Positions 1 through 64,000 of a stretch of DNA of 64,000 bases are shown one piece after another. Every line of letters begins with the position of its first letter. Within the stretch, counting starts at the first letter, position 1. Origin of the DNA: an uncultured Candidatus Peribacteria bacterium (GTDB lineage Bacteria > Patescibacteriota > Gracilibacteria > UBA1369 > LOWO2-01-FULL-3); assembly GCA_964525485.1 (NCBI GenBank), contig CAZGHH010000001.1:12455-76454 (forward strand). The letters are read 5' to 3'. The notes below the pieces were generated by a model. The model made no database searches and had not been told where the DNA came from. It saw only the letters and a list, made by a program, of their open reading frames with translations. The translations under genes were made by a program, and so were the position numbers.

Positions 1-1035
1 CATATGCCACGTCCTTCGGAAATGTCGAAATACAAAGTTTTTAACCAAAGTTTTTGTGCTATGCCAATAAGAAGTATGAAAAGAATTATTATTTGAAAAT
101 TCAAACTGAGCGAATGCGTTTTTTAAGCCCTCTGCATATTCAGCTGCACGTCTTTTGTCTTGAGCGGAAGCAATTACCCTGATCAAAGCTTCAAATCCCG
201 GTTTTGAGTTTTTTTCCTCCATCGCTTTGACTTCATCATCAGTGACAGGAGTAGTTCTCGTGGTCACTCCATCTTTGCCCATATTATCCACGCTTTTATC
301 ACCATGAATCAAAATTTCGAATAACGCAGAGAACCAAGTCAAAGGATTTAAGATCGAAAGGTCAAAACTTTTTTTATTTTGAAATTTTTTCTCAGCGATT
401 TGACGACCTTTCTTTTGCCATCCGTTCTTTTTTGGTTTAACCATTATTTGGATAGCAGCACCTTCATCTTTACCTATTTTTGAAAGAGAGTTTATTATTG
501 AGTTTAATGGGTCGGAAGTAAGTCTTTGGTATGTCTTAATAGGGAATGCGTAGGGTTCGTCCATATACAAATAGTGTCCGACTACTTTGCCGTTTGGTTG
601 AAAAATATTGTAATCATCAGCTCTCTCCACGTAAACATCGGGGTAAAAAGCGGTGATCTGTTTCTCAACATGATCGACCATATTTCTCGGACAAACTATA
701 AAAAATCTCACCAATCCATCTATAACAGCATATTCAAAAGAGAAGAATTCTTGTGATTTGAAAATCCTATACCATCTTTCTTGATACAAACTGTGCAAAG
801 TTTCATAGAAATGAGTCATAACACCAAGGACTTCTTTGAAATCCTTTGAAGATGAATATTTTTCACCTTCAACTTCTTTGTCCTCCTTTGATTCTTTTTT
901 TGGAACACGGATTTCGAGAAAAACCATATTAAGAGACCTCATCAGATTCATCTGAAATCTGATAAAGAAAATTAATAAAGTAGCAGCCAAAGCCACTCCA
1001 ATCCCAACCAGTGATGCAATTAACCATATAGGCAT
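1..1035 (-). CDS. Membrane-anchored TraD/VirD4-like protein, N-terminal 345 aa only (3' part lies beyond the window edge); paralogue of 23269..25956
   Basis: Hand translation is open from ATG 1035..1033 to position 1. It is missing from the ORF track because there is no in-window stop. N-terminal TM helix MPIWLIASLVGIGVALAATLLIFFI. Colinear matches to the 895-aa protein: VEKQITAFY/VEKQITSFY, PIKTYQ/PTKTYK, DPLN, FEALIRVIASA/FDAVIRLLATA. The ATPase domain itself is not visible here. Confidence 0.55.
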   Translation of the reverse strand, partial: MPIWLIASLVGIGVALAATLLIFFIRFQMNLMRSLNMVFLEIRVPKKESKEDKEVEGEKYSSSKDFKEVLGVMTHFYETLHSLYQERWYRIFKSQEFFSFEYAVIDGLVRFFIVCPRNMVDHVEKQITAFYPDVYVERADDYNIFQPNGKVVGHYLYMDEPYAFPIKTYQRLTSDPLNSIINSLSKIGKDEGAAIQIMVKPKKNGWQKKGRQIAEKKFQNKKSFDLSILNPLTWFSALFEILIHGDKSVDNMGKDGVTTRTTPVTDDEVKAMEEKNSKPGFEALIRVIASAQDKRRAAEYAEGLKNAFAQFEFSNNNSFHTSYWHSTKTLVKNFVFRHFRRTWHM

Positions 1036-1056
1036 ATCAGGGCATTATACCAGAAA

Positions 1057-2838
1057 TTACTTCTTTGTACCAGGCTTTTCGATGAGTTTTATATACAATT
1101 CGTCCAAGGTCTCTTTTGGCATAATAGAAGGAGAGCCAAGCATAAGGTCGCGAGCCTGCTGATCCTTTGGGAATGGGATCACTTCACGAATGTTCGGTTC
1201 GTCACGGAACATCATAACGAGTCTGTCCAAGCCCCACGCAATACCAGCGTGTGGAGGCACTCCGAAAGTGAACGCATGTAATATGTGCCCAAATCTTCTT
1301 TGCGCATCTTCATCTGATATTCCGAGAATTTTGAAGACTTTTGCTTGTAATCCAGAGTCGTGAATTCTCACGCTTCCTCCCCCAATCTCTACGCCGTTAA
1401 GTACGATATCATAAGCATTTGAAATAACGTTTTCAGGCTCAGTATCCATCTTTTCATAGTCAGCGGAAACAGGTGAAGTAAATGGATGGTGAACGGCGTT
1501 TAGCTTCTTGGTTTCCTCGTCATACTCAAATAATGGGAAGTCTGTAACCCATAAAAAAGCCATATCTTCATCTTTTCTGAGTTCTAAATAATCAGCAATT
1601 TGCAGTCTTGCGTGTCCCAAAATCTCACAGCATTTTTTCCATTTATCCGCGGCAAAAAATATAGCATCGCCTTTTTCTGCATGACATCTCTCGGCGATTT
1701 CAGCTAACTCCTCAGGTTTAAAAAATTTTGCGATCGGTGATTTATAATTTCCATCTTCCTCGATTACCAAGTAGGCTAGGCCCTTTGCTCCGTTTTCTTT
1801 TGCTCTTGCCTCGACCTCGTCGATTCTACTGCGTGGGAAAGCTGCTCCGCCTTTTACAGCTAACGCTTTCACGACTCCATCAGCTTCGACAGTGTTTTTG
1901 AAAACACCAAATTCACATTCAAACGCAATGTCGGAGATGTCAGAAATCGGCATATCGAAGCGTAAATCTGGCTTATCAGAGCCATAGAGATTCATCGCTT
2001 CATCATAAGTGATATGAATAAAATCAGTAACAATTTTTTTATGAGGAACGAATTTTTTGACGAGTTGTCTCATCAACTCAGTAGTCAAATTAATAATATC
2101 TTCTTGCTCAACAAAAGACATTTCGACATCAAGCTGAGTAAATTCAGGCTGACGATCGCCGCGTTGATCTTCATCACGGAAGCATCGTGCGATCTGAAAA
2201 TATTTATCCATTCCACCGACCATAAGTAGTTGTTTCAATTGCTGTGGAGACTGTGGGAGAACGTAGAAATTCCCTTCGTGCAATCTGGAAGGAACGATGT
2301 ATTCACGACTGCCTTCCGGAGTTCCTTTGATCAAAATAGGAGTTTCGATTTCAAGAAAACCCTCTTTTTCGAAGAAGTCTCTAATGGCTTTCACGATCTG
2401 GGATCTGACTATCATATTTGTTTTCAGTCGATCTCTTCTTAGATCCAAATATCTGTATTTCAAACGCACTTCTTCAGCGACTTCTTTGTCTTGGTCGATT
2501 TCAAATGGTAGTGCGGCTGATTTGCTAAGTACATCAATTTTTTCTATCACAACCTCTATTTCACCTGTTTCCATTTTTGGATTTTTTTGTCCTTCAGGTC
2601 TTGCATGAACTTTGCCTTCAATTTTTAAAACATACTCAGATCTAACATCTTCTAGTACCTTATGAGCCTCAGGAAAATTCACCGGATCAGAACAAATCTG
2701 AGTGATTCCATAGCGATCGCGAAGATCAATGAAAATAATTCCCCCATGGTCTCTTCTTCGATGAACCCAACCTGAAAGAGTAACAGATTTACCAGCATCG
2801 CTTACTTTAAGAGAATTTAATAAATGACTTCTATACAT
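1057..2838 (-). CDS. aspS: Aspartyl-tRNA synthetase (bacterial type with insertion domain)
   Basis: 593-aa ORF. N-terminal OB anticodon-binding domain, class II motif 2 region FRDEDQRGDRQPEFTQLD, large bacterial-type insertion, motif 3 region GIAWGLDRLVMM. Confidence 0.95.
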   Translation of the reverse strand: MYRSHLLNSLKVSDAGKSVTLSGWVHRRRDHGGIIFIDLRDRYGITQICSDPVNFPEAHKVLEDVRSEYVLKIEGKVHARPEGQKNPKMETGEIEVVIEKIDVLSKSAALPFEIDQDKEVAEEVRLKYRYLDLRRDRLKTNMIVRSQIVKAIRDFFEKEGFLEIETPILIKGTPEGSREYIVPSRLHEGNFYVLPQSPQQLKQLLMVGGMDKYFQIARCFRDEDQRGDRQPEFTQLDVEMSFVEQEDIINLTTELMRQLVKKFVPHKKIVTDFIHITYDEAMNLYGSDKPDLRFDMPISDISDIAFECEFGVFKNTVEADGVVKALAVKGGAAFPRSRIDEVEARAKENGAKGLAYLVIEEDGNYKSPIAKFFKPEELAEIAERCHAEKGDAIFFAADKWKKCCEILGHARLQIADYLELRKDEDMAFLWVTDFPLFEYDEETKKLNAVHHPFTSPVSADYEKMDTEPENVISNAYDIVLNGVEIGGGSVRIHDSGLQAKVFKILGISDEDAQRRFGHILHAFTFGVPPHAGIAWGLDRLVMMFRDEPNIREVIPFPKDQQARDLMLGSPSIMPKETLDELYIKLIEKPGTKK

Positions 2839-2876
2839 ATGAATGGATTAATTTTCAGGTCTCCATTCTATTGTTT

Positions 2877-5800
2877 TTAAGCGCTTTTTACAATCTCTTT
2901 CAACTCTTTTTCAAAGTCGTCATTTATAAGAACTCCAAATGGAATTTTTATTTTTTTTGAAGAACCGTTAGAGGCGACACTTATTACGACAGACGTTTCA
3001 CCTTTGAATTTTTCTAGGAGTGCTTTTATTTCTGAAAGTGTTTCTTTTGTGGCAGTTGCAGGAAGATTTATTACATAAATGTTGTCAGTTGATTGTTGGA
3101 TTGCTTCAGAAACAGGCTCATCAGAGCTTGTTTCTTCGGGATGTGAATTTGGCTCATCAGGCTTCCCCCAAACCTCGCCAGAGCCTATCAATACATCATT
3201 GATATCAAAATTTTTTATTTTTTCTTCTTCAATTACGGCTCCAATAATTTCACCAATAAACGGAGTATATCTTGCGGCTTTTTCTTCCGGATTATAAATT
3301 TTTAATTCTTTCGCCTTCTCTATCATAGTTTCTATCGAAATAGTCTTTATATTCTCAGCCATTACCTGGCAGGTTCTTCTATTATCAAATTTACCTTCAA
3401 TCACAACAGCTTGATCTTCAGCTATAAGAGGGGACAGCTGTTGATATTTTGCAGGAAAAATAAAAACCTCAACCTTTGCAGTAGGGTCCTCAAGTATAAA
3501 AACCATCATATATCCACCACTACGAGTAAGAATTTTTTTAATTCCAGACACCATCCCTGCAACTTTAACGCTTTTACCAAAATTTTTCTTAGTTAGTTCG
3601 CCGATGAGATTAACTTTTTTCTTTAAATATTTTGTAAGTCCATCGAGTGGATGTTTTGAAACGTACATTCCGAGATATGCTTTCTCCCATTGCAATTGCT
3701 CGATTTCAGAACTTGGCTCAACTTTTGGTAAATGGAAACTCTGCATTTCTTCTGCGCCACTTTCGACCAATGCACCAAAAATATCAGTCTGACCAAGTGC
3801 TGCCGAAGTCTGTGAAAATTTTGCGAATTTAATAATTTCTTCAAACCCTCGCCCTATTTGTTTGCGATCACCAAATTCATCCGTCGCACCTGAGTAGGCG
3901 AGCGCTTCAATAACTTTTTTATTTAACGAATCATATCGCACACGTCTTGCAAAATCTTCCAAATCTTTAAATTTTCCTCCTTGTTCACGAGTTTCGATAA
4001 TGGCTTTCACTGGTCCTTCACCGACACCTTTAATAGCGGTGAGTCCAAAACGAATAGTCTTATCGTCAATCATCGTGAAATTTTGATACGACTCATTTAC
4101 AGACGGAGGCAAAACTCTGATTCCCATTTCTTCACATTCATTAATTTCCAGAACAACACGATCTGTATCTCCGTAATCGCATTTTAAAAGAGCAGTCATA
4201 AATTCGGTAGGGAAGTGTGCTTTCAAATAAGCTGTATGATACGAAATCATCCCGTAGCACGAAGCATGGGCTTTATTAAATCCATATCCGGCAAAAGGTA
4301 AAATAACTTTTTCAAATACCTCCTCGGAAAATGCTTTTTTGTGTCCTTGCGCGATAGCTCCTTTTACGAATTTTTCCTGCTGCTCAGCGAGAAGTTTTGG
4401 TATTTTTTTACCTACAGCCTTACGCAAGATATCGGCCTCTCCAAGTGAAAAACCGGCGAAGTCTCGCGCGATCTGCAGGATCTGTTCCTGATAAACAGCA
4501 ACACCATAAGTCTCCGCTAAAGTTTTTTTAAATGAATCATGTAGATAATGAACTTGTTCAGGGTTGTGTTTTCCACGAATATAGTCAGGGATCCACTCCA
4601 TCGGACCCGGGCGATACAGCGCGCCCATCGCGACTATGTCTTCGAATTTAGTTGGTTTTAATTCTTTCAAATATCTTCTCATACCGGCTGATTCCAGTTG
4701 AAATACACCGGTCGTATCTGCTTTTTGTAATATTTTAAAGGTCTCTTTGTCATCAAGTGGAAGGTGTTCGAGATCGATTTCAGAATTTTTCATTATCTTC
4801 GCTAATTTTTTTGTTTCTTCGATTAATGTTAAGTTTTTTAAACCGAGGAAGTCCATTTTTAGAAGGCCAATTTCTTCAAGAGGCTTCATAGAATACTGAC
4901 TGATAACGCTTCCTTCATCTTCGCCGACAGCTCTTTGAAGTGGGGTATTTTTAATTAAATTTTCCCCCGAAATAACAACGGCGCAAGCATGAGTACCGGC
5001 ATGTCGCACTGTTCCCTCTAGCTGTATAGCAAAATCTATAATCTTCTTTGACCTTGGGTTTGTTTCATAATCATGTTTGAAATCAGGATCTTCTTTTATA
5101 GAAGTTGCGAGTGGGGCATGCTTACCGAGCACTGGTGGAGGAACTAGTTTTGCCAAGCGATCTACATCTGTATATGGAATCCCCAAAGCACGACCAACGT
5201 CTCTTACAACGGCCTTCGCAGTCATAGTTCCAAACGTGATTATTTGTGCAACGTTTTCACGACCATATTTATCAACGACATACTCAAGAACTTCTTGACG
5301 ACGAGTGTCGGCAAAATCGATATCAATATCGGGCATTGACACTCTTTCAGGATTCAAGAATCTTTCAAAGAAAAGTCCGTGAAATATAGGATCTAGTTCA
5401 GTGATGTATAGGCTCCAAGCCACGATCGCTCCAGCCGCAGAGCCACGCCCAGGCCCAACGACCACTCCGCGCTCCTTCGCATATCTCACGAAATCGTGAA
5501 CAATCAAGAAATAATTCGCGAACCCCATTTTATTGATAACTCCTAACTCATATTCCAAGCGATCTTTGTATTCTTGTGGAATTTCTTTGCCCAAATCGAC
5601 GAATCTTCGTGCCAAACCCTCCTCGCATAATCTTTTTAAATAATCTTTAGCATCTTCATTCTGCGGAGTGTCGAATTTCGGTAACAAATTTTTGCCAAAT
5701 TCAATTTCCAAGTCGCACATTTCAGCGATTTTTACAGTATTTTCAAGGGCCTCCGGAGCGAATTTGAAAGACTCTTTCATGTCTTCGTAAGTACGAACTG

Positions 5801-6527
5801 AAAAATCTCCAATGTATCTCATGCGATTGTCATCGGCAACGTTTGTTTGAGTTTGTATGCAAAGTAAAATATCGTGAGCCTCTGCATCTTCACGGCGCGG
5901 ATAATGCGAATCATTCGTCGCTACCAAACCGATGCCATGTTTTTTACCAAGCTCAACAATTTTCTCGTTCACGATCGTCTGGTCTTCATTATAAGCATGA
6001 TCTTGAACCTCCAAGAAATAATTTTCTTTACCAAAAATATCTACGTGAGTTTTTATAACTTCTTCTATCTCATCTTCATTCCCATTTAATATCGCGCGCG
6101 CTAAATGTCCCTGTAAGCACGCAGACGTGGCGATTAAACCTTCGCTATGAGCCTTTATCAGTCCATAGTCCGCACGTGGTTTATAATAAAATCCTTCCAA
6201 ATTCGCTTTCGTCACAATCTCCATTAAATTTTCATAGCCCTGATAATTTTTTGCCAACAAAATCAAATGATAAGGCCTATTATCAACCTGCGGAGTTTTA
6301 TCAAATCTAGTGCGACGCGCAACATAAATCTCACATCCAATTATTGGCTTTATTCCGGCCTCTCGAGCCTCTTTGTAGAATTCAATGGCGCCATACATGT
6401 TGCCATGATCAGTTAGGGCAGCAGCAGGCATGCCAAGCTCTTTTGCACGCGCAATTATTTTTGCAGGACTGCCTAGTCCGTCTAGCAAGCTATAGTGACT
6501 GTGGCAATGCAGGTTTACATAAGACAT
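2877..6527 (-). CDS. dnaE: DNA polymerase III alpha subunit
   Basis: 1216-aa ORF. N-terminal PHP domain (VNLHCHSHYSLLDG), polymerase core motifs (GPGRGSAAGAIVAWSLYITELDP, MPDIDIDF), C-terminal OB-fold region plus an acidic tail of about 150 aa. No intein-like interruption seen. Confidence 0.95.
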   Translation of the reverse strand: MSYVNLHCHSHYSLLDGLGSPAKIIARAKELGMPAAALTDHGNMYGAIEFYKEAREAGIKPIIGCEIYVARRTRFDKTPQVDNRPYHLILLAKNYQGYENLMEIVTKANLEGFYYKPRADYGLIKAHSEGLIATSACLQGHLARAILNGNEDEIEEVIKTHVDIFGKENYFLEVQDHAYNEDQTIVNEKIVELGKKHGIGLVATNDSHYPRREDAEAHDILLCIQTQTNVADDNRMRYIGDFSVRTYEDMKESFKFAPEALENTVKIAEMCDLEIEFGKNLLPKFDTPQNEDAKDYLKRLCEEGLARRFVDLGKEIPQEYKDRLEYELGVINKMGFANYFLIVHDFVRYAKERGVVVGPGRGSAAGAIVAWSLYITELDPIFHGLFFERFLNPERVSMPDIDIDFADTRRQEVLEYVVDKYGRENVAQIITFGTMTAKAVVRDVGRALGIPYTDVDRLAKLVPPPVLGKHAPLATSIKEDPDFKHDYETNPRSKKIIDFAIQLEGTVRHAGTHACAVVISGENLIKNTPLQRAVGEDEGSVISQYSMKPLEEIGLLKMDFLGLKNLTLIEETKKLAKIMKNSEIDLEHLPLDDKETFKILQKADTTGVFQLESAGMRRYLKELKPTKFEDIVAMGALYRPGPMEWIPDYIRGKHNPEQVHYLHDSFKKTLAETYGVAVYQEQILQIARDFAGFSLGEADILRKAVGKKIPKLLAEQQEKFVKGAIAQGHKKAFSEEVFEKVILPFAGYGFNKAHASCYGMISYHTAYLKAHFPTEFMTALLKCDYGDTDRVVLEINECEEMGIRVLPPSVNESYQNFTMIDDKTIRFGLTAIKGVGEGPVKAIIETREQGGKFKDLEDFARRVRYDSLNKKVIEALAYSGATDEFGDRKQIGRGFEEIIKFAKFSQTSAALGQTDIFGALVESGAEEMQSFHLPKVEPSSEIEQLQWEKAYLGMYVSKHPLDGLTKYLKKKVNLIGELTKKNFGKSVKVAGMVSGIKKILTRSGGYMMVFILEDPTAKVEVFIFPAKYQQLSPLIAEDQAVVIEGKFDNRRTCQVMAENIKTISIETMIEKAKELKIYNPEEKAARYTPFIGEIIGAVIEEEKIKNFDINDVLIGSGEVWGKPDEPNSHPEETSSDEPVSEAIQQSTDNIYVINLPATATKETLSEIKALLEKFKGETSVVISVASNGSSKKIKIPFGVLINDDFEKELKEIVKSA

Positions 6528-6582
6528 ATATTTGAAGTAGAATAAGCCCCGAAATTAAGCACAGGAAATATAACCCATTATA

Positions 6583-7656
6583 TTGGCTAAAACAATCTTA
6601 ATAAAAGTAGGAACGAATGTCCTCACCAAAGAGGATAAAACGATTGATTTAAATCAAATTCAGTCTCTGGTAAATCAAATCGCAGACTTAAAAAAGAAAG
6701 GATACAAAGTTGTGCTTGTGACGTCGGGTGCCGTTGGCGCAGGTCGTCAAATTAATGAATTTAAAAATGTCGAAGACAAAGTTATAAGGAAACAAATGCT
6801 CGCAGCGGTTGGTCAAAACAAATTAATGGGTTCATACACGCATTTTTTCCGCGATCACAACATGGTAATTGCTCAAGCGCTTCTCACTCGTTCGGATTTT
6901 TCGAATCGCGAGAAATATACGAACATGAAAAAAACTCTCCTTGCACTTCTCGACGAAGGAGTAGTTCCGGTTATCAATGAGAACGATGTTGTTTCAACGG
7001 AAGAGCTTAGTTTTTCGGACAATGATATTCTCGCGGCATATACGGCAGCCCTTATCAGGGCTGATAAATTAATAATTCTCACAATAGTCGATGGGTTTTA
7101 TAACAAAGATCCATCCGATAAAAACGCAGAGCTCATTTGTGAAATTCACAAAGTCGAGGGGAAACTCCTCTATGCATGCGGAAAATCAAAATCAAGTATG
7201 GGAACAGGTGGAATGGCATCGAAGATAAAAGCTGCTCATATCGCAACAGAACTTGGCATTGAAATGGTTGTTATTAATGGCAAGAAAGAAACTTTGCAAA
7301 ATGTAATAAGCGGAAAATTCATCGGCACGACGTTTCATCCAAAAGCTAAAGAAAAGAAATCAGTATTCTATTGGCTTCTAGCTGGAGCTACCACATCAGG
7401 CAAAATTACGGTTGATGACGGGGTAGCGATTGCAGTGAAAAAGAGAAAAAGTTTGTTGTTTCCAGGGGTTGTAAATATTTATGGAGACTTCAAGAAAAAC
7501 GACACATTAGAAGTTTATGATTTAAAAGGAAATAAAATAGGAATTGGCCTATCAAATTATTCATCAGAGGATGCAGAAGCTATACTACAAAAATCTCGCA
7601 AAGCACAAAAGGATAAAAAAGAATTAATTCACGCAGATAATTTAAAAGTCTTTTAG
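6583..7656 (+). CDS. proB: Glutamate 5-kinase with C-terminal PUA domain
   Basis: 357 aa. Amino-acid-kinase motifs (ILIKVGTNVLT, VLVTSGAVGAG, NENDVVS) and a C-terminal PUA-like segment. TTG start at 6583. proC follows 9 nt later. Confidence 0.9.
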   Translation: MAKTILIKVGTNVLTKEDKTIDLNQIQSLVNQIADLKKKGYKVVLVTSGAVGAGRQINEFKNVEDKVIRKQMLAAVGQNKLMGSYTHFFRDHNMVIAQALLTRSDFSNREKYTNMKKTLLALLDEGVVPVINENDVVSTEELSFSDNDILAAYTAALIRADKLIILTIVDGFYNKDPSDKNAELICEIHKVEGKLLYACGKSKSSMGTGGMASKIKAAHIATELGIEMVVINGKKETLQNVISGKFIGTTFHPKAKEKKSVFYWLLAGATTSGKITVDDGVAIAVKKRKSLLFPGVVNIYGDFKKNDTLEVYDLKGNKIGIGLSNYSSEDAEAILQKSRKAQKDKKELIHADNLKVF

Positions 7657-7665
7657 CCCGCATAT

Positions 7666-8421
7666 ATGAAAATTACAATTATAGGAAACGGAACGATGGG
7701 AGGTCTGATTAAAGACGCACTTCTAAAGAAACATGTTTTTGCGAAGGCCGATTTGTTTTTTATCGGTCGTGATGATGCAAAAACTCCAGATACTAATATC
7801 TACCTTTTCGCTGTAAAACCTCAGGACTTTGTAGAGGCAAGTAAGAGACTAAAAGGAGTAAAAGGAAAGATTTTAATTTCAATAATGGCCGGAGTACCAA
7901 CTGCGAAAATCTCAAAAATTTTACCAGGAAACAAGGTTGTCCGCTCTATGCCAAATCTCGGAGCAAAAACTTTTGATTCGATGACGACTTGGATGGCAAA
8001 AGGTGGCTCAAGTAAAAAGAGTAATTTGACTCCAGCGGAAAAGAAAATGATAAAAGCAATTCTTTCATCTTTTGGTAAAGAATTAGAGGTGAAAAATGAC
8101 GACATGATTGATAAGGCGACGGCTATTGCAGGCTCGGGTCCAGGTTTTATGTATTTCATAGCCGACTCTCTCACAAAACAGGCAGTGAAATTTGGTTTCG
8201 CAAAAAACGACGCACAAAAATTGATAAAACAAATGTTCACAGGAACAGTTAATACATGGAATTCAACCGACGCAACGGCCGTCGAACTTCAGAAAAAAGT
8301 CACTTCGAAGAAAGGCACGACAGAAGCAGGTATTAATTCGTTCAAGAAAAACAAGCTTCCAGCATTACTAAGCAGAGGACTAAACGCTGCATACAAACGC
8401 GCAAAACAACTTTCGAAATAG
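7666..8421 (+). CDS. proC: Pyrroline-5-carboxylate reductase
   Basis: 251 aa. Rossmann N-terminus KITIIGNGTMGG, P5CR C-terminal block VTSKKGTTEAG. Sits next to proB. Confidence 0.85.
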   Translation: MKITIIGNGTMGGLIKDALLKKHVFAKADLFFIGRDDAKTPDTNIYLFAVKPQDFVEASKRLKGVKGKILISIMAGVPTAKISKILPGNKVVRSMPNLGAKTFDSMTTWMAKGGSSKKSNLTPAEKKMIKAILSSFGKELEVKNDDMIDKATAIAGSGPGFMYFIADSLTKQAVKFGFAKNDAQKLIKQMFTGTVNTWNSTDATAVELQKKVTSKKGTTEAGINSFKKNKLPALLSRGLNAAYKRAKQLSK

Positions 8422-8437
8422 CGATACTAAAATAGTA

Positions 8438-8466
8438 TTGACTAAATATTGATATAGTGTTATAAC
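8438..8466 (+). promoter_or_regulatory. Candidate sigma70-type promoter for the three-gene cassette (TTGACT-17 nt-TATAAC)
   Basis: -35 TTGACT at 8438..8443, 17-nt spacer, -10 TATAAC at 8461..8466, 26 nt upstream of ATG 8493. Lies in the 71-nt gap after proC. Confidence 0.4.
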
Positions 8467-8492
8467 ACACCCTATTATTAATTTATAAAAAT

Positions 8493-9380
8493 ATGGAAGG
8501 ATTAAAAACGATAGGTAGAAATATTACGGACAGATTAGCACTTTCTCCGGATGAAAGAGCGCAAAAAGAATCCTGCGTTGGTAAAATTTTAAAGTCTCTT
8601 GGAAAAGTTGGAATCAACGTGACTCAACATATTGAAGAAGAGGTGGATATGGCCGTACACAGAGATTTACAGGCGAGAAGATTGCCTCCAAACGTGAAAA
8701 TTCCACCAAGAAGACAAATCTTCGATTATTTAAAAACAATGTATCAGGCAAGAGGGTCAGTCTATGACGCAATTCATTCATTGATGTCACCGGGAGGATG
8801 GACTTCAAGTGGAGGATCATTTAAGTTAGCTGAAGAAAACGGAATACAAGTGGATGAATTAATACGACAAATTTTAGAAGAAAATGGGAAGGCGGGTTTT
8901 CTAGAAATCGGAGCGGGATACGCCGGTCTGTATGATAGAGAAAAAGAAGGATATGAGCCAAAAGGCGTTGGTAAAATAGTTTCCGAATTTAGGGATAAAT
9001 TGGGTGGAACTTTGAGTGTTCATTTAACAAATTTAACAGGATGGCATGAAGATTTGCCAGAAGGTATAAGAGAACATGAAGGGTTAATAGCCTCTACGAT
9101 CGAAACTCTAACTGATGAGGGAGTGAAAGAAGATGATATAGATGTAGTCTATTCACAATGCGCGGCATATTTTGATGCCAATGTGGACTTATTCATAGAA
9201 CAAGCTGCAAGATTTTTAAAACATTCAAACGCCGGAGGCTATTTGATATTTAATGGGAAAACCGAAGAAGATGAAAAAATAACAAGAGCTGCTACAGCAA
9301 GCGGATTAGAGCTAAAAAATAAAAAAGTTATTGGAGGAATGAACGGAACTTTATACATATTTAAAAAATTAAACACTTAA
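8493..9380 (+). CDS. Hypothetical cytoplasmic protein with class I SAM-methyltransferase-like motifs
   Basis: 295 aa, no signal peptide. Motif-I-like FLEIGAGYAG, motif-IV-like DVVYSQCAAYF, later GGYLIFNG. The fold assignment rests only on these motifs. Confidence 0.4.
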   Translation: MEGLKTIGRNITDRLALSPDERAQKESCVGKILKSLGKVGINVTQHIEEEVDMAVHRDLQARRLPPNVKIPPRRQIFDYLKTMYQARGSVYDAIHSLMSPGGWTSSGGSFKLAEENGIQVDELIRQILEENGKAGFLEIGAGYAGLYDREKEGYEPKGVGKIVSEFRDKLGGTLSVHLTNLTGWHEDLPEGIREHEGLIASTIETLTDEGVKEDDIDVVYSQCAAYFDANVDLFIEQAARFLKHSNAGGYLIFNGKTEEDEKITRAATASGLELKNKKVIGGMNGTLYIFKKLNT

Positions 9381-9390
9381 ATTAAACAAT

Positions 9391-10248
9391 ATGGAATCAA
9401 TAAAAACAGACGGTATTAATCATGGCAAAGAAGAAGTTCGCGGACCGAAGATGGCCTCTATAAGCGCTTTGACTGCGCTTAGAATTGTCGGAATTATGGG
9501 GGCAACACTTGGGGCAACATCAGGAATTGCCGGATGTGATGGAATAAGGGATAGCATATTTGCGTGTGCCAGCGCAAAAGAAGATGAAGGACGCTCTATT
9601 GAAGATCAAAAACAAGTAATGAAAGGCCTTAATTCACAAGCAGACGGTGAGTTTGTTAATTGGAATGTTAAAAGAATTGCCAATAATTTAACAGAAGGAT
9701 TAGATAAAAAACGAGCAATGATAAAACTTTTTGAATTCGTGCAAAGTTATCCTTACCAAATAAGACCTGTTGGTGATACGTCAAGAGAAGGAGTAGACTT
9801 ATACGATTTAGAAGAGGGAGACTGTAGACATAAAAGAAACGCTTTGTATGCGCTATTAGAATCCAAAGGATATGAAGTTAGAAAAGTCGCAATTGTGTTT
9901 GATTGGAAAGATTTGCCAGTACCAAAAGAAATACTAGACCTGAGAAGACAATCCGGCACAAGAGCTTTCCATAGCGGAATGGATGTGAAAATTAAAGGGA
10001 AGTGGGTAGCGATAGATCCAACATGGGATAAAGATCTTATAGAGGCAGGTTTTCCTGTTAACGAGAATTGGGATGGGGAATCTCCAATGAAGAATGTCAC
10101 ATTTGGAGAGTGTACGAGGGTCCAACACGATGAGTATGAGAAAATATCTGACTTATACGGTAAATTTGATATTCCATATCCTGTACAAAGTGAGAATCAG
10201 GCTTTTGTTCAAGCCTTAAATGAATGGCTGAAAAAACAGAGAAAGTAA
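9391..10248 (+). CDS. Transglutaminase-like cysteine protease/amidase, probable lipoprotein
   Basis: 285 aa. Signal peptide ending in lipobox-like IAGC. Transglutaminase-core Cys-His-Asp arrangement: GDCRHKRNALYALLESKGYEVRKV (Cys codon 9823..9825), FHSGMDV, WVAIDPTWD. Confidence 0.65.
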   Translation: MESIKTDGINHGKEEVRGPKMASISALTALRIVGIMGATLGATSGIAGCDGIRDSIFACASAKEDEGRSIEDQKQVMKGLNSQADGEFVNWNVKRIANNLTEGLDKKRAMIKLFEFVQSYPYQIRPVGDTSREGVDLYDLEEGDCRHKRNALYALLESKGYEVRKVAIVFDWKDLPVPKEILDLRRQSGTRAFHSGMDVKIKGKWVAIDPTWDKDLIEAGFPVNENWDGESPMKNVTFGECTRVQHDEYEKISDLYGKFDIPYPVQSENQAFVQALNEWLKKQRK

Positions 10249-10280
10249 GTGAAATAGCAACAATAATTAAATTAAATAAA

Positions 10281-11255
10281 ATGGAATCAAGAATAAACGA
10301 AACACAATTTGAAGATGAACCGTGCGAAGAATTAAAAGGACCTCTAACTTCGATCTCAAACAAAACGGTCATCGATATTCTGAGGAGGAACGGCGCAGCA
10401 CTGAAATTAGTACTTGCACTCGCAGCGGCAAATCCTTTGATAGCTAATTCGGCTGAAGCAAGACCTGGGAGAGGTCAATCTACTGAAATTGTTGATGAAA
10501 ATAATTTATACCAAGTTGACATAGAAAAGCTGAGAGAAAACATTTTAAGAAATGGAGTTCTTGTATTGACGCACAACGGAATGGACGGGGTAAATGTAAA
10601 ACCAGGTGAAGATGAATACTATCGAATATCTGAGGCGCAATCAGGATCTTCTAGTCTGGGCAGAAACACCCAACGTGGATATCTCCAGACGACCAAGAAA
10701 TTAAGTGGAATACAAGGAATAAACAGCAATGGAGAAGTAATAACGATAAATGGAAACGTAACAGTGCATGTAATAGACATGTCATACTTGAAAAGAGAAG
10801 AAATGAGAGAAGTGAGCAGAGGAGACTGCGGCGATACTCATCCGCAATATTGTAAATATAGCCAAGAGGAGGCAATAGACTACTTGGAAGGACAATTTGG
10901 TAATAAAAAATTTGGATTAATATTGGTTGCTGGTCATGTATTCAACATAGAAGAGTTGATTGAAGTTTCAAAACATTTTAGAGCCCCTGAGTCATTAACA
11001 TTACTTGGAGGATGTAGAACGGCGCAGTTTATCCCGGGAAATTTCAGAAACAATGCCTTAATGGCAGGATCGAGTGTAGGTATAGCGACAGAAAGATATA
11101 CACATTTAATGAGAAGCACTATAGCTGCAATACTAGGCAGACAATTTGGTAGATGGGAAGATTATCCAAGAATAATGGCGAGATACTCTGGGAATATTGG
11201 GACAGAAATTTTGCCAGGATCAGCGTCCTATAGAAGCTACATACCAAGAAGATAA
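10281..11255 (+). CDS. Secreted hypothetical protein
   Basis: The ORF track starts at 10224, overlapping the upstream gene. I prefer ATG 10281 (MESRINETQ...). It has a hydrophobic export segment ALKLVLALAAANPLIANSAEA followed by RPG. No family recognised. His/Cys pair discussed in findings. Confidence 0.55.
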   Translation: MESRINETQFEDEPCEELKGPLTSISNKTVIDILRRNGAALKLVLALAAANPLIANSAEARPGRGQSTEIVDENNLYQVDIEKLRENILRNGVLVLTHNGMDGVNVKPGEDEYYRISEAQSGSSSLGRNTQRGYLQTTKKLSGIQGINSNGEVITINGNVTVHVIDMSYLKREEMREVSRGDCGDTHPQYCKYSQEEAIDYLEGQFGNKKFGLILVAGHVFNIEELIEVSKHFRAPESLTLLGGCRTAQFIPGNFRNNALMAGSSVGIATERYTHLMRSTIAAILGRQFGRWEDYPRIMARYSGNIGTEILPGSASYRSYIPRR

Positions 11256-11298
11256 ATATTTCCGATTTGATAGTTGAAATTATCTTATGTAGAATGAG

Positions 11299-12549
11299 TT
11301 GCGTATGGAAAAAATCATTCTTGGCCTAAAAAAAGTAAAAACAATATCTCGTTTGCAGGTTAAAAAAGAAGACCGTGATTTAGTGTTAAAAACCTTCGCT
11401 AAAAATCTTGTAAAAGACTCTGCGAAAATCCTAAAAGCAAACAAGCTCGACCTTAAAAAGATGTCGAAGGAAAGTCCTTTATATGATCGTCTTCTTCTCG
11501 ACAACGCTAGAATTAAAAGTATAGCAGATAGCATCATCGATGTAACGAAGCTCGCCGACCCAACAGGCAAACTCCTTGAAAAACGCACTCTCAAAAACGG
11601 ACTCGCTCTTACAAAAATCTCAGTCCCACTCGGAGTGATTGGAGTTATATACGAAGCTCGTCCAAATGTCACAGCGGACGTATTTGCATTATGCTTCAAA
11701 GCAGGAAACGCATGTGTATTGAAAGGTGGCTCAGACGCAGAAAATTCCAACAAAGCGATCGTCGAAGTTATCAAGAAATCACTAAAAGAATGCAAAGTCT
11801 CAGAAAACTATCTTTATCTCATGCCTGCTGATCGTAAATACGTCGAAGTTCTCCTGAAAGCCGAGAAATATATTGATCTGATTATTCCACGCGGCAGTCA
11901 GGGGCTCATAAGATTCGTAAAAGAAAATTCACTCGTTCCGATAATAGAAACAGGAGCCGGCATAGTGCACACATATATAGATGATGATTTTAATGTCAGT
12001 TGGGCGAAGGAAATTGTTTTTAACGCAAAAACACAGCGCCCAGGAGTCTGTAACGCTCTCGACTCTCTTGTAATTCATCAGAAATCTCTGAAAAAACTTT
12101 CGGAAATTGTCTCGAAATTAAAAACTAAAGAAGTAATAATCTACGCAGACAAACCAGCTTACGATGCATTAAAAGGCAAATACCCTGCAGAACTTCTCAA
12201 GAAAGCGACTCAAGAGCATTTCGGTAAAGAGTTCTTATCTCTGCAAATGGCAATTAAAACCGTGAAGAATTTCGATGAAGCTCTGAATCATATAAATACA
12301 TACACATCCCACCATTCCGAGTCGATAATTTCAAATAATCTCAAAAATCAGGAGAAATTTATTGAAAATATCGACGCAGCCGCGGTCTACACAAACGCTT
12401 CTACCAGATTCACAGACGGTGGTGAATACGGTCTTGGCGCAGAAATAGGTATATCTACTCAAAAACTCCACGCCCGCGGTCCATTCGCACTAGAAGCCCT
12501 CACGACATATAAATGGATTGCACGCGGAAAAGGCCAATATAGAAAATAG
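11299..12549 (+). CDS. proA: Gamma-glutamyl phosphate reductase
   Basis: 416 aa. GPR/aldehyde-dehydrogenase blocks: IYEARPNVT, catalytic-Cys region RPGVCNALDSLVIH, HHSESIIS, YTNASTRFTDGGEYGLGAEIGISTQKLHARGP. Confidence 0.92.
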   Translation: MRMEKIILGLKKVKTISRLQVKKEDRDLVLKTFAKNLVKDSAKILKANKLDLKKMSKESPLYDRLLLDNARIKSIADSIIDVTKLADPTGKLLEKRTLKNGLALTKISVPLGVIGVIYEARPNVTADVFALCFKAGNACVLKGGSDAENSNKAIVEVIKKSLKECKVSENYLYLMPADRKYVEVLLKAEKYIDLIIPRGSQGLIRFVKENSLVPIIETGAGIVHTYIDDDFNVSWAKEIVFNAKTQRPGVCNALDSLVIHQKSLKKLSEIVSKLKTKEVIIYADKPAYDALKGKYPAELLKKATQEHFGKEFLSLQMAIKTVKNFDEALNHINTYTSHHSESIISNNLKNQEKFIENIDAAAVYTNASTRFTDGGEYGLGAEIGISTQKLHARGPFALEALTTYKWIARGKGQYRK

Positions 12550-12559
12550 AAAGATTACC

Positions 12560-12644
12560 TGGTGCCCAGAGAGAGACTCGAACTCTCATGAGTTGCCTCA
12601 CTAGCTCCTAAGGCTAGCGTGTCTACCAATTCCACCATCTGGGC
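12560..12644 (-). tRNA. tRNA-Leu (anticodon TAG), CCA encoded
   Basis: Minus-strand read GCCCAGATGGTGGAATTGGTAGACACGCTAGCCTTAGGAGCTAG...GTTCGAGTCTCTCTCTGGGCACCA. 7-bp acceptor stem, anticodon loop CTTAGGA, long variable arm, T-loop TTCGAGT. Confidence 0.9.
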
Positions 12645-12738
12645 ATATTTACGAACCTGAAATCGAAAAATCGAACGCAAAAAATTTACCAGCCGCCACC
12701 CATCAAGTCAAATATAAATCAAAATACAAAAAATCTAT

Positions 12739-12767
12739 TTGACAAGTTTTACGCGCAGGAATAGAAT
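12739..12767 (+). promoter_or_regulatory. Candidate sigma70-type promoter (TTGACA-17 nt-TAGAAT) with a leader of about 105 nt
   Basis: -35 TTGACA at 12739..12744, 17-nt spacer, -10 TAGAAT at 12762..12767. Upstream of the gene starting at 12877. The leader contains a small hairpin, TAAGCT-ACACA-AGCTTA. Confidence 0.45.
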
Positions 12768-12876
12768 ACGTTCCATTTTCTGAAAGATACATAAAAATAA
12801 TTTTGCATTTAAAGCAATTTTATTATAAGCTACACAAGCTTAGGGAAAATAAAACAGCCAATAAACTTAATTAACC

Positions 12877-13938
12877 ATGAATACAAGCGCAAAAATCAAC
12901 CTCAATGAGATCCTAGAAGAAATTTTTATGGTCCTCACGGTAAAGGAAAAAGACGTTGTTATTAAGCGTTTCAGTCTCAATTCTAAACCACGCCAGACCC
13001 TAGAAAAGATTGGCCAGCATTTTTCCGTAACTAGAGAAAGAATCAGACAAATTGAGAAAATCGCGCTTGGCAAGCTTCGCAGAACTGTTAAGAATACAAA
13101 ACTCAACATCATTAATGAAATTTCAAATGAGGTTATTGCTGAAAACGGTGGAGTAATGGTGGAAAGCAAATTGGTTGCAGCAATCCTCTCCAAAATTCTT
13201 TCTTCTCAGGACGCTGACAAATATATTGTTAGATTGGCTCTCAATATCAATCCTGAAATTGAGAAAATTGAGAAGAGCAACGTTCTTTATCCATTTTGGA
13301 AAGTTAAGGATGTTTCTGAGGATGACGTAGAGAAAATTATCAAAGCAGGAGTTAGCGTTTTGAAGAAAGCAAAAGAAGTTATCGATCATCAGAAATTGGC
13401 AGCTCAGGTAAAAGCTGAATTAAAAGGAAAAATTGCTGAATATCCAGATGTAATGGTCATTTCTTCATTGGAAGTTGATAGAAGAATCAAGAAGGTGTCT
13501 GAAGGTTTCGGTCTTATGGAGTGGAGACACATCAATCCACGTTCAATCCGTGATAAAGCTTATATCGTTCTTAAAAAAGCCACAAAACCTTTGCATTTCG
13601 TAGAGATTGCAAATCAAATTTCAGAATCAGGCTTCGACAAAAAAGTTGTTACGACTCAAGCAGTTCACAACGAGCTTATTCGTTATGATCAATTCGTATT
13701 GGTCGGTCGCGGACTTTATGCTCTCAAAGAATGGGGGTATGATGAAGGCACGGTTGCTGATGTAATAGAGCAACTTCTTCGTAAAAAAAGCCCAATGTCT
13801 AAACAGGAGATCATCGAAGGTGTGCTAAAGCAAAGACAGGTTAAAAAAGGCACAATATCTTTGAATCTTCAAAAGAACGCACAATTCGTCCGTGTTGGTC
13901 GTGCGGTCTATAAATTAGACAACTCTAAGAAGAAATAA
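12877..13938 (+). CDS. Sigma-70 region-4-type HTH protein with C-terminal HARE-HTH-like domain
   Basis: 353 aa. N-terminal region-4-like HTH (TLEKIGQHFSVTRERIRQIEKIALGKLRR). C-terminal winged-helix block LHFVEIANQI...VHNELIRYDQFVLVGRGLYALKEWGY, typical of HARE-HTH (RNAP delta-subunit-like). Confidence 0.6.
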   Translation: MNTSAKINLNEILEEIFMVLTVKEKDVVIKRFSLNSKPRQTLEKIGQHFSVTRERIRQIEKIALGKLRRTVKNTKLNIINEISNEVIAENGGVMVESKLVAAILSKILSSQDADKYIVRLALNINPEIEKIEKSNVLYPFWKVKDVSEDDVEKIIKAGVSVLKKAKEVIDHQKLAAQVKAELKGKIAEYPDVMVISSLEVDRRIKKVSEGFGLMEWRHINPRSIRDKAYIVLKKATKPLHFVEIANQISESGFDKKVVTTQAVHNELIRYDQFVLVGRGLYALKEWGYDEGTVADVIEQLLRKKSPMSKQEIIEGVLKQRQVKKGTISLNLQKNAQFVRVGRAVYKLDNSKKK

Positions 13939-14004
13939 TTGACAGTAATAGCTGTATAATAAATTAACTTTGTGTTTAAATACTGACAAATAACCATTTT
14001 AATT

Positions 14005-14319
14005 ATGTCAGATTGCATTTTTTGCCGTATCGCTTCAAAAGAAATCCCGGCAACCATTCTCTATGAGGACGATCTTTGTATGATTTTTTCAGATATCAAT
14101 CCAAAAGCCAAAAATCATTGGCTCACAATCCCAAATAAGCATATTCCGACGATTATAGACATTGAGAAAGGAGATGAAGCTCTCATCGGTCATATGGTCG
14201 AAAAATCACGCGATCTCGCAGTGTCAAAAGGCCTCAAAGGCTACAAACTCCAATTCAATGTCGGCGAAGCGGGCGGACAAGAAGTCATGCATGTACACAT
14301 GCATTTATTAGCTAATTAG
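14005..14319 (+). CDS. HIT-family (HinT-like) nucleotide hydrolase
   Basis: 104 aa. CIFCRI N-terminus and histidine-triad HVHMHLL at the C-terminus. Confidence 0.9.
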   Translation: MSDCIFCRIASKEIPATILYEDDLCMIFSDINPKAKNHWLTIPNKHIPTIIDIEKGDEALIGHMVEKSRDLAVSKGLKGYKLQFNVGEAGGQEVMHVHMHLLAN

Positions 14320-14349
14320 CTCATGCAAAAGGACTCGTCAAAGATAAAA

Positions 14350-15360
14350 TCAAACTGAAGTATTTACTTCTAAATGAAAACTTAATGGCTTAGCCGCCAT
14401 CGTCATTTCGCTCATCGAAATAACATCAACGCCGGTTTCAGCATATTTTTTCAAATTTTCTCCATTTATCCCACCTGAAGCCTCAAAAATAAGTTTATCA
14501 TACAAGCCTTTTTCTTTCACGAGCTTCAAAGTTTCAACAATCTCAGAAACAGAAAAATTATCCAACATGATGCAGGCCGGAGCAGTAATGCCGTCAGGCG
14601 ATAATAATGTATTCAAATCTTCCGCAGCCTTCAGTGCATCTTCTTTTGTCTCGACTTCAATTTCCACAAATCTCGCACCGGAAACCTTGCCAACTAAACT
14701 TTTGAGAGCTTTTGAAACAGATCCGCCTAAGATTTTTAAATGATTATCTTTAATCAAAACAGCGTCACTCAAATTCAACCTATGGGTTCCACCACCACCG
14801 ACAACGACTGCTTTCTTATCCAGTAGGCCCCACAAAGTTTTTCGCGTAGGAGTCAATAAAACTTCATCTCCGGCAAGGGCTACCAAGGAAACAGTTTTAG
14901 TTGCAACACCGCTCATTCTCATTAATAAATTCAAAGAAGCTCGCTCAACCGCCAAAACATTTCGCGCCTTTCCAATGATTTCACATATTTTGTCGCCAGC
15001 CTTTATTCGGTCGCCGTCTTTCATAAAAAAAGTAACCTGTAATTCTCCGATCCTCGGCTTGAACCTAGGATCACTATCTACCAAGAAATACTTCAATTCC
15101 TCAAGTCCGGCAAGAACTCCTGATTCTTGAGCGTAAATGGCTCCAGCAACAGTCACGTCATCAGGCACTACAGAGTCAGAGGTTATATCTCCATTAGGGG
15201 ACAAATCCTTATCCATTTCCAAAAAAGTATATCGAAAAACCCACTGTTTATAGTCAGGTTTAGTTACAGACAAAAAATCCTTTGCGTTGTGAGTCAAATT
15301 TTTCAGTGCTTTTCTGTCCATAAAAATTTTTAAATCATCCCTTTTACAAATCTTATCCAA
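14350..15360 (-). CDS. nadC: Nicotinate-nucleotide pyrophosphorylase (quinolinate phosphoribosyltransferase)
   Basis: QPRTase signature TRKTLWGLLDKKAVVVGGGGTHRLNLSDAVLIKDNH. The alternative ATG at 15321 would remove the 31-nt overlap with the upstream gene. Confidence 0.88.
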   Translation of the reverse strand: MDKICKRDDLKIFMDRKALKNLTHNAKDFLSVTKPDYKQWVFRYTFLEMDKDLSPNGDITSDSVVPDDVTVAGAIYAQESGVLAGLEELKYFLVDSDPRFKPRIGELQVTFFMKDGDRIKAGDKICEIIGKARNVLAVERASLNLLMRMSGVATKTVSLVALAGDEVLLTPTRKTLWGLLDKKAVVVGGGGTHRLNLSDAVLIKDNHLKILGGSVSKALKSLVGKVSGARFVEIEVETKEDALKAAEDLNTLLSPDGITAPACIMLDNFSVSEIVETLKLVKEKGLYDKLIFEASGGINGENLKKYAETGVDVISMSEMTMAAKPLSFHLEVNTSV

Positions 15361-15854
15361 AGATTCTTTAGAGCGTCGATACCCATTTTTGCTAAATCCA
15401 ATAAAAGTCCTTTTAATTCTCTTATCTTTTTTACAACATTATTCAGCTCAAATGCATTTACTGATCCTGTGCTTCTTAATATTTTTTTAGCTCTCTTATG
15501 AAGATATTTAATTTCTTTTTCAATTTCACGTCTGACTTCTGTAGCCATCACCCCTTTTGGAGGAGCTTTTTGTAAAAGTTGAGCTTTTATCTGCGCAGGT
15601 GTCATTCTTGTTTTTGCTTTACCACCGGCAGAATCTCCTTTTTGTTCAGATTGTTCTTTCATTACTTCAGAAACTTCACTTGCCACTTCAGCAGATTCGG
15701 CAGTTTCAACAAACTCAGCCGCTTTAACGCCTGCCTCAAAGTGTTGTCTCGGTATGTTGTTAGCCTCAGGCCTTCTCAAATTATTTGGAGCCTCCTGTTT
15801 TTTAGGAGCCTCAGGGGAGAAAGACTCTGCGGTATTTTTAATCTGATCTGCCAC
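15330..15854 (-). CDS. Hypothetical protein (acidic/disordered N-terminal half, helical basic C-terminal half)
   Basis: 174-aa ORF filling the gap between nadC and the divergent valS. No recognisable motif. Confidence 0.45.
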   Translation of the reverse strand: MADQIKNTAESFSPEAPKKQEAPNNLRRPEANNIPRQHFEAGVKAAEFVETAESAEVASEVSEVMKEQSEQKGDSAGGKAKTRMTPAQIKAQLLQKAPPKGVMATEVRREIEKEIKYLHKRAKKILRSTGSVNAFELNNVVKKIRELKGLLLDLAKMGIDALKNLWIRFVKGMI

Positions 15855-15976
15855 GGTATAATTATAGAGGAAAATAGCCTTGAAGTCAATTTGGAGGAAA
15901 GGTCGATCTGATACGGTTTAATATTAAATCAATCGGATTGTCATCAGAAGTAAAGTTTGATAAAATCCACCTCGCT

Positions 15977-18622
15977 ATGACACAAGACGAAAACTTTCAA
16001 AAAGCATACGATGCCAAGCAACACGAAGACGACATTTATAAGAAATGGGAGTCTTCAGGTGCCTTTACTCCTGAAATTTCAAAAGAGAAAAAACCTTTTG
16101 TTATTTCGATGCCACCACCAAACGCGACAGGACAGCTACATCTCGGCCACGCGATAATGCTCGCACTTCAAGATATAATGATTCGTTATCATCGCATGAA
16201 AGGGGACTCCGCTTTGTGGTTGCCGGGGACAGATCACGCGGCCATAGCGACTCAAAACAAGGTCGAAAAACTTCTCTCTGAAAAAGGAATTTCTCGTCAC
16301 GACTTGGGGCGTGAAAAATTTCTTTCAGAAGTGAAAGCATTCGTAAAAGACTCTCGCGCAACGATAAGAAATCAAGTCAGAAAAATGGGATCTTCATGTG
16401 ATTGGACGCGCGAAAAATACACAATGGATCCGGAACTTTCGGTAGCCGTGAATACGATTTTTGAAATGATGCACAAGGATGAATTGATATATCGCGGTGA
16501 TAGGATAGTGAATTGGTGCCCAAGGTGTCATTCGACCTTAGCTGACGACGAAGTTGATCATAAAGATCAAACAGCTTCTTTTTACACATTTAAATATTCA
16601 AAAGATTTCCCGATTTCAATCTCAACAACGCGTCCGGAAACAAAACTTGGTGACACAGCAATTGCAGTAAATCCAAAAGACAAAAGATATAAAAAATTCA
16701 TTGGACAAACTATTGTTGTGGATAATTTTGTAGATGGTCGCTTGCTTGAAATTCAAATAATAGGTGATAATGAAGTAGATATGAAGTTTGGAACAGGTGC
16801 GGTTGGTGTAACTCCTGCTCATAGCATAGTTGATTATGAAATGTATTTGAGACATAAACTTCAGTTAAAAAAAATTATAGATGAAGATGGAATGATAGAA
16901 ATAAAAGGGCAGGGAAAAATTTCGGCTTTGAAGGTACGAAAATTAGTAGTTGAATATTTAAATAAAAATGGATTATTGGAAAAAGAAGAAGAAATTCCAA
17001 ACAGTCTCTCAATTTGTTATCGTTGCGGAACTCCGATCGAACCACTTACATCCAAACAGTGGTTCATAGATGTAAACAAAAAAATCAAACGCTTAAATAA
17101 TAAATCGTTAAAGGAGAAATCGCTCGAGGTGGTAAAAGACGGCTCGATCAAAATCTTACCTGAGAATTTCACGAAAATTTATTATCACTGGATGGAAAAC
17201 CTTCGCGATTGGTGTATATCGAGGCAAATTTGGTGGGGACACAGAATCCCTGTCTGGTACTGTACGGAATGCGGTGAAATAGAAGTTAGAGGAACTCATC
17301 CGGAAAAATGTAAAAAATGTAAAAGTACAAAATTCAAACAAGATGAAGACACTCTCGATACCTGGTTCTCGTCAGGACTTTGGACTTTTTCTACTTTAGG
17401 TTGGCCGGAAAAAACAAAAGATTTTGAGTATTTCCATCCGACAAGTGTAATGGAAACAGGATACGATATTTTGTTTTTCTGGGTTGCGCGCATGATACTC
17501 ATGACGACTTATGCGACAGGACAAATTCCATTTGAAAAAGTATATTTGCACGGTCTAGTTCGCGACAAAAATGGCGAAAAAATGAGTAAATCCAAGCCTG
17601 AAACTTGCATCGATCCTCTGGAAATGATCGATAAATACGGTACTGATGCTTTACGCTTAAGTATGGTGATTGGAGGTAGTGCCGGCAACGATATTCGACT
17701 ATACGAAGAAAAGGTAGCAGGATACAGAAACTTTATAAACAAAATTTGGAATTCATCTCGTTTCGTATTGATGAATTTGAACGAGACTTCAGAAAAAGAA
17801 TTTACGATCGCCGACAAATGGATAATTTCCAAACTGAATAAACTCATTAAAGAAGCTACCACTCAAGTTGAAAAATTTAATTTCTCAGAGGCAGGAACTT
17901 TGATTTACGATTTTTTCTGGTCGGATTTTTGTGATTGGTATCTTGAAATTTCAAAAGGCGAATTGAAAAATCCGAAAGCTCTTATGTTGGTTTTAGAAAA
18001 TATTTTGAAACTTCTCCATCCGTTCACGCCATTTATCACAGAAGTAATTTGGGAAAATTTAAATAAAAAAACACTTTTGATAAATGAAGTTTGGCCAAAA
18101 GCGGAAAAGAAAAACGAATTTTCAAAAGAAGAAGCGGAAATGCAACGCGTAATCGATGCAATTTCAGAAATAAGAAAAGCTCGCGCCGAATACAAGGTCG
18201 ATCCGGGTAAAAAAATCACAGCAATTATCTATACTAAATTTCACAAAGAATTCACAGAGCTTTCAGATCCGTTAATCCGACTTGCTAGGCTGGAAAAACT
18301 AGAGATAAAGCCGCTCAAAGAAAAGGCAGGAACCACAAATGCAAAACCTCAAAATTCAAAATCATTATTCCTTCCATACACGGAAATTTATCTTCCATTA
18401 GCCGGAATGCTCGATCTCGAGAAAGAGAAAATTCGCATCAAAAAAGAAATAGAAAAATTAGAAAAAGACGTTTTGGTTTTGAGTACAAAACTTTCAAATC
18501 CGGGATTTGTAAAAAACGCTCCAAAAGCTGTAGTGGAAAAAGAAACGATCATCCTCCAAGAAGCCGAACAAAAATTGGAAAAATTAAAAAAAGAAGAAAA
18601 AGCTCTGGACGTAAATCCTTAA
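15977..18622 (+). CDS. valS: Valyl-tRNA synthetase
   Basis: Class I HIGH (PNATGQLHLGHA) and KMSKS motifs, CP1 editing insertion, C-terminal coiled coil. The track ORF begins at TTG 15938. ATG 15977 gives a typical ValRS N-terminus. Confidence 0.95.
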   Translation: MTQDENFQKAYDAKQHEDDIYKKWESSGAFTPEISKEKKPFVISMPPPNATGQLHLGHAIMLALQDIMIRYHRMKGDSALWLPGTDHAAIATQNKVEKLLSEKGISRHDLGREKFLSEVKAFVKDSRATIRNQVRKMGSSCDWTREKYTMDPELSVAVNTIFEMMHKDELIYRGDRIVNWCPRCHSTLADDEVDHKDQTASFYTFKYSKDFPISISTTRPETKLGDTAIAVNPKDKRYKKFIGQTIVVDNFVDGRLLEIQIIGDNEVDMKFGTGAVGVTPAHSIVDYEMYLRHKLQLKKIIDEDGMIEIKGQGKISALKVRKLVVEYLNKNGLLEKEEEIPNSLSICYRCGTPIEPLTSKQWFIDVNKKIKRLNNKSLKEKSLEVVKDGSIKILPENFTKIYYHWMENLRDWCISRQIWWGHRIPVWYCTECGEIEVRGTHPEKCKKCKSTKFKQDEDTLDTWFSSGLWTFSTLGWPEKTKDFEYFHPTSVMETGYDILFFWVARMILMTTYATGQIPFEKVYLHGLVRDKNGEKMSKSKPETCIDPLEMIDKYGTDALRLSMVIGGSAGNDIRLYEEKVAGYRNFINKIWNSSRFVLMNLNETSEKEFTIADKWIISKLNKLIKEATTQVEKFNFSEAGTLIYDFFWSDFCDWYLEISKGELKNPKALMLVLENILKLLHPFTPFITEVIWENLNKKTLLINEVWPKAEKKNEFSKEEAEMQRVIDAISEIRKARAEYKVDPGKKITAIIYTKFHKEFTELSDPLIRLARLEKLEIKPLKEKAGTTNAKPQNSKSLFLPYTEIYLPLAGMLDLEKEKIRIKKEIEKLEKDVLVLSTKLSNPGFVKNAPKAVVEKETIILQEAEQKLEKLKKEEKALDVNP

Positions 18623-18758
18623 AAAAATCAAACAACCTAAATAATAACAAGAAATTCAAAGCAAAAATACCTAGAGAGTAAAAAACTTTCAGTCCAAGAT
18701 AATTCAAAAATCTCTCTATACTCTTTCAAAAAAGCAATTTTTCAGGTATAATACAAAA

Positions 18759-19685
18759 ATGGATCAAGCATTTGAAATACAGCTCAGAAGAAATATAGAA
18801 GCATTAATTGCGGAAGGTAAATTCGGTGAGGCTTTTGAAGAATGTACTAAAATTTTGAATAAAATTCCAAACAATCAAACATTTCTTTCCCTCAAAAGAA
18901 GCATAGAAGTCAAAATGTTCGAACTTAATAAAGAAAAGGTAAAAAAAGGAATAAAAGATGCAAAAAAAATATTCAAGAATAAAGACACGGTAGGTGCATT
19001 AAAAAAGATTAGGGAACTCTTAACCTTAGCTCCAAACGATTCGACATTGATAAGATTACACGGCAAATTCCAAGAAAAATATAAAAAAGAAACAGAAAAA
19101 GCAGAGCAGGATTTTATGAGACAAAAAGAAAAAGAATTCCAAACACTCCTCGAAGCAAACTCATACTCGATACTATTGCAGGAAATAGATTTATTGGAAA
19201 GCAATTACATAGGAAATAAAAATGTAATGTCTCTTGCGTCACGCACAAAAGAAGCAATTATAAAAAAAGAAATAGAAGAAAAAAAAGAACTCTTGATGTC
19301 GACGAAATTCGAAGAAATTTACGACTTTTTAAATGATTTGAAAAATATCAAAAAAGATTCAAAGGTTTTGATTGATATTGAAATCTCTATAAAAAAACGC
19401 GAGTCTGGAGCTGCTATGAGGACGATAGGAGATTTTGTATACTCAGGCACAAACGATCTTGAAACTTTGATGAAATTAAAGAAATACAATGAAGCGGTAT
19501 TAGTTTCCGAAGAATTATTACAAATAAATCCTCAAGACGAAAAAGTAAGAAAAATCTATGACAAGGCTAAGGCAAAGGCCTACGCAGTTAACAAAAATGA
19601 TGCAATAGAAATTATTGAGAAATCCATCTCCAAATTAAAAGGAGAATACGCAGATAATAAATCAAACTTCATAAGAATCTATTAA
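18759..19685 (+). CDS. Hypothetical Lys/Glu-rich helical protein with TPR-like segments
   Basis: 308 aa. TPR-like stretches (GKFGEAFEECTKILNKIPNN; KKYNEAVLVSEELLQINPQDEK). Otherwise coiled-coil-like low complexity. Confidence 0.4.
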   Translation: MDQAFEIQLRRNIEALIAEGKFGEAFEECTKILNKIPNNQTFLSLKRSIEVKMFELNKEKVKKGIKDAKKIFKNKDTVGALKKIRELLTLAPNDSTLIRLHGKFQEKYKKETEKAEQDFMRQKEKEFQTLLEANSYSILLQEIDLLESNYIGNKNVMSLASRTKEAIIKKEIEEKKELLMSTKFEEIYDFLNDLKNIKKDSKVLIDIEISIKKRESGAAMRTIGDFVYSGTNDLETLMKLKKYNEAVLVSEELLQINPQDEKVRKIYDKAKAKAYAVNKNDAIEIIEKSISKLKGEYADNKSNFIRIY

Positions 19686-19779
19686 GCAATACAAAGGATC
19701 GCGAATCAGCAATCTAAAAAATAATTTTGCCAACCTACTCGCAAATTTATAAAATCGCTCCGAATCTCGGTCAGAAATA

Positions 19780-20841
19780 TTATTTTGCAAGTCTATATCT
19801 TTTCCTGCCTATTCTTTCGAATTTTTCGCTATTTTTGAGTGCCAAGACAATGGTGATTTCTTTTACTTGCCTGTTTTTGAGAACATTTTTTATGATATCG
19901 TCTTGAGACATTTCTCCTTTTTCTTTTAATAGTTTTACAATTACATCAGCGACGGTTCCTTTCTCGTATCCCCATTCTTTTAAAGCGTAAATTCCTCTTC
20001 CGATTAAGACGAATTGTGGGTGTCTGATTAGTTCATTGTGGACAGCCTGAATATTGACTCTTTTATTATCAAAAGTTTTTGAAGAGATTTTTTCAGCAAT
20101 ATCGACGAAGTGCATTGGTGATTTTTCTGATCTTAAAATAAATAAAATTTTATCACGCAATGTTCTAGGATGAATGTGTCTCCATTCATAAAGTCCGATT
20201 TTATCATCGTCCACAACTTTCAATCTCTTATCTATTTCCATCAAGGCTTTAAATGATTTCCCATTCAAATTGAAATCCTTCAAGACCTTTTCAAAATCCC
20301 TTTCAATTCTTGATATAGGCTTTATATCACCATATTTTCTTAATTGGTTCACGACCTTGTGAGAAGTATTTCTCAAAGAATAATCAGACAAATTCTTAAC
20401 TTTTATATAAGGATGAAAATCAATCGTATTCCCGATGCATTCCAAATTATCATGTAAATGAAGAGCGAGCCTAATAGCATTTGAATCTACTTTAGTATTC
20501 GACTGAGGATTCATTACACTCATAATTCTGTTAACGAGAATGTCTTCTTTTACAAGCCCTCCATTCTCATTAATTAAAAGATCAGAAAATGAATGAATAT
20601 TGGTCAAGGCGGTATTAAAAACATTCCTTCGCATTTTTGCTAAGGCATTTTTCTCAATCTGTCTGATTCTTTCTCTTGTCACGGAAAATTCTTTCCCGAT
20701 TTCTTCGAGAGTGTGCTTTCTTGAACCATCTAAATTGAATCTCTTAACAATAACGACTTTTTCTTTATCGGAAAGAAGAAGCAGGAGATTCTGAACAATA
20801 GAATCGAGATCTGCCAATGTAGAAGACAAAGTTGTGTCCAT
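19780..20841 (-). CDS. Sigma-70 region-4-type HTH protein with C-terminal HARE-HTH-like domain (paralogue of 12877..13938)
   Basis: Also exactly 353 aa. TLEEIGKEFSVTRERIRQIEKNALAKMRR, and MHFVDIAEKI...VHNELIRHPQFVLIGRGIYALKEWGYEKGTVADVI. Colinear with the other copy. Confidence 0.6.
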   Translation of the reverse strand: MDTTLSSTLADLDSIVQNLLLLLSDKEKVVIVKRFNLDGSRKHTLEEIGKEFSVTRERIRQIEKNALAKMRRNVFNTALTNIHSFSDLLINENGGLVKEDILVNRIMSVMNPQSNTKVDSNAIRLALHLHDNLECIGNTIDFHPYIKVKNLSDYSLRNTSHKVVNQLRKYGDIKPISRIERDFEKVLKDFNLNGKSFKALMEIDKRLKVVDDDKIGLYEWRHIHPRTLRDKILFILRSEKSPMHFVDIAEKISSKTFDNKRVNIQAVHNELIRHPQFVLIGRGIYALKEWGYEKGTVADVIVKLLKEKGEMSQDDIIKNVLKNRQVKEITIVLALKNSEKFERIGRKRYRLAK

Positions 20842-20951
20842 AGGAAATAGGGTAAGGGTTTGTTTTTCTTTACGAACCGAATTATAAAAACACTTTGCCT
20901 ATTTGGCAAAAAAAATGTCTTGTTTGATTTTACAAAATAGTTTCTTGTTTC

Positions 20952-21623
20952 TTATTTCAGCATATAGCCAGCGCATGGAATTGTTTTTATAGGATTTTCA
21001 TTAACATGATCTTTAATTTTTTTACGTAGTTTGCTCATATGAGTATCGACAGTCGATATAGATCCTAAAAGACTTTTGCCCCAAACATATTCAAATAAAT
21101 CGAGTTTTGAGACAATTTTTTCTCTATGTGCAAAAAGAAATTTAAGTATAAAAAATTCTTTATTCTTGAGATCTATCCGGTCTTTTTCATTAATTATTAA
21201 AGTACGCGTCGAGGCATCCAATTCCATCACGTAATCATCTCCTTCATATTTCTGAGAAATATCAAGGAAAGGCCCTCTTTGAGATTCATAGAGAGTAATT
21301 ATGCGCCTGTAAGGGAAAGGTGCTAAAAAAATAGGGCAAGACAAAGCTTCTTTGAAAGAATTTAGGATTTGAAGGTCACAACCATCGATCATTATAAATA
21401 AAGGTTTTCCGGAAGCCAGCATGGATAAATGTAAACAAAAATTTAAATGCTGTTCTTTTGGATTTTGTAAAAGCACAAAAAAGCCATCGTGATACAAAAA
21501 ATCATAATGATCCGAGATATTAAAATCGGTCTTATAAACCAATGATTTGAAGTTGGAATAATCGAAAGATTTTTGAAGCCCCAAGCCTTGAAGGTAATCA
21601 GAAGATATAATTGCTGATAACAT
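20952..21623 (-). CDS. OmpR/PhoB-type winged-helix DNA-binding protein with degenerate receiver-like N-terminal domain
   Basis: 223 aa. The C-terminal approx. 95 aa fit the OmpR/PhoB effector domain (LKNKEFFILKFLFAHREKIVSKLDLFEYVWG...VDTHMSKLRKKI...IKTIPCAGYML). The N-terminal half is receiver-sized but lacks the acidic pocket and has FLAPF where KPF is expected. Confidence 0.6.
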   Translation of the reverse strand: MLSAIISSDYLQGLGLQKSFDYSNFKSLVYKTDFNISDHYDFLYHDGFFVLLQNPKEQHLNFCLHLSMLASGKPLFIMIDGCDLQILNSFKEALSCPIFLAPFPYRRIITLYESQRGPFLDISQKYEGDDYVMELDASTRTLIINEKDRIDLKNKEFFILKFLFAHREKIVSKLDLFEYVWGKSLLGSISTVDTHMSKLRKKIKDHVNENPIKTIPCAGYMLK

Positions 21624-21822
21624 ATAAATTTGGGATAAATTATGGAAATTAATATATTATCGGGTAAAATTAAAGTACATACACAGAAAACGGAAAATCA
21701 ATAAATGGCTTTAAATAAACGAAAAACGGACTAAAAAAGTGTTGTTGAAGTAAGTACAACAGTAGGTTAAACTCATATTCGATATCAAATAGTATATTAA
21801 AATAGCATATTAAAAATATCAT

Positions 21823-23208
21823 ATGGCAAATAAGGAATTAACATTAATGGAAAAAGTCGTAGCTCTTTGTAAACGACGCGGAATAATATTTCCAGGGTCG
21901 GAAATATATGGAGGGTTGGCTAACACGTGGGACTACGGCCCCTATGGAGTATTACTGAAAAATAATATTAAAGCTTCCTGGTGGAAAAATTTCGTGACGA
22001 GTAGGGAGGACATGGTCGGGCTGGATTCTGGTATTTTATTAAATCCCACAGTCTGGGAGGCGTCAGGACACTTAGGTTCGTTTACCGATCCGTTAATTGA
22101 CTGCAAGAAGTGCAAGGAAAGAATTCGCGGAGATAAATTAATAGAAGAAGCTATGGGAACAGAGACGGCGGTAGGTAAATCCTTGAAAGAAATAGGAGAA
22201 ATTATTAAAGAAAATAAATTAAAATGTCCAAAATGCGGAGCATGTGATTTTACTGAAGCCAGATCATTTAATTTAATGTTTAAGACACATCAAGGAGTCG
22301 TAGAAGAAGAATCTACTCCTGTTTATTTGCGTCCGGAAACAGCGCAGGGAATTTTTATTAATTTCAAAAATGTAGTTCAAACGTGTAGGAAACGCGTTCC
22401 ATTTGGAATAGGTCAAATAGGTAAGGCCTTCAGAAATGAAATTACTCCGGGAAATTTCACATATAGGACACGTGAATTCGAGCAAATGGAGATAGAATAT
22501 TTTATCAAGCCGAATGAACCGGAAGAAACAAAGAAAAAATTTCTACAATGGAAAGAAGATGCTGTTAATTGGATTACAAACGACTTGGGGATCAAAAAAG
22601 ACCATTTAAAATTTCGTGAACATGATAAAGAAGAGCTTTCTCACTATTCGAGTATGACAGTCGATATTGAATACAAATTCCCGTTTGGCTGGGGAGAGTT
22701 AATGGGAATTGCTGATCGGGGTCAATTCGACCTGACTCAACATGAAAACTTTTCAAAAGAAGATTTGAAATATCAAGATCCAATGACGAATGAAAAATAT
22801 TTGCCTGCTGTTATTGAACCATCTTTTGGAGTTGAAAGAATGATGTTGACGGTTCTTCTCGACGCTTACGATGAAGACGAAATAGGAGGAGAACAAAGAG
22901 TTGTAATGCGATTTTCTCCGAAAATAGCCCCGGTCCTTGTCGCAATTCTTCCATTAATGAAAAAAGAGGAACTAGCTGATCCCGCAAAAAAACTTTTCAA
23001 TGACCTTAAAGATAAATTCTCCGTAGAGTATGATGACGGAGGGGCCATTGGCAAACGCTACAGAAGGCAGGATGAGATAGGCACGCCTTATTGTGTCACG
23101 ATCGATTATCAGACCCTAGAAGATGGAACCGTTACACTCAGAGATCGCGACTCGAGCAAACAAGAGAGAATTAAACTTGATCAGATAGAAGAAAAGATCA
23201 CGCCTTAG
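21823..23208 (+). CDS. glyQS: Glycyl-tRNA synthetase (alpha2 dimeric type)
   Basis: 461 aa. Class II motifs (YLRPETAQGIF; FRNEITPGNFTYRTREFEQMEIEYF; GVERMM). C-terminal anticodon-binding domain. Confidence 0.93.
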   Translation: MANKELTLMEKVVALCKRRGIIFPGSEIYGGLANTWDYGPYGVLLKNNIKASWWKNFVTSREDMVGLDSGILLNPTVWEASGHLGSFTDPLIDCKKCKERIRGDKLIEEAMGTETAVGKSLKEIGEIIKENKLKCPKCGACDFTEARSFNLMFKTHQGVVEEESTPVYLRPETAQGIFINFKNVVQTCRKRVPFGIGQIGKAFRNEITPGNFTYRTREFEQMEIEYFIKPNEPEETKKKFLQWKEDAVNWITNDLGIKKDHLKFREHDKEELSHYSSMTVDIEYKFPFGWGELMGIADRGQFDLTQHENFSKEDLKYQDPMTNEKYLPAVIEPSFGVERMMLTVLLDAYDEDEIGGEQRVVMRFSPKIAPVLVAILPLMKKEELADPAKKLFNDLKDKFSVEYDDGGAIGKRYRRQDEIGTPYCVTIDYQTLEDGTVTLRDRDSSKQERIKLDQIEEKITP

Positions 23209-23211
23209 GTA

Positions 23212-23240
23212 TTGAATTTAAACCTGATTTCTGATATAAT
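23212..23240 (+). promoter_or_regulatory. Candidate sigma70-type promoter (TTGAAT-17 nt-TATAAT)
   Basis: -35 at 23212..23217, 17-nt spacer, consensus -10 TATAAT at 23235..23240, 28 nt before ATG 23269. Confidence 0.45.
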
Positions 23241-23268
23241 GATCAGATTTAAATCAATATAAAAACAA

Positions 23269-25956
23269 ATGGCGGAATTCCTAAATAAATTCGTAGATCT
23301 GTTGGTAGAAAAACCTCTATTTATCCCATTATTAATCATTGGGATATGGGTTTTGTGTCATTGGACTTTAAAAGCGGTCAGGAGATGGGTCGCGTATAAT
23401 TCCGATAAACACAGAATCTTTTTCAAGATCACAATGCCACGCGAAGACAGTCAGAAGGACAAGGAAAAAGCGGTCGAAAAAGACTTCAGAGAAAAAATAG
23501 CAATGATGGCGCAGTTCTACAGAGCGCTGGAAGAAACAAAAGAGATGAATATATGGAACTCAATAAGAACAAAATTTCTTAAAGACAATATTTTTACGTT
23601 TGAATTGGTGGCAGAGCATAAGGAGGTTAATTTTTATGTATCAACGCCAAAGTATTACGCAGGAATAGTAGAGAAACAGATAACTTCATTTTATAACGAC
23701 GCAGAAGTGTTGCCGGTTCCGGCGTATGATCACTGTCCGGAAGGAAATAAAGTAAAAGGAATGTATGCTTTTCAGCATAGTCCGTATTGGTACCCGACAA
23801 AAACATACAAAAAAATTGAAAACGATCCATTAAACGATCTTGCGAATATATTCTCAAACATGCACGAAAAAGAGACCGGAATATATCAAGTAGTAATCCG
23901 TCCAAGAAGAGACAAATGGAACAAAAAAGCTGAAAAACAAGGCTCGGCACTATTTCAAGGAAAAACAGGAGGGAAATTAGCAGATATCCCCGTTATTGGT
24001 AAAATTTACGCACTTTTAACAGGTATAGTTTTTGGTTATGAAAAATATAAACAAAACGCGCCATCTCAAGATTATTCTACCGGATATGTGAGAATGCTTC
24101 AGACAAAAGAAGAAATCGCAAAAGCGGTTGGAGAAAAATCACAACAGGCCGGTTTTGATGCGGTGATTAGATTATTAGCGACCGCGGAAACAGAAAACAG
24201 AGCCGAAGAAATTGCCAACAACATGATAGTTGGTCTAAACGTATTTAAAGATCCTTCGATGAATTATTATCAAACCAGGAGATTGTTTTTCATAGATAAA
24301 TGGAATGACGCGATAATGTTATGGAATTTCAAAAAAAGATATCTGGTAGACAGAGGATGGTTTGATTTTTTAGATGAGAAAACATCATTGTTAAGTGAGG
24401 AAGAATTGGCATCACTTTTTCATTTTCCGAACTCTCATTATAATAAAGTTCCTACGATTAGATGGTTGTCATACAAAGTTTTGCCTGCTCCTACAAATCT
24501 AAAGAATGAGGGAATATTACTTGGATTAAATCTTTACAGAGGTAAAGAAAATCCGGTGCATTTCCCGGACAAAGATAGAGCCCGTCATCATTATGTGATT
24601 GGACAGACCGGTACTGGTAAATCTAGTTTCTTGTCATATATGGTTCGCCAGGATATTCAAAACGGAAAAGGCGTCTGTTTAATTGATCCACATGGAGATT
24701 TGGTTGATGACGTAATAAATTTTATTCCAAAAGAAAGAGCAAAAGACGTGATTATCTTTGATCCTTCAGACACAGAGCGTCCTATGGGACTCAATATTCT
24801 GGAAGCGACAACACCTGCTGAAATGGATATGGCGTCCAGTCAAGCTACCGAAATATTTATAAAACTTTTCGGTGATGAGATATTCGGACCACGTATCCAG
24901 CACTATTTCAGAAATGCATGTTTGACTCTTATGGAAGATCTTGAAGAAGGCGCGACGTTGATAGACGTCCCGAGGATTTTCGTGGATGAAGAATTTATGA
25001 AATATAAAGTTAAAAAAGTCACCAATCCGATAGTTAAATCATTTTGGAAAAATGAATATGCGAACACGGGAGCACGCGAAAGAGAAGAGATGATACCTTA
25101 TTTCAGTGCGAAATTCGGACCATTTATTACAAACTCGATCATGCGTAATACGATTGGCCAGACGAAATCCGCTTTTAATTTCAGAAAAGTGATGGATGAG
25201 GGAAAGATTCTTCTTGTTAAACTTTCAAAAGGTAAAATCGGAGATTTAAACACTCAATTACTCGGACTTGTAATAGTGGCTAGAATACAAATGGCCGCAA
25301 TGAGTCGTGCTGATATGGAAGAAAAAAACAGAAAAGAATTCTACTTATATGTGGATGAGTTTCAAAACTTTGCTACGGATTCATTCTGTTCAATCCTTTC
25401 AGAGGCCAGAAAATACAAACTAGCTTTGATAATGGCTCATCAATACATCAATCAGTTGGTTACAACTAAATTTGGAAGTACATCAACCCAGATCAGAGAT
25501 GCAGTATTTGGTAACGTCGGAACGATTAGTGCATTCAAAGTTGGCGCTGAAGATGCTGAGTATTTGGCTAAAGAATTTGCACCAGCATTAACTGAACAAG
25601 ATCTAATCGGAATAGCTAACTACAAACAATATATTAAATTAAACATCAATAACACAGCTTCGAGACCGTTTTCTATGAATACTATATACAATCAAGATGG
25701 TGCGAATGAAAAAGTCGGAAGTATCGTAAAAGAGTATTCGAGAATGAAACACGGTCGTAAAAAAGAATTCGTCGATCAAGAAATAGCGGCGAGAATAGGA
25801 ATAGATTATAATGATGAGCCTGTCGATATATCAAAACTTCCAAGTATGCCGGATCAGGCAGGAGGTGGAAATCCAATGGCTAGTATTCTGGCTCAAGCAA
25901 AAGCGGAAGCAGTACAACCTACTCAGCCTACCACGCCTCCTGCGGGTCAAACATAA
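23269..25956 (+). CDS. Membrane-anchored TraD/VirD4-like (FtsK/HerA-superfamily) P-loop ATPase
   Basis: 895 aa. N-terminal TM helix, Walker A HHYVIGQTGTGKSSF, Walker B FYLYVDEFQNF, and a Pro/Thr/Gln-rich C-terminal tail. The layout resembles type IV secretion coupling-protein-like ATPases. Confidence 0.65.
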   Translation: MAEFLNKFVDLLVEKPLFIPLLIIGIWVLCHWTLKAVRRWVAYNSDKHRIFFKITMPREDSQKDKEKAVEKDFREKIAMMAQFYRALEETKEMNIWNSIRTKFLKDNIFTFELVAEHKEVNFYVSTPKYYAGIVEKQITSFYNDAEVLPVPAYDHCPEGNKVKGMYAFQHSPYWYPTKTYKKIENDPLNDLANIFSNMHEKETGIYQVVIRPRRDKWNKKAEKQGSALFQGKTGGKLADIPVIGKIYALLTGIVFGYEKYKQNAPSQDYSTGYVRMLQTKEEIAKAVGEKSQQAGFDAVIRLLATAETENRAEEIANNMIVGLNVFKDPSMNYYQTRRLFFIDKWNDAIMLWNFKKRYLVDRGWFDFLDEKTSLLSEEELASLFHFPNSHYNKVPTIRWLSYKVLPAPTNLKNEGILLGLNLYRGKENPVHFPDKDRARHHYVIGQTGTGKSSFLSYMVRQDIQNGKGVCLIDPHGDLVDDVINFIPKERAKDVIIFDPSDTERPMGLNILEATTPAEMDMASSQATEIFIKLFGDEIFGPRIQHYFRNACLTLMEDLEEGATLIDVPRIFVDEEFMKYKVKKVTNPIVKSFWKNEYANTGAREREEMIPYFSAKFGPFITNSIMRNTIGQTKSAFNFRKVMDEGKILLVKLSKGKIGDLNTQLLGLVIVARIQMAAMSRADMEEKNRKEFYLYVDEFQNFATDSFCSILSEARKYKLALIMAHQYINQLVTTKFGSTSTQIRDAVFGNVGTISAFKVGAEDAEYLAKEFAPALTEQDLIGIANYKQYIKLNINNTASRPFSMNTIYNQDGANEKVGSIVKEYSRMKHGRKKEFVDQEIAARIGIDYNDEPVDISKLPSMPDQAGGGNPMASILAQAKAEAVQPTQPTTPPAGQT

Positions 25957-26003
25957 ACCACGGCAAAATAGCAAAATTTACTATAGAATTTGGTGTAAAA
26001 CAT

Positions 26004-26555
26004 TTACCACCAGACTTTTTTCCATCCCAAATAATATGCTATCAAATTTGCTACGATAGGGAAGATAGGAGAGATTATTATGACTGCAAGCAAAACATCC
26101 AAAGGGAGAGCTATAGCTATCAAAACAAAGACCAAAGAACCAATCACATAATCAATTTGATCAAATATAGGAAAAGGTTTGCCTGGAGCTATGCCGACAC
26201 GTCTTTTGACAAAACTTTTTACCGAATCGCCAACCAAAGCCCCAAATCCAAGTAAAAATCCTATAACAAGAGATCCGACAAAAGTATAATTTACGACAGA
26301 AATTTGATGCAAATATCCATGAGCGTAAAACAAAAATTGAGCAAAACAAACAATAACTCCACCCAAAACTCCGACTAAATATCCTTTAACAGTTTTGTTG
26401 TCACCAAAAATTCTTACTCCTCGCCACTTGCGCCCCAGATCAATAGGTTTTTCAAAAAAATCACCAATATAAATATTAGTAAAAACGACCGGAAGAGAGT
26501 TCGCGATATACGCCGGTAGCATAAAATAAACTGCTTGAAGAATTGAGTCTAACAT
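26004..26555 (-). CDS. CarS/DUF46-family integral membrane protein (CDP-archaeol synthase-like cytidylyltransferase)
   Basis: 183 aa, about 5 TM segments. N-terminal MLPAYIANSLPV and the PIDLGRKWRGVRIFGDNKTVKG block match my recollection of the archaeal CarS family signature. Confidence 0.65.
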   Translation of the reverse strand: MLDSILQAVYFMLPAYIANSLPVVFTNIYIGDFFEKPIDLGRKWRGVRIFGDNKTVKGYLVGVLGGVIVCFAQFLFYAHGYLHQISVVNYTFVGSLVIGFLLGFGALVGDSVKSFVKRRVGIAPGKPFPIFDQIDYVIGSLVFVLIAIALPLDVLLAVIIISPIFPIVANLIAYYLGWKKVWW

Positions 26556-26570
26556 CTGTTAAAATTACAA

Positions 26571-26647
26571 TGGTAACAGGGGGCGGAATTGAACCGCCGA
26601 CCTCGGGCTTATGAGTCCCGCGCTCTAACCAACTGAGCTACCCTGTC
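26571..26647 (-). tRNA. tRNA with CAT anticodon (elongator Met or lysidine-type Ile2; not distinguishable here), CCA encoded
   Basis: Minus-strand read GACAGGGTAGCTCAGTTGGTTAGAGCGCGGGACTCATAAGCCCGAGGTCGGCGGTTCAATTCCGCCCCCTGTTACCA. Paired 1:72 (G:U), anticodon loop CTCATAA, elongator-type D-loop. Confidence 0.85.
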
Positions 26648-26743
26648 GAAGTGAGGAGCAAGAGAGAAAGCTTACTTTCTCTAATTGATCCGAATGAGCC
26701 AGGAATATCTATAGATACCCTGTCAGAATGCTACCCTGTCGAA
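26637..26743. repeat. Three direct copies of the tRNA 5'-end sequence (GC)TACCCTGTC(A)GAA, plus an 8-bp hairpin
   Basis: GCTACCCTGTCGAA at 26637..26650 (inside and at the edge of the tRNA), TACCCTGTCAGAA at 26716..26728, GCTACCCTGTCGAA at 26730..26743. Hairpin AGAGAAAG-CTTA-CTTTCTCT at 26663..26682. Confidence 0.6.
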
Positions 26744-26856
26744 TACACATCAAAACAGGACATTTTTATCAGGAAATACGGCAAAAAGCAAGGTTTTTCA
26801 GGTGAGACTTGACGTGTAGAGATGAAAGTGTTAAAATCCTACCTTTAATTTGTCAT

Positions 26857-27762
26857 ATGGAAGAAGGGATTACAGTAGAATATAATGCATTCGATTCCGT
26901 ATCGGATAGGTATTATTACCCGAGAGGCATCGAGTATGCCTATAAACAGCAAGAAGGGTACAGGCTACCGGTCAAAGTCATTCCATATGATGGGGTAAGA
27001 GATACTGTTTTAGGAGGCACGAACAGAGTTCCGTTCAAACAGCCACCAGATATGGAGACAGTGGAGACAGGTGTAATTAGAGCGAACGAATTGGGAATGA
27101 GTTTTAAAATTGCATTAAATGGAGGGCTACAAATACCCGGAAAAATAGATCTGATAAACGATACAAGATTCAAAAACGATCTAAGAGTTTTAGAGTTGCT
27201 AGCAGAGGAAGGAGCGCGACACGGAGTTGAAAATATAGTTACTATCTATAGAGATGAGGTTCTGGAAGTCGTGAGAGAATTATTTCCAAATCTTGCGACT
27301 TCAGCTTCAACTATCAGATACGCAGTGCCGAGAACAGGAGAGGAGCACGAAGCAAAATACAGACAGGATTTAAACGATTTTGACCAAGTAATTCCAATCC
27401 CTCAGCACACAACGGCAGAATTCTTGAGAAGATTTCAGAACGAAATAGGGAAAATAGTAATTTTCCCATTTTTGACATGCGGACAAGTGGATTTAGAAGC
27501 ATGCCAAGCACATTATACGGATTTATATTCTGGACTAGATAATAGATTCAGGCCAAATCCAAACAAAGATTGTCGCCAATGTAAAAACGGAGGTCTCTTC
27601 AAAGACGAAGAAGAATTCAAAGATGTAATAGGGTTGGGCGTATCGAGTTTTAAAGTTGCAAGAAGTGACGGTAGCAAAGGGCTTCCAAACAGTATTAAAC
27701 AAATAATAGCTGTATATTTAGCAGCAAAACGAAAAAAGGAGCGTACGGACAGAATAATTTAA
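26857..27762 (+). CDS. Hypothetical protein with a C-terminal four-Cys cluster, isolated between two tRNA genes
   Basis: 301 aa from ATG 26857 (the track ORF begins at TTG 26809). No family recognised with confidence. Cys pattern CGQVDLEAC...(23 aa)...CRQC. By eye it looks less AT-rich than its neighbours. Confidence 0.5.
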   Translation: MEEGITVEYNAFDSVSDRYYYPRGIEYAYKQQEGYRLPVKVIPYDGVRDTVLGGTNRVPFKQPPDMETVETGVIRANELGMSFKIALNGGLQIPGKIDLINDTRFKNDLRVLELLAEEGARHGVENIVTIYRDEVLEVVRELFPNLATSASTIRYAVPRTGEEHEAKYRQDLNDFDQVIPIPQHTTAEFLRRFQNEIGKIVIFPFLTCGQVDLEACQAHYTDLYSGLDNRFRPNPNKDCRQCKNGGLFKDEEEFKDVIGLGVSSFKVARSDGSKGLPNSIKQIIAVYLAAKRKKERTDRII

Positions 27763-27789
27763 GTCTAAAGATAGTTAAAAAAGCTTTCT

Positions 27790-27864
27790 TGGTTGCGGGG
27801 GGCGGATTCGAACCACCGACCTCAAGGTTATGAGCCTTGCGAGCTGCCTCTGCTCCACCCCGCG
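27790..27864 (-). tRNA. Initiator tRNA-fMet (CAT), CCA encoded
   Basis: Minus-strand read CGCGGGGTGGAGCAGAGGCAGCTCGCAAGGCTCATAACCTTGAGGTCGGTGGTTCGAATCCGCCCCCCGCAACCA. C1:A72 mismatch and the CGCGGGGTGGAGCAG start are typical of bacterial initiators. Confidence 0.88.
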
Positions 27865-27924
27865 TCGATAAAAACCTTACCGGAACGGTGAGAGATTAAT
27901 AGAAACTTGATACAAAGTCAAATT

Positions 27925-28350
27925 TCATTCAAAAAAGAAATCCCACCATTTTTGAGGATTACTGCGAGTTTCAATTTTTACGCTGTCTACAGTCTCAAAT
28001 TCTGATTTTTCCCCACTTAAAATTTCTTGGAAATTTCTTTCTGTATTTTTAGCTTCATAAGTAAGACTGTCTGGCGAAACAACGATAACTTCTTCACCAG
28101 GATTCACGAGCCCAAGATTTTGTTTTGCGATTTTATCGATATACTCCTCGGAAGTGAAATACAAATAGTCACTAGTCTTTTTTTGATTTTCGGCTTTAAT
28201 TAAAGCATTTTCCTTTTCATATTCAGCTATATACCTATCAACCAAGTAACTGTTGTATACATTTTTAGTCAAAGAATATATCAAATACGCCACGAGAAGA
28301 AACTCGATTATAAGTATCACTTTCGTGAGGCTTGAGGTATTTGAATCCAT
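27925..28350 (-). CDS. Septum formation initiator family protein (FtsB/DivIC-like)
   Basis: 141 aa. Single N-terminal TM helix, coiled coil, then the conserved YIDKIAKQNLGLVNPGEEVIVV-type block. Confidence 0.55.
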   Translation of the reverse strand: MDSNTSSLTKVILIIEFLLVAYLIYSLTKNVYNSYLVDRYIAEYEKENALIKAENQKKTSDYLYFTSEEYIDKIAKQNLGLVNPGEEVIVVSPDSLTYEAKNTERNFQEILSGEKSEFETVDSVKIETRSNPQKWWDFFFE

Positions 28351-28410
28351 GGCTAGATTTTTAGCATAAAAAGGTTAAAATTACCACAGTCAGAATATTA
28401 ATTTTTACAA

Positions 28411-29778
28411 ATGTTAAAGGAAGCAAAAAAGATACACTTCGTAGGAATAGGAGGTATAGGTATAAGTACTATCGCGCAAATTTTAAAAGAACAAGGGAAA
28501 GAAATTACAGGCTCAGACATTGAAGACACAGATCACATACATCAACTTCAAAGTGGAGGAATTCGCGTTGCAATAGGTCATGACGCGAAAAATCTAGAGG
28601 ACGGTACGGATCTTGTTATTTACTCATTCGCAATTGAAAAAGATAATCCGGAATTATTAGCGGCGCACGAAAAAACCATTCCGTGTATCACATATCCACA
28701 GTCAGTAGGGGAGTTCAGTAAAGATTATTACACAATTGCCATTACGGGAACTCATGGCAAATCTACGACGACGAGTATGACAGCACTTCTACTTCTCAAC
28801 GCGGGCCTCGATCCGACAGTAATAGATGGAACAAAAATGAAAGAACTCGGTGACAAGAATTATCGCCTTGGAAAAGGTAAATATCTTGTAGTTGAAGCAT
28901 GTGAATTTAGAGATGCATTTTTGAATTACAAGATGGACGTTCTCGCGACAATTAATGTCGACTCAGATCATCTTGATTATTTTTTAACACAGGAGAATTA
29001 CGTTCAGGCTTTCAACAACGCAGCAAAAAAAGTTGAACCAAATGGTCTCCTAATTATAGACGCAGAGGATGCAAATAGCCGACATATCCAAGACGGAGCA
29101 TCTGCTCACCCGGTCTGGATTACAAGCAACATTGAGCATAAATTTAAAAAAGATTACTACTATCTCGAAGGAAATACTCTTTATTACGTAGATAAAAACA
29201 GCACAGAGCAAACATTACAGATAAATCCAAACGTGCCAGGCAAATTCAATATTCGCAACGCAGCACATACTGCAATTATTGGTGTTCATTTAGATATTCC
29301 AAAACAAAAAATTGAAGAAGGTATCGCGGCCTTTCAAGGTAGCTGGCGCAGAATGGAATTAAAAGAAACAAACCTTAAACACGCGTTATTCTATGATGAT
29401 TACGGTCATTTGGCTTCCGAAGTCGACAATACTTTGAAAGCAATTCGTGAAGAATATCCAGATAAAAAAATCCTCGCGGTTTTCCAACCGCATCAATTCA
29501 TTCGTATCAAAAATTACTTAAAAGAATTCGGCGAATGCTTCTCAGCCGCAGATGACGTGCTTATCCCGGACATTCTCCGTAATCGTGACACTCCAGAGCA
29601 AATGGCGAGTATCGGAACCGAAGAACTTCTAACTGAAATAAAGAAACACAAAGAAAACGTTTTTCATACAACCGATATATACAACACTGCAGACTGGGTT
29701 CGCTCTCACGGCGATGAATACGACGTGGTAGTGGCGATGGGTTCAGGAAATATCAAGAAGTTGTATAAGTTAATATAG
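28411..29778 (+). CDS. murC: UDP-N-acetylmuramate--L-alanine ligase
   Basis: 455 aa. IHFVGIGGIGISTIAQIL N-terminal Rossmann, Mur-ligase P-loop GTHGKSTTT, C-terminal Mur ligase domain. Confidence 0.92.
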   Translation: MLKEAKKIHFVGIGGIGISTIAQILKEQGKEITGSDIEDTDHIHQLQSGGIRVAIGHDAKNLEDGTDLVIYSFAIEKDNPELLAAHEKTIPCITYPQSVGEFSKDYYTIAITGTHGKSTTTSMTALLLLNAGLDPTVIDGTKMKELGDKNYRLGKGKYLVVEACEFRDAFLNYKMDVLATINVDSDHLDYFLTQENYVQAFNNAAKKVEPNGLLIIDAEDANSRHIQDGASAHPVWITSNIEHKFKKDYYYLEGNTLYYVDKNSTEQTLQINPNVPGKFNIRNAAHTAIIGVHLDIPKQKIEEGIAAFQGSWRRMELKETNLKHALFYDDYGHLASEVDNTLKAIREEYPDKKILAVFQPHQFIRIKNYLKEFGECFSAADDVLIPDILRNRDTPEQMASIGTEELLTEIKKHKENVFHTTDIYNTADWVRSHGDEYDVVVAMGSGNIKKLYKLI

Positions 29779-29793
29779 CGCTTGAAGTTTGAT

Positions 29794-31170
29794 TTAAACT
29801 CTTTTCCAGATCGTTCCGTTTGGGCCGTCTTCCAGAACGATTCCTTTTCCTTTTAACAAATCTCTGATTTCATCTGATCTTTTAAAGTTTTTCGTAGCAC
29901 GAACCTCGTTTCTTTCTTTTATCAACTCCTCGATGTCAGAATCCAAAGCTTTTTCTTGCACGAAGATAATCCCGAAAACAGAATCGAAACGTTTAAGCAA
30001 TTCAATAACCTGGTCTTTCTTATACTCAGTTTCGAATCCAACATCTTTAATTAAATCAAAAACTACAGAAAGTGCGCCAGACGTATCGAAATCATTGTCC
30101 ATAAATTCTTCAAATCTTTTCGCGTAAAATTCAGCATCGAAATCTTTCTCTCCGTTACTGTTTTTTAAACTTCTCACGAAATCATGAATCCTCTGCAAGC
30201 CAGCCTTCGCCTGGTCAAGTAATTCGTCACTAAATTCGATAGGTGAACTGTAGTGCTTTTGCAAAATCATGTAGCGGATTACGCGACCATCGTATTTTTT
30301 TAAAATCTCTTTTAATGTAAAGAAATTACCGAGACTCTTACTCATCTTCTCTTTATTCACAGTGATGAATCCATTATGCATCCAGTATTTAGCAAAAGCT
30401 CCAATGCCAAACACAGACTCGCTCTGAGCAATCTCACATTCATGATGAGGAAACTGTAGATCAGCACCACCTCCGTGAATATCAAATTTTTCGCCAAGAA
30501 GTTTCCATGACATTACGGAACATTCCAAGTGCCAACCAGGACGACCGTCTCCCCAAGGAGAAGCCCAAAACGGCTCGCCATCTTTCTTGAATTTCCATAC
30601 ACAAAAGTCATAAGGATTTCTTTTCCCCGTATTTTCAGCAACTCTAGCGCCAATTTTCAAATCTTTCAATTTTTGTCCTGATAATTTTCCATATGAAGGA
30701 TCTCTTGTAATGTCAAAATAAACTCCGTCACCATCGATAACATACGTCACGCCGGCGCTCTCCATCTTCTGCAAAAACTCGATCATCGCCGGTATGTATT
30801 CAGTCGCTCTAGGAGTTGCATCCGGCGCCATTATCCCGAGCGCCTCATAATCTTCCTGGTAAGAAGGAATGATCTTATCAGCCAATTCCTCCACGCTAAT
30901 ATCTTCTTCATTCGCACGATTTATCATCTTGTCGTCGATATCCGTATAATTTGAAACAAACCGCACTTCGTATCCTTTATAAATCAAATACTTACGAACG
31001 ATATCGAAACAAACAGCGCTTCTGCCATGTCCCAAATGTCCGTGATCGTAAACAGTCGGTCCGCAAACATACATAGAAACTTTTTTCGATCCAGGTTCGG
31101 TTTCAGCGTCGACAGGAGAGAACTTCTCTTTTTTCCAAGTCAATGTATTTTTAATTTTCAAGTTCCCCAT
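29794..31170 (-). CDS. cysS: Cysteinyl-tRNA synthetase
   Basis: 458 aa. HIGH-type HLGHGRS, KMSKS (KMSKSLGN), conserved Cys/His zinc ligands (CGPTVYD, WHLEC, HHEC). Confidence 0.95.
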   Translation of the reverse strand: MGNLKIKNTLTWKKEKFSPVDAETEPGSKKVSMYVCGPTVYDHGHLGHGRSAVCFDIVRKYLIYKGYEVRFVSNYTDIDDKMINRANEEDISVEELADKIIPSYQEDYEALGIMAPDATPRATEYIPAMIEFLQKMESAGVTYVIDGDGVYFDITRDPSYGKLSGQKLKDLKIGARVAENTGKRNPYDFCVWKFKKDGEPFWASPWGDGRPGWHLECSVMSWKLLGEKFDIHGGGADLQFPHHECEIAQSESVFGIGAFAKYWMHNGFITVNKEKMSKSLGNFFTLKEILKKYDGRVIRYMILQKHYSSPIEFSDELLDQAKAGLQRIHDFVRSLKNSNGEKDFDAEFYAKRFEEFMDNDFDTSGALSVVFDLIKDVGFETEYKKDQVIELLKRFDSVFGIIFVQEKALDSDIEELIKERNEVRATKNFKRSDEIRDLLKGKGIVLEDGPNGTIWKRV

Positions 31171-31183
31171 TATTTAAAAAAAA

Positions 31184-31483
31184 TTATAAAAACGTAATCA
31201 ATTTAATCAATCCATAAACAAGAATGTTTATGATAAGCATAGCAGTAAAAGGTGACAGATCGAGCATGCCGATCCTATGAGGTAATTTTCTGGCAACACG
31301 CAAAATCGGCTCAGTAATATCATGTACAAAATAAGTGATTCTTCCGGGTTTTCTCATACCTCCAACATTAATCCAAGACAAAATAATCCTGGCAAAAATA
31401 GCATAAGACATGATATTGCCAAGAACTGTAATAAAATTAACAGCAAAAACTTTTATCTGTGTAATATCTATATTCATAGCCAA
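31184..31483 (-). CDS. YggT-family membrane protein
   Basis: 99 aa, 2 TM segments. ILSWI...ITEPILRVARKLPHRIGMLDLSP block typical of YggT/Ycf19. Confidence 0.8.
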   Translation of the reverse strand: MAMNIDITQIKVFAVNFITVLGNIMSYAIFARIILSWINVGGMRKPGRITYFVHDITEPILRVARKLPHRIGMLDLSPFTAMLIINILVYGLIKLITFL

Positions 31484-31512
31484 TTAAAATTCATTGGCCA
31501 GATTCTAGCATC

Positions 31513-33510
31513 TTATTTCTTTTTTGAAAATTGAGAAAATGCAATTCCGCCCAAACCGGCTACGGCAAACAGGAATGCAACTTCAGGTCCGCTTTCAGAG
31601 ACGTCTTTTGGTATCTCGGCCAAATGCTCTGCACCGGCTGTGCCTTCCAATACGTCGGGAGGTAAATATGTCGAAGACCCGGGAATGCCGGTGACAACAT
31701 TACTTACGTGTGAAGAAATTCCACCTTCATTATCGACGGCAACAACTGCAAAATAATAAGTTTTACCATTTATCAAATCTGGAATATACCAGTTTGTAGC
31801 GGCGGTCCAAGTATCCACAGCGTATCTCATATCATTTGGAGCGATACCATAAAATACTCTATAAAATTTAACAGGATTGCCTGTTTTTGGAGCATCCCAT
31901 TTTAAAGCAACTTTATGATCACCGGGATATGCGATTAAGTTAGCTACATCGCCAACCAATGGAGCTGAAGTCGCACCCGGGACATCAGATAGGCCTGGAG
32001 TACCTTGTACGCCAACAAGCAAAGGAGTTTCTTTTTCTTTTTTAGTTTGATTTCCCAAGTTATCGCTAAGCGTTACAACTGAAAGATATTGTCCGGCAGT
32101 CACGGGAGCTTTGAATTTCGCAGAATAATAACCGTTGCCGGAATCTTTCATTTCATAAGTGCCATCACCAACCTGTAAAAGGACTTTTAATAAGTTGGTC
32201 TCGGCATATACTCTTGCTTCAACTTCACCTGATGCCGCAACGCCTGCAGGTACATATTCAAGTTTTTCGAAAGTTGGAGGAGTCGTGTCTATTTTAAATT
32301 TAATTTTTGAAGAAGAAGCTACGATAGTTCCTCCATCATTAATAATAGCTACAAAGATTTCATGATCGCCATCAGACATGGCCGCAGTAACAAACATAAA
32401 ATTACCGGTCGAGTCAGCGGTGGCAGATCCTATCTCAGAATTATTATCATATATTTTTAATTTTGCTCCCGGAGTTGCTACTCCTGAAACAACCTGTGTT
32501 TTATTTGCAAAGATACCGGGAACAGGATTTGAAAGAGTTATAAGATCGCTCGCAGAACCTGAAGTGCCGGAAACGACTACAGTCAACGTCCCGAAAATTT
32601 GAATGTCAATTATATCACGTGCTTCTATTACATATGTACCGGGAGAATTAAAAGACAGTGCTAATGAAAAAGTATGAGCACCGGCATCTTGTATTCCAAA
32701 TGTATAGTCAGAAGGCAAATTCACAGAAGTAGCATCTCCTGACGTAACGGCAAAATGAACAGTTCCATCGTATTCCATAGCAATTTGCTCGGATTGATCC
32801 ATCGCCGACAAAGTAAATGAAATATTTTGACCAACTGAAACGGTTTGAGGCAAATCTTTGAAAGCCAAATGAGAAACCGGTCCTGCTGAATTTCCGACAG
32901 CATGGCCTATCACGGCGTTTTGACTATTCAAAACAGAAGCCGAATACGGAGAATAAGACCTTTGAGTCGCATAAGAATTCGAAGAGGTCGTATTAAAAAT
33001 TTCATCCGTAGAATTGAAATAAACAATCTTAGCTCTTGATGTTAAAACTTTATTTTTAGTCAAATCAAATATTGAATAGGTTGAAACGCCAGGTGTTTTT
33101 GAATTCACATTAAAGACGGCCACGCCGTTTTCGTCAGTCATTTTCGCCGACGGCATGATGTCCGAATCTCTACTGGAAATCAAAGTTAAAACGTCTCCAA
33201 ATATAGGTTTACCATTTGAATCTCTTAATATGATCTCAAGTTCTCCATCATCTTTGCCTATACGTACAACCTGCTCCGAAGGTGAAACCTCAGAGAAATC
33301 ATCCGAAACAACGCCACTAGAAACAGACAAAGTCGAGTTTGCAGAGGTTGAATTCGCGGAAACTGTTGTATTTACAGAAGCCGAAGCCGCGACCGTAGAA
33401 GTCGAAGGCTCAACGGCTTTCACAGATTCGAAATCGTAAGCAAAGGAAACCGTCAATAACGATAATATAAGTATCCAACCGGCGACCAAACTAAGTATTT
33501 TTGTTTTCAT
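31513..33510 (-). CDS. Large secreted surface protein (beta-rich Ig-like/FN3-like repeats) with C-terminal membrane anchor
   Basis: ATG 33510 (MKTKILSL...) gives a signal peptide ending SFA. The track ORF starts at 33543. Ser/Thr/Val-rich linker, repeated beta-rich modules, FN3-like segment (KVALKWDAPKTGNPVKFYRVFYG). C-terminal GPEVAFLFAVAGLGGIAFSQF + KKK. Confidence 0.5.
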   Translation of the reverse strand: MKTKILSLVAGWILILSLLTVSFAYDFESVKAVEPSTSTVAASASVNTTVSANSTSANSTLSVSSGVVSDDFSEVSPSEQVVRIGKDDGELEIILRDSNGKPIFGDVLTLISSRDSDIMPSAKMTDENGVAVFNVNSKTPGVSTYSIFDLTKNKVLTSRAKIVYFNSTDEIFNTTSSNSYATQRSYSPYSASVLNSQNAVIGHAVGNSAGPVSHLAFKDLPQTVSVGQNISFTLSAMDQSEQIAMEYDGTVHFAVTSGDATSVNLPSDYTFGIQDAGAHTFSLALSFNSPGTYVIEARDIIDIQIFGTLTVVVSGTSGSASDLITLSNPVPGIFANKTQVVSGVATPGAKLKIYDNNSEIGSATADSTGNFMFVTAAMSDGDHEIFVAIINDGGTIVASSSKIKFKIDTTPPTFEKLEYVPAGVAASGEVEARVYAETNLLKVLLQVGDGTYEMKDSGNGYYSAKFKAPVTAGQYLSVVTLSDNLGNQTKKEKETPLLVGVQGTPGLSDVPGATSAPLVGDVANLIAYPGDHKVALKWDAPKTGNPVKFYRVFYGIAPNDMRYAVDTWTAATNWYIPDLINGKTYYFAVVAVDNEGGISSHVSNVVTGIPGSSTYLPPDVLEGTAGAEHLAEIPKDVSESGPEVAFLFAVAGLGGIAFSQFSKKK

Positions 33511-33670
33511 ATTTATTTTTTGAATCAGTAAATGATACACCAAAAAGCTTTTTTCTTCAAGAATACCCCCCTAGATTCAGAAGATATGTCAAGTCTTAAT
33601 AAAAACGTCCCCAGAGTTGTAAAAACAGATGAATTCGTATAAACTCTACGGGACAATAAAGCTATTAATT

Positions 33671-35245
33671 ATGATTAAAAAAATATTTGTATTTTTTACG
33701 CTGTCTTTCATGTTATGTGCATCGCCGATGTTGAGCATGACTACAGTATTTGCTGACACAGAAAAAGTCGTAACGAACAACATTCAAAAGACATTACTGG
33801 AAGCGGTTATCAAAAGTGAAGACACGAATTCTGTCAAAGGAAACATGATATTCGACGCTTCCCAGAGTTACATGCCGGAAAATGAAAAAGAATATAAATT
33901 CGAATGGGACTTTGGAGATGGAAATAGAGACCAGGGAATCGAGACTCCTCATTCATATAATAAACCTGGAAGATATACAGTGTCGTTGCGTATTTACAAC
34001 GACAAAGAAGAATCTGTGACAAAAAAAGAAATTTTTATATACAACAAATCAATACTTGTACTTACAGATTCTCAAACAAACAAAGCACTCCTGGAAACAG
34101 TAAAGGCGTATGGCGAAGACAAAGGCGTATACATAAAAATTGTAGACAGTTTTGGAGCGAGCTCTGAATTTATATCGGAAGAAATCTTGTACAAAAAGCT
34201 GTCCGAATCACTTTCTCATCTTCAAAAATCATCGCAAGTTTTGACATGGACTAGAGAAAATTCCGGATTGAACGCTCTTTCTAGACTCGTAACCGAATCG
34301 CGATCAAAAGAGCCTATAAACCTTTCAAGTAAATCAATCATAGTCGTAACGAGCGATATAGAATCTTATTCAGGAAGAATAAAAAACCAGTTTTCACTAT
34401 TGAACCCAAAAAACATAGTTTTGGTCAACGAAGCCGGAGTATATCAAATTATAGATAATCTCACCTTCGAGGATTTAACTAAAAATTTAAAAGAAAAAGG
34501 GTATGAATACAAAATCATCACAGAAGCCAGTTTCAGACTAATGCCGTGGAACTTCTTGTCGTATTTTATATCCGTACTAATAGAAAAAGGGATTCCGGAC
34601 AATACGATTGCATTACTTTTACTGCTTCCGGTTATTGCGACGGTCATAACATTCATGAAGCAATTCGTTGGACTCACGACTATGGGGATATTCACTCCAA
34701 TGGTAATCACTCTCTCGTTTTTAGTAATAGGTGTTAACTTCGGACTATTGGTGCTTTTAATGATACTGACGGTAGGAACACTCGTGAGGCAACTATTAAA
34801 CAAAGCCAGACTTCTTTATATACCGAAAATGGCGATAGTTATAACATCGACAGCCATTATGCTGTTATTGATGCTTATTTTGAGCTTGTATTTGAATGTT
34901 TTTAACGCGACGTTCATATCATTGAGTATATTCCCGATGGTGATACTCAGTACTCTTGTGGAACGTTTTATCAGTATCAAAACCGAGCGCGGACTGAAAA
35001 CAGCAATAGTGCTGATGATTGAAACGATAATAGTATCAGTAGTTGCATATATTATAGTTGGGGGAAAAATGGATTTGGGAATAGTTGAATTTCAATTCGG
35101 ATGGATCAGGGATTTGATGTTAAACTTCCCGGAATTGGTATTTGCGCTAGTTATAGTTAATGTGCTGCTTGGTAGATGGACAGGTCTTAGAATGTTGGAA
35201 TTTATAAGATTCAAAGAAGTCATAAGACACATAGAAGAAGAATAA
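33671..35245 (+). CDS. Signal peptide + PKD domain + C-terminal 7-TM module (7TM type usually fused to inactive transglutaminases)
   Basis: ATG 33671 (MIKKIFVFFTLSF...) preferred over 33629. PKD signature FDASQS...YKFEWDFGDGN...HSYNKPGRYTVSLRI. C-terminal half has about 7 hydrophobic helices beginning LLLLPVIATVITFMKQFVGLTTMGIFTP. The protein ends ...RHIEEE. Confidence 0.6.
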   Translation: MIKKIFVFFTLSFMLCASPMLSMTTVFADTEKVVTNNIQKTLLEAVIKSEDTNSVKGNMIFDASQSYMPENEKEYKFEWDFGDGNRDQGIETPHSYNKPGRYTVSLRIYNDKEESVTKKEIFIYNKSILVLTDSQTNKALLETVKAYGEDKGVYIKIVDSFGASSEFISEEILYKKLSESLSHLQKSSQVLTWTRENSGLNALSRLVTESRSKEPINLSSKSIIVVTSDIESYSGRIKNQFSLLNPKNIVLVNEAGVYQIIDNLTFEDLTKNLKEKGYEYKIITEASFRLMPWNFLSYFISVLIEKGIPDNTIALLLLLPVIATVITFMKQFVGLTTMGIFTPMVITLSFLVIGVNFGLLVLLMILTVGTLVRQLLNKARLLYIPKMAIVITSTAIMLLLMLILSLYLNVFNATFISLSIFPMVILSTLVERFISIKTERGLKTAIVLMIETIIVSVVAYIIVGGKMDLGIVEFQFGWIRDLMLNFPELVFALVIVNVLLGRWTGLRMLEFIRFKEVIRHIEEE

Positions 35246-35254
35246 TAAAACAAT

Positions 35255-37627
35255 ATGAAACTTTTTAAGTCATACGGAATTTTAGGAATAAATGCGAGAA
35301 ATCTTCTTTATATTAAACCGCTAAATCCGGCAAAAGCTGTAAAATTAGCCGATGACAAAATTAAAACGAAAAAATTTCTTGAGACAAGGGGAATTCCTGT
35401 GCCCAAATTATTAAAAGTCATACAAAATCACGAAGAATTGGAGAAGTTAGACTTCAAGACATTACCAAATGCATTCGCATTAAAACCAAACAGTGGATTT
35501 GGAGGAGAAGGAATAATTCCGATCAAATCCAGAGAAGATAACGATTTTATATCGGTAAACGATAAGATCTATACAAAAGAAATGTTATACGATCAGATAT
35601 TGGATATTCTCGACGGAAGATTTTCTATATCAAATATATCTGACATAGCTTTTTTTGAACAATTGATAATTCCCGACAAATCATTGGGGAAGTATTCATA
35701 TTCAGGATTACCGGACATCCGTATAATTGTTTACAACATGGTTCCGGTGATGGCGATGCTAAGACTCCCGACAAAAGAATCAAATGGCAAGGCAAATTTG
35801 CATCAAGGGGCGTGCGGAGTCGGGCTGGACCTAGCTTCCGGGAAGGCAACATACATAGTCAAAAGTAATAAAATTATTGATGAAATAGAAGGTATCGGGA
35901 AGTTAGATGACTTAAAAGTGCCATTCTGGGATGAGATTTTATTGGCTGCATCAAAAATTCAGATGGCTACAAATCTAGGATATTTGGCGGTAGACATGGC
36001 TATAGATAAAAATTCAGGACCTTTGCTCTTGGAAATCAATGCTAGAGCAGGGCTAGGAGTTCAAAATGCGAACTTGGCACCATTAAGAAAAAGATTGGAA
36101 AGAATAGAAGGCGTGAAAGTCGGCAAGCCGGAAAAAGGAGTTCAGATAGCAAAAGACATGTTCGGTGCGGGATTTGAGAAAAAAGAACAAATCACGGTAA
36201 ATAAGAAAATAATCGGAAAAGAAGAAGACGTTGAAATTAACATAAAAAACGAATCTCATGTACTCAAAGCGATAATAGATCCATCTCACGAACGAAGTAC
36301 TTTGGATATCAAAATCGCTGAAAAATTAAACCTTACGAAATCTACGGAATATGACGACGAAAAATCCACATTAAAATTAAAATTCACACTAAAAGACAAG
36401 AAAATACAAACAGTCGTGGACGTAGAGAAAATTCAAAACGAAGATTTCAAAATGATAATAGGTGAAAGAGACCTAGAAGGTTTTTTGCTCGATATCAAGG
36501 CGAAATCAAGCACAACAAAAAAACATCAAAAAGCAGTAATTAAAAAAAGAAAGAAAAACCATTTTGAAATTGACGAAGAAATCACTGGAATAGATAACCA
36601 AATTAAATTACTTTTCCATTTGCGTCCGGTAAATCTAGAAGAAGAGAGACAAAAGTTTTTTAATAATTACACTTACAACCCGCAATTTATATATCCGGAA
36701 CTTAGGTTCAATTCAGACACTTTGAAGCAAAGATTGGCATTGATAGACAACTACGGAGGTATACTTGGAGAAATATTTGAAGCAAAAAAACAAGAAATAA
36801 TAAAAAAGATAAATTTACTGGATCACATAGGGGAAGAGTCATTCACTCAAAAATCAATTGAACTTTTTGGAAGCCCGGATGAGAACCTTATCAATGAATG
36901 CGAAAAATTATTAATAGAAAGCGACAAAAGCTACAAAAAAGATGCAGATAAAATAATGATATCCTCCGACGATGCAGCAAAAGCATTCAAAAAAGTATTC
37001 GAAGAATATGGACTCAAAAATTGGAACGTGAAAATCAAAGATGAAATGGTTACAGACTGTGTGGCGGGGAAAAACAACATGCTTTTCGTCAGAAAAAAAG
37101 CAACTTTCAGCGAGCATAAAATACAAAAGTTAATAATCCACGAGATCGAAACGCACATATTGACAGCTGAAAACGGAAAAAATCAACCTTTTGAAATATT
37201 TAATAGGGGACTGGCAAATTACTTGGAAACGCAAGAAGGCCTGGCTGTTTACAACGTCAACGAACAACTCGACAAAAATATCTCAAGAAGTTATAAGGCA
37301 TTGGCGTTGATTATAGCTATAGCAACGGCTCATCAAGCATCTTTTAATCAAGTTTTTGAGAAGATTTTATCGTTTGGGCTTTCAATAGAAGATTCATTTA
37401 GAATAACCTTGAAAGTTAAAAGAGGCCTAACGGATACATCATCAAAAGGTGCGTTCACAAAGGATATGATGTACTACAGTGGATATAAACAAATAAAAGA
37501 ATTTATAAAAAACGGAGGTGAAATGAGAGATTTATATATAGGAAAATTCAATTTAAAAGATTTGGATTTAATAAAAAAACTAGAAGGACTCACGGACCCG
37601 AAAATCTTACCAAAGTGGCTTAGATGA
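35255..37627 (+). CDS. Fusion protein: RimK-related ATP-grasp (alpha-L-glutamate-ligase-like) + DUF1704/QEGLA-motif (MATCAP-family) zinc carboxypeptidase-like domain
   Basis: 790 aa. N-terminal GILGINARNLLYIKPLNP, KPNSGFGGEGI, LLLEINARAGLG (ATP-grasp). C-terminal HEIETH at 37139..37156 and ETQEGLA at 37232..37246 (QEGLA-motif family). Starts 9 nt after the PKD-7TM gene. Confidence 0.7.
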   Translation: MKLFKSYGILGINARNLLYIKPLNPAKAVKLADDKIKTKKFLETRGIPVPKLLKVIQNHEELEKLDFKTLPNAFALKPNSGFGGEGIIPIKSREDNDFISVNDKIYTKEMLYDQILDILDGRFSISNISDIAFFEQLIIPDKSLGKYSYSGLPDIRIIVYNMVPVMAMLRLPTKESNGKANLHQGACGVGLDLASGKATYIVKSNKIIDEIEGIGKLDDLKVPFWDEILLAASKIQMATNLGYLAVDMAIDKNSGPLLLEINARAGLGVQNANLAPLRKRLERIEGVKVGKPEKGVQIAKDMFGAGFEKKEQITVNKKIIGKEEDVEINIKNESHVLKAIIDPSHERSTLDIKIAEKLNLTKSTEYDDEKSTLKLKFTLKDKKIQTVVDVEKIQNEDFKMIIGERDLEGFLLDIKAKSSTTKKHQKAVIKKRKKNHFEIDEEITGIDNQIKLLFHLRPVNLEEERQKFFNNYTYNPQFIYPELRFNSDTLKQRLALIDNYGGILGEIFEAKKQEIIKKINLLDHIGEESFTQKSIELFGSPDENLINECEKLLIESDKSYKKDADKIMISSDDAAKAFKKVFEEYGLKNWNVKIKDEMVTDCVAGKNNMLFVRKKATFSEHKIQKLIIHEIETHILTAENGKNQPFEIFNRGLANYLETQEGLAVYNVNEQLDKNISRSYKALALIIAIATAHQASFNQVFEKILSFGLSIEDSFRITLKVKRGLTDTSSKGAFTKDMMYYSGYKQIKEFIKNGGEMRDLYIGKFNLKDLDLIKKLEGLTDPKILPKWLR

Positions 37628-37629
37628 AG

Positions 37630-48082: not shown

Positions 48083-48850
48083 CTATACTGCTATTCTAAC
48101 AAAAGTCTTAATAGTAGCACCAGCGAGAACCTGCTCGATAGTTTGTTCAGGATTTTTCACGAATTGTTGTTTCAAAAGAGCATTTTCTTCTCTAAATTTC
48201 TTCTCTTTACCCATCATTATTTTTTCGACAATTTCTGCAGGTTTTCCTTCTTTAGCTAGCTGTTCTCTCCAAATTTCTTTTTCTTTATCAACAGCTTCCT
48301 GAGGGACTTCGTCAGGAGAAACGCAAGTCGGATTTGTAGCAGCTGCGTGCATGGCAACATCTCTCGCTATTTCAGTATTTCCACCTTCAAGGGCAATAAT
48401 AACTCCAATTTTTTTATTTGTATGGATATAAGTTCCAATATTACCTCCTTCGACCAAGGCCATTTTGCCAATTTTAATGTTTTCTCCAGCCTTCAATACC
48501 AATTCTTTCACTTCAGGAACTTCAGTATCTTCGGGTTTTAAACTTCCGTCCAATAATTTTTGAGCCAAAAGATCAACAACAGAATTAAAATCTTCGCCTC
48601 TCGCAACGAAATCGGTTTCGCAAAGAAGTGAAGCCATAGCAACTTTGTTGCCTTCAGCTTTCATAGAAACAACACCTTGATGAGTTTCCCTGGCAGCTCT
48701 ATCTACAGCTTTAGCCTCACCTTTTTTTCTTAAAACATCGATAGCTTTATCCATATCTCCATTAGCTTCCTCAAGGGCAGATTTACATGCAGACATAGAA
48801 ACACCGGTCATCTCTCTCAATTCTTTAATTTGCTCAATATTTACTGTCAT
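48083..48850 (-). CDS. tsf: Translation elongation factor Ts
   Basis: 255 aa. UBA-like N-terminus IKELREMTGVSMSACKSALEEANGDMDKAIDVLRKKG. Immediately downstream of rpsB. Confidence 0.9.
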   Translation of the reverse strand: MTVNIEQIKELREMTGVSMSACKSALEEANGDMDKAIDVLRKKGEAKAVDRAARETHQGVVSMKAEGNKVAMASLLCETDFVARGEDFNSVVDLLAQKLLDGSLKPEDTEVPEVKELVLKAGENIKIGKMALVEGGNIGTYIHTNKKIGVIIALEGGNTEIARDVAMHAAATNPTCVSPDEVPQEAVDKEKEIWREQLAKEGKPAEIVEKIMMGKEKKFREENALLKQQFVKNPEQTIEQVLAGATIKTFVRIAV

Positions 48851-48872
48851 AAAAAATTTTAAGTTATTGAAT

Positions 48873-49553
48873 TTATTTTCTAGCAGATTGAACTGCTTCG
48901 AGAACCTTCCCGATAAGGAATTTTAATGACTTAACGGCATCGTCATTCCCGGGAATAGGGTAATCAACCTGTGTAGGATTCGCATTGCTATCACAAATAC
49001 CAATTACGGGAACTTTCATCACTTTTGCTTCTTTCACAACTATTTCATCTTTTACAACATCGGCAACAAATACAACATCAGGTTTTTTTGTAAGGTTTTG
49101 AACACCACCAAGAGAAGTTTCTAATTTTTCGATAGTTTTCTTTAATTGAGAAGCTTCTTTTTTAGTATATTTCTCAAATTCACCATTGGCTTCTTGTTCT
49201 TTTAATGACTTTAAATAATCAATTCTTGTCTTAACAGTAGGGAAGTTAGTCAAAAACCCCGGAATCCATCTGGAAACAACGAAAGGCATCCCGCAAGCTT
49301 TTGCAGATTCTTCGATCAAAGCGATAGCCTGAGGTTTTGTGCTCACAAAAAGAACAGTTTTTCCTTCGGCGACATTTTTACTCAAAAAAGCACAAGCCTC
49401 TTCAAGCATTTTGACCGTCATCTCTAGATTGAATACGTGAACACCGTTTCTTTCACCGTAGAGATATTTTTTCATTCTTGGATCCCATTTCTGGGTTCTG
49501 TGTCCGTAGTGAACCGTGTTGTTCACCATGTCATCATAGATTGTTTTAACCAT
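48873..49553 (-). CDS. rpsB: 30S ribosomal protein S2
   Basis: 226 aa. HYGHRTQKWDPRMKKYLYGERNGVHVFNL signature. Confidence 0.95.
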   Translation of the reverse strand: MVKTIYDDMVNNTVHYGHRTQKWDPRMKKYLYGERNGVHVFNLEMTVKMLEEACAFLSKNVAEGKTVLFVSTKPQAIALIEESAKACGMPFVVSRWIPGFLTNFPTVKTRIDYLKSLKEQEANGEFEKYTKKEASQLKKTIEKLETSLGGVQNLTKKPDVVFVADVVKDEIVVKEAKVMKVPVIGICDSNANPTQVDYPIPGNDDAVKSLKFLIGKVLEAVQSARK

Positions 49554-49631
49554 ATTTTTTATTTAGTTTTCCTTGAAATTAAAAGTTGGCTAACGTAATC
49601 TATTGTAAAAGTGCTTAAAGATCAAGTAAAA

Positions 49632-49868
49632 ATGACAAAAGTTTTAGATAGAACCAGAAAAAAGATAGACAGAATTGATTTAAAACTTCAAAAATACCTC
49701 TCGAAAAGGGAAGTATTGATTAAAAAAATCAAAAAAATCAAAAAAACAAACTATATAAAGACTGAAGACCCCGTTCGAGAAAGAGAAATTTTAAAAAAGA
49801 TCAAAAGTCTATACGTCAAAAAGATATTCAAATCAATAATTAAAATTTCGAAAGAAATTCAGCGCTAA
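49632..49868 (+). CDS. Small AroQ-type chorismate-mutase-like protein (tentative)
   Basis: 78 aa from ATG 49632 (the track starts at GTG 49611). The pattern LDRTRKKIDRIDLKLQKYLSKRE...K...DPVREREIL...IFKSIIKISKEIQ parallels the E. coli AroQ helices. It is very Lys-rich and shorter than usual. Confidence 0.35.
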   Translation: MTKVLDRTRKKIDRIDLKLQKYLSKREVLIKKIKKIKKTNYIKTEDPVREREILKKIKSLYVKKIFKSIIKISKEIQR

Positions 49869-49916
49869 AAATACACGCAAAAAGAACAAAACACTCGCTC
49901 TTATCTCACGAGCTAG

Positions 49917-49945
49917 TTGATTTAGAAGGCATTTTCTGATATAAT
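49917..49945 (+). promoter_or_regulatory. Candidate sigma70-type promoter (TTGATT-17 nt-TATAAT)
   Basis: -35 at 49917..49922, 17-nt spacer, consensus -10 at 49940..49945, 11 nt before ATG 49957. Confidence 0.45.
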
Positions 49946-49956
49946 ATCAAAGAAAT

Positions 49957-50484
49957 ATGGACCAAAACAAAAATAAAAATTCGGGTGAAACAAAAATCAC
50001 AATTACGCTTCCCACAAACGCGTATTTCATTTCAGGAATCAGAGATTTTACTCTGTCGTTCATCAAAAACACGACGAATTTCGCAGAAAAATGGGCATAT
50101 AGAATGCAATCGATAGTCGATGAGCTTTGCAATAACGCAATCGAGCATGGATCATCAGAAGATGATGAAGTAAAAGTAACTCTTTGTCACAAAAAAGACA
50201 AATATATCGAAATAAAAGTAGAAGATAACGGAACAGGGAAAATTAAAACAACAGCTGAGGAAATGCAAAAATTAATGGAGGAGAGGAGAAAAGCTGAATA
50301 TAAATTTATAGGAATAAGAGGACGAGGGCTTCCAAAAATCGTAGCCGAATGGACAGACGAACTAGTTTTTCAAGACAAACCAACGGGAGGACTCATAGTT
50401 ACAGTAAAAAAATACTTAAAAGATCCGAGATATAATTCCGGACTTCCGGAGTCAACTCCGACACATCTAGTACTTAACATCTAA
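49957..50484 (+). CDS. Anti-sigma-factor-type serine kinase (RsbW/SpoIIAB-like HATPase)
   Basis: 175 aa. N-box DELCNNAIEHG, G1 VEDNGTG, G2 GRGLPKI. Confidence 0.8.
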   Translation: MDQNKNKNSGETKITITLPTNAYFISGIRDFTLSFIKNTTNFAEKWAYRMQSIVDELCNNAIEHGSSEDDEVKVTLCHKKDKYIEIKVEDNGTGKIKTTAEEMQKLMEERRKAEYKFIGIRGRGLPKIVAEWTDELVFQDKPTGGLIVTVKKYLKDPRYNSGLPESTPTHLVLNI

Positions 50485-50490
50485 ACATAT

Positions 50491-50922
50491 ATGGCAGAAG
50501 CAACAATTATCACGGAGGATATACTCCTGAAAGATCCAAATAAAAAAGCAAAATTATTAACTATTTCCGGGCAGCTTGACGAAACAAATATCGACAACAA
50601 AGCCCAGGAAGTTTACAAAATTTTTGAAGAAATTCCGGGGAATTTGAGTTTGGTATTTGATTTTGCAGGACTCGAATATATGAATAGTAAATCCATAGGA
50701 TATTTGACGGATTGGTACGGAAAAGTAACGGAAAGAGGTGGAAAAGTTGTAATTTCAAGAGCAAAGCCAAATATAAAAGACATACTTCAAGTTGTCGGAC
50801 TCACGCAGTTAATCAATATTTACGAATCACTGGACGAAGCAAAAGCGTCTGTAAACGATGGGCAGTCAGCCGTAGCAGCGCCGGCACAAGGCCAGGAAGG
50901 AACAACAACATATAACTTATAA
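50491..50922 (+). CDS. STAS-domain anti-sigma-factor antagonist-like protein
   Basis: 143 aa. VFDFAGLEYMNSKSIGYLTDW with conserved Ser, ILQVVGLTQLINIY. Paralogous to 39743..40102. Confidence 0.8.
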   Translation: MAEATIITEDILLKDPNKKAKLLTISGQLDETNIDNKAQEVYKIFEEIPGNLSLVFDFAGLEYMNSKSIGYLTDWYGKVTERGGKVVISRAKPNIKDILQVVGLTQLINIYESLDEAKASVNDGQSAVAAPAQGQEGTTTYNL

Positions 50923-52028
50923 TGGATAATAAAGCTCTTATACTTGGTATTTCAACGCTTGTGGCGGCGATACCGGTAGCAATATGGATCCCGTTATTCT
51001 TCAAGCAATCCGGAATTTCCAAAACGCATCTCGGAATATTATTTTTTATAGGAATTTTGACAGCGCCGGCGTTATTGGGAATTCAATATGTATGGCAAAT
51101 TTATCCGACTCTTGATGTAGCGAGTTTAATAGAAACATCTATAGAAAAAGTGAGCGTGATGTATATGGTCCTTTTTGTGTTTTTTGGAATGTTGGAAGAG
51201 GTAATAAAACATTTTGCCGTAAGAATAATAGATAAAAGAACTTTGGCTGTAAAAACAGTTAATGATGCCCTGAGATTGAGTATTTTATCAGCTCTCGGAT
51301 TTTCGTTCGCTGAAAACATCTATTACCTTTCTCAGTTGTGGAACAACTTAAGCGCAGGAGAATTATTCAGCGTATATGTTTTCAGAAGTGGATTTACAAT
51401 GTGTGCTCACATGATTTTCTCCGGAATATTCGGTTACTATTTTGGCATTTCAAAATTTTCAATTGATATAACGAATCAAGAAAAATTAGTTGGAAAAGAA
51501 GACCGAATAGCAAAAATAATATCGGAAGTAACAAACAAGCCTCTCGCAGAAAGCTACAAGGAAAAAATGATTTTAAAAGGACTTTTAATAGCTGTAGTAA
51601 TGCATGCGATTTTTAATTATCTGCTTCAGTACAACATATTGATTCCTGTGATTCTGTTTGTAGTTGGTGGATTTTTATATTTGAGATTTTTGTTGAAAAG
51701 AAAAACGGGGCATTTGGTTCTGATTACCGATATATCGGAAAAAAAGAAATCAATGTTTGGAAAGAAAGACGAAGACGTGGTGTTGGAACTTCTCGGAATG
51801 TGGTTCAAAGACAAAAGATACGTGGACGTAATACATATCTGTGAAAGACTTTTGGAAAGAGACCCAGACAATAATGTAGTAAAATTATTCAAAGCAAAAG
51901 CAACTGATCAGATAGAAGGCGGTAACGTATATCAAAAAATCTTAACAACCGTCTTGAAAGATAAAGACGATCTGTCTACACGCGATCGCAGCGTTATAGA
52001 TAAATACTTGGAAAAAAAGACGTCTTAA
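50922..52028 (+). CDS. PrsW-family intramembrane metalloprotease with cytoplasmic TPR-like tail
   Basis: 368 aa, multi-TM. LEEVIKHFAV (E-E-x-x-K/H) and VMHAIFNYL motifs. The start overlaps the STAS gene stop by 1 nt. Confidence 0.7.
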   Translation: MDNKALILGISTLVAAIPVAIWIPLFFKQSGISKTHLGILFFIGILTAPALLGIQYVWQIYPTLDVASLIETSIEKVSVMYMVLFVFFGMLEEVIKHFAVRIIDKRTLAVKTVNDALRLSILSALGFSFAENIYYLSQLWNNLSAGELFSVYVFRSGFTMCAHMIFSGIFGYYFGISKFSIDITNQEKLVGKEDRIAKIISEVTNKPLAESYKEKMILKGLLIAVVMHAIFNYLLQYNILIPVILFVVGGFLYLRFLLKRKTGHLVLITDISEKKKSMFGKKDEDVVLELLGMWFKDKRYVDVIHICERLLERDPDNNVVKLFKAKATDQIEGGNVYQKILTTVLKDKDDLSTRDRSVIDKYLEKKTS

Positions 52029-52036
52029 TTTAAGAT

Positions 52037-53173
52037 GTGTGCATGGCTAGACAAGACGCTCGAGTCGCCCTCGTTTTTGACTGGATGACTAATCAAGGAG
52101 GCGCAGAAAAAGTTAATTTGAAACTGCATCAGATGTTTCCGAAAGCTCCGATTTTTACATCTATTTTTAATGCGGAAAAAATAGGGGAGGGATTCGAAGA
52201 CGCGGATATCCGTACATCATTTATACAAAAACTTCCTTTCGCGAAAGAAAAACATCAATGGTATTTGAATTTCATGCCGTATGCGTACGAGTCTTTTGAT
52301 TTAAGCCAATTCGACATAGTGATTTCAAGCTCACATTCATGCTCAAAAGGTATAATCACGAAACCCGAAACTATGCACGTATGTTATTGCCATACACCGA
52401 TGAGATATCTCTGGGATGATTGGCATACATATATTCGTGATTACAAAATGCCTTCAATTATTAAAAGATACGCAAAAAAGAAACTTCATCGCCTAAGAAT
52501 GTGGGATAAAGTAGCGGCAGACAGAGTGGATTATTTCATCGCTAACTCAAAAACCACCCAAAGAAGAATAGACAAATACTACAGACGTCCTTCAACAGTT
52601 ATTCATCCTATGATTAACGCGAACGAATACGAAACTTCTTCCAAAACCAAGGGGTATTTCCTCGCAGTCGGGAGACTTATTCCGTACAAAAGATTCGATT
52701 TAATAGTAAACACATTTAACACTCTTGGCCTTCCATTAAAAATAGTAGGAACAGGTATCGCGGAAAATGATTTAAAGAAAATAGCTAAACCAAACATTGA
52801 ATTTTTGGGGTTCACCGACGACGAAACATTGAAAAAATTATACAGTGAGTGCGAAGCATTGATATTCCCGCAGATCGAAGACTTCGGAATTACTCCACTG
52901 GAAGCCATGGCAAGCGGACGGCCTGTGATAGCATACAAGGACGGCGGAGCTCTCGAGACAGTAATAGATGGAGAAACTGGTGTGTTTTTCACCAAACAAG
53001 ACGAGCTTCATTTAAAAGGAGCCGTCGAGAAGTATTTAAAAGAAAAACATTTATTCAAAAAAGATAAAATCATAGAACAGGCGAATATATTCGACGAAAA
53101 AGAATTCGAACGAAAATTCTTCAAATACATACAACAAAAATGGGATAGTTTTACATCGTCGCTAGAGATATAA
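52037..53173 (+). CDS. GT-B fold glycosyltransferase (GT4-like)
   Basis: 378 aa. C-terminal nucleotide-sugar-binding block FPQIEDFGITPLEAMASGRPVIAYKDGGALETV. Confidence 0.8.
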   Translation: MCMARQDARVALVFDWMTNQGGAEKVNLKLHQMFPKAPIFTSIFNAEKIGEGFEDADIRTSFIQKLPFAKEKHQWYLNFMPYAYESFDLSQFDIVISSSHSCSKGIITKPETMHVCYCHTPMRYLWDDWHTYIRDYKMPSIIKRYAKKKLHRLRMWDKVAADRVDYFIANSKTTQRRIDKYYRRPSTVIHPMINANEYETSSKTKGYFLAVGRLIPYKRFDLIVNTFNTLGLPLKIVGTGIAENDLKKIAKPNIEFLGFTDDETLKKLYSECEALIFPQIEDFGITPLEAMASGRPVIAYKDGGALETVIDGETGVFFTKQDELHLKGAVEKYLKEKHLFKKDKIIEQANIFDEKEFERKFFKYIQQKWDSFTSSLEI

Positions 53174-53849
53174 CGACATTCACGATCGCCCATGCCAAAA
53201 GCACAACCACAAAACCCATTATTCCATACATAACGGACCTTTTCCCTTTTTCTTTGTCGTCCATCACCGTTCCAAACATATAAAGATATCCTCCAAACAC
53301 CATAGCTCCCACAGCGACTATTCCCGCAACACTCAAAACAAATTGAAGCAAATACTTTATATAATAAGGAATCATCCACAACTTCATCTTCCCAGTCTTA
53401 ATACCACATCCAAGTACATCTACCGCAGAAACTTCCCCGACACCACTGACTGGCAAAGTATTTACGGACAAATCTTCACCACTAACACCATCACCTCCAG
53501 TACCTTCTACGCCACCCTCAAACATTATCTTGAAACTACCAGGATTAAGACTTATGTCATTAAATACATTATTGCATTGTTCAACAGTTAAGTGAGTAAA
53601 AGGCAGGATAGTCCCTTGTCCGGATTTATAACAAGACATGGTTTGTTTATCGTATTCCAAACCTTTTTTTCTACAATAACCAACTCCATCTTTTTCACAA
53701 ACAGTCTTATTATTACTGTCAACAACTGGTATCTCTCCAGGAATACAAATTCCTTCATAAAAATCATTCCCATCAGCCAACGCCAGCTGCAAATCAAAAA
53801 ATGAAATCGATAAAAGGATCGCGAATGAAAGAATATATTTTATTTTCAT
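53151..53849 (-). CDS. Secreted Cys-rich protein with C-terminal TrbC/VirB2-like (T4SS-pilin-like) two-helix domain
   Basis: 232 aa. Signal peptide, Cys-containing ectodomain. C-terminal LQFVLSVAGIVAVGAMVFGGYLYMFG...KGKRSVMYGIMGFVVVLLAWAIVNVV matches the two-TM pilin pattern common in Patescibacteria. Confidence 0.55.
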   Translation of the reverse strand: MKIKYILSFAILLSISFFDLQLALADGNDFYEGICIPGEIPVVDSNNKTVCEKDGVGYCRKKGLEYDKQTMSCYKSGQGTILPFTHLTVEQCNNVFNDISLNPGSFKIMFEGGVEGTGGDGVSGEDLSVNTLPVSGVGEVSAVDVLGCGIKTGKMKLWMIPYYIKYLLQFVLSVAGIVAVGAMVFGGYLYMFGTVMDDKEKGKRSVMYGIMGFVVVLLAWAIVNVVISLATM

Positions 53850-53908
53850 AGGTGAATTTTAACATCATTCTTCTTGCATTTAAATATAATTTATATAAGT
53901 TATCAAGC

Positions 53909-55276
53909 ATGACATTGAAGAAGACAAAAAAAACGAACATATCTATAGCGATCGTAGGCCGCCCAAACGTCGGAAAATCGACTCTATTTAACAGATTGAT
54001 AGGTGAACGTAAATCTGTAGTATTTCAGGAGGCCGGCACGACTAGAGACAGAGTAGAACACATCATAGAAATTGGCAAAATATCCGTAAAATTGGTAGAC
54101 ACGGGAGGACTAATGAGTGCAAAGAAAAAAAACAAATCGGAGATCCAAGAAAGCACAGAAAAACAAGCCAAAAAAGGAATAGAACTTGCTGATATAATAT
54201 TGTTTTTGGTCGATGCGAGTGAAGGCCTCACATCTGAAGATCAAGATATAGCGAAACTTTTGAGAGGCTCAAAGAGAAACGTAATATTGATAGCCAATAA
54301 ATGCGATAATCAGAAATTTGAACAAAATACATACGAATTTTTCAAGCTGGGAGTTGGGGAGCCACTGATGATGTCGGTTATTCATAAAATTGGAATTACT
54401 GAATTAGAAGAAGAAATCGAAAGACTAGTGAAGAAAATCAAAAAACCGAAGGTTAAAATAGAAAAGGAAAAGAATGATAAAAGTTTATACGTTTCAATTA
54501 TAGGCCGACCAAATGTCGGAAAATCGTCTTTATTAAACAGTTTATTAGGAGAAGAAAGAGTCGTGGTTTCAGATGTCCCAGGTACTACACGTGATTCTAC
54601 AGATACGGAAATAGAATATAAGGATAATAAAATAACAATAGTGGATACAGCCGGGATTCGGCGTCGCGGGAAGATAGAAAAAGGGATAGAGAATTTCAGT
54701 TTCATGCGCACGCAGGAGTCTATAGATAGATCAGATATAGTTGTGGTTTTAATGGATGCGACGGAAGTCGCAACAGCACAGGATTTACATGTAATTCAGA
54801 TGGCAACCGAAGCTAGGAAAGGCTTGATAATAGCTGTGAATAAAATGGACTTGGCCGACACCGAAGAAAAAGAACAGATCCAGAGAACCCTTGCTTACAA
54901 ATGTGATTTTATTCCGTGGGCGCCACTACATTTCGTATCAGCTAAAAACAAAAAAAATATATTTCAAATAATGGATTCCGTACTGGAAGTTGCCAAAAAT
55001 AGAGAGACTCAAATCCCGACATCTCGTCTCAACGCATTCATCCAAAAAACAATTCTAAAAAACGTTCCAGCGTCCACAGGAATCATTAAATGTAAATTTT
55101 TCTACGCAAACCAAGTCAACATCAATCCACCAAAATTTTATCTGTTTTTTAAAAACGCAAAAAGCCTGCACTTCTCATACAAGCGCTATATAGAAAACGA
55201 AATGCGCAAAGAGTTTGGGTTTTACGGCACTCCCATTAGCCTTACTTTCCGCGAAAACTCTTCAAAAGAGAAATAA
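53909..55276 (+). CDS. der: Ribosome-associated GTPase Der (EngA)
   Basis: Two tandem G domains (GRPNVGKSTLFN/DTGG/NKCD and GRPNVGKSSLLN/DTAG/NKMD) plus a KH-like C-terminus. ATG 53909 preferred over track start 53852. Confidence 0.93.
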   Translation: MTLKKTKKTNISIAIVGRPNVGKSTLFNRLIGERKSVVFQEAGTTRDRVEHIIEIGKISVKLVDTGGLMSAKKKNKSEIQESTEKQAKKGIELADIILFLVDASEGLTSEDQDIAKLLRGSKRNVILIANKCDNQKFEQNTYEFFKLGVGEPLMMSVIHKIGITELEEEIERLVKKIKKPKVKIEKEKNDKSLYVSIIGRPNVGKSSLLNSLLGEERVVVSDVPGTTRDSTDTEIEYKDNKITIVDTAGIRRRGKIEKGIENFSFMRTQESIDRSDIVVVLMDATEVATAQDLHVIQMATEARKGLIIAVNKMDLADTEEKEQIQRTLAYKCDFIPWAPLHFVSAKNKKNIFQIMDSVLEVAKNRETQIPTSRLNAFIQKTILKNVPASTGIIKCKFFYANQVNINPPKFYLFFKNAKSLHFSYKRYIENEMRKEFGFYGTPISLTFRENSSKEK

Positions 55277-56006
55277 AATTTTCTTCATTAAACTCCTCAC
55301 CATATTCCTTTAAATAAGCATCTCTAAATGCAACCCTTCTGTCATTTTCGTGTAACTTCAGAAGGCCTCTTTTTAATACAACATCTTCTCCTACGACTCC
55401 ATGCCGACTTAGTCTTCTTTTAATCTTTCTCAATTGATACTTACGAAAAACAGTTTCAAAGAAAGTACCAATAAAACTAACAAAAAGTATTTCAAAGAAC
55501 TTTCTAAAAATAGTGCTAAAAAAGAATTTCTCTCGATAGAAACTCATGTCTAGCTGGAGTGAAGAATTAGTCATTCCAATCAAATCTCTGGCCCAAAAAT
55601 TTCTTCCAATTATTTTCTCAGACACCTTCAGTTCATCGGACATTTTTCTATCCACGATCGGTCTCAACGTATAAACCCAGTAAGCGAAATAAAAATCCTT
55701 TCTCTTAGCCAGCGCAGTGAAATTCAAATTATCCTCATCAGCAAAAAAGCTAAGGCAAAATTTTCCGGCAGTATTCTCTCTATACGTCCTTACGCCAAAG
55801 ATTCGAAATAAAAAATTCATAAAAAACCTGGCTGTATAAAGCCGTCCATGCTTCGTTACGACGAATAAATCTATATCACTATTTTCATTCGAAACCCCCA
55901 TTGCGTAACTATTGCAAACAAAGCATCCACGCAAAAACGGGACTGAATTCATCAAAAAAGACCATTTTTTGACTTTCTCGAAACTTTTTACATCGATTTT
56001 AATCAT
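55242..56006 (-). CDS. Hypothetical protein with minimal polymerase-beta-type nucleotidyltransferase motif
   Basis: Motif NSYAMGVSNENSDIDLFVV. Start uncertain (56054, 56006 or 55952). The 3' end overlaps der convergently by 35 nt. Confidence 0.4.
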   Translation of the reverse strand: MIKIDVKSFEKVKKWSFLMNSVPFLRGCFVCNSYAMGVSNENSDIDLFVVTKHGRLYTARFFMNFLFRIFGVRTYRENTAGKFCLSFFADEDNLNFTALAKRKDFYFAYWVYTLRPIVDRKMSDELKVSEKIIGRNFWARDLIGMTNSSLQLDMSFYREKFFFSTIFRKFFEILFVSFIGTFFETVFRKYQLRKIKRRLSRHGVVGEDVVLKRGLLKLHENDRRVAFRDAYLKEYGEEFNEENFISLLKSFRGK

Positions 56007-56028
56007 TATTTTAAATATAATCTTCAAC

Positions 56029-58251
56029 GTGAACGAAACAAGCAAAAAAATCAAAACAGTGTTGAAAAATCTGCCGGATAAGCCCGGAGTCTACAAGATG
56101 ATAGATTCGGGAGGCAGAGTAATTTATATAGGTAAGGCTAAAAATCTAAAGAAACGCGTTAGCTCATATTTTCAAAAAACAAAAACTCTCTCGCCTCGCA
56201 CACAGAAATTAATAGAAAATGTCGAAGATATCTCATATACAGTTGTGAGTAGTGAGCTGGAAGCATTAATATTCGAATTAAATCTGATAAAAGAACTTCG
56301 CCCGAAGTACAATATCCTGCTAAAAGACGATAAAAACTTCGTATATATCAAGATCACGAAAGAAGATTTTCCTCGCATTCAAATAGTCCGCAAAATAGAC
56401 GATCGCAAGGCTACTTATTTCGGCCCAAAAACATCGAAGATGAAAGTGGAAAAAACATTCCAAATGCTGAAGAAGGTTTTCCATTTCAGACATTGCAACT
56501 TAGATATTGAAGAGTTAAACGAAAAAAATACCGCCAAAAATGCAAAGAACAATACCAGCACAGGCGTTATCAAATCAGTAAAAGTCACTCATGAAACGAT
56601 CAAGTATCCATGCCTCGACTATTACATTAAACGCTGTTCAGCTCCGTGCATAGCGAATGTTTCAAAAGAGGAATACAACGAAGCGATCGAAAATATTAAA
56701 AGATTTTTTGAAGGCCATCATGAAGAAATTATAAAGAATATCAAAAAGCAAATGATGGAGCTCGCAACCAACAAAGAGTTTGAAAAAGCAGCAAGACTTC
56801 GGGATACACTACAAAGCATAGAAAGCATTCTAGAAAGACAGAGCATCTCGGACCCAAACCAGGAAGACAAAGACATTTTTAACTATGTGATTGATTCCGG
56901 AAAAGCATTCTTCAATCTCTTCCAAATTCGTGAAGGAAAATTAATTAATCAAGAAAATTTTGCAGTACAATCAGCATCTGTGACGGACGAAGATGAGGAT
57001 GCGAAAGCAGAACTCTTAAGCGCATTCCTCGAACAGTATTATGAAAAAACTACAAACATCCCGAAAGAAATTCTGATCCCTCACGAGTTCCAAGAGCGGG
57101 ATGAATTAGAAGATTATTTATCAGAGGAAAAGGGCAAAAAAGTGAAGATTCTAATCCCGCAAAAAGGCCAAAAAAACAAACTTCTCGAGTTAAGCCACAA
57201 GAACGCAAAAATCTTCGCTGACCGAAATCGAGCGAGTTGGAGAGAAGAGGGCGACGACAAGAAAAACATACTCAAAGACCTACAAGCTCTCCTCAATCTC
57301 CCGAAAGAACCGAAGAGAATCGAATGTTACGACATTTCACATTTGAGTGGTACGGACACAGTCGCATCGATGGTCGTTTTTGAAAATGGTGTGCCAAAAA
57401 ATTCCGACTATCGCCGTTTCAAAATTCGCACAGTAGGAAAATCCATCAATGACATCAATGACTTCAAGTCAATCGCTGAAGTAATTAGCAGAAGAGCTAG
57501 TTACATAGGAGAAATCAAGGATAAATTTTCTATAAGAAAAGGCAAGAAAACAGATGAAAATCAACTAGGTAAAGAATTTAAAAATTACTACATCGTCACT
57601 ACTAAGGAAAAATCCAAAGAAAAAATTTGCGGCCAATTAATGTTAAAAAAATACGGTCAATACGAAAGGATTTCGCGATTCGAAATTGATTCTCAATACA
57701 GAGGAGCTCGACTGGGACAAAGACTTCTTAAGTACGCATTAAAACACGCGAAAACGAAGAGAATTTACATCAATTGCAAACTTTCACTGGCAAACTACTA
57801 CGAAGAAGTCGGCTTCCAGCAAATTCAAAAAATTCCAAAAGAAATAGAGGAATCTTTGAAAGGGATAGAATGCGTGACAGAGGCATCAGCCGTACAGGAT
57901 CAAATTAAAGCCGAAACAACTCTTTGGTATGCCTACGACCGCTCTCGCCTACGCGACAAATCTTTTGAGTCCAAACCTGATTTAATCATAATAGATGGAG
58001 GAAAAGGTCAGCTCTCAGCCGCAGTCGAAGTCCTCAAGAAATACAATCTCAAAACTTCAATTATCTCAATTGCAAAACGCGAAGAAGAGATATTTATACC
58101 CACAGTGAGAGGAGCAAAGCTGACATCCCAACAGATCGTACTCGAGAAAACAGACGAAATGTTAAAACTGATCCAACGCCTAAGAGATGAGGCTCACAGA
58201 TTCGCGATCACATTCAATAAAAACTTAAGAGAAAAAAGGTTAAAATCTTAA
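56029..58251 (+). CDS. uvrC: Excinuclease ABC subunit C with internal GNAT-like insertion; C-terminal HhH2 domain absent
   Basis: GIY-YIG (PGVYKMIDSGGRVIYIGKAKNLKKRVSSY), UVR domain (EFEKAARLRDTLQSIE), RNase-H-like endonuclease blocks (RIECYDISHLSG, IIIDGGKGQLSAA, RDEAHRFAI). GTG 56029 is preferred because ATG 55912 would overlap the divergent gene. Confidence 0.85.
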   Translation: MNETSKKIKTVLKNLPDKPGVYKMIDSGGRVIYIGKAKNLKKRVSSYFQKTKTLSPRTQKLIENVEDISYTVVSSELEALIFELNLIKELRPKYNILLKDDKNFVYIKITKEDFPRIQIVRKIDDRKATYFGPKTSKMKVEKTFQMLKKVFHFRHCNLDIEELNEKNTAKNAKNNTSTGVIKSVKVTHETIKYPCLDYYIKRCSAPCIANVSKEEYNEAIENIKRFFEGHHEEIIKNIKKQMMELATNKEFEKAARLRDTLQSIESILERQSISDPNQEDKDIFNYVIDSGKAFFNLFQIREGKLINQENFAVQSASVTDEDEDAKAELLSAFLEQYYEKTTNIPKEILIPHEFQERDELEDYLSEEKGKKVKILIPQKGQKNKLLELSHKNAKIFADRNRASWREEGDDKKNILKDLQALLNLPKEPKRIECYDISHLSGTDTVASMVVFENGVPKNSDYRRFKIRTVGKSINDINDFKSIAEVISRRASYIGEIKDKFSIRKGKKTDENQLGKEFKNYYIVTTKEKSKEKICGQLMLKKYGQYERISRFEIDSQYRGARLGQRLLKYALKHAKTKRIYINCKLSLANYYEEVGFQQIQKIPKEIEESLKGIECVTEASAVQDQIKAETTLWYAYDRSRLRDKSFESKPDLIIIDGGKGQLSAAVEVLKKYNLKTSIISIAKREEEIFIPTVRGAKLTSQQIVLEKTDEMLKLIQRLRDEAHRFAITFNKNLREKRLKS
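57500..57970 (+). other. GNAT (N-acetyltransferase)-like domain of about 155 aa, inserted inside the UvrC endonuclease domain
   Basis: Lies between ...AEVISRRASYIG and KPDLIIIDGGKGQ. E. coli UvrC has only about a dozen residues there. Contains GNAT motif-A-like RFEIDSQYRGARLGQRLLKYALKHAK (approx. 57695..57760) and LANYYEEVGFQQI. Confidence 0.6.
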
Positions 58252-58272
58252 GACATCATTTCCCGCACAGCT

Positions 58273-59475
58273 TCACTCCACCACAACCTTCTCCCTCCAC
58301 TTAAAAGCATCATCACACAACTCCTGCACACCTATATTCTCCTCAGCCTTCAAGACATCTTCGATTTTCGCCGACAATTCAGGTGATTTTGGGCTAAAAA
58401 GAGAACAAGTATCAGTACAAGGTAAAGCCGAAATATCATGCGTCCCTATTTTCTTCGATTCATTCACTATATCGACCTTGTTATTTCCAATAAGAGGTCT
58501 CAAAACAAGCATGTTGGTAGATTCGTCGACAGCAACTAAATTGTTCAGTGTCTGAGACGCAACCTGCGCAAAAGACTCGCCGGTCACCAGTGCCTTCGCC
58601 CCTATATATCTAGCCATCCTCTCCGCTATCCGAAACATCAATCTTCTATAAATCAAAATTCTCAAACCCGCTGGCACTTTTAAATTCAAAGAAATTTTCT
58701 TCTGAATCTCACCAAATGGAATAATAAACAGCTTCGTATCACTCTGAAATCGAGCCAAAATCTTCACCAAATCCTTCACATGTTCAGTTTCTTCTCTTTT
58801 TGTATAAGGCTGTCCTGAAAAATGAATAAAATGAACTTTCGCTCCGCGTTTCATCATACGAAAAGCCGCAACGGGGGAGTCAAAGCCTTTTGAAATCAAA
58901 GCCAAAACATTTCCGCCGGTCCCTGCCGGAAGCCCGCCAAGCCCTTTGAATTTTTCATAACACACATAAGCCTTCTCACCAAAAATTTCTACATTTACAA
59001 CTATATCCGCATCATCCATTTTCACTTTCAATCCAATATCGTTTTTCAACAAACACGCCCCGAACCTTTTCTCCGATTCGAGCCTTTCAAAAGGTAAATT
59101 CTCTTGAGATTTCTTCACCCTTACGCAAAAAGTCTTAAACCCACGCTTTGCAACTAACGAAGCCGGCCAAGTCTCTTTCAAAACCTCACAAATTTTATCG
59201 AAATCTAGCTCACATCTGTAATAAAAACCAAAATTCTCAATTCCGGGAACATTCATCATCATTTCATAAATCTGATTCTCATCATAACCAGCGGGCATCT
59301 TCACGACAAACCTACTCAACACCAAATCCACGCCCGATTTCACGCCAATCAATCGAAGTTTTCGGATCAAATCATTCCTCAAAGTTTTCTGGAAATGCTC
59401 TTTGTTCCCACCTTTCAATGCCAATTCACCGTAATGCAGAATCAGATACTTATCCATATGCACGCTTAAAAACAA
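58273..59475 (-). CDS. thiI: tRNA 4-thiouridine synthase ThiI (THUMP + PP-loop; no rhodanese domain)
   Basis: 400 aa. Ferredoxin-like/THUMP N-terminal half, PP-loop variant ALISKGFDSPVAAF, C-terminal CTDTC. Confidence 0.88.
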   Translation of the reverse strand: MFLSVHMDKYLILHYGELALKGGNKEHFQKTLRNDLIRKLRLIGVKSGVDLVLSRFVVKMPAGYDENQIYEMMMNVPGIENFGFYYRCELDFDKICEVLKETWPASLVAKRGFKTFCVRVKKSQENLPFERLESEKRFGACLLKNDIGLKVKMDDADIVVNVEIFGEKAYVCYEKFKGLGGLPAGTGGNVLALISKGFDSPVAAFRMMKRGAKVHFIHFSGQPYTKREETEHVKDLVKILARFQSDTKLFIIPFGEIQKKISLNLKVPAGLRILIYRRLMFRIAERMARYIGAKALVTGESFAQVASQTLNNLVAVDESTNMLVLRPLIGNNKVDIVNESKKIGTHDISALPCTDTCSLFSPKSPELSAKIEDVLKAEENIGVQELCDDAFKWREKVVVE

Positions 59476-59476
59476 A

Positions 59477-59563
59477 TGGTGCCCAGAGAGAGAATTGAAC
59501 TCTCACCTCCTTGCGAAGATGGGATTTTGAGTCCCACGCGTCTACCAATTCCGCCATCTGGGC
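59477..59563 (-). tRNA. tRNA-Leu (anticodon CAA), CCA encoded
   Basis: Minus-strand read GCCCAGATGGCGGAATTGGTAGACGCGTGGGACTCAAAATCCCATCTTCGCAAGGAGGTGAGAGTTCAATTCTCTCTCTGGGCACCA. Anticodon loop CTCAAAA, long variable arm. Confidence 0.9.
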
Positions 59564-59702
59564 ATGCAAGAAAACTGCGAGTGGTAAATTAGCAAATAAG
59601 GCGAAAAGAATCAAATTGAAAAAAGTCTCATTAATTGAAAATAAAAAACACAGATTCATTCATCCACTAGTCAAACGGCATTCCATAAGATACAATGCGC
59701 GC

Positions 59703-61031
59703 ATGTTCTGCGATGAAACAATTATTACGGTAAAAGCTGGAAAAGGTGGCGACGGTGCCATTGCATTCCGTCGTGAGAAATTTGTGGCCAAAGGTGGCCC
59801 TGAAGGAGGAGACGGAGGAAGAGGAGGAAGCATAATCTTAGTAGCAGATGAAAACATCAACACTCTCGCAGATATAAATTCAAAAAAACTATACAAAGCA
59901 AGTCACGGAGAAAATGGCAGCAAAAAAAATATGGCCGGGAAATATGGACAAGACCTTTATTTGAAAGTGCCGGTAGGAACAGTAGTTTGGGATGAAAATA
60001 AAGAAAAGATAATCGTAGATTTAAATAAGCACGGTCAAGAATTTACAATCGCAAAAGGCGGAAAAGGAGGCTTAGGTAACCAACATTTCGTATCTTCAAT
60101 TCACCAAGCTCCGACATTCGCAGAAAGCGGTGAGCCAGGTGAAGAAAAAATAATTACACTTGAACTTAAACTCGTAGCCGATCTAGGCCTGGTCGGAATG
60201 CCATCGGTTGGAAAATCGACCCTAATCTCAGTCGTAAGTAATGCAAGACCCAAAATCGCTGCATACGAATTTACTACTTTGATTCCGAACCTAGGCGTAG
60301 TGAATATGACCAGATTCGGTGGAATGCATTCAGATGCGTTTGTAGTGGCGGATATCCCTGGATTGATCGAGGGAGCTCACATGGGCCGCGGTCTAGGAGT
60401 TCAATTTCTCAAACATGTATCTCGTACCTCAGTACTTCTTCACATGATCGACCCACTTCGAGAGGATCCGATTGGTAATTTCTTCAAAATTCAAAAAGAA
60501 CTAGAACTTTTCGATAAAAAATTAGTCAAAAAACCGCTGATAATTTCGATAAACAAAATAGACTCAGTTTCAGAAAAAGATCTCGAAAAAATTGAAGATG
60601 AATTAAAAAAACGCCTCAAAAAGAAAACACTCAAAGTATACAGAATCTCGGCAGTGACAGGAGAAGGGTTAAAAGAACTATTATTTGAAGCGCTTAAACA
60701 AATCAGAAGTTACAAATTAAAAGAATCAAAAAAAGCAACAAAACAAAAAGAAAGACTGAGTTTGGAAGTGCCGGTACTAAAACCACACGAAGAATTAGTG
60801 AAATTTAAAATCATAAAAGTCAAAAAAACGAAGAAAAATAAGGTGTTCTTTGTATCTGGAAAACGTATAGACCAGCTATTAAATATGACTAATATTGACA
60901 ATCTGGAAGGACTCGAGCGCGTCTATCATTTCCTGAATAAAATGGGTATACTCAAGGCCGTAAAAAAACTCGGCGCAACACACGAGGATCAGATTGAAAT
61001 AGCTGGAAAACGCATTCCTTACAGAGAGTAG
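59703..61031 (+). CDS. obg: GTPase Obg/CgtA
   Basis: MFCDETIITVKAGKGGDGAIAFRREKF Obg fold with Gly-rich GGDGGRGG, G1 GMPSVGKST, DIPGLIEGAH, NKID, C-terminal extension. The track ORF start at 59511 runs through the tRNA and is rejected. Confidence 0.93.
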   Translation: MFCDETIITVKAGKGGDGAIAFRREKFVAKGGPEGGDGGRGGSIILVADENINTLADINSKKLYKASHGENGSKKNMAGKYGQDLYLKVPVGTVVWDENKEKIIVDLNKHGQEFTIAKGGKGGLGNQHFVSSIHQAPTFAESGEPGEEKIITLELKLVADLGLVGMPSVGKSTLISVVSNARPKIAAYEFTTLIPNLGVVNMTRFGGMHSDAFVVADIPGLIEGAHMGRGLGVQFLKHVSRTSVLLHMIDPLREDPIGNFFKIQKELELFDKKLVKKPLIISINKIDSVSEKDLEKIEDELKKRLKKKTLKVYRISAVTGEGLKELLFEALKQIRSYKLKESKKATKQKERLSLEVPVLKPHEELVKFKIIKVKKTKKNKVFFVSGKRIDQLLNMTNIDNLEGLERVYHFLNKMGILKAVKKLGATHEDQIEIAGKRIPYRE

Positions 61032-61066
61032 TTGCCACCAAAATTTCTGTAAATTTCGCATACAAT

Positions 61067-61609
61067 ATGAAAATAATAGTAGGACTCGGAAATCCAGGCT
61101 CAAAATATCAGAACAACCGTCACAATACGGGTTTTATGGCGCTCGATGCGTTACAAGAGAAACTCGAGACAACAGACTGGAAAGAAGAATCGAAATTCAA
61201 GGCAATGATTTCGGAGACAGTCACAAAAGGGGAGAAAACTCTTCTGGTGAAACCTCTGACTTTTATGAATCTTTCGGGAGAAGCCGTCACTAAAATCTTA
61301 AATTTCTACAAAGCCGATCTCCAAGACTTGACCGTGATCTACGATGACCTCGACCTGCCAACCGGTACGATCCGCATTCGAGAAAAAGGCTCTGCCGGCA
61401 CACACAACGGAATGAAATCAATTATTCAACTATTAGGGGCAGAAGAATTCAAAAGAATTCGCATAGGGATCGAATCTCGCGGAACACTCGCCTCAGAACA
61501 GCAAGACACCTCGAGCTTCGTCCTTTCAGACTTCGGTAACGAAGAAAAAGTTTTAATAGATAAAGCGATAGACGAAGTTGTAGACGAGATAATCGAAAAA
61601 TCACCTTGA
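61067..61609 (+). CDS. pth: Peptidyl-tRNA hydrolase
   Basis: 180 aa. IVGLGNPGSKYQNNRHNTGF and GTHNGMKS motifs. TGA stop. Confidence 0.93.
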   Translation: MKIIVGLGNPGSKYQNNRHNTGFMALDALQEKLETTDWKEESKFKAMISETVTKGEKTLLVKPLTFMNLSGEAVTKILNFYKADLQDLTVIYDDLDLPTGTIRIREKGSAGTHNGMKSIIQLLGAEEFKRIRIGIESRGTLASEQQDTSSFVLSDFGNEEKVLIDKAIDEVVDEIIEKSP

Positions 61610-61634
61610 CCTTTGGAGGCCTTTTCCGTAAATT
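61606..61634 (+). promoter_or_regulatory. Weak candidate promoter for rplU (TTGACC-17 nt-TAAATT), overlapping the pth stop
   Basis: -35 at 61606..61611, 17-nt spacer, -10-like TAAATT at 61629..61634, 27 nt before ATG 61662. Confidence 0.3.
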
Positions 61635-61661
61635 ACACTAGCAATTTTAATCTTATTTAAT

Positions 61662-61973
61662 ATGTTCGCAATAATCGAAACAGGAGGGAAACAGTACAAA
61701 GTAGCTAAAGGAGACAAACTTGAATTTGAAAAGATTGACGGCGCTGATGGCGCAGATGTCACATTTCAGGAAGTCCTTTTGGTATCTGATGGCAAAACTA
61801 CAAAGATCGGAAAACCTTTAGTAGAAGGAGCAACAGTAAAAGGCAAAGTTCTCAATCAAACAAGAGCTGAAAAGATCATAGTTATCAAAAAAGAGTCAAA
61901 GAAGAGATATCAGAGAAAACAAGGTCACAGACAAGACCTTACAGTAGTCGAAATAACCGAGATAAAGGCTTAA
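61662..61973 (+). CDS. rplU: 50S ribosomal protein L21
   Basis: 103 aa. MFAIIETGGKQYKVAKGD signature. Confidence 0.93.
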   Translation: MFAIIETGGKQYKVAKGDKLEFEKIDGADGADVTFQEVLLVSDGKTTKIGKPLVEGATVKGKVLNQTRAEKIIVIKKESKKRYQRKQGHRQDLTVVEITEIKA

Positions 61974-62028
61974 AAAGATTTTAGCCAACGAACTCTACAG
62001 GCGCACGCCTTAGTCGAGACAGATCCTA

Positions 62029-62994
62029 CTATTTTTTGAGACTATCCACTACAAATTTAATATCTTTCGGGAGTTTACTTTCGAAAGATATTTTTTTACC
62101 GGTCTTCGGATGAATGATTGTCAATTTTGCAGCATGCAGAAATTGCCTGCACAGACCAAACTTTTCCTGAAATTTCTTGTTAACTTTTGGATCACCGTAA
62201 ACAATATCGCCAACTACAGGATGTCCGATAGCGGTCATGTGTACGCGAATCTGATGAGTTCGCCCTGTTTTCAAATTCACATCCAAAAGAGAATAATATT
62301 CCATCAAATTCCCAGTTCCTGTCTTAAATACTTTTGAAACTTCGTATTCGGTAATGGCATTTCGTCCACGATCCTGGATAGACATTTTCTTTCTGTCGCG
62401 CAAACTTCGCCCGATAGGGGAATCAATCACAGCCTTATTAGGGACGACCTCCCCACGAACCAAAACAATATATTTTTTCTCAACTCTTCTTTCGCTGAAT
62501 TGTTTCATGAGAGACTGCATCGCATCGTCAGTCTTCGCTACGATCAGCACTCCGGAAGTATCTTTATCGAGCCTGTGAACAATCCCCGGCCTTAATTCAC
62601 CGGATATACCGGTCAAACTCTTTCCGCAGTGATGCAACAGAGCATTTACTATAGTGCCCTCTGTATGTCCGCCAGTCTCAGATGGATGTACAACCATCTT
62701 TGCAGGCTTATCTATTACAATTATTTCTGAATCCTCAAATAAAATTTTCAATTTAATATCTTGAGCCTTGGCCTCTATCATTTTCGCCTCAGGCACACTC
62801 ACCTCGACAATAGACCCAGCTCTCAAAACCAATCCCGCCTTATTTGCGACCACAGTTTCACCGGCATTAAAAACCTTCACATATCCCTCCTTAATCAGCT
62901 TTTGCAAAAAAGCCCTAGTCCTATCAGGCATCGAAACAAGCAAAAATTTATCCAATCTAAATTTATCAAAATCTTTTTTTACAACTATTTTCAT
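62029..62994 (-). CDS. rluD: RluA-family 23S rRNA pseudouridine synthase (RluD-like) with S4 domain
   Basis: 321 aa. N-terminal S4-like RLDKFL, catalytic HRLDKDTSGVLIVAK, C-terminal GRTHQIRVH. Confidence 0.85.
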   Translation of the reverse strand: MKIVVKKDFDKFRLDKFLLVSMPDRTRAFLQKLIKEGYVKVFNAGETVVANKAGLVLRAGSIVEVSVPEAKMIEAKAQDIKLKILFEDSEIIVIDKPAKMVVHPSETGGHTEGTIVNALLHHCGKSLTGISGELRPGIVHRLDKDTSGVLIVAKTDDAMQSLMKQFSERRVEKKYIVLVRGEVVPNKAVIDSPIGRSLRDRKKMSIQDRGRNAITEYEVSKVFKTGTGNLMEYYSLLDVNLKTGRTHQIRVHMTAIGHPVVGDIVYGDPKVNKKFQEKFGLCRQFLHAAKLTIIHPKTGKKISFESKLPKDIKFVVDSLKK

Positions 62995-63775
62995 ATTCTT
63001 TGTTATGAATCATCGCACCCTTCCACGCCAGATCAAAAATGCTTCTTTGGGTTTTTGCGAATTCCTCACTCTCTATTAATACCCCAAACTCAAAACCTTT
63101 TTCAAGCGATACAACAGCAACTTTGTTATCATAAATATTAACGTCATTATCAAAAAGCTGATCATTATCCTTTACGTACATTACATCAGAATAAAATATA
63201 TCGCCACAATAAGCCTCTTTTAAAAAACACCTCGTTTCCTCAGTGTCTTTTACCAGTCCTTTTAATTGGATTTTATTAATAAAAATTCTTGAATGAATAT
63301 AGTCTTGCAAACTTTCTTTCATATCCGAATTCAGCCATTTTTCAACAGATGCTATACACAAAATAGGGCCTTTCGAATTTAGACTGTCGTTACTTATAGT
63401 TTCAACTCCATCCCTGCCTTCAAAATAGTGAACTTTTGGCTGAACGATGCAATTTTTTTTCAACATTTCCATCTTTGGAATTATATCAATCACATAGTCG
63501 CGATGATGTTCCAGAAGCCGTTTTTTGCGGTCAACATAACAAACAAGATTTTTCAAATCATTAACTGTAAAATAAATAATTCCATTTTTTAAAAAAGAGC
63601 CTATTAAGCTCTTCTTTTGTAGACTCTTCAATATTGGATAAACTGTTGGCCTTTTTAAATCTGTTTTTTTGGCGATTATATTCGCCGGCTGAGGCCCTAT
63701 TTCTACAAGCGTTAAGTAGATTTTGGCTTCATTGGGAGTCAGTCCGATTTGACAGAGAGTATTTTTTAGCATCAA
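62966..63775 (-). CDS. TrmB-family HTH transcriptional regulator-like protein
   Basis: 269 aa. N-terminal GLTPNEAKIYLTLVEIGPQPANIIAKKTDLKRPTVYPILKSLQKKSLI matches the TrmB wHTH pattern. C-terminal domain unassigned. Confidence 0.6.
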   Translation of the reverse strand: MMLKNTLCQIGLTPNEAKIYLTLVEIGPQPANIIAKKTDLKRPTVYPILKSLQKKSLIGSFLKNGIIYFTVNDLKNLVCYVDRKKRLLEHHRDYVIDIIPKMEMLKKNCIVQPKVHYFEGRDGVETISNDSLNSKGPILCIASVEKWLNSDMKESLQDYIHSRIFINKIQLKGLVKDTEETRCFLKEAYCGDIFYSDVMYVKDNDQLFDNDVNIYDNKVAVVSLEKGFEFGVLIESEEFAKTQRSIFDLAWKGAMIHNKEYENSCKKRF

Positions 63776-64000
63776 GAGCGTGTTAATCCCAGGAAATTCC
63801 TTTTGATGTATCTTTTTCCTAATTCCTGGAAGGAACCCGAGATTATAGACGGATTCTTTTATTTGTCAAGTATTTTATATGTTTAAGATGGCATTTGGTA
63901 GCGTTTTTCACTATATTTAACCTGTTTTAAAACCTTTAATTCAAAGAAAATTAAAAATAAATTTTATGAAAACCGATAATAAAACTATTTTGGAACGCGG

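Follow-up and report, generated by a model that had tools for sequence, protein, structure and literature searches.

A three-gene cassette with a likely promoter of its own, inserted between proC and proA in a Candidatus Peribacteria genome

The window analysed here is a 64,000-nucleotide stretch of contig CAZGHH010000001.1 (assembly GCA_964525485.1, an uncultured Candidatus Peribacteria bacterium), in which three tightly packed genes (hereafter gA, gB and gC) lie between proC and proA and share the orientation of the pro genes (Table 1). A preliminary description of this DNA had listed the open reading frames, the gaps between them and a TTGACT-17-TATAAC site upstream of gA, and each of these was recovered at the same position. 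The pro genes were identified with NCBIfam profiles, proB and proA scoring well above the curated cut-offs and proC below its own. While proB and proC are spaced by 9 nt, the insertion starts immediately 3' of the proC stop codon, with a 71-nt gap (8422-8492) before gA, 10 nt between gA and gB, and 32 nt between gB and gC. A longer gC reading frame (ATG at 10224) would overlap gB; we favour the start at 10281 in view of the relatives and of a 35-nt repeat common to the gB start region. The spacer between gC and proA measures 43 nt to a TTG (11299) or 49 nt to an ATG (11305), the latter being the more likely start of a proA that is 85% identical to its same-genus counterpart. No intrinsic terminator was predicted on the + strand, no reading frames beyond gA, gB and gC were found in the insert, and the three genes have no paralogues elsewhere in the genome.

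Table 1. Genes and candidate sites of the proB-proA region (window coordinates)
Feature	Start	End	Strand	Remarks
proB (glutamate 5-kinase)	6583	7656	+	TIGR01027, 357 bits (cut-off 186); AA_kinase and PUA; left operon flank
proC (pyrroline-5-carboxylate reductase)	7666	8421	+	TIGR00112, 181.2 bits (cut-off 196.75), E 2.9e-53
Cassette promoter candidate TTGACT-17-TATAAC	8438	8466	+	TTGACT 8438-8443, 17-nt spacer, TATAAC 8461-8466
Second promoter candidate TTGATA-18-TATTAT	8449	8478		overlaps the first candidate
12-bp perfect palindrome GTGTTATAACAC	8457	8468		overlaps the -10 hexamer; possible operator
gA	8493	9380	+	295-aa cytoplasmic protein; predicted N-terminal helical domain and class-I SAM-methyltransferase Rossmann core
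Translation-start region repeat	9372	9406	+	35 nt at the gB start; copy at 10262-10296 before gC, 83% identical
gB	9391	10248	+	285-aa putative exported transglutaminase-like Cys-His-Asp protein; lipobox IAGC
gC	10281	11255	+	324-aa exported alpha/beta protein (predicted); unnamed rare family; invariant GH (H219) and GGC (C245)
Promoter-like TTGATA-17-TAGAAT	11267	11295	+	gC-proA spacer; 10/12 matches
proA (glutamate-5-semialdehyde dehydrogenase)	11299	12549	+	NF001221, 522 bits (cut-off 289); intact; right flank

The arrangement of the operon in related genomes was assessed by tblastn on proA loci, and proC was found to adjoin proA directly in 12 relatives (including G001 and G002, of the same genus). 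Contiguity thus holds for every relative having proC upstream of proA (12/12), with the proC stop 17-23 nt before the proA ATG, and searches with the pro and cassette proteins found no cassette gene in any of these loci. The trio was absent from all 40 relatives examined, among which gB homologues amounted to two weak partial matches elsewhere in the genome, and among 400 further genomes of the class not one was matched by the gA profile. Taken together, the synteny, the absence from relatives, the recurrence of trio and promoter together in different surroundings and the independently assembled junctions (both described below) make 8422-11298 almost certainly a lineage-specific insertion, which replaced the 17-23-nt proC-proA spacer. 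The synteny comparison proposed in the preliminary description, together with the recurrence and the assemblies, thereby bears out its view of an accessory module with its own promoter inside a normally contiguous proBCA.

The gA-gB-gC order recurs in five metagenomic loci (L024/L034, L027, L068, L069 and L070), where the neighbours vary from locus to locus (an SLH protein, EF-P, MgtE, a 1517-aa protein). In the gA tree, one 11-member clade (support 96/95) takes in the window together with all loci shown to be trio carriers, and the clade-mates of the window gA are uncultured bacteria known only from contigs, one of them NCBI-labelled Candidatus Gracilibacteria. Promoter, gA, gB and gC form a rare module that occupies a different chromosomal site in each carrier. 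No gC was found on plasmids, and a tRNA beside the L027 trio was considered and dropped (no ARAGORN call; the locus ends too early).

Judged from the window sequence alone, the cassette promoter match is no better than chance, as 15 promoter-like sites were counted over 6.6 kb, where shuffled sequences would yield 18.1. It gains meaning from the near-consensus sigma-70 site present upstream of gA in all six known trio copies (the window and the five loci), which follows the pattern TTGAC[AT]-16..18-TAnnn[TAC] and puts its -35 box 55-72 nt ahead of the start of gA. For this pattern, defined post hoc, the chance is 1-1.6% per 100-nt window, and the product over the six copies is ~6e-12. It is likely that the cassette has an autonomous promoter. 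The palindrome over the -10 hexamer is a single copy in the 1.0-Mb genome (0.1 copies expected) and is not conserved among the other trio loci. Since the cassette was inserted co-directionally, proA should still be transcribable, by read-through that starts at the pro and cassette promoters or else from the promoter-like site at 11267-11295, which could drive proA and for which the relatives' proC-proA spacers are too short.

Two independent single-run assemblies reproduce the junctions and rule out an assembly chimera: the Logan contig L078 (SRR8925823) is 100% identical across window positions 6628-12588, and L079 (SRR8925788) is 99.2% identical across 8643-12629, with an identical right junction. 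The mismatches between the window and L079 are uneven (1 in 2613 bp of the cassette, 31 in 1245 bp of proA), which hints at a recent arrival or spread of the cassette; a strain-chimeric contig is an alternative source of this unevenness. We found no terminal repeats, flanking direct or inverted repeats or target-site duplication around the insert, and no integrase or transposase within it. The k-mer and codon-usage comparison that had been suggested for the cassette failed to reveal a foreign signature, and compositional foreignness was rejected, since all the measures are non-outliers (tetranucleotide distance at the 89th percentile, GC 37.6% vs 38.1%, codon-usage distance at the 19th-63rd and GC3 at the 7th-31st percentile). 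Only the patchy distribution and variable context fit a mobile island or transposon, while a mobility gene, repeats and deviant composition are missing. A defence-system or phage origin was likewise rejected (no PADLOC match, no meaningful PHROG match, gA in no phage record).

The AF2 model of gA (pLDDT 94.3, pTM 0.92) gave 199 Foldseek matches against the PDB with E <= 1e-3 (best E 4.7e-7), nearly all of those listed being class-I SAM-dependent methyltransferase-fold proteins, and on this modelled structure we confidently assign gA the same fold. It shares with these enzymes the seven-stranded Rossmann core, the glycine-rich motif I (LEIGAGYAG; G140 and G145 invariant, L137, E138 and A144 nearly so in 61 sequences) and motif IV (DxxYSQ). 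Altogether 65 homologues were found. Methyltransf_11 is weakly matched by 22 of 61 relatives (best E 7e-6); neither Pfam nor NCBIfam gave a match for the window protein. It is further set apart from the class by an extra 130-residue helical N-terminal domain with the invariant motifs RDxQAxRLPPN and WTSSGGSFKLAE. In class-I methyltransferases, the SAM ribose is usually bound by an acidic residue closing strand 2; gA has no Asp or Glu there (family consensus HFTNLT, with T179 and N180 nearly invariant), so that SAM binding is not certain. The nearest structures (AprA MT2 6d6y, ArsM 5evj and CurJ C-MT 5thy) show 11-16% identity and TM-scores of 0.34-0.43. Nicotianamine-synthase-like and ArsM-like identities were rejected, as the matches stay at the level of generic methyltransferases and no cysteines are conserved, the As-binding ones of ArsM being absent. 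The protein has no signal peptide.

By its profile match and conserved residues, gB appears to be a divergent transglutaminase-like (transglutaminase/papain-type) Cys-His-Asp exported protein. It matches Transglut_core (PF01841) across the whole core with E 1.7e-4 and 22.3 bits, just under the gathering cut-off of 23, and five of the six family members match this profile (best E 5.4e-6). The triad C145 (GDCRHK), H194 and D209 (DPTWD) stands in the canonical order and is invariant in six sequences from four phyla-level groups; unlike PF01841, the family has an extension of its own (DLPIP, DPTWD, FPV..WDG.SP). Makarova, Aravind and Koonin reportedly presented the transglutaminase-like superfamily in 1999 as predicted cysteine peptidases. 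No solved structure related to gB was detectable by sequence. Its signal ends in ...LGATSGIAGC followed by DG, with the lipobox after the hydrophobic segment, and the genome encodes two Lgt genes and one LspA gene, as would befit a bacterial lipoprotein; a Cys after the hydrophobic segment is also found in four of the five gB relatives.

No match to gC was found in Pfam, NCBIfam, PHROGs, PADLOC or the PDB, and its family comprises only 23 clusters among 1.84 billion representatives. The AF2 model reaches a pLDDT of 67 overall (mostly 82-93 over residues 200-324), and Foldseek gave no match with E < 1e-3, the best (8e-3) being to generic Rossmann-like domains. The two invariant residues, H219 and C245, are placed by the predicted structure at the C-terminal ends of neighbouring strands, the Cys in a strand-turn-helix 'nucleophile elbow' (GGCxS/T/A/G). 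In gC, as in clan CD peptidases (caspase, gingipain, CHAT), both the His and the Cys are preceded by a hydrophobic strand; the clan has HG and (Q/A)AC motifs where gC has GH and GGC, and the gC Cys lies in a nucleophile-elbow-like turn. A caspase-like or other known fold was set aside (no significant Foldseek, PDB-profile or Pfam match), a verdict that is not final with a model of such moderate confidence, and BLAST gave nothing significant for a relation to DUF1615. The neighbours of distant gC relatives are unrelated genes. The three products had been described beforehand as a SAM-methyltransferase-like protein, a lipoprotein-type transglutaminase-like Cys-His-Asp protein and a signal-peptide protein without a family, and all three readings stand: the first by its fold and the weak Methyltransf_11 matches of its relatives, the second by profile, triad, lipobox and Lgt/LspA, and the third as an exported protein of no known family.

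Directly downstream of gA, gB is found in 27 of 38 loci, and across Proteobacteria and Ignavibacteria the two, in this order, make up a fixed pair that sits within Ni/Co/Cu/Zn homeostasis islands. A metal-homeostasis neighbour (CsoR/RcnR, NcrA-type MFS, HupE/UreJ, multicopper oxidase, P-type ATPase or small His-rich exported protein) lies within 6 kb (<=6 kb) in 26 of 27 non-CPR bacterial gA-gB loci, a count that overstates independence because many loci come from related Hyphomicrobiales. Homologues of gA occur on 265 enterobacterial plasmids. On the Klebsiella plasmid NZ_LR890193.1 the pair sits inside an island of the ncr nickel-resistance determinant (PMC3046157, PMC8545094), where the NcrB-operator-like ATCCTCCCCGGGGGGAT lies upstream of the His-rich-gA-gB operon and the exact palindrome ATCCCCCCTGGGGGGAT occurs twice, once upstream of ncrA and once downstream of rcnA, this second copy just before the next gene (annotated NirD/YgiW/YdeI). 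A keyword search of PMC8545094 found no mention of these genes, and no paper describing the gA-gB pair was found in the literature. In archaeal loci, a 247-269-aa protein shares a cluster with gA (directly downstream in L038) and shows a C/H/D-like motif by eye; its profile-profile probability against gB was 0.2%, and hence it was rejected as a gB and the idea of an archaeal gA-gB pairing dropped.

The window resembles the Klebsiella/Enterobacter plasmid operon upstream of ncrABC in the order and tight linkage of the gA and gB homologues, with ~38% identity for gA (to an enterobacterial 306-aa protein) and ~37% for gB (to a chromosomal Yersinia homologue); the enterobacterial gB homologue, a Tat transglutaminase-like protein, is likewise exported and keeps the Cys-His-Asp triad. 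The enterobacterial operon differs in that it starts with a small His-rich exported protein, lacks gC and adjoins the NcrA, NcrB and RcnA genes behind the NcrB-operator-like palindrome, whereas the window has gC and no metal genes nearby: NcrA (MFS), NcrB (CsoR/RcnR) and NcrC (NicO) are missing near the cassette, and only the homologues of the adjoining pair are common to both. The window genome has no CsoR/RcnR (PF02583) gene, and the trio loci lack metal-homeostasis neighbours (the exception being a divergent MgtE in L068; the other four loci and the window have none), so that the metal association is transferred from distant homologues (34-46% identity for gB, 35-47% for gA).

We reason that gA may make or modify a substrate with SAM in the cytoplasm, and that outside the cell gB and gC, as putative exported thiol enzymes, would act on a peptide, a protein or the cell wall by cleavage or cross-linking; the trio would then be a cytoplasm-plus-envelope enzyme set. 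What selects for it is probably metal or thiol-reactive stress acting at the envelope; a metal-stress or envelope function of the trio as such we propose tentatively. It is a more speculative idea that a widely mobile, so far unrecognised envelope system for metal stress might be built around gA-gB as its core, in which a cytoplasmic SAM-dependent and an exported Cys-His-Asp enzyme would be joined by a third exported protein that differs between lineages (small and His-rich in Proteobacteria, the novel gC in CPR bacteria), with NcrB nickel regulation in enterobacteria; a Tat-less CPR bacterium would have captured it as a self-promoted cassette and retooled the gB signal to that of a lipoprotein.

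Peptidoglycan remodelling, with gB a papain/NlpC-like peptidase, gC another, wall-directed thiol hydrolase and the metal link secondary (e.g., through replacing or protecting metal-sensitive wall enzymes), seems to us rather unlikely. In 10 Hyphomicrobiales loci the gene directly after gB encodes a PBP2-like transpeptidase, an AMIN-Amidase_3 gene adjoins the pair in Pelagibius and SLH-domain wall proteins adjoin the trio in L024 and L069, but the window has none of these neighbours, and no profile ties gB to NlpC/P60 or L,D-transpeptidases. The exported DUF1615 protein next to gA in a deltaproteobacterium and an archaeon shows an SLT-like ES...GPMQV motif by inspection only, and the role of a cytoplasmic gA is left without explanation.

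The export route bears on whether the cassette is functional in its present host. In all five relatives, gB and gC carry twin-arginine signals (SRRRFL, SRRDF and similar), and TAT_signal matches occur in the wider gC family; the window proteins lack the features of Tat substrates, with no RR in gB and only a degenerate LRRNGAAL in gC, and TatC was not found in the window genome or in any of 41 genomes of the order (0/41). Given the relatives' Tat signals and the missing TatC, export and function could be compromised here, and the trio might be inert, recently acquired cargo (Tat-dependent proteins in a Tat-less host) that will decay and that persists because proA expression is undisturbed, as would agree with the lost RR motif and with a cassette much younger than the strain divergence. 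We hold this to be improbable, as the three reading frames are intact and keep every family-invariant residue, and gB has gained a proper lipobox in a genome with Lgt and LspA, which looks like adaptation rather than decay. Moreover, the trio-bearing MAG G425 (completeness not established) gave no TatC match although its signals carry RR, so that these lineages may export without Tat; the same MAG also weakens the argument for foreign origin from a Tat-bearing donor.

Host association is common among CPR bacteria, and the preliminary description had suggested a possible surface-modifying or host-interaction trio. On such a reading, the exported enzymes would act on proteins of a host cell that this episymbiont-type bacterium attaches to. 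Two of the three products are exported and the distribution is patchy, at strain level, among small-genome lineages, but gA-gB is common in free-living Proteobacteria within metal islands, no adhesin, secretion-system or toxin domains were found and PADLOC and PHROG matches are none; a host-interaction role is unsupported and the reading improbable, guilt by association favouring metal stress or functions in the envelope instead. An ancestral trio in the pro operon, with a role in proline metabolism and later lost by the relatives, is highly improbable and effectively already refuted, for although it is packed tightly against the pro genes, in the same orientation and without an intervening terminator, this is outweighed by the contiguous proC-proA of the relatives (12/12), the lack of gA across the class (0/400), the absence of adjacent pro genes from the five other trio copies and the conserved promoter of the cassette itself.

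The best explanation overall, which we favour with some reserve, is a lineage-specific, self-promoted three-gene insertion that would encode an envelope/metal-stress enzyme set. The locus provides a clean, junction-verified and promoter-bearing cassette in the spacer of a housekeeping operon of a ~1-Mb CPR genome, with no recognisable mobility gene, and in gC it reveals a very rare family of exported His/Cys proteins without a fold or family match. It also draws attention to a widespread uncharacterised pair, in which the gene of an exported transglutaminase-like protein comes after that of a methyltransferase-fold protein and whose function is testable in laboratory strains.

Three genes (gA, 295 aa; gB, 285 aa; gC, 324 aa) separate proC from proA in the genome that holds the window (0.997 Mb in 54 contigs, 97% complete; the window covers 12455-76454 of contig C1), and our ORF map agreed base for base with the coordinates, gaps and TTGACT-17-TATAAC site of the preliminary description. 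For proA, alignment with relatives makes an ATG at 11305 a more likely start than the TTG at 11299.

Features of the proline operon and the cassette within it (window positions)
Feature	Position	Spacing	Match or sequence
proB	6583-7656	9 nt before proC	NCBIfam, far above curated cut-off
proC	7666-8421		NCBIfam, 181.2 bits against a cut-off of 196.75 (E 2.9e-53)
proC-gA spacer		71 nt	TTGACT (8438-8443), 17 nt, TATAAC (8461-8466)
gA	8493-9380	10 nt before gB	
gB	9391-10248	32 nt before gC	
gC	10281-11255		
proA	11299 (TTG) to 12549		NCBIfam, far above curated cut-off

We retrieved the proA loci of 40 relatives and used the pro and cassette proteins as tblastn queries against them. In 12 of these genomes proC lies directly 5' of proA, both same-genus genomes among them (proB-proC-proA in G002, locus L005; proC-proA in G001, locus L006; proC-proA spacers of 17-23 nt), one more relative has proB directly 5' of proA and the remaining ones have other genes upstream, while none of the 40 loci contains a cassette gene. 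The proposal that an accessory module had been inserted into a normally contiguous operon is thus borne out by synteny; moreover, the sigma-r4/HARE-HTH gene found downstream of proA in the window is shared by G001, so that synteny is kept on both sides. Genome-wide searches recovered gB homologues in two of the 40 relatives (173-aa ORFs located elsewhere in the genome, 28-30% identity), no match to the gA family profile in a further 400 genomes of the class (229 genera), and no paralogues of the trio in its own genome. An assembly chimera as the source of the arrangement was ruled out, since two Logan single-run assemblies carry it: a contig of SRR8925823 (L078) is 100% identical to window positions 6628-12588, spanning both junctions, and one of SRR8925788 (L079) is 99.2% identical over 8643-12629, spanning the right junction. 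We are highly confident that the cassette is a real, lineage-specific insertion.

The L079 contig differs from the window at 32 positions: one falls in the 2613 bp of cassette and the other 31 (21 synonymous and 10 non-synonymous) in 1245 bp of proA, with a mismatch density that changes from about 86 nt into proA. The cassette could be far younger than the strain divergence and have spread by recombination (a sweep), or the contig could be strain-chimeric, joining a cassette-bearing to a cassette-less strain; either reading implies a recent, polymorphic element. No integrase or transposase is encoded in the insert, neither terminal inverted repeats nor a target-site duplication were found at it, and the former proC-proA spacer is no longer recognisable. 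K-mer and codon-usage comparisons, a check suggested in the preliminary description, gave no compositional signal (GC 37.6% versus 38.1% in the genome; tetranucleotide distance at the 89th percentile among stretches of 2.8 kb; codon-usage distance between the 19th and 63rd percentiles for 591 long ORFs), so the donor probably had a composition similar to the host's. The closest relative contig of the cassette has 39% GC.

The same gene order, with similar gene sizes, recurs at five further metagenomic loci (L024/L034, L027, L068, L069 and L070; L068 stops inside gC, and the likeness of its gC to that of the window was not detected), among neighbours that vary by locus (an SLH wall protein, EF-P, a divergent MgtE, a 1517-aa protein). 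Identities to the window reach 50-70% for gA, 39-53% for gB and 32-39% for gC, and a maximum-likelihood tree built from 61 gA homologues places the window and all loci shown to bear the trio within one 11-member clade (support 96/95), with L068 as sister of the window. One cassette relative is labelled 'Candidatus Gracilibacteria'.

All trio copies carry TTGAC(A/T), 16-18 nt and a TATAAT-like hexamer, the -35 box lying 55-72 nt 5' of the gA ATG; shuffling yields this pattern by chance at 1-1.6% per 100-nt window. The match in the window taken alone is not above chance, but the pattern is kept in six of six trio copies, and because of this six-fold conservation the cassette's own promoter is supported as first proposed. 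On these grounds we consider it likely that the cassette is a self-promoted module, served by this candidate promoter. A perfect 12-bp palindrome, GTGTTATAACAC (8457-8468), which occurs nowhere else in the genome (0.1 copies expected), overlaps the -10 hexamer and could be an operator. From proB through to the end of proA, no intrinsic terminator was predicted on the + strand. The new gC-proA spacer contains a promoter-like TTGATA-17-TAGAAT (11267-11295) that is absent from the relatives' short spacers; the insertion may have given proA a promoter of its own, and a co-directional insert would not necessarily silence the gene.

The start regions of the cassette genes (8487-8522, 9372-9420 and 10262-10296) resemble each other: ATGGAA (ME[G/S]...) opens all three, those of gB and gC have a 35-nt stretch in common (83% identical), and those of gA and gB have 36 nt in common at 72%. 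This similarity is not seen in the other trio loci, which indicates that it arose in the window's lineage, possibly by gene conversion or by selection on A-rich, SD-less initiation regions. At L027, the stretch that directly follows the stop codon of gC (7706-7741, TGGTGGAGATGGGGGGAATCGAACCCCC) resembles the 3' end of an opposite-strand tRNA gene; if so, this trio copy would adjoin a tRNA, and the locus ends too soon for an ARAGORN call.

Although gA matches no curated family, its structural model (pLDDT 94.3; helical N-domain, residues 1-131; Rossmann domain, 134-292) shows a methyltransferase fold. Among the Foldseek matches listed against PDB, almost all are class-I SAM-dependent methyltransferase-fold proteins (including AprA MT2, ArsM and the CurJ C-MT; E 4.7e-7 to about 7e-5), and Methyltransf_11 is matched weakly by 22 of 61 relatives. 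Motifs I (LEIGAGYAG) and IV (DxxYSQ) are conserved, with Thr-Asn where an acidic residue usually follows strand 2. Together with the lack of a signal peptide, this upholds the earlier view of gA as a cytoplasmic SAM-methyltransferase-like protein, which may bind SAM.

The second protein had been described as a lipoprotein-type, transglutaminase-like Cys-His-Asp protease, and this description agrees with an invariant triad (C145, H194, D209), a Transglut_core score slightly below the cut-off (22.3 bits against a gathering score of 23; the domain is matched by five of six family members), a signal ending with the lipobox IAGC, and two Lgt genes and one LspA gene in the genome; its activity is predicted. 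The exported gC found no match in Pfam, NCBIfam, PHROGs, PADLOC or PDB, by single sequence or profile, and its family is very rare (searching 1.84 billion cluster representatives by profile gave 4 close and 19 distant clusters). Invariant across all 23 clusters are G-H219, G-G-C245, W292, P312 and Y317. In the model (pLDDT 67 overall, mostly 82-93 over residues 200-324) the strands that carry the His and the Cys at their C-terminal ends run parallel and next to each other, and the Cys lies in a strand-turn-helix elbow; the gC fold has no significant PDB match (best E 8e-3, generic Rossmann-like domains). Hence gC remains, as initially described, a signal-peptide protein of no known family, and is a novel His/Cys protein. 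Membership of clan CD (caspase-like) found no backing: the dyad pattern is present, but neither fold nor family points to it.

Canonical twin-arginine motifs (e.g., SRRRFL, SRRTAL, GRRNFL) occur on both gB and gC in all five relatives, and TAT_signal is the only recurrent Pfam match in the wider gC family. In the window, gB has lost the arginine pair (SALTALR versus SRRTALR in L027) and gC retains LRRNGAAL only; none of the 41 genomes of the order that were sampled (the window's and 40 relatives) has TatC. From these signals, the trio resembles a Tat-type module in the course of adapting to a host that has only Sec. One of the relatives with such signals belongs to a trio-bearing MAG labelled Gracilibacteria (G425, completeness unknown) without a TatC match, and the motif may not require Tat in these lineages.

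Homologues of gA number 65 and come from Alpha-, Gamma- and Deltaproteobacteria, Ignavibacteria and DPANN archaea. In 27 of 38 loci (34 species-representative loci and four others) the gene directly 3' of gA is a gB homologue, and among these 38 gC is confined to CPR-type loci. The archaeal gA loci yielded no gB homologue; one candidate neighbour was discarded (profile-profile probability 0.2%). Clustering of adjoining ORFs, with representatives scanned against Pfam, identified small exported His-rich proteins directly 5' of gA (16 loci), CsoR/RcnR repressors (12), PBP2-like transpeptidases (10), NcrA-type MFS transporters (9), HupE/UreJ (8), multicopper oxidases (8) and heavy-metal P-type ATPases (6), and of the 27 bacterial loci outside the CPR, 26 have one or more metal-homeostasis genes within 6 kb. 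In Hyphomicrobiales (L042, L044, L050, L056, L057, L060-L063) the PBP2-like gene follows just 3' of gB, an unexpected link between cell-wall synthesis and metal-resistance islands.

The gA homologue is also present on 265 enterobacterial plasmids. On the Klebsiella plasmid NZ_LR890193.1 the ncr (nickel-resistance) island reads HupE/UreJ, a 229-aa protein, a His-rich 123-aa protein, the gA and gB homologues, ncrA, ncrB and rcnA. The exact palindrome ATCCCCCCTGGGGGGAT stands 5' of ncrA (10895-10911 in locus L033) and again 3' of rcnA (13893-13909), just before the next gene (annotated NirD/YgiW/YdeI), and a near copy, ATCCTCCCCGGGGGGAT (8470-8486), is preceded by a TTTACA box and followed by the His-rich gene. 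Such an NcrB-operator-like palindrome upstream of the His-rich/gA-like/gB-like operon would place the pair under nickel control. No description of these operon genes was found in the keyword-matched parts of PMC8545094 or by literature searching.

By analogy with these islands, we tentatively suggest that the module might have an envelope function linked to metal or thiol-reactive stress, with gA working in the cytoplasm and two thiol enzymes, gB and gC, outside. This suggestion is weakened because the trio has no metal gene beside it in the window, nor at four of the five loci elsewhere that carry it, and the window's genome lacks a CsoR/RcnR regulator. A role in peptidoglycan remodelling, to which the PBP2-like, Amidase_3, DUF1615 and SLH neighbours point, is a serious rival. 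The host-interaction role raised in the preliminary description found nothing specific in its favour, and a proline-related role is effectively excluded.

Cassettes of accessory genes have been seen in housekeeping operons before, and of the three folds two were already known. What is new is this particular module, its insertion, with a candidate promoter and no mobility gene, in a CPR genome, and the tie between the core gA-gB pair and metal islands.

What the first reader, a model, noticed from the sequence alone, without database searches (positions are those of the whole stretch)
33671..37627. PKD-7TM membrane protein plus a single-chain ATP-grasp ligase / MATCAP-family carboxypeptidase fusion: candidate write-and-erase C-terminal amino-acid tagging module
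Seen: two co-directional genes lie 9 nt apart. The first encodes a signal peptide, a clear PKD domain and a C-terminal bundle of about 7 TM helices. The second is one 790-aa chain. Its first approx. 290 aa carry RimK-related ATP-grasp motifs (GILGINARNLLYI, KPNSGFGGEGI, LLLEINARAGLG). Its last approx. 330 aa carry HEIETH (37139..37156) and ETQEGLA (37232..37246). Established: RimK-related 'alpha-L-glutamate ligase-like' ATP-grasp enzymes have been linked by comparative genomics (Iyer/Aravind amidoligase survey) to 7TM modules usually fused to inactive transglutaminases. Their function remains unknown. The QEGLA/DUF1704 family is the family of eukaryotic MATCAP, the tubulin detyrosinating carboxypeptidase. 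TTL, which re-adds the tyrosine, is an ATP-grasp enzyme. Inference: joining an amino-acid ligase and a C-terminal carboxypeptidase in one polypeptide, next to a sensor-like membrane protein, suggests a reversible C-terminal amino-acid addition/removal cycle. That would be a prokaryotic analogue of TTL/MATCAP or RimK chemistry. Here a PKD ectodomain occupies the place of the usual inactive transglutaminase.
Basis: partly seen in the sequence, partly recalled or inferred. Interest (0 to 1): 0.8.

Follow-up and report, generated by a model that had tools for sequence, protein, structure and literature searches.

The report
Membrane-linked peptide-tail ligase/trimmer module
An uncultured Peribacteria bacterium carries a conserved gene pair: a seven-helix membrane protein that almost always ends in two to four glutamates, and a single enzyme joining a RimK-like amino-acid ligase, a mostly inactive retropepsin-like domain and a MATCAP-type carboxypeptidase, which looks like a bacterial add-and-trim system for protein tails related to the enzymes that edit tubulin tails.

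Summary
Two co-directional genes lie 9 nt apart: a PKD + 7TM_transglut membrane protein, and a 790-aa ATPgrasp_ST/TIGR02291-like + MATCAP/QEGLA protein.

- **Catalytic residues:** HExxxH and QEGLA align with the catalytic residues of human MATCAP.
- **Fusion is real:** the best 80 genome loci returned by the scan, all Peribacteria/Patescibacteria-type MAGs, carry it full-length. Ligase and peptidase catalytic residues are kept in 78-80 of 80.
- **Missed third domain:** a retropepsin-like domain (aa 317-412) sits between the two halves. Its active site is degenerate in most members.
- **Missed ectodomain part:** an alpha/beta domain follows the PKD domain. No transglutaminase domain is present.
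- **Missed literature:** RloABC and RimK/RimB/RimBK are published relatives.
- **New lead:** 63 of 69 neighbouring 7TM proteins end in -EE, -EEE or -EEEE on the cytoplasmic side. The figure is 0 of 71 for RloB-like proteins of canonical rloABC loci and 7 of 487 for background ORFs.

Best reading: a membrane-docked write/erase module. The ligase extends an acidic C-terminus, probably the 7TM partner's own tail, and the MATCAP domain trims it. This is inferred, not shown. I rate it a new variant of the known Rim/Rlo ligase-protease systems, of moderately high interest.

The parts
33629..35245 (+). Gene 1: secreted-ectodomain 7TM membrane protein (RloB-related). The likely true start is 33671.
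   Evidence: ORF. Pfam PKD_4 and 7TM_transglut. At least 120 homologous clusters with the same architecture. Found directly upstream of the fusion gene, on the same strand, in 69 of 80 genome loci.
33671..33754 (+). Probable signal peptide (MIKKIFVFFTLSFMLCASPMLSMTTVFA)
   Evidence: Hydrophobic segment with a KK n-region and a VFA site, read from the sequence. The 524-aa homologue P0121 starts here. No dedicated signal-peptide predictor was run.
33797..34042 (+). PKD domain (aa 57-138)
   Evidence: Pfam PKD_4 E 1.1e-12. AF2 model pLDDT above 90. Foldseek match to the ColG PKD domain: E 4.4e-7, TMt 0.87, rmsd 2.0.
34046..34528 (+). Alpha/beta (Rossmann-like) ectodomain of unknown function (aa 140-300). 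It sits where RloB carries the inactive transglutaminase.
   Evidence: AF2 shows alternating strand/helix elements with pLDDT about 84-95. There is no Pfam hit and no transglutaminase structural hit.
34598..35188 (+). 7TM bundle (7TM_transglut)
   Evidence: Pfam E 2.8e-31. The NCBIfam RloB model matches the C-terminal part only (E 2e-20). Helices.
35189..35242 (+). Conserved cytoplasmic C-terminal helix ...RMLEFIRFKEVIRHIEEE. The terminal Glu-Glu-Glu lies at 35234..35242.
   Evidence: Invariant residues R527, F528, E530, E536 and E537. 63 of 69 orthologues end in 2-4 Glu, against 7 of 487 background ORFs and 0 of 71 RloB-like proteins. This is the only ORF of 82 in the window that ends in EE.
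35255..37627 (+). Gene 2: cytoplasmic three-domain enzyme (ATP-grasp, retropepsin-like, MATCAP)
35255..36124 (+). RloC/RimK-like ATP-grasp ligase domain (aa 1-290)
   Evidence: ATPgrasp_ST E 1.8e-63 and TIGR02291 E 7.6e-77. RimK structures match at E about 1e-7. K77 is kept in 78 of 80 loci, and E260, N262 and R264 in 80 of 80.
36203..36490 (+). Retropepsin-like domain (aa 317-412). The catalytic triplet is D-P-S here, so the domain is probably non-catalytic.
   Evidence: AF2 beta domain with pLDDT 85-90. Family signature AKIDTGxERSxID...IIGxRDL. Pfam gag-asp_proteas in 20 of 30 members (best E 8e-5) and Asp_protease_2 in 17 of 30 (best E 3.2e-5). P0343 hits Zn_protease at E 1.6e-4. Phage acid-protease fold hit: E 6.6e-7, TMt 0.68. 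Asp is kept in 31 of 80 and D-[TS]-G in about 5 of 80.
36560..37624 (+). MATCAP/QEGLA (DUF1704) zinc carboxypeptidase domain (aa 436-790). HEIETH lies at 37139..37156 and QEGLA at 37232..37246.
   Evidence: Pfam E 1.7e-58. Alignment to human MATCAP 7z5g/7z6s. Foldseek E 1.4e-13. H629, E630, H634, E661, G662 and A664 are kept in 80 of 80 loci.

Best explanation
This is a co-transcribed, membrane-docked 'tail-editing' module that is characteristic of Peribacteria (Patescibacteria).

**Gene 1** is an RloB-type 7TM protein. It has an outside PKD + alpha/beta ectodomain and a conserved cytoplasmic C-terminal helix that ends in Glu-Glu(-Glu).

**Gene 2** is a cytoplasmic enzyme with three parts:
- an RloC/RimK-like ATP-grasp that ligates amino acids (most likely L-Glu, alpha-linked) onto an acidic C-terminus;
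- a retropepsin-like domain that has mostly lost catalysis, which I propose keeps the oligo-Glu-binding and ligase-stimulating role known for RimB;
- a MATCAP-type Zn carboxypeptidase that removes the added residues one at a time.

The most likely acceptor is the -EE tail of the 7TM partner itself. Tail length would then be a reversible mark on a membrane sensor or transducer that acts in envelope or osmotic homeostasis, as the Rlo system does.

**Shown here:** domain identities, conservation of the catalytic residues, gene linkage, and conservation of the tail.

**Inferred:** the chemistry, the added residue, the identity of the acceptor, and the physiology.
For: - **Domains and catalytic residues:**
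- **Both catalytic sets nearly invariant in 80 genome loci (78-80 of 80):**
- **Gene pair conserved.** It is found in 69 of 80 loci, with gaps often between -4 and +19 nt. Four of the other 11 loci are truncated contigs.
- **Physical coupling of the 7TM C-terminus to this ATP-grasp.** They form a single chain in Halobacterium, and the 7TM and ATP-grasp genes are adjacent in 71 of 80 rloC loci.
- **The -EE tail.** 63 of 69 orthologues end in 2-4 Glu, while the residues just before the Glu run vary. The comparison figures are 7 of 487 background ORFs and 0 of 71 RloB-like proteins that lack a MATCAP partner.
[quoted passage not shown] RimB removes Glu and stimulates RimK. A RimBK hybrid exists (PMC11957791). 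MATCAP/TMCP enzymes trim Tyr and Glu from acidic tubulin tails (PMC10499314).
- **MATCAP genes pair with ATP-grasp genes repeatedly:** split operons L089 and L091, the P0360 fusion and locus L005.
Against: - No biochemistry exists for any TIGR02291 or bacterial QEGLA protein.
- The -EE tail is confined to one clade, so the 63-of-69 versus 0-of-71 contrast is not phylogenetically independent.
- Two fused systems (L052, L085) and the split system L089 have intact enzymes but tails ending in FKQN, FKK and KTRK. The tail therefore cannot be the universal or only substrate.
- Seven loci carry the fusion gene without an upstream 7TM gene.
- The inter-domain geometry of the model is unreliable (pTM 0.49).
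- The added amino acid could be something other than Glu.
Confidence: 0.45

Rival explanations
1. The module makes a polymer or peptide and exports it. The ATP-grasp makes free poly-alpha-glutamate or another short peptide, as RimK can. The 7TM protein exports or anchors it, and the peptidase domains set its length. The -EE tail would only be a primer or a docking element.
For: Loss of rloB or rloC rescues mutants that lack the secreted RloA proteases. This suggests that RloBC make a product that must be trimmed outside the cytoplasm (PMC12239564). RimK makes free poly-Glu, and RimB stimulates this. The TM helices carry conserved polar residues (Q345, T350, T351, E445). Systems without -EE tails keep intact enzymes.
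Against: In the window protein all peptidase domains are cytoplasmic and fused to the ligase, which would degrade the product before export. Nothing shows that 7TM_transglut proteins transport anything. This model does not explain why the stop codon always directly follows a Glu run in this clade.
Confidence: 0.2
2. The real substrate is another protein, for example ribosomal protein S6 as for RimK, or some other acidic-tailed protein. The 7TM protein only recruits or regulates the enzyme. Its -EE tail would be an unmodified pseudo-substrate or docking motif that occupies an active site.
For: RimK's known substrate is RpsF. Some Peribacteria loci carry the fusion gene without a 7TM gene but next to a true RimK. 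The enzymes stay intact where the tail is not acidic. The -EE ending equals the product state of a MATCAP-type reaction on -EEY.
Against: No other ORF of 82 in the window ends in EE. The number of terminal Glu varies (2, 3 or 4) with variable preceding residues, which resembles an acceptor or primer (as RimK's acceptor, the acidic -EE end of E. coli S6) more than a fixed docking motif. I did not examine the S6 protein of this organism.
Confidence: 0.25
3. The module edits cell-envelope precursors. The ligase and carboxypeptidase would act on peptidoglycan stem peptides or on a surface glycopolymer, as the Pfam name 'sugar-transfer associated ATP-grasp' suggests.
For: The Pfam family name. The neighbours include a Mur ligase, MurJ and a large Ig-domain surface protein. 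Rlo mutants have cell-shape and ampicillin phenotypes.
Against: The neighbours are a lineage-wide synteny block of housekeeping genes. The split homologue L089 sits in a different context, dnaA-dnaN-ruvC. The closest structures are protein- or peptide-modifying enzymes (RimK, ArgX/LysX, MATCAP), ahead of Ddl.
Confidence: 0.07
4. The 790-aa chain is an assembly chimera or a frameshift artefact that joins two separate genes.
For: A split form with overlapping genes exists in another lineage (L089).
Against: Full-length fusions occur in at least 120 clusters from independent projects. They also occur in about 32 of the best 150 representatives at 50% clustering, ten of which I checked by Pfam, and in 80 of the 80 genome loci returned.
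Confidence: 0.01

Closest known systems
RloABC of Pseudomonas aeruginosa (PMC12239564)
   Same: A 7TM_transglut membrane protein sits directly upstream of a TIGR02291/ATPgrasp_ST ligase (RloB-RloC), and a retropepsin-type module belongs to the system. The conserved cytoplasmic ...LxExxRF helix is shared.
   Different: - There is no inactive transglutaminase; the ectodomain is PKD + alpha/beta instead.
- There is no secreted RloA. The retropepsin-like domain is internal, cytoplasmic and mostly degenerate.
- A MATCAP carboxypeptidase is added; it is absent from 80 of 80 rloC loci.
- The 7TM protein has an -EE tail (0 of 71 in Rlo-type loci).
RimK / RimB / RimBK (PMC11957791, PMC7343187)
   Same: An ATP-grasp Glu ligase is paired with a retropepsin-like partner that binds oligo-Glu tails. 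A ligase-protease hybrid chain is known. The acceptor has an acidic C-terminus.
   Different: - The ligase belongs to the ATPgrasp_ST/TIGR02291 branch, not RimK proper (TIGR00768 scores 48.9 against a cut-off of 143).
- The domain order is ligase then retropepsin, the reverse of RimBK.
- The retropepsin site is usually degenerate.
- It has an extra MATCAP domain.
- It has a membrane partner.
Eukaryotic MATCAP1/2 (TMCP1/2) with TTL/TTLL enzymes: the tubulin tail cycle
   Same: The peptidase family, fold, HExxxH motif and (E/Q)EGLA third ligand are the same. An ATP-grasp ligase opposes a carboxypeptidase on an acidic -EE tail.
   Different: The ligase is RimK/RloC-like rather than TTL-like. Both activities are in one chain. 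The presumed target is a membrane protein tail, not tubulin. No microtubule-binding elements were examined.
Stand-alone bacterial QEGLA proteins (TIGR02421), some in operons with a GSH-S-like ATP-grasp and FGase
   Same: The same peptidase family, and a recurrent pairing with an ATP-grasp gene (L005). In Photobacterium the QEGLA gene RS17025 is induced 27-fold at low salinity, and a GshB-annotated gene with the adjacent locus tag (RS17020) appears in the same table of induced genes (PMC10308900).
   Different: These use a different ATP-grasp subfamily, have no 7TM partner and are not fused. Many stand-alone members have no ligase neighbour at all.

Membership tests
MATCAP / DUF1704 / QEGLA (PF08014, TIGR02421) | Pfam PF08014 match above the gathering score | tested here: met
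   198.8 bits against a cut-off of 27; E 1.7e-58; aa 468-789.
MATCAP / DUF1704 / QEGLA (PF08014, TIGR02421) | HExxxH zinc/catalytic motif plus the third-ligand Glu in (E/Q)EGLA, aligned to the human enzyme | tested here: met
   H629-E630-x3-H634 aligns with HEIGTH (HQIGTH in the 7z6s chain), and Q660-E661-G-L-A aligns with EEGLA. All are kept in 80 of 80 loci.
MATCAP / DUF1704 / QEGLA (PF08014, TIGR02421) | Fold superposes on a solved MATCAP structure | tested here: met
   7z5g: E 1.4e-13, TMt 0.67, 346 columns. I did not inspect a per-residue superposition of the active site.
MATCAP / DUF1704 / QEGLA (PF08014, TIGR02421) | NCBIfam TIGR02421 equivalog cut-off | tested here: not met
   209.4 bits against a cut-off of 338.65. 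The protein is a divergent family member, not an equivalog.
MATCAP / DUF1704 / QEGLA (PF08014, TIGR02421) | C-terminal carboxypeptidase activity | not testable with these tools
   This needs an enzyme assay.
RloC / alpha-L-glutamate ligase-like ATP-grasp (PF14397, TIGR02291) | PF14397 match above the gathering score, with ATP-grasp catalytic residues | tested here: met
   214.8 bits against a cut-off of 31.4. K77, E260, N262 and R264 are conserved. RimK-like fold.
RloC / alpha-L-glutamate ligase-like ATP-grasp (PF14397, TIGR02291) | TIGR02291 cut-off | tested here: not met
   258.4 bits against a cut-off of 314.2.
RloC / alpha-L-glutamate ligase-like ATP-grasp (PF14397, TIGR02291) | Gene lies directly downstream of a 7TM_transglut gene | tested here: met
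   9-nt gap in the window; 69 of 80 related loci.
RloB (NF052267) / inactive-transglutaminase 7TM proteins | 7TM_transglut C-terminal module | tested here: met
   PF14402: 109.3 bits against a cut-off of 25.
RloB (NF052267) / inactive-transglutaminase 7TM proteins | N-terminal inactive transglutaminase domain (PF14400) and the full-length RloB model | tested here: not met
   No PF14400 hit, whereas the Legionella RloB control scores 152.6 bits. NF052267 scores 73 bits against a cut-off of 900. The model shows PKD + alpha/beta instead.
RloABC / RimABK systems | Catalytically competent retropepsin protease (RloA secreted, or RimB) with D-T/S-G | tested here: not met
   The window has D342-P-S. 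D-[TS]-G is kept in only about 5 of 80 loci. There is no separate secreted protease gene next to the pair. The retropepsin fold itself is supported. A specific match to PF05618 is seen only in distant members, and hhalign against RloA-like sequences is not significant.
RimK proper (TIGR00768, PF08443 + Rimk_N) | Family model cut-off and a pre-ATP-grasp N-domain | tested here: not met
   TIGR00768 scores 48.9 against a cut-off of 143.4, and only aa 16-95 match. There is no PF08443 or Rimk_N hit for the window protein.
TTL / TTLL ligases | PF03133 match or closest structural neighbour | tested here: not met
   There is no TTL Pfam hit for the window protein. No TTL appears in the top 50 PDB matches. 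Two distant fusion members give weak TTL hits, and viral TTL-like proteins match at E 4e-5 or weaker.

The most novel reading that the evidence does not exclude
This would be a self-contained bacterial 'tail code'. The 7TM protein's own cytoplasmic -EE C-terminus is reversibly extended (by polyglutamylation or a TTL-like single-residue addition) and trimmed by a single writer-eraser polypeptide docked to it. Signals sensed by the ectodomain would thereby be coupled to tail length. The system would be a prokaryotic counterpart, and possibly the evolutionary source, of the MATCAP side of the tubulin tail cycle.
Probability: 0.3. Interest if true: 0.85.

Novelty: new variant of a known kind. Interest (0 to 1): 0.66.

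Why it matters
- **MATCAP family.** The enzyme family was recognised as a tubulin carboxypeptidase only in 2022-23, and its numerous bacterial members have no known job. This module places a bacterial MATCAP in one chain with an opposing ligase and next to a candidate substrate. That yields a directly testable hypothesis for the ancestral function of the family.
[quoted passage not shown] The module extends them into Patescibacteria. The covalent domain fusions and the -EE tail point to what the ligase acts on.
- **Feasibility.** A peptide-plus-enzyme assay with recombinant protein could settle the question without culturing the organism.

Tried and rejected
- **Iyer/Aravind 2009 amidoligase survey.** I could not fetch it, so what it says about DUF1704 is unverified.
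- **Literature searches.** MATCAP + bacterial + ATP-grasp found nothing. DUF1704 and QEGLA gave only incidental mentions. One broad search was uninformative.
- **RloA/RimB membership of the middle domain.**
  - hhalign of its profile against two RloA-like sequences was not significant (probability 1%).
  - A PDB profile search gave only weak DDI1 hits (E 0.24).
  - I therefore claim the retropepsin fold only.
- **Isolating the middle domain structurally.** The PDB fold search could not do this, because MATCAP and ATP-grasp hits fill the list. The viral library did show it.
- **Basic linker idea.** I asked whether the basic linker at aa 412-440 binds acidic tails. It is not consistently basic across the family, so I dropped the idea.
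- **-EE tail as a general feature of RloB proteins.** Rejected: 0 of 71, and also absent in Legionella and Aeromonas.
- **Strict link between the -EE tail and fusion or MATCAP.** Rejected: L052, L085 and L089 are exceptions.
- **Promoter and terminator scan.** No intrinsic terminator on the + strand between or within the genes (one weak terminator-like site lies on the minus strand inside gene 1), and fewer promoter-like matches than in shuffles.
- **Chimera hypothesis.** Rejected.

Full report
**1. Observation**

Gene 1 is the ORF 33629..35245 (+), with the likely start at 33671. Gene 2 is 35255..37627 (+, 790 aa). A 9-nt spacer separates them, and no intrinsic terminator lies between them on the + strand.

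Pfam and NCBIfam confirm every domain call:
- Gene 1: PKD_4 (E 1.1e-12) and 7TM_transglut (E 2.8e-31).
- Gene 2: ATPgrasp_ST (E 1.8e-63) / TIGR02291 (E 7.6e-77), and MATCAP (E 1.7e-58) / TIGR02421 QEGLA (E 9.1e-62).

The two NCBIfam matches are below the curated equivalog cut-offs, so these are divergent members of the families. All quoted motifs lie at the stated coordinates. The metal motif is HExxxH (HEIETH), not HExxH.

**2. The fusion is real and ancient**

- The protein search returned at least 120 clusters of 775-813 aa with 99-100% coverage and the same two Pfam domains. They come from JGI, ENA, NCBI and Logan assemblies.
- At 50% clustering, the MATCAP family has 2,706 representatives. 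About 32 of the best 150 are 747-837-aa proteins with the MATCAP domain at the C-terminus, down to 32% identity. All ten that I checked carry an ATP-grasp domain; nine have the ATPgrasp_ST-then-MATCAP order, including one N-terminally truncated fragment.
- The scan of species-representative genomes found at least 572 relatives. The best 80 loci are all full-length fusions (39-82% identity). Their titles name Peribacteria, Peregrinibacteria, Gracilibacteria or Patescibacteria MAGs, apart from a few untitled 'bacterium' MAGs and one 'Altimarinota' MAG.
- The closest locus, L009, is 82% identical, so the window comes from a Peribacteria genome.
- A chimeric join is excluded.

**3. Catalytic competence**

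- Against PDB sequences, H629-E630-x3-H634 aligns with HEIGTH of human MATCAP; the 7z6s chain reads HQIGTH at this motif (E281 is the catalytic Glu). Q660-E661-G-L-A aligns with EEGLA.
- The AlphaFold2 model has mean pLDDT 79, and above 90 over most of the MATCAP domain. Its best PDB match is MATCAP (E 1.4e-13, TMt 0.67). RimK, ArgX and LysX follow at E about 1e-7. No TTL appears in the top 50.
- Across the 80 genome loci:

| Residue(s) | Domain | Kept |
|---|---|---|
| K77 | ATP-grasp | 78 of 80 |
| E260, N262, R264 | ATP-grasp | 80 of 80 |
| H629, E630, H634, E661, G662, A664 | MATCAP | 80 of 80 |

Both activities are therefore under purifying selection.

**4.

- The model shows a well-folded beta domain at aa 317-412 (pLDDT 85-90) between the ligase and the peptidase.
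- The family alignment gives the signature AKIDTGxERSxID ... IIGxRDL.
- Pfam retropepsin-type models match 20 of 30 members (gag-asp_proteas, best E 8e-5) and 17 of 30 members (Asp_protease_2, best E 3.2e-5). The window copy itself matches only weakly (E 0.047 and 0.13).
- One distant fusion (P0343) also matches the RimB/RloA family model Zn_protease (E 1.6e-4).
- In the viral structure library, stretches of about 100-118 columns match a phage 'acid protease' (E 6.6e-7, TMt 0.68), an 'ATP-dependent zinc protease', and DDI1-type and retropepsin-like proteins.
- The catalytic Asp position is Asp in only 31 of 80 loci. D-[TS]-G survives in about 5 of 80. The window has D-P-S, and its closest relative has N-P-S. 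The structural G-x-R-D motif is kept in 75-79 of 80.

I conclude that this is a retropepsin-fold domain that is non-catalytic in most members. Specific membership in the RimB/RloA family is suggestive but not proven.

**5. Gene 1 anatomy**

- The model (pLDDT 83.6) shows an N-terminal hydrophobic helix or signal peptide.
- Next comes a PKD domain, which matches the ColG PKD domain with TMt 0.87.
- Next comes an alternating strand/helix alpha/beta domain (aa 140-300). It has no convincing structural or Pfam match and is not a transglutaminase.
- The seven-helix bundle follows, and then a long cytoplasmic continuation of the last helix.
- So the PKD domain does not simply replace the inactive transglutaminase. 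The ectodomain has two domains.
- With an outside ectodomain and seven helices, the C-terminus is cytoplasmic. A Halobacterium plasmid gene that encodes 7TM_transglut followed by ATPgrasp_ST in one chain confirms the orientation. It also argues that the two proteins work in contact.

**6. The -EE tail**

- All 42 aligned homologues of gene 1 end in ...RFREVLRHIEE, with 2-4 terminal Glu.
- In the 80 genome loci, a 7TM gene lies directly upstream on the same strand in 69. Four of the remaining 11 are truncated contigs.
- The tails of these 69 proteins are:

| Tail ending | Number of 69 |
|---|---|
| -EE | 42 |
| -EEE | 19 |
| -EEEE | 2 |
| single E | 4 |
| no terminal Glu | 2 |

- The residues just before the Glu run vary (HLQ, RHI, KHA, RYT and others). 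Among other ORFs of at least 200 aa in the same loci, 7 of 487 end in two or more Glu.
- In the 64-kb window, gene 1 is the only ORF of 82 that ends in EE.
- As a control I fetched 80 metagenomic loci of unfused RloC-type ligases.
  - 71 have an RloB-like gene upstream.
  - 52 have an RloA-like protease gene.
  - None has a MATCAP gene.
  - None of the 71 tails ends in EE; typical endings are ...RFKAFLKD.
- The Legionella and Aeromonas rloABC loci agree with this.
- Exceptions exist. Two fused systems with short 7TM-only partners (L052, L085) have non-acidic tails. So does a split system, L089, made of PKD-7TM, then ATP-grasp plus an intact D-T-G-A retropepsin domain, then MATCAP.
- The contrast is striking. 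However, it rests on one clade and is not phylogenetically independent.

**7. Mechanism**

Established facts:
- RimB, a retropepsin-like enzyme, removes Glu and also stimulates RimK. A RimB-RimK hybrid chain exists (PMC11957791).
- In P. aeruginosa, deleting rloB or rloC rescues mutants that lack the secreted RloA proteases. RloBC therefore make something that RloA must trim (PMC12239564).
- MATCAP/TMCP enzymes remove Tyr and Glu from acidic tubulin tails (PMC10499314).

My inference: the window encodes a membrane-docked writer-eraser.
- The ligase extends an acidic C-terminus and the MATCAP domain trims it.
- The degenerate retropepsin domain serves as an oligo-Glu binding or activating module.
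- The partner's -EE tail is the most likely acceptor.
- Glu is the likeliest added residue by analogy with RimK. A TTL-like single-residue addition onto -EE is not excluded.

Confidences: I put about 0.7 on the general ligase-versus-carboxypeptidase cycle and about 0.45 on the tail-as-acceptor version.

Rivals:
- synthesis and export of a free polymer;
- another protein substrate, with the tail acting as a docking motif or pseudo-substrate;
- editing of envelope precursors.

**8. Context and evolution**

- The pair sits in a synteny block that is conserved at 58-61% identity. The order is cysS, yggT, Ig-domain surface protein, the pair, queA, SpoIIE phosphatase, STAS, MFS/HEAT protein, MurJ, C39-like peptidase. 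The wider neighbourhood therefore says little about function.
- The split operon L089 suggests an origin by fusion of adjacent genes.
- MATCAP genes pair with ATP-grasp genes in at least three other ways:
  - L091, with an extra ATP-grasp_3 gene;
  - the P0360 fusion of MATCAP with ATP-grasp_3;
  - L005, with a GSH-S-like ATP-grasp and FGase.
- In Photobacterium the QEGLA gene (RS17025) is induced 27-fold at low salinity. A GshB-annotated gene with the adjacent locus tag (RS17020) appears in the same table of induced genes, as does RimK at 52-fold.
- Other stand-alone MATCAP genes have no ligase neighbour.

**9. Novelty and verdict**

- Databases already annotate these proteins as 'alpha-L-glutamate ligase-like / TIGR02421' or 'tyrosine/phenylalanine carboxypeptidase domain-containing'.
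- The ligase-protease logic is known from Rim and Rlo.
- I found no paper that describes the ATP-grasp-retropepsin-MATCAP architecture, the PKD-type partner or the -EE tail.
- I class the finding as a new variant of a known kind, with interest about 0.66.
- It offers a concrete, cheap biochemical test for the function of bacterial MATCAP homologues and for the substrate of the Rlo-type ligases.

Noticed in passing
window 29794..44961: The block cysS, yggT, Ig-domain surface protein, the pair, queA, SpoIIE-type phosphatase, STAS protein, MFS/HEAT fusion protein, MurJ and C39-like peptidase is syntenic with Peregrinibacteria contigs at only 58-61% protein identity. Gene order in this lineage is unusually stable.
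   Followed up: partly
window 31513..33543 (-): A 676-aa protein with Big_13, Big_1 and fn3 domains, an N-terminal signal-like segment and a C-terminal hydrophobic anchor. It is transcribed divergently from gene 1 and is conserved in that position in L001.
   Followed up: partly
window 40105..42501 (-): A 798-aa protein that joins an MFS-like membrane domain to HEAT repeats. It lies next to a SpoIIE phosphatase/STAS partner-switching pair. Its function is unknown.
   Followed up: no
window 35255..35353 (gene 2, aa 1-33): The N-terminal motif GILGINARNLLYIxPxN is almost invariant across the family and is shared with RloC-type ligases. Yet it is modelled with pLDDT below 35. It may fold only against the 7TM partner or a substrate.
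   Followed up: partly
L008 5164..6918 (Halobacterium sp. DL1 plasmid CP007061.1): An unannotated 584-aa ORF encodes 7TM_transglut and ATPgrasp_ST in a single chain, in an archaeon.
   Followed up: partly
L059 7603..8529; also L070 and L088: Some Peribacteria carry the fusion gene without an upstream 7TM gene. In L059 a true RimK (Rimk_N + RimK) lies just downstream, confirmed by Pfam. L070 has a similarly placed ORF with a weak match to the fusion HMM, and L088 has a similarly placed, unscored 303-aa ORF; neither was run through Pfam.
   Followed up: partly
L091 (whole locus) and protein P0360: A second type of coupling. The operon is ATP-grasp+retropepsin (intact DTGA), then MATCAP, then an ATP-grasp_3 ligase. 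An 891-aa MATCAP + ATP-grasp_3 fusion also exists. These systems would have two ligases.
   Followed up: partly
L032 3304..4989: A 561-aa ORF with no Pfam match is inserted between the 7TM gene and the fusion gene in one Peregrinibacteria genome.
   Followed up: no
L005 6001..8964: A stand-alone MATCAP gene is followed by a glutathione-synthetase-like/RimK-like ATP-grasp gene and an N-formylglutamate amidohydrolase gene. In Photobacterium damselae the QEGLA gene is induced 27-fold at low salinity, and a GshB-annotated gene with the adjacent locus tag appears in the same table of induced genes (PMC10308900).
   Followed up: partly

What the first reader, a model, noticed from the sequence alone, without database searches (positions are those of the whole stretch)
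56029..58251. UvrC with a GNAT acetyltransferase-like domain inserted into its endonuclease half and no C-terminal (HhH)2 domain
Seen: all canonical UvrC blocks are present in order (GIY-YIG, UVR, IECYDISH, IDGGKGQL, DEAHRFA). Between ...ISRRASYIG and KPDLIIIDGGKGQ there are about 155 extra residues (approx. 57500..57970). They contain GNAT motif-A-like YRGARLGQRLLKYALKHAK and LANYYEEVGFQQI. The ORF stops 14 residues after DEAHRFAI. The convergent thiI gene ends 21 nt later, so there is no room for the (HhH)2 DNA-binding domain. Established: in E. coli UvrC the equivalent linker is about a dozen residues, and the C-terminal HhH2 is needed for 5' incision. Inference: this may be a repair nuclease coupled to an acetyl-CoA-dependent activity, such as regulatory acetylation or modification of a DNA/protein partner. 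Alternatively, the GNAT fold may be reused as a DNA- or partner-binding module that compensates for the lost HhH2.
Basis: partly seen in the sequence, partly recalled or inferred. Interest (0 to 1): 0.65.

Follow-up and report, generated by a model that had tools for sequence, protein, structure and literature searches.

The report
UvrC repair nuclease carrying embedded GNAT domain
The DNA-repair nuclease UvrC of this candidate-phyla-radiation bacterium has an acetyl-CoA-type (GNAT) domain inserted in its second nuclease domain and lacks the usual C-terminal DNA-binding tail; this is a real trait shared by a whole clade, I found no paper describing it, and its function is untested.

Summary
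The ORF 56029-58251 (+) is a complete UvrC with GIY-YIG, a 4-Cys cluster, UVR, RNase H1 and RNase H2 with an intact D435/D656/H723 triad. A 154-residue insert (aa 495-648, nt 57511-57972) sits where T. maritima UvrC has a 3-residue loop.

The insert passes the Pfam gathering scores of three GNAT families. It is predicted with high confidence as a GNAT fold and matches only GNATs in the PDB. The protein ends 17 residues after the catalytic His, so there is no (HhH)2 domain.

It is not a chimera. All 120 best homologue clusters carry the insert, and so do 71 of the 150 best 50%-identity representatives. Every named example is from Peregrinibacteria, Peribacteria, Gracilibacteria or "Patescibacteria group".

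About half of the diverse full-length representatives keep (HhH)2 and lie basal in a rough tree. The insertion therefore came first and the tail was lost later.

The acetyl-CoA donor motifs are as conserved as in free-standing relatives, which are small amino-acid N-acetyltransferase-like GNATs. The acceptor loops are hypervariable. The embedded copies have gained a fixed basic patch.

Related GNAT copies also occur at a second UvrC loop, in tandem, and inside leucyl-tRNA synthetases. No paper on this was found. Verdict: a new variant of a known kind whose function is inferred, not shown.

The parts
56029..58251 (+). uvrC ORF, 740 aa, GTG start, TAA stop
   Evidence: homologue P0001 has the same length
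56083..56313 (+). GIY-YIG 3'-incision nuclease domain (aa 19-95). The catalytic-type residues Y22, Y33, R43, E78 and N95 are invariant or nearly so.
   Evidence: Pfam PF01541; 1yd6 match at 55% identity; invariant columns
56494..56649 (+). Four invariant cysteines C156, C195, C203, C207 (the Cys-rich / FeS motif region of UvrC)
   Evidence: invariant columns in A1; the Cys-rich motif with its FeS cluster is described in PMC10085695
56722..56826 (+). UVR (UvrB-interacting) motif, aa 232-266
   Evidence: Pfam PF02151, 26.8 bits vs a cut-off of 21.5
56866..57219 (+). Central inactive RNase H-like domain (RNase H1), aa 280-397
   Evidence: Pfam PF22920, 117.9 bits
57283..57510 (+). N-terminal part of the RNase H2 5'-endonuclease domain, aa 419-494, with catalytic D435 (nt 57331-57333)
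   Evidence: Pfam PF08459 first stretch; alignment to 2nrt residues 5-80
57511..57972 (+). Inserted GNAT-fold domain, aa 495-648
   Evidence: Pfam GNAT families above gathering score. AF2 pLDDT is about 87-94 over the core. All top 50 Foldseek PDB matches are GNAT acetyltransferases, with TM 0.5-0.65.
57700..57717 (+). GNAT motif A pyrophosphate-binding loop, R558-G559-A560-R561-L562-G563 (family consensus RGxKLG)
   Evidence: R558 97%, G559 92%, G563 97% conserved in 121 embedded copies; aligned to the RGKQLG loop of GNA1 3t90
57796..57816 (+). GNAT motif B, Y590-Y591-E-E-V-G595-F596. Y591 aligns with the Tyr in the FYEKCG motif of GNA1.
57859..57918 (+). Hypervariable, low-confidence beta6-beta7 loop of the GNAT (aa 611-630)
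   Evidence: pLDDT below 50 at 617-625; 11% median identity
57973..58248 (+). C-terminal part of the RNase H2 domain, aa 649-740, with catalytic D656 (nt 57994-57996) and H723 (nt 58195-58197). The protein ends 17 aa after H723, so there is no (HhH)2.
58252..58272 (.). 21-nt spacer to the convergent thiI gene (58273-59475, minus strand)
   Evidence: thiI lies convergently downstream of uvrC in relatives too, with a Pro_dh gene in between

Best explanation
What it is. This is a genuine, vertically inherited UvrC variant of the Peregrinibacteria/Peribacteria/Gracilibacteria branch of Patescibacteria. A small GNAT domain was inserted into a naturally length-variable surface loop of the RNase H2 (5'-incision) domain. 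That loop lies between the helix ending ...RRxxY and the strand PDLIIIDGG that carries the second catalytic Asp. The GNAT derives from roughly 145-aa GNATs that resemble amino-acid N-acetyltransferases (NAGS/ArsN2-like).

How it most likely works (inferred). Both nuclease active sites and the UvrB-binding motif are intact, so the protein is expected still to make the dual incision. The embedded GNAT most likely still binds acetyl-CoA and acts in cis on the incision complex. It could do so either by transferring acetyl to a lysine of UvrC or UvrB, or by acetyl-CoA-dependent docking. The host protein, rather than the GNAT's own degenerate acceptor loops, would present the target. A conserved basic patch acquired after embedding would give extra contact with DNA near the 5' nuclease. 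That contact would have made the (HhH)2 tail dispensable and allowed its later loss in the crown clade that holds this window.

Shown versus inferred. Shown: the architecture, the fold prediction, motif conservation, distribution, and the order of events in a rough tree. Inferred: acetyl-CoA binding, action in cis, and DNA contact.
For: Architecture and insertion point.

GNAT fold.

Clade-wide distribution. All 120 best 90%-identity clusters have an Asp-to-Asp spacing of 185-334 residues, against 62 in T. maritima, and 114 of them carry precomputed GNAT Pfam hits. Of the 150 best 50%-identity representatives, 71 are UvrC.

Origin. Free-standing relatives of about 145 aa share the fold outline, the YLxC strand and the FYxxxGF motif. 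Their best NCBIfam matches are PRK07922/PRK07757 amino-acid N-acetyltransferase and ArsN2, all below the curated cut-offs.

Donor site kept. R558, G563, Y590, Y591, G595 and F596 are conserved at 97-100% in embedded copies and 83-100% in free-standing ones. C583 is at 94% against 55%.

Acceptor side not kept. The alpha1-alpha2 region varies in length and is shortened in the window's subclade. The beta6-beta7 loop has 11% median identity and low pLDDT.

Basic patch gained. K/R frequencies in embedded vs free-standing copies are 100 vs 59% at 504, 92 vs 42% at 507, 97 vs 36% at 575, 98 vs 56% at 577 and 100 vs 17% at 578. Median net charge is +12 vs +4.

Order of events. Forms with both insert and (HhH)2 are basal and paraphyletic, and the crown clade lacks the tail.

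Purifying selection. In close relatives at 79-98% overall identity, the GNAT is as conserved as the core, at 81-96%.

Loss of the tail is tolerable. D. radiodurans UvrC without (HhH)2 retains dual incision and binds DNA with a Kd of 40 nM (PMC10085695).
Against: No biochemical evidence exists. Acetyl-CoA binding, catalysis and DNA contact are all inferred from sequence.

The tool gives no inter-domain confidence or coordinates. The position of the GNAT relative to the active site or the DNA path is therefore unknown, and the full-length pTM is only 0.56.

Some members have lost motif A but keep the insert: P0062, P0104, P0116 and the Peribacteria protein in L002, which has no Pfam GNAT hit. 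Acetyl-CoA binding is therefore not universally required.

The insert's net charge does not differ significantly between forms with and without the tail (p=0.10). The higher Lys/Arg fixation in tail-less forms may reflect denser sampling of one clade.

Related GNATs inside LeuRS show that this module is not tied to NER. That fits an autonomous passenger enzyme as well.

No conserved acidic general base was identified.
Confidence: 0.45

Rival explanations
1. Purely structural module. The GNAT fold is a non-catalytic DNA- or partner-binding domain, acetyl-CoA is irrelevant, and motif conservation reflects only fold stability. It substitutes for (HhH)2.
For: The insert has a high positive charge and Lys/Arg residues that are fixed only in embedded copies. 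The insert is retained with degenerate motifs A and B in L002, P0062, P0104 and P0116. The acceptor loops are hypervariable. Tail-less forms show more fixed basic residues.
Against: The donor-site glycines and the Tyr that aligns with the GNA1 Tyr are conserved at 97-98%, as well as in presumably active free-standing relatives. A near-invariant Cys at the end of beta5 is more conserved than in free-standing GNATs (94 vs 55%). The GNAT coexists with (HhH)2 in at least 20 diverse representatives, so it did not originate as a substitute.
Confidence: 0.2
2. Autonomous passenger enzyme. The insert is an amino-acid or small-molecule N-acetyltransferase that happens to be encoded inside a permissive loop of UvrC, as a form of gene fusion in a streamlined genome. 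It has no functional link to excision repair.
For: The nearest relatives are free-standing amino-acid-N-acetyltransferase-like GNATs. The insertion sites are loops that vary in length in ordinary UvrCs (Loop1 in PMC10085695). Related GNATs are embedded in LeuRS at three positions. Patescibacteria LeuRS homologues also carry Pfam hits to NUDIX, alpha/beta-hydrolase, Ham1 and Y1 transposase domains, which suggests a general tolerance for embedded enzymes.
Against: The acceptor-binding elements, alpha1-alpha2 and the beta6-beta7 loop, are the least conserved parts. That is unexpected for an enzyme with a fixed small-molecule substrate. Embedded copies have host-specific fixed basic residues that are absent from free-standing relatives. 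The insert has been held at the same UvrC site across proteins only 45-50% identical.
Confidence: 0.2
3. Nucleic-acid or lesion acetyltransferase. The host protein (UvrC on DNA, LeuRS on tRNA) delivers the GNAT to a nucleic-acid substrate, which is then acetylated.
For: Both host proteins bind nucleic acids. The GNAT lacks a conserved acceptor pocket of its own. From my own knowledge, not tested here: TmcA/NAT10 are GNATs joined to nucleic-acid-binding modules that make N4-acetylcytidine.
Against: No similarity to TmcA/NAT10-type GNATs was seen; the top matches are small-molecule or protein acetyltransferases. No precedent for DNA acetylation in excision repair is known to me. LeuRS-GNAT is rare, with only two clusters found among the best 120 homologues.
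Confidence: 0.07
4. Artefact. The insert results from an assembly chimera, a frameshift or a mis-called ORF.
For: None was found. Read support cannot be checked with these tools.
Against: The ORF is continuous and in frame, and base composition shows no break across the borders. The same architecture occurs in more than 130 independent clusters from four data sources and on contigs up to 1.2 Mb, with conserved gene order.
Confidence: 0.01

Closest known systems
Canonical bacterial UvrC (E. coli, T. maritima, B. caldotenax, D. radiodurans; PDB 1YD6, 2NRT, 3C65, 8B0Q)
   Same: The domain order is the same: GIY-YIG, 4-Cys region, UVR, RNase H1 and RNase H2. The catalytic residues are the same in both nucleases (GIY-YIG Y/Y/R/E/N and the DDH triad). 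NCBIfam TIGR00194 scores above its cut-off.
   Different: A 154-aa GNAT domain is inserted where T. maritima has a 3-residue loop. The C-terminal (HhH)2 domain is absent.
D. radiodurans / H. pylori UvrC with short species-specific insertions in RNase H2 Loop1, between beta6 and beta7 (PMC10085695)
   Same: Surface loops of the RNase H2 domain tolerate lineage-specific insertions. One relative here, the fragment P0208, has a second GNAT in that same beta6-beta7 loop.
   Different: The known insertions are unstructured loops of 13-17 residues. Here the insertion is a folded enzyme-type domain of about 150 residues, and in the window it sits at a different loop.
Engineered UvrC lacking (HhH)2 (D. 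radiodurans UvrC-delta(HhH)2, PMC10085695) and Cho
   Same: These are UvrC-type nucleases that work without the (HhH)2 tail. The D. radiodurans truncation keeps dual incision with a weakened 5' cut.
   Different: Here the loss is natural and fixed in a large clade, and it is accompanied by an embedded GNAT. From my own knowledge: Cho lacks the whole C-terminal half. The window protein matches the Cho model only over residues 6-165, at 55 bits against a cut-off of 367.
Small amino-acid N-acetyltransferase-like GNATs (NCBIfam PRK07922/PRK07757, the NAT domain of N-acetylglutamate synthase, ArsN2, RimI)
   Same: The fold is the same, as are motif A (R-G-x-x-L/I-G) and motif B (F/Y-Y-x-x-x-G-F). 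The outline is short, about 145 aa. These families give the best family-level matches to the free-standing relatives and weak matches to the insert.
   Different: All scores are far below the curated cut-offs, so this is not an equivalog. The embedded copies have extra fixed Lys/Arg, variable acceptor loops and no free termini.
GNAT domains that act as acetyl-CoA-dependent regulators or are joined to nucleic-acid enzymes (PanZ/PanM; TmcA/NAT10) - recalled from my own knowledge as analogies
   Same: In each case a GNAT fold uses acetyl-CoA binding to control a partner protein, or is delivered to its substrate by a fused nucleic-acid-binding module.
   Different: No specific sequence relationship was found. 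There is only a faint PanZ hit in one free-standing relative and a faint PanM hit in another. None of these known cases is an insertion inside a nuclease domain.

Membership tests
UvrC (excinuclease ABC subunit C) | N-terminal GIY-YIG nuclease with catalytic Tyr/Tyr/Arg/Glu/Asn | tested here: met
   Pfam PF01541 at 19-95. Y33, R43, E78 and N95 are invariant and Y22 is nearly invariant across 109 sequences. There is 55% identity to 1yd6.
UvrC (excinuclease ABC subunit C) | UVR motif for UvrB binding and the Cys-rich motif | tested here: met
   Pfam UVR at 232-266. C156, C195, C203 and C207 are invariant.
UvrC (excinuclease ABC subunit C) | C-terminal RNase H-like endonuclease with a DDH triad | tested here: met
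   PF08459 scores 168 bits in two stretches. D435, D656 and H723 are invariant. D435 and H723 lie in the blocks aligned to 2nrt; D656 is assigned from the DGGKGQ block.
UvrC (excinuclease ABC subunit C) | [quoted passage not shown] | tested here: not met
   The ORF ends 17 aa after H723 and there is no HHH Pfam hit. A profile of (HhH)2 tails from relatives finds nothing in any window ORF of at least 80 aa (best E 0.14). No HhH gene lies next to uvrC in relatives.
UvrC (excinuclease ABC subunit C) | Whole-protein score above the curated equivalog cut-off | tested here: met
   TIGR00194 scores 515.9 vs 285.45 and NF001824 scores 469.5 vs 451.
UvrC (excinuclease ABC subunit C) | Dual incision with UvrA/UvrB | not testable with these tools
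   This requires biochemistry. uvrA and uvrB were not seen among the ten ORFs annotated, nine of which are the largest other ORFs in the 64-kb window.
GNAT acetyltransferase superfamily | Sequence match above the Pfam gathering score | tested here: met
   Acetyltransf_10 scores 31.0 vs 23.6, Acetyltransf_7 scores 28.1 vs 27, and Acetyltransf_1 scores 27.2 vs 20.7.
GNAT acetyltransferase superfamily | GNAT fold (mixed sheet beta1-beta7 with helices alpha1-alpha4) | tested here: met
   The AF2 model of the insert has pLDDT 84 and pTM 0.77, with the element order b1-a1-b2-b3-b4-a3-b5-a4-b6-helix-b7. Alpha2 is missing. The top 50 PDB matches are all GNATs at probability 1.00 and TM 0.5-0.65.
GNAT acetyltransferase superfamily | Motif A pyrophosphate loop, Q/R-x-x-G-x-G/A | tested here: inconclusive
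   The window has R558-G-A-R-L-G563: positions 1 and 6 fit, but position 4 is Arg rather than Gly. The same R-G-x-x-L-G variant occurs in GNA1 (3t90, RGKQLG). It is conserved in about 106-115 of 121 copies.
GNAT acetyltransferase superfamily | Acetyl-CoA binding and acetyl transfer | not testable with these tools
   There is only indirect evidence: conservation of donor-site residues and of Y591, which aligns with the Tyr of the FYEKCG motif.
Amino-acid N-acetyltransferase / ArsN2 equivalogs (NCBIfam) | Score above the curated cut-off | tested here: not met
   The window insert scores 18.1 vs 125 for ArsN2 and 16.6 vs 86.4 for rimI. The best free-standing relative scores 59.7 vs 180 for PRK07922.

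The most novel reading that the evidence does not exclude
A portable small-GNAT module has been inserted repeatedly into nucleic-acid-handling housekeeping enzymes of Patescibacteria. The cases found are UvrC loop 1, UvrC beta6-beta7 loop, a tandem pair in UvrC, and three positions in LeuRS. The module would use the host protein as its substrate-binding platform. Acetyl-CoA level, or acetyl transfer to the bound nucleic acid or partner protein, would then directly gate DNA incision and tRNA charging. This would be a previously unrecognised metabolic control layer on excision repair in ultra-small bacteria.
Probability: 0.12. Interest if true: 0.85.

Novelty: new variant of a known kind. Interest (0 to 1): 0.6.

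Why it matters
UvrC has one of the most constant domain architectures in bacteria, and the way its 5' nuclease is positioned and switched on is still an open question (PMC10085695).

This is a natural variant fixed across a large uncultured lineage. It embeds an acetyl-CoA-type domain in the 5' nuclease and, in a large crown clade, dispenses with the (HhH)2 tail. That gives a ready-made experiment on three points: what the tail is really needed for, whether repair can be coupled to acetyl-CoA, and how folded enzyme domains become inserted into loops of essential proteins in streamlined genomes.

There is also an annotation issue. These proteins are named either plain "UvrC" or, in at least one case, "GNAT family N-acetyltransferase" (P0109).

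Tried and rejected
- Searching the 5.8-billion-protein index with the insert plus short flanks found nothing. This was a limit of the word index, not true absence, because the full-length query and the profile search found many relatives.
- The search for related loci with the insert alignment A2 failed because no stretch was conserved enough. Only L001 and L002 carry the insert. The others served as outgroups.
- The first tree attempt timed out. The tree used is a quick neighbour-joining tree on Kimura-corrected identities without support values, so the branching order is indicative only.
- My first reading that the LeuRS protein P0129 matched the UvrC-insert profile far better than free-standing GNATs was wrong. 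Its 117 bits are the sum of two copies of 55 and 60 bits. BLASTP shows them only slightly closer to UvrC inserts than to free-standing GNATs.
- One residue-frequency table was off by two positions because hmmalign trimmed the sequence. It was redone.
- A translation request in the wrong frame failed.
- A test of whether the insert is more basic in tail-less forms was not significant for net charge.
- A TGA-recoding explanation for the short C-terminus was considered and rejected: the stop is TAA and TGA is used as a stop in the window.
- A split-gene explanation was also rejected: nothing resembling (HhH)2 was found in the window or beside uvrC in relatives.
- Five literature searches found no description of this architecture. 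The library does not cover most subscription journals.
Full report
**1. The observation**

The ORF at 56029-58251 (+) has a GTG start and a TAA stop and encodes 740 aa. NCBIfam names it UvrC above the curated cut-off (TIGR00194, 515.9 vs 285 bits).

Pfam finds these domains:
- GIY-YIG at 19-95
- UVR at 232-266
- the central UvrC_RNaseH domain at 280-397
- the catalytic UvrC_RNaseH_dom split into two stretches
- three GNAT families above their gathering scores at about 512-601: Acetyltransf_10 (31.0 vs 23.6), Acetyltransf_7 (28.1 vs 27) and Acetyltransf_1 (27.2 vs 20.7)

Against solved structures, the alignment to T. maritima UvrC (2nrt) runs to chain residue 80 (query 491) and resumes at chain residue 84 (query 649). 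So 154 residues (aa 495-648, nt 57511-57972) replace a three-residue loop. That loop lies between the helix ending ...ISRRASY and the strand KPDLIIIDGG, which bears the second catalytic Asp.

The protein stops 17 residues after the catalytic His723. thiI converges 21 nt downstream. The stop is TAA and the window uses TGA as a stop, so recoding does not extend the protein.

**2. It is real and clade-wide**

A full-length search returned more than 7900 UvrC relatives. All of the best 120 clusters (45-98% identity) have the long Asp-to-Asp spacing: 185-334 residues against 62 in T. maritima. Of these, 114 carry precomputed GNAT Pfam hits.

A profile of the insert alone was run against 1.84 billion 50%-identity representatives. 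It found 146 proteins at E<=1e-10. Of the 150 best, 71 are UvrC or UvrC fragments with the match at about residues 480-650.

Every source name that identifies an organism says Candidatus Peregrinibacteria, Candidatus Gracilibacteria or Patescibacteria group. One GTDB-species genome with the insert is a Candidatus Peribacteria MAG (L002).

The gene order der / unknown gene / uvrC / (proline dehydrogenase) / thiI / obg is kept in relatives on contigs of 0.76 and 1.2 Mb. This excludes an assembly chimera.

**3. Fold**

AlphaFold2 on a 109-sequence alignment gave a mean pLDDT of 83.6, with about 87-94 over the core of the insert. The insert alone gave pLDDT 84 and pTM 0.77.

The element order is b1-a1-b2-b3-b4-a3-b5-a4-b6-helix-b7. 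This is a GNAT fold with a short alpha1, no alpha2, and a disordered b6-b7 loop. All 50 best Foldseek PDB matches to the insert model are GNAT acetyltransferases, including streptothricin acetyltransferase, SpeG, RimI and PA2271, with TM 0.5-0.65. The full-length model matches the UvrC C-terminal halves 8b0q and 2nrt and the GIY-YIG domain 1yd6 first. No coordinates or inter-domain error are available, so the placement of the GNAT relative to the active site is unknown.

**4. The (HhH)2 tail**

Within the window's closest 120 clusters, only P0112 and P0115 keep about 69 residues after the catalytic His. Among the more diverse representatives, about half of the full-length GNAT-bearing UvrCs keep such a tail with an hxGhG motif. 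Pfam confirms HHH_5/HHH_2 in P0125 (KKR06977.1, Candidatus Peregrinibacteria), P0124, P0174, P0220 and the Peribacteria protein.

In a quick neighbour-joining tree rooted on ordinary UvrCs, the forms with both insert and tail make up a basal, paraphyletic grade. A few tail-less forms are interspersed in that grade. The window lies in a large crown clade that uniformly lacks the tail. The tree has no support values.

The insertion therefore predates the loss of the tail, and the tail may have been lost more than once. No (HhH)2-like sequence is present in any window ORF or next to uvrC in relatives. The rest of the genome could not be searched.

Published work shows that D. radiodurans UvrC lacking (HhH)2 still makes both cuts. 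Its 5' cut is partly impaired and it binds DNA with a Kd of 40 nM (PMC10085695).

**5. What the GNAT looks like functionally**

Across 121 embedded copies the donor-site residues are highly conserved:
- motif A: R558 97%, G559 92%, G563 97%
- Y580 100%
- Y590 and Y591 98% each
- G595 and F596 100% each

Free-standing relatives show the same or lower levels. Y591 aligns with the Tyr of the FYEKCG motif of glucosamine-6-phosphate N-acetyltransferase 3t90. From my own knowledge, that Tyr is the general acid in GNA1-type enzymes. A Cys at the end of beta5 (C583) is 94% conserved in embedded copies against 55% in free-standing ones.

The parts that usually bind the acceptor are the least conserved. 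The alpha1-alpha2 region varies in length and is shortened in the window's subclade. The b6-b7 loop has 11% median identity.

Overall the GNAT evolves faster than the UvrC core, with a median of 31% identity to the window against 55-58%. In close relatives it is as conserved as the core, at 81-96%, which indicates purifying selection.

A few members have lost motif A while keeping the insert: P0062, P0104, P0116 and the Peribacteria protein, which gives no Pfam GNAT hit.

**6. A basic patch specific to embedded copies**

Compared with 60 free-standing relatives of 120-180 aa, embedded copies have Lys/Arg nearly fixed at several positions:

| Position | Embedded | Free-standing |
|---|---|---|
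| 504 | 100% | 59% |
| 507 | 92% | 42% |
| 508 | 82% | 29% |
| 565 | 81% | 28% |
| 575 | 97% | 36% |
| 577 | 98% | 56% |
| 578 | 100% | 17% |

Median net charge is +12 for embedded copies and +4 for free-standing ones.

From the general GNAT topology, I infer that the end of beta1, the start of alpha1, the end of alpha3 and the start of beta5 lie on the edge of the sheet opposite the acetyl-CoA pyrophosphate loop. These residues could then form one surface away from the donor site.

Tail-less forms have these positions more often basic than tail-bearing forms, for example 72 vs 14% at 565 and 94 vs 50% at 577. However, the net charge difference is not significant (+12 vs +10, p=0.10), and the two groups are unevenly sampled.

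**7. Origin and other hosts**

The best non-UvrC matches are GNATs of about 140-147 aa. They have the same outline: short alpha1, a YLxC strand, FYxxxGF, and LPxxL. Their best NCBIfam matches are amino-acid N-acetyltransferase models (PRK07922, PRK07757), ArsN2 and RimI, all far below the cut-offs.

The same kind of GNAT also occurs in these places:
- as a second, tandem copy in one UvrC (P0128, copies at 511-651 and 668-755)
- in the beta6-beta7 loop of RNase H2 in the fragment P0208, which also shows the end of a site-1 insert and keeps the tail; this is the loop called Loop1 in D. radiodurans UvrC
- inside leucyl-tRNA synthetases: two copies flanking the editing domain in P0129 and its 69%-identical relative P0274, and one copy after the anticodon-binding domain in P0211

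The LeuRS copies are 31-44% identical to UvrC inserts, only slightly closer than to free-standing GNATs. The nearest named LeuRS relatives are from the Patescibacteria group.

Site 1 is length-variable in ordinary UvrCs. The linker is about 5-25 residues, and a Chloroflexota UvrC has about 55 extra, apparently low-complexity residues there.

**8. Interpretation**

The anatomy is shown. The mechanism is inferred.

Best-supported reading (confidence 0.45). The GNAT is an acetyl-CoA-binding accessory domain that acts in cis on the incision complex, either by acetyl transfer to a lysine of UvrC or UvrB or by acetyl-CoA-dependent docking. Its acquired basic surface adds DNA contact near the 5' nuclease, and this later allowed loss of the (HhH)2 tail.

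Rivals:
- a purely structural DNA-binding module (0.2)
- an autonomous passenger enzyme in a permissive loop (0.2)
- a nucleic-acid or lesion acetyltransferase delivered by its host (0.07)
- an artefact (0.01)

The data do not separate the first three. Retained donor and Tyr residues argue for acetyl-CoA chemistry. Degenerate members and the basic patch argue for a structural role. The LeuRS cases and the variable insertion sites argue for a passenger or portable module.

**9. Novelty**

Five full-text searches gave no paper that describes a GNAT inside UvrC or UvrC architecture in these lineages. Databases already hold the domain hits, and the proteins are named plain UvrC or, once, GNAT family N-acetyltransferase (P0109).

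It is a member of UvrC by every tested criterion except the (HhH)2 tail. The insert is a member of the GNAT superfamily by sequence and fold, but not of any curated GNAT equivalog.

I rate it a new variant of a known kind, with interest 0.6. It would surprise a repair specialist and offers a natural handle on how the 5' nuclease is positioned and regulated. Its function rests on inference.

Noticed in passing
P0129, P0274 (about 1093-1105 aa) and P0211 (599-aa fragment); not in the window: These leucyl-tRNA synthetases carry in-frame GNAT inserts of the same small-GNAT subfamily. P0129 has two copies flanking the CP1 editing domain (236-362 and 518-647). P0211 has one after the anticodon-binding domain (360-507). 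They are 31-44% identical to UvrC inserts.
   Followed up: partly
P0276, P0291, P0294, P0299, P0301, P0306, P0312, P0316, P0359, P0361, P0367, P0370 and others: Many over-long LeuRS homologues, several named Patescibacteria group, carry precomputed Pfam hits to unrelated enzyme domains: NUDIX PF00293, alpha/beta-hydrolases PF06821/PF12697/PF00561, Ham1 PF01725, and IS200-type Y1 transposase PF01797. This suggests frequent embedding of foreign domains in this enzyme.
   Followed up: no
P0128 (863 aa) and P0208 (364-aa fragment): P0128 is a UvrC with two tandem GNAT copies at site 1. P0208 has a GNAT in the beta6-beta7 loop of RNase H2 (the Loop1 position of D. radiodurans UvrC) in addition to the end of a site-1 insert, and it keeps the HhH tail.
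   Followed up: partly
L002:2980-5247 (+), Candidatus Peribacteria MAG HK-STAS-PATE-13: This 755-aa UvrC has an insert at the same site, but it gives no Pfam GNAT hit and has degenerate motifs A and B. It retains the (HhH)2 tail. It is an example of the insert being kept without the acetyl-CoA motifs.
   Followed up: partly
L005:3001-4764, Chloroflexota MAG: This otherwise ordinary UvrC has about 55 extra, apparently low-complexity residues (rich in Ala/Gly/Glu/Thr) at the same loop where the GNAT sits in the window. That loop therefore seems generally permissive.
   Followed up: no
window 55242-56054 (-): This ORF of about 270 aa is divergent from uvrC and has no Pfam match. It contains a DIDLFVV motif reminiscent of nucleotidyltransferases. 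An ORF with a similar sequence sits beside uvrC in L001, and an un-annotated gene of similar size and position is present in L081 and L083. Its longest reading overlaps the uvrC start by 26 nt, so it probably starts at a downstream codon.
   Followed up: partly
window 33623-35242 (+) and 35249-37624 (+): A protein with a PKD domain and a 7TM region of the type usually fused to inactive transglutaminases is followed directly by a fusion of a sugar-transfer-associated ATP-grasp domain with a MATCAP-type carboxypeptidase domain.
   Followed up: no
window 23263-25953 (+); L081:3202-3855 and L083:2883-3821 (-): The window has a TrwB/VirD4-like type IV coupling protein. In relatives, a T4SS pilin gene lies a few kb upstream of uvrC.
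   Followed up: no
window 59477-59563 (-): A tRNA-Leu(CAA) gene lies between thiI and obg. Three further tRNA genes are at 12560-12644 (Leu-TAG), 26571-26647 and 27790-27864 (both Met-CAT). The window contains no rRNA or other Rfam family.
   Followed up: yes
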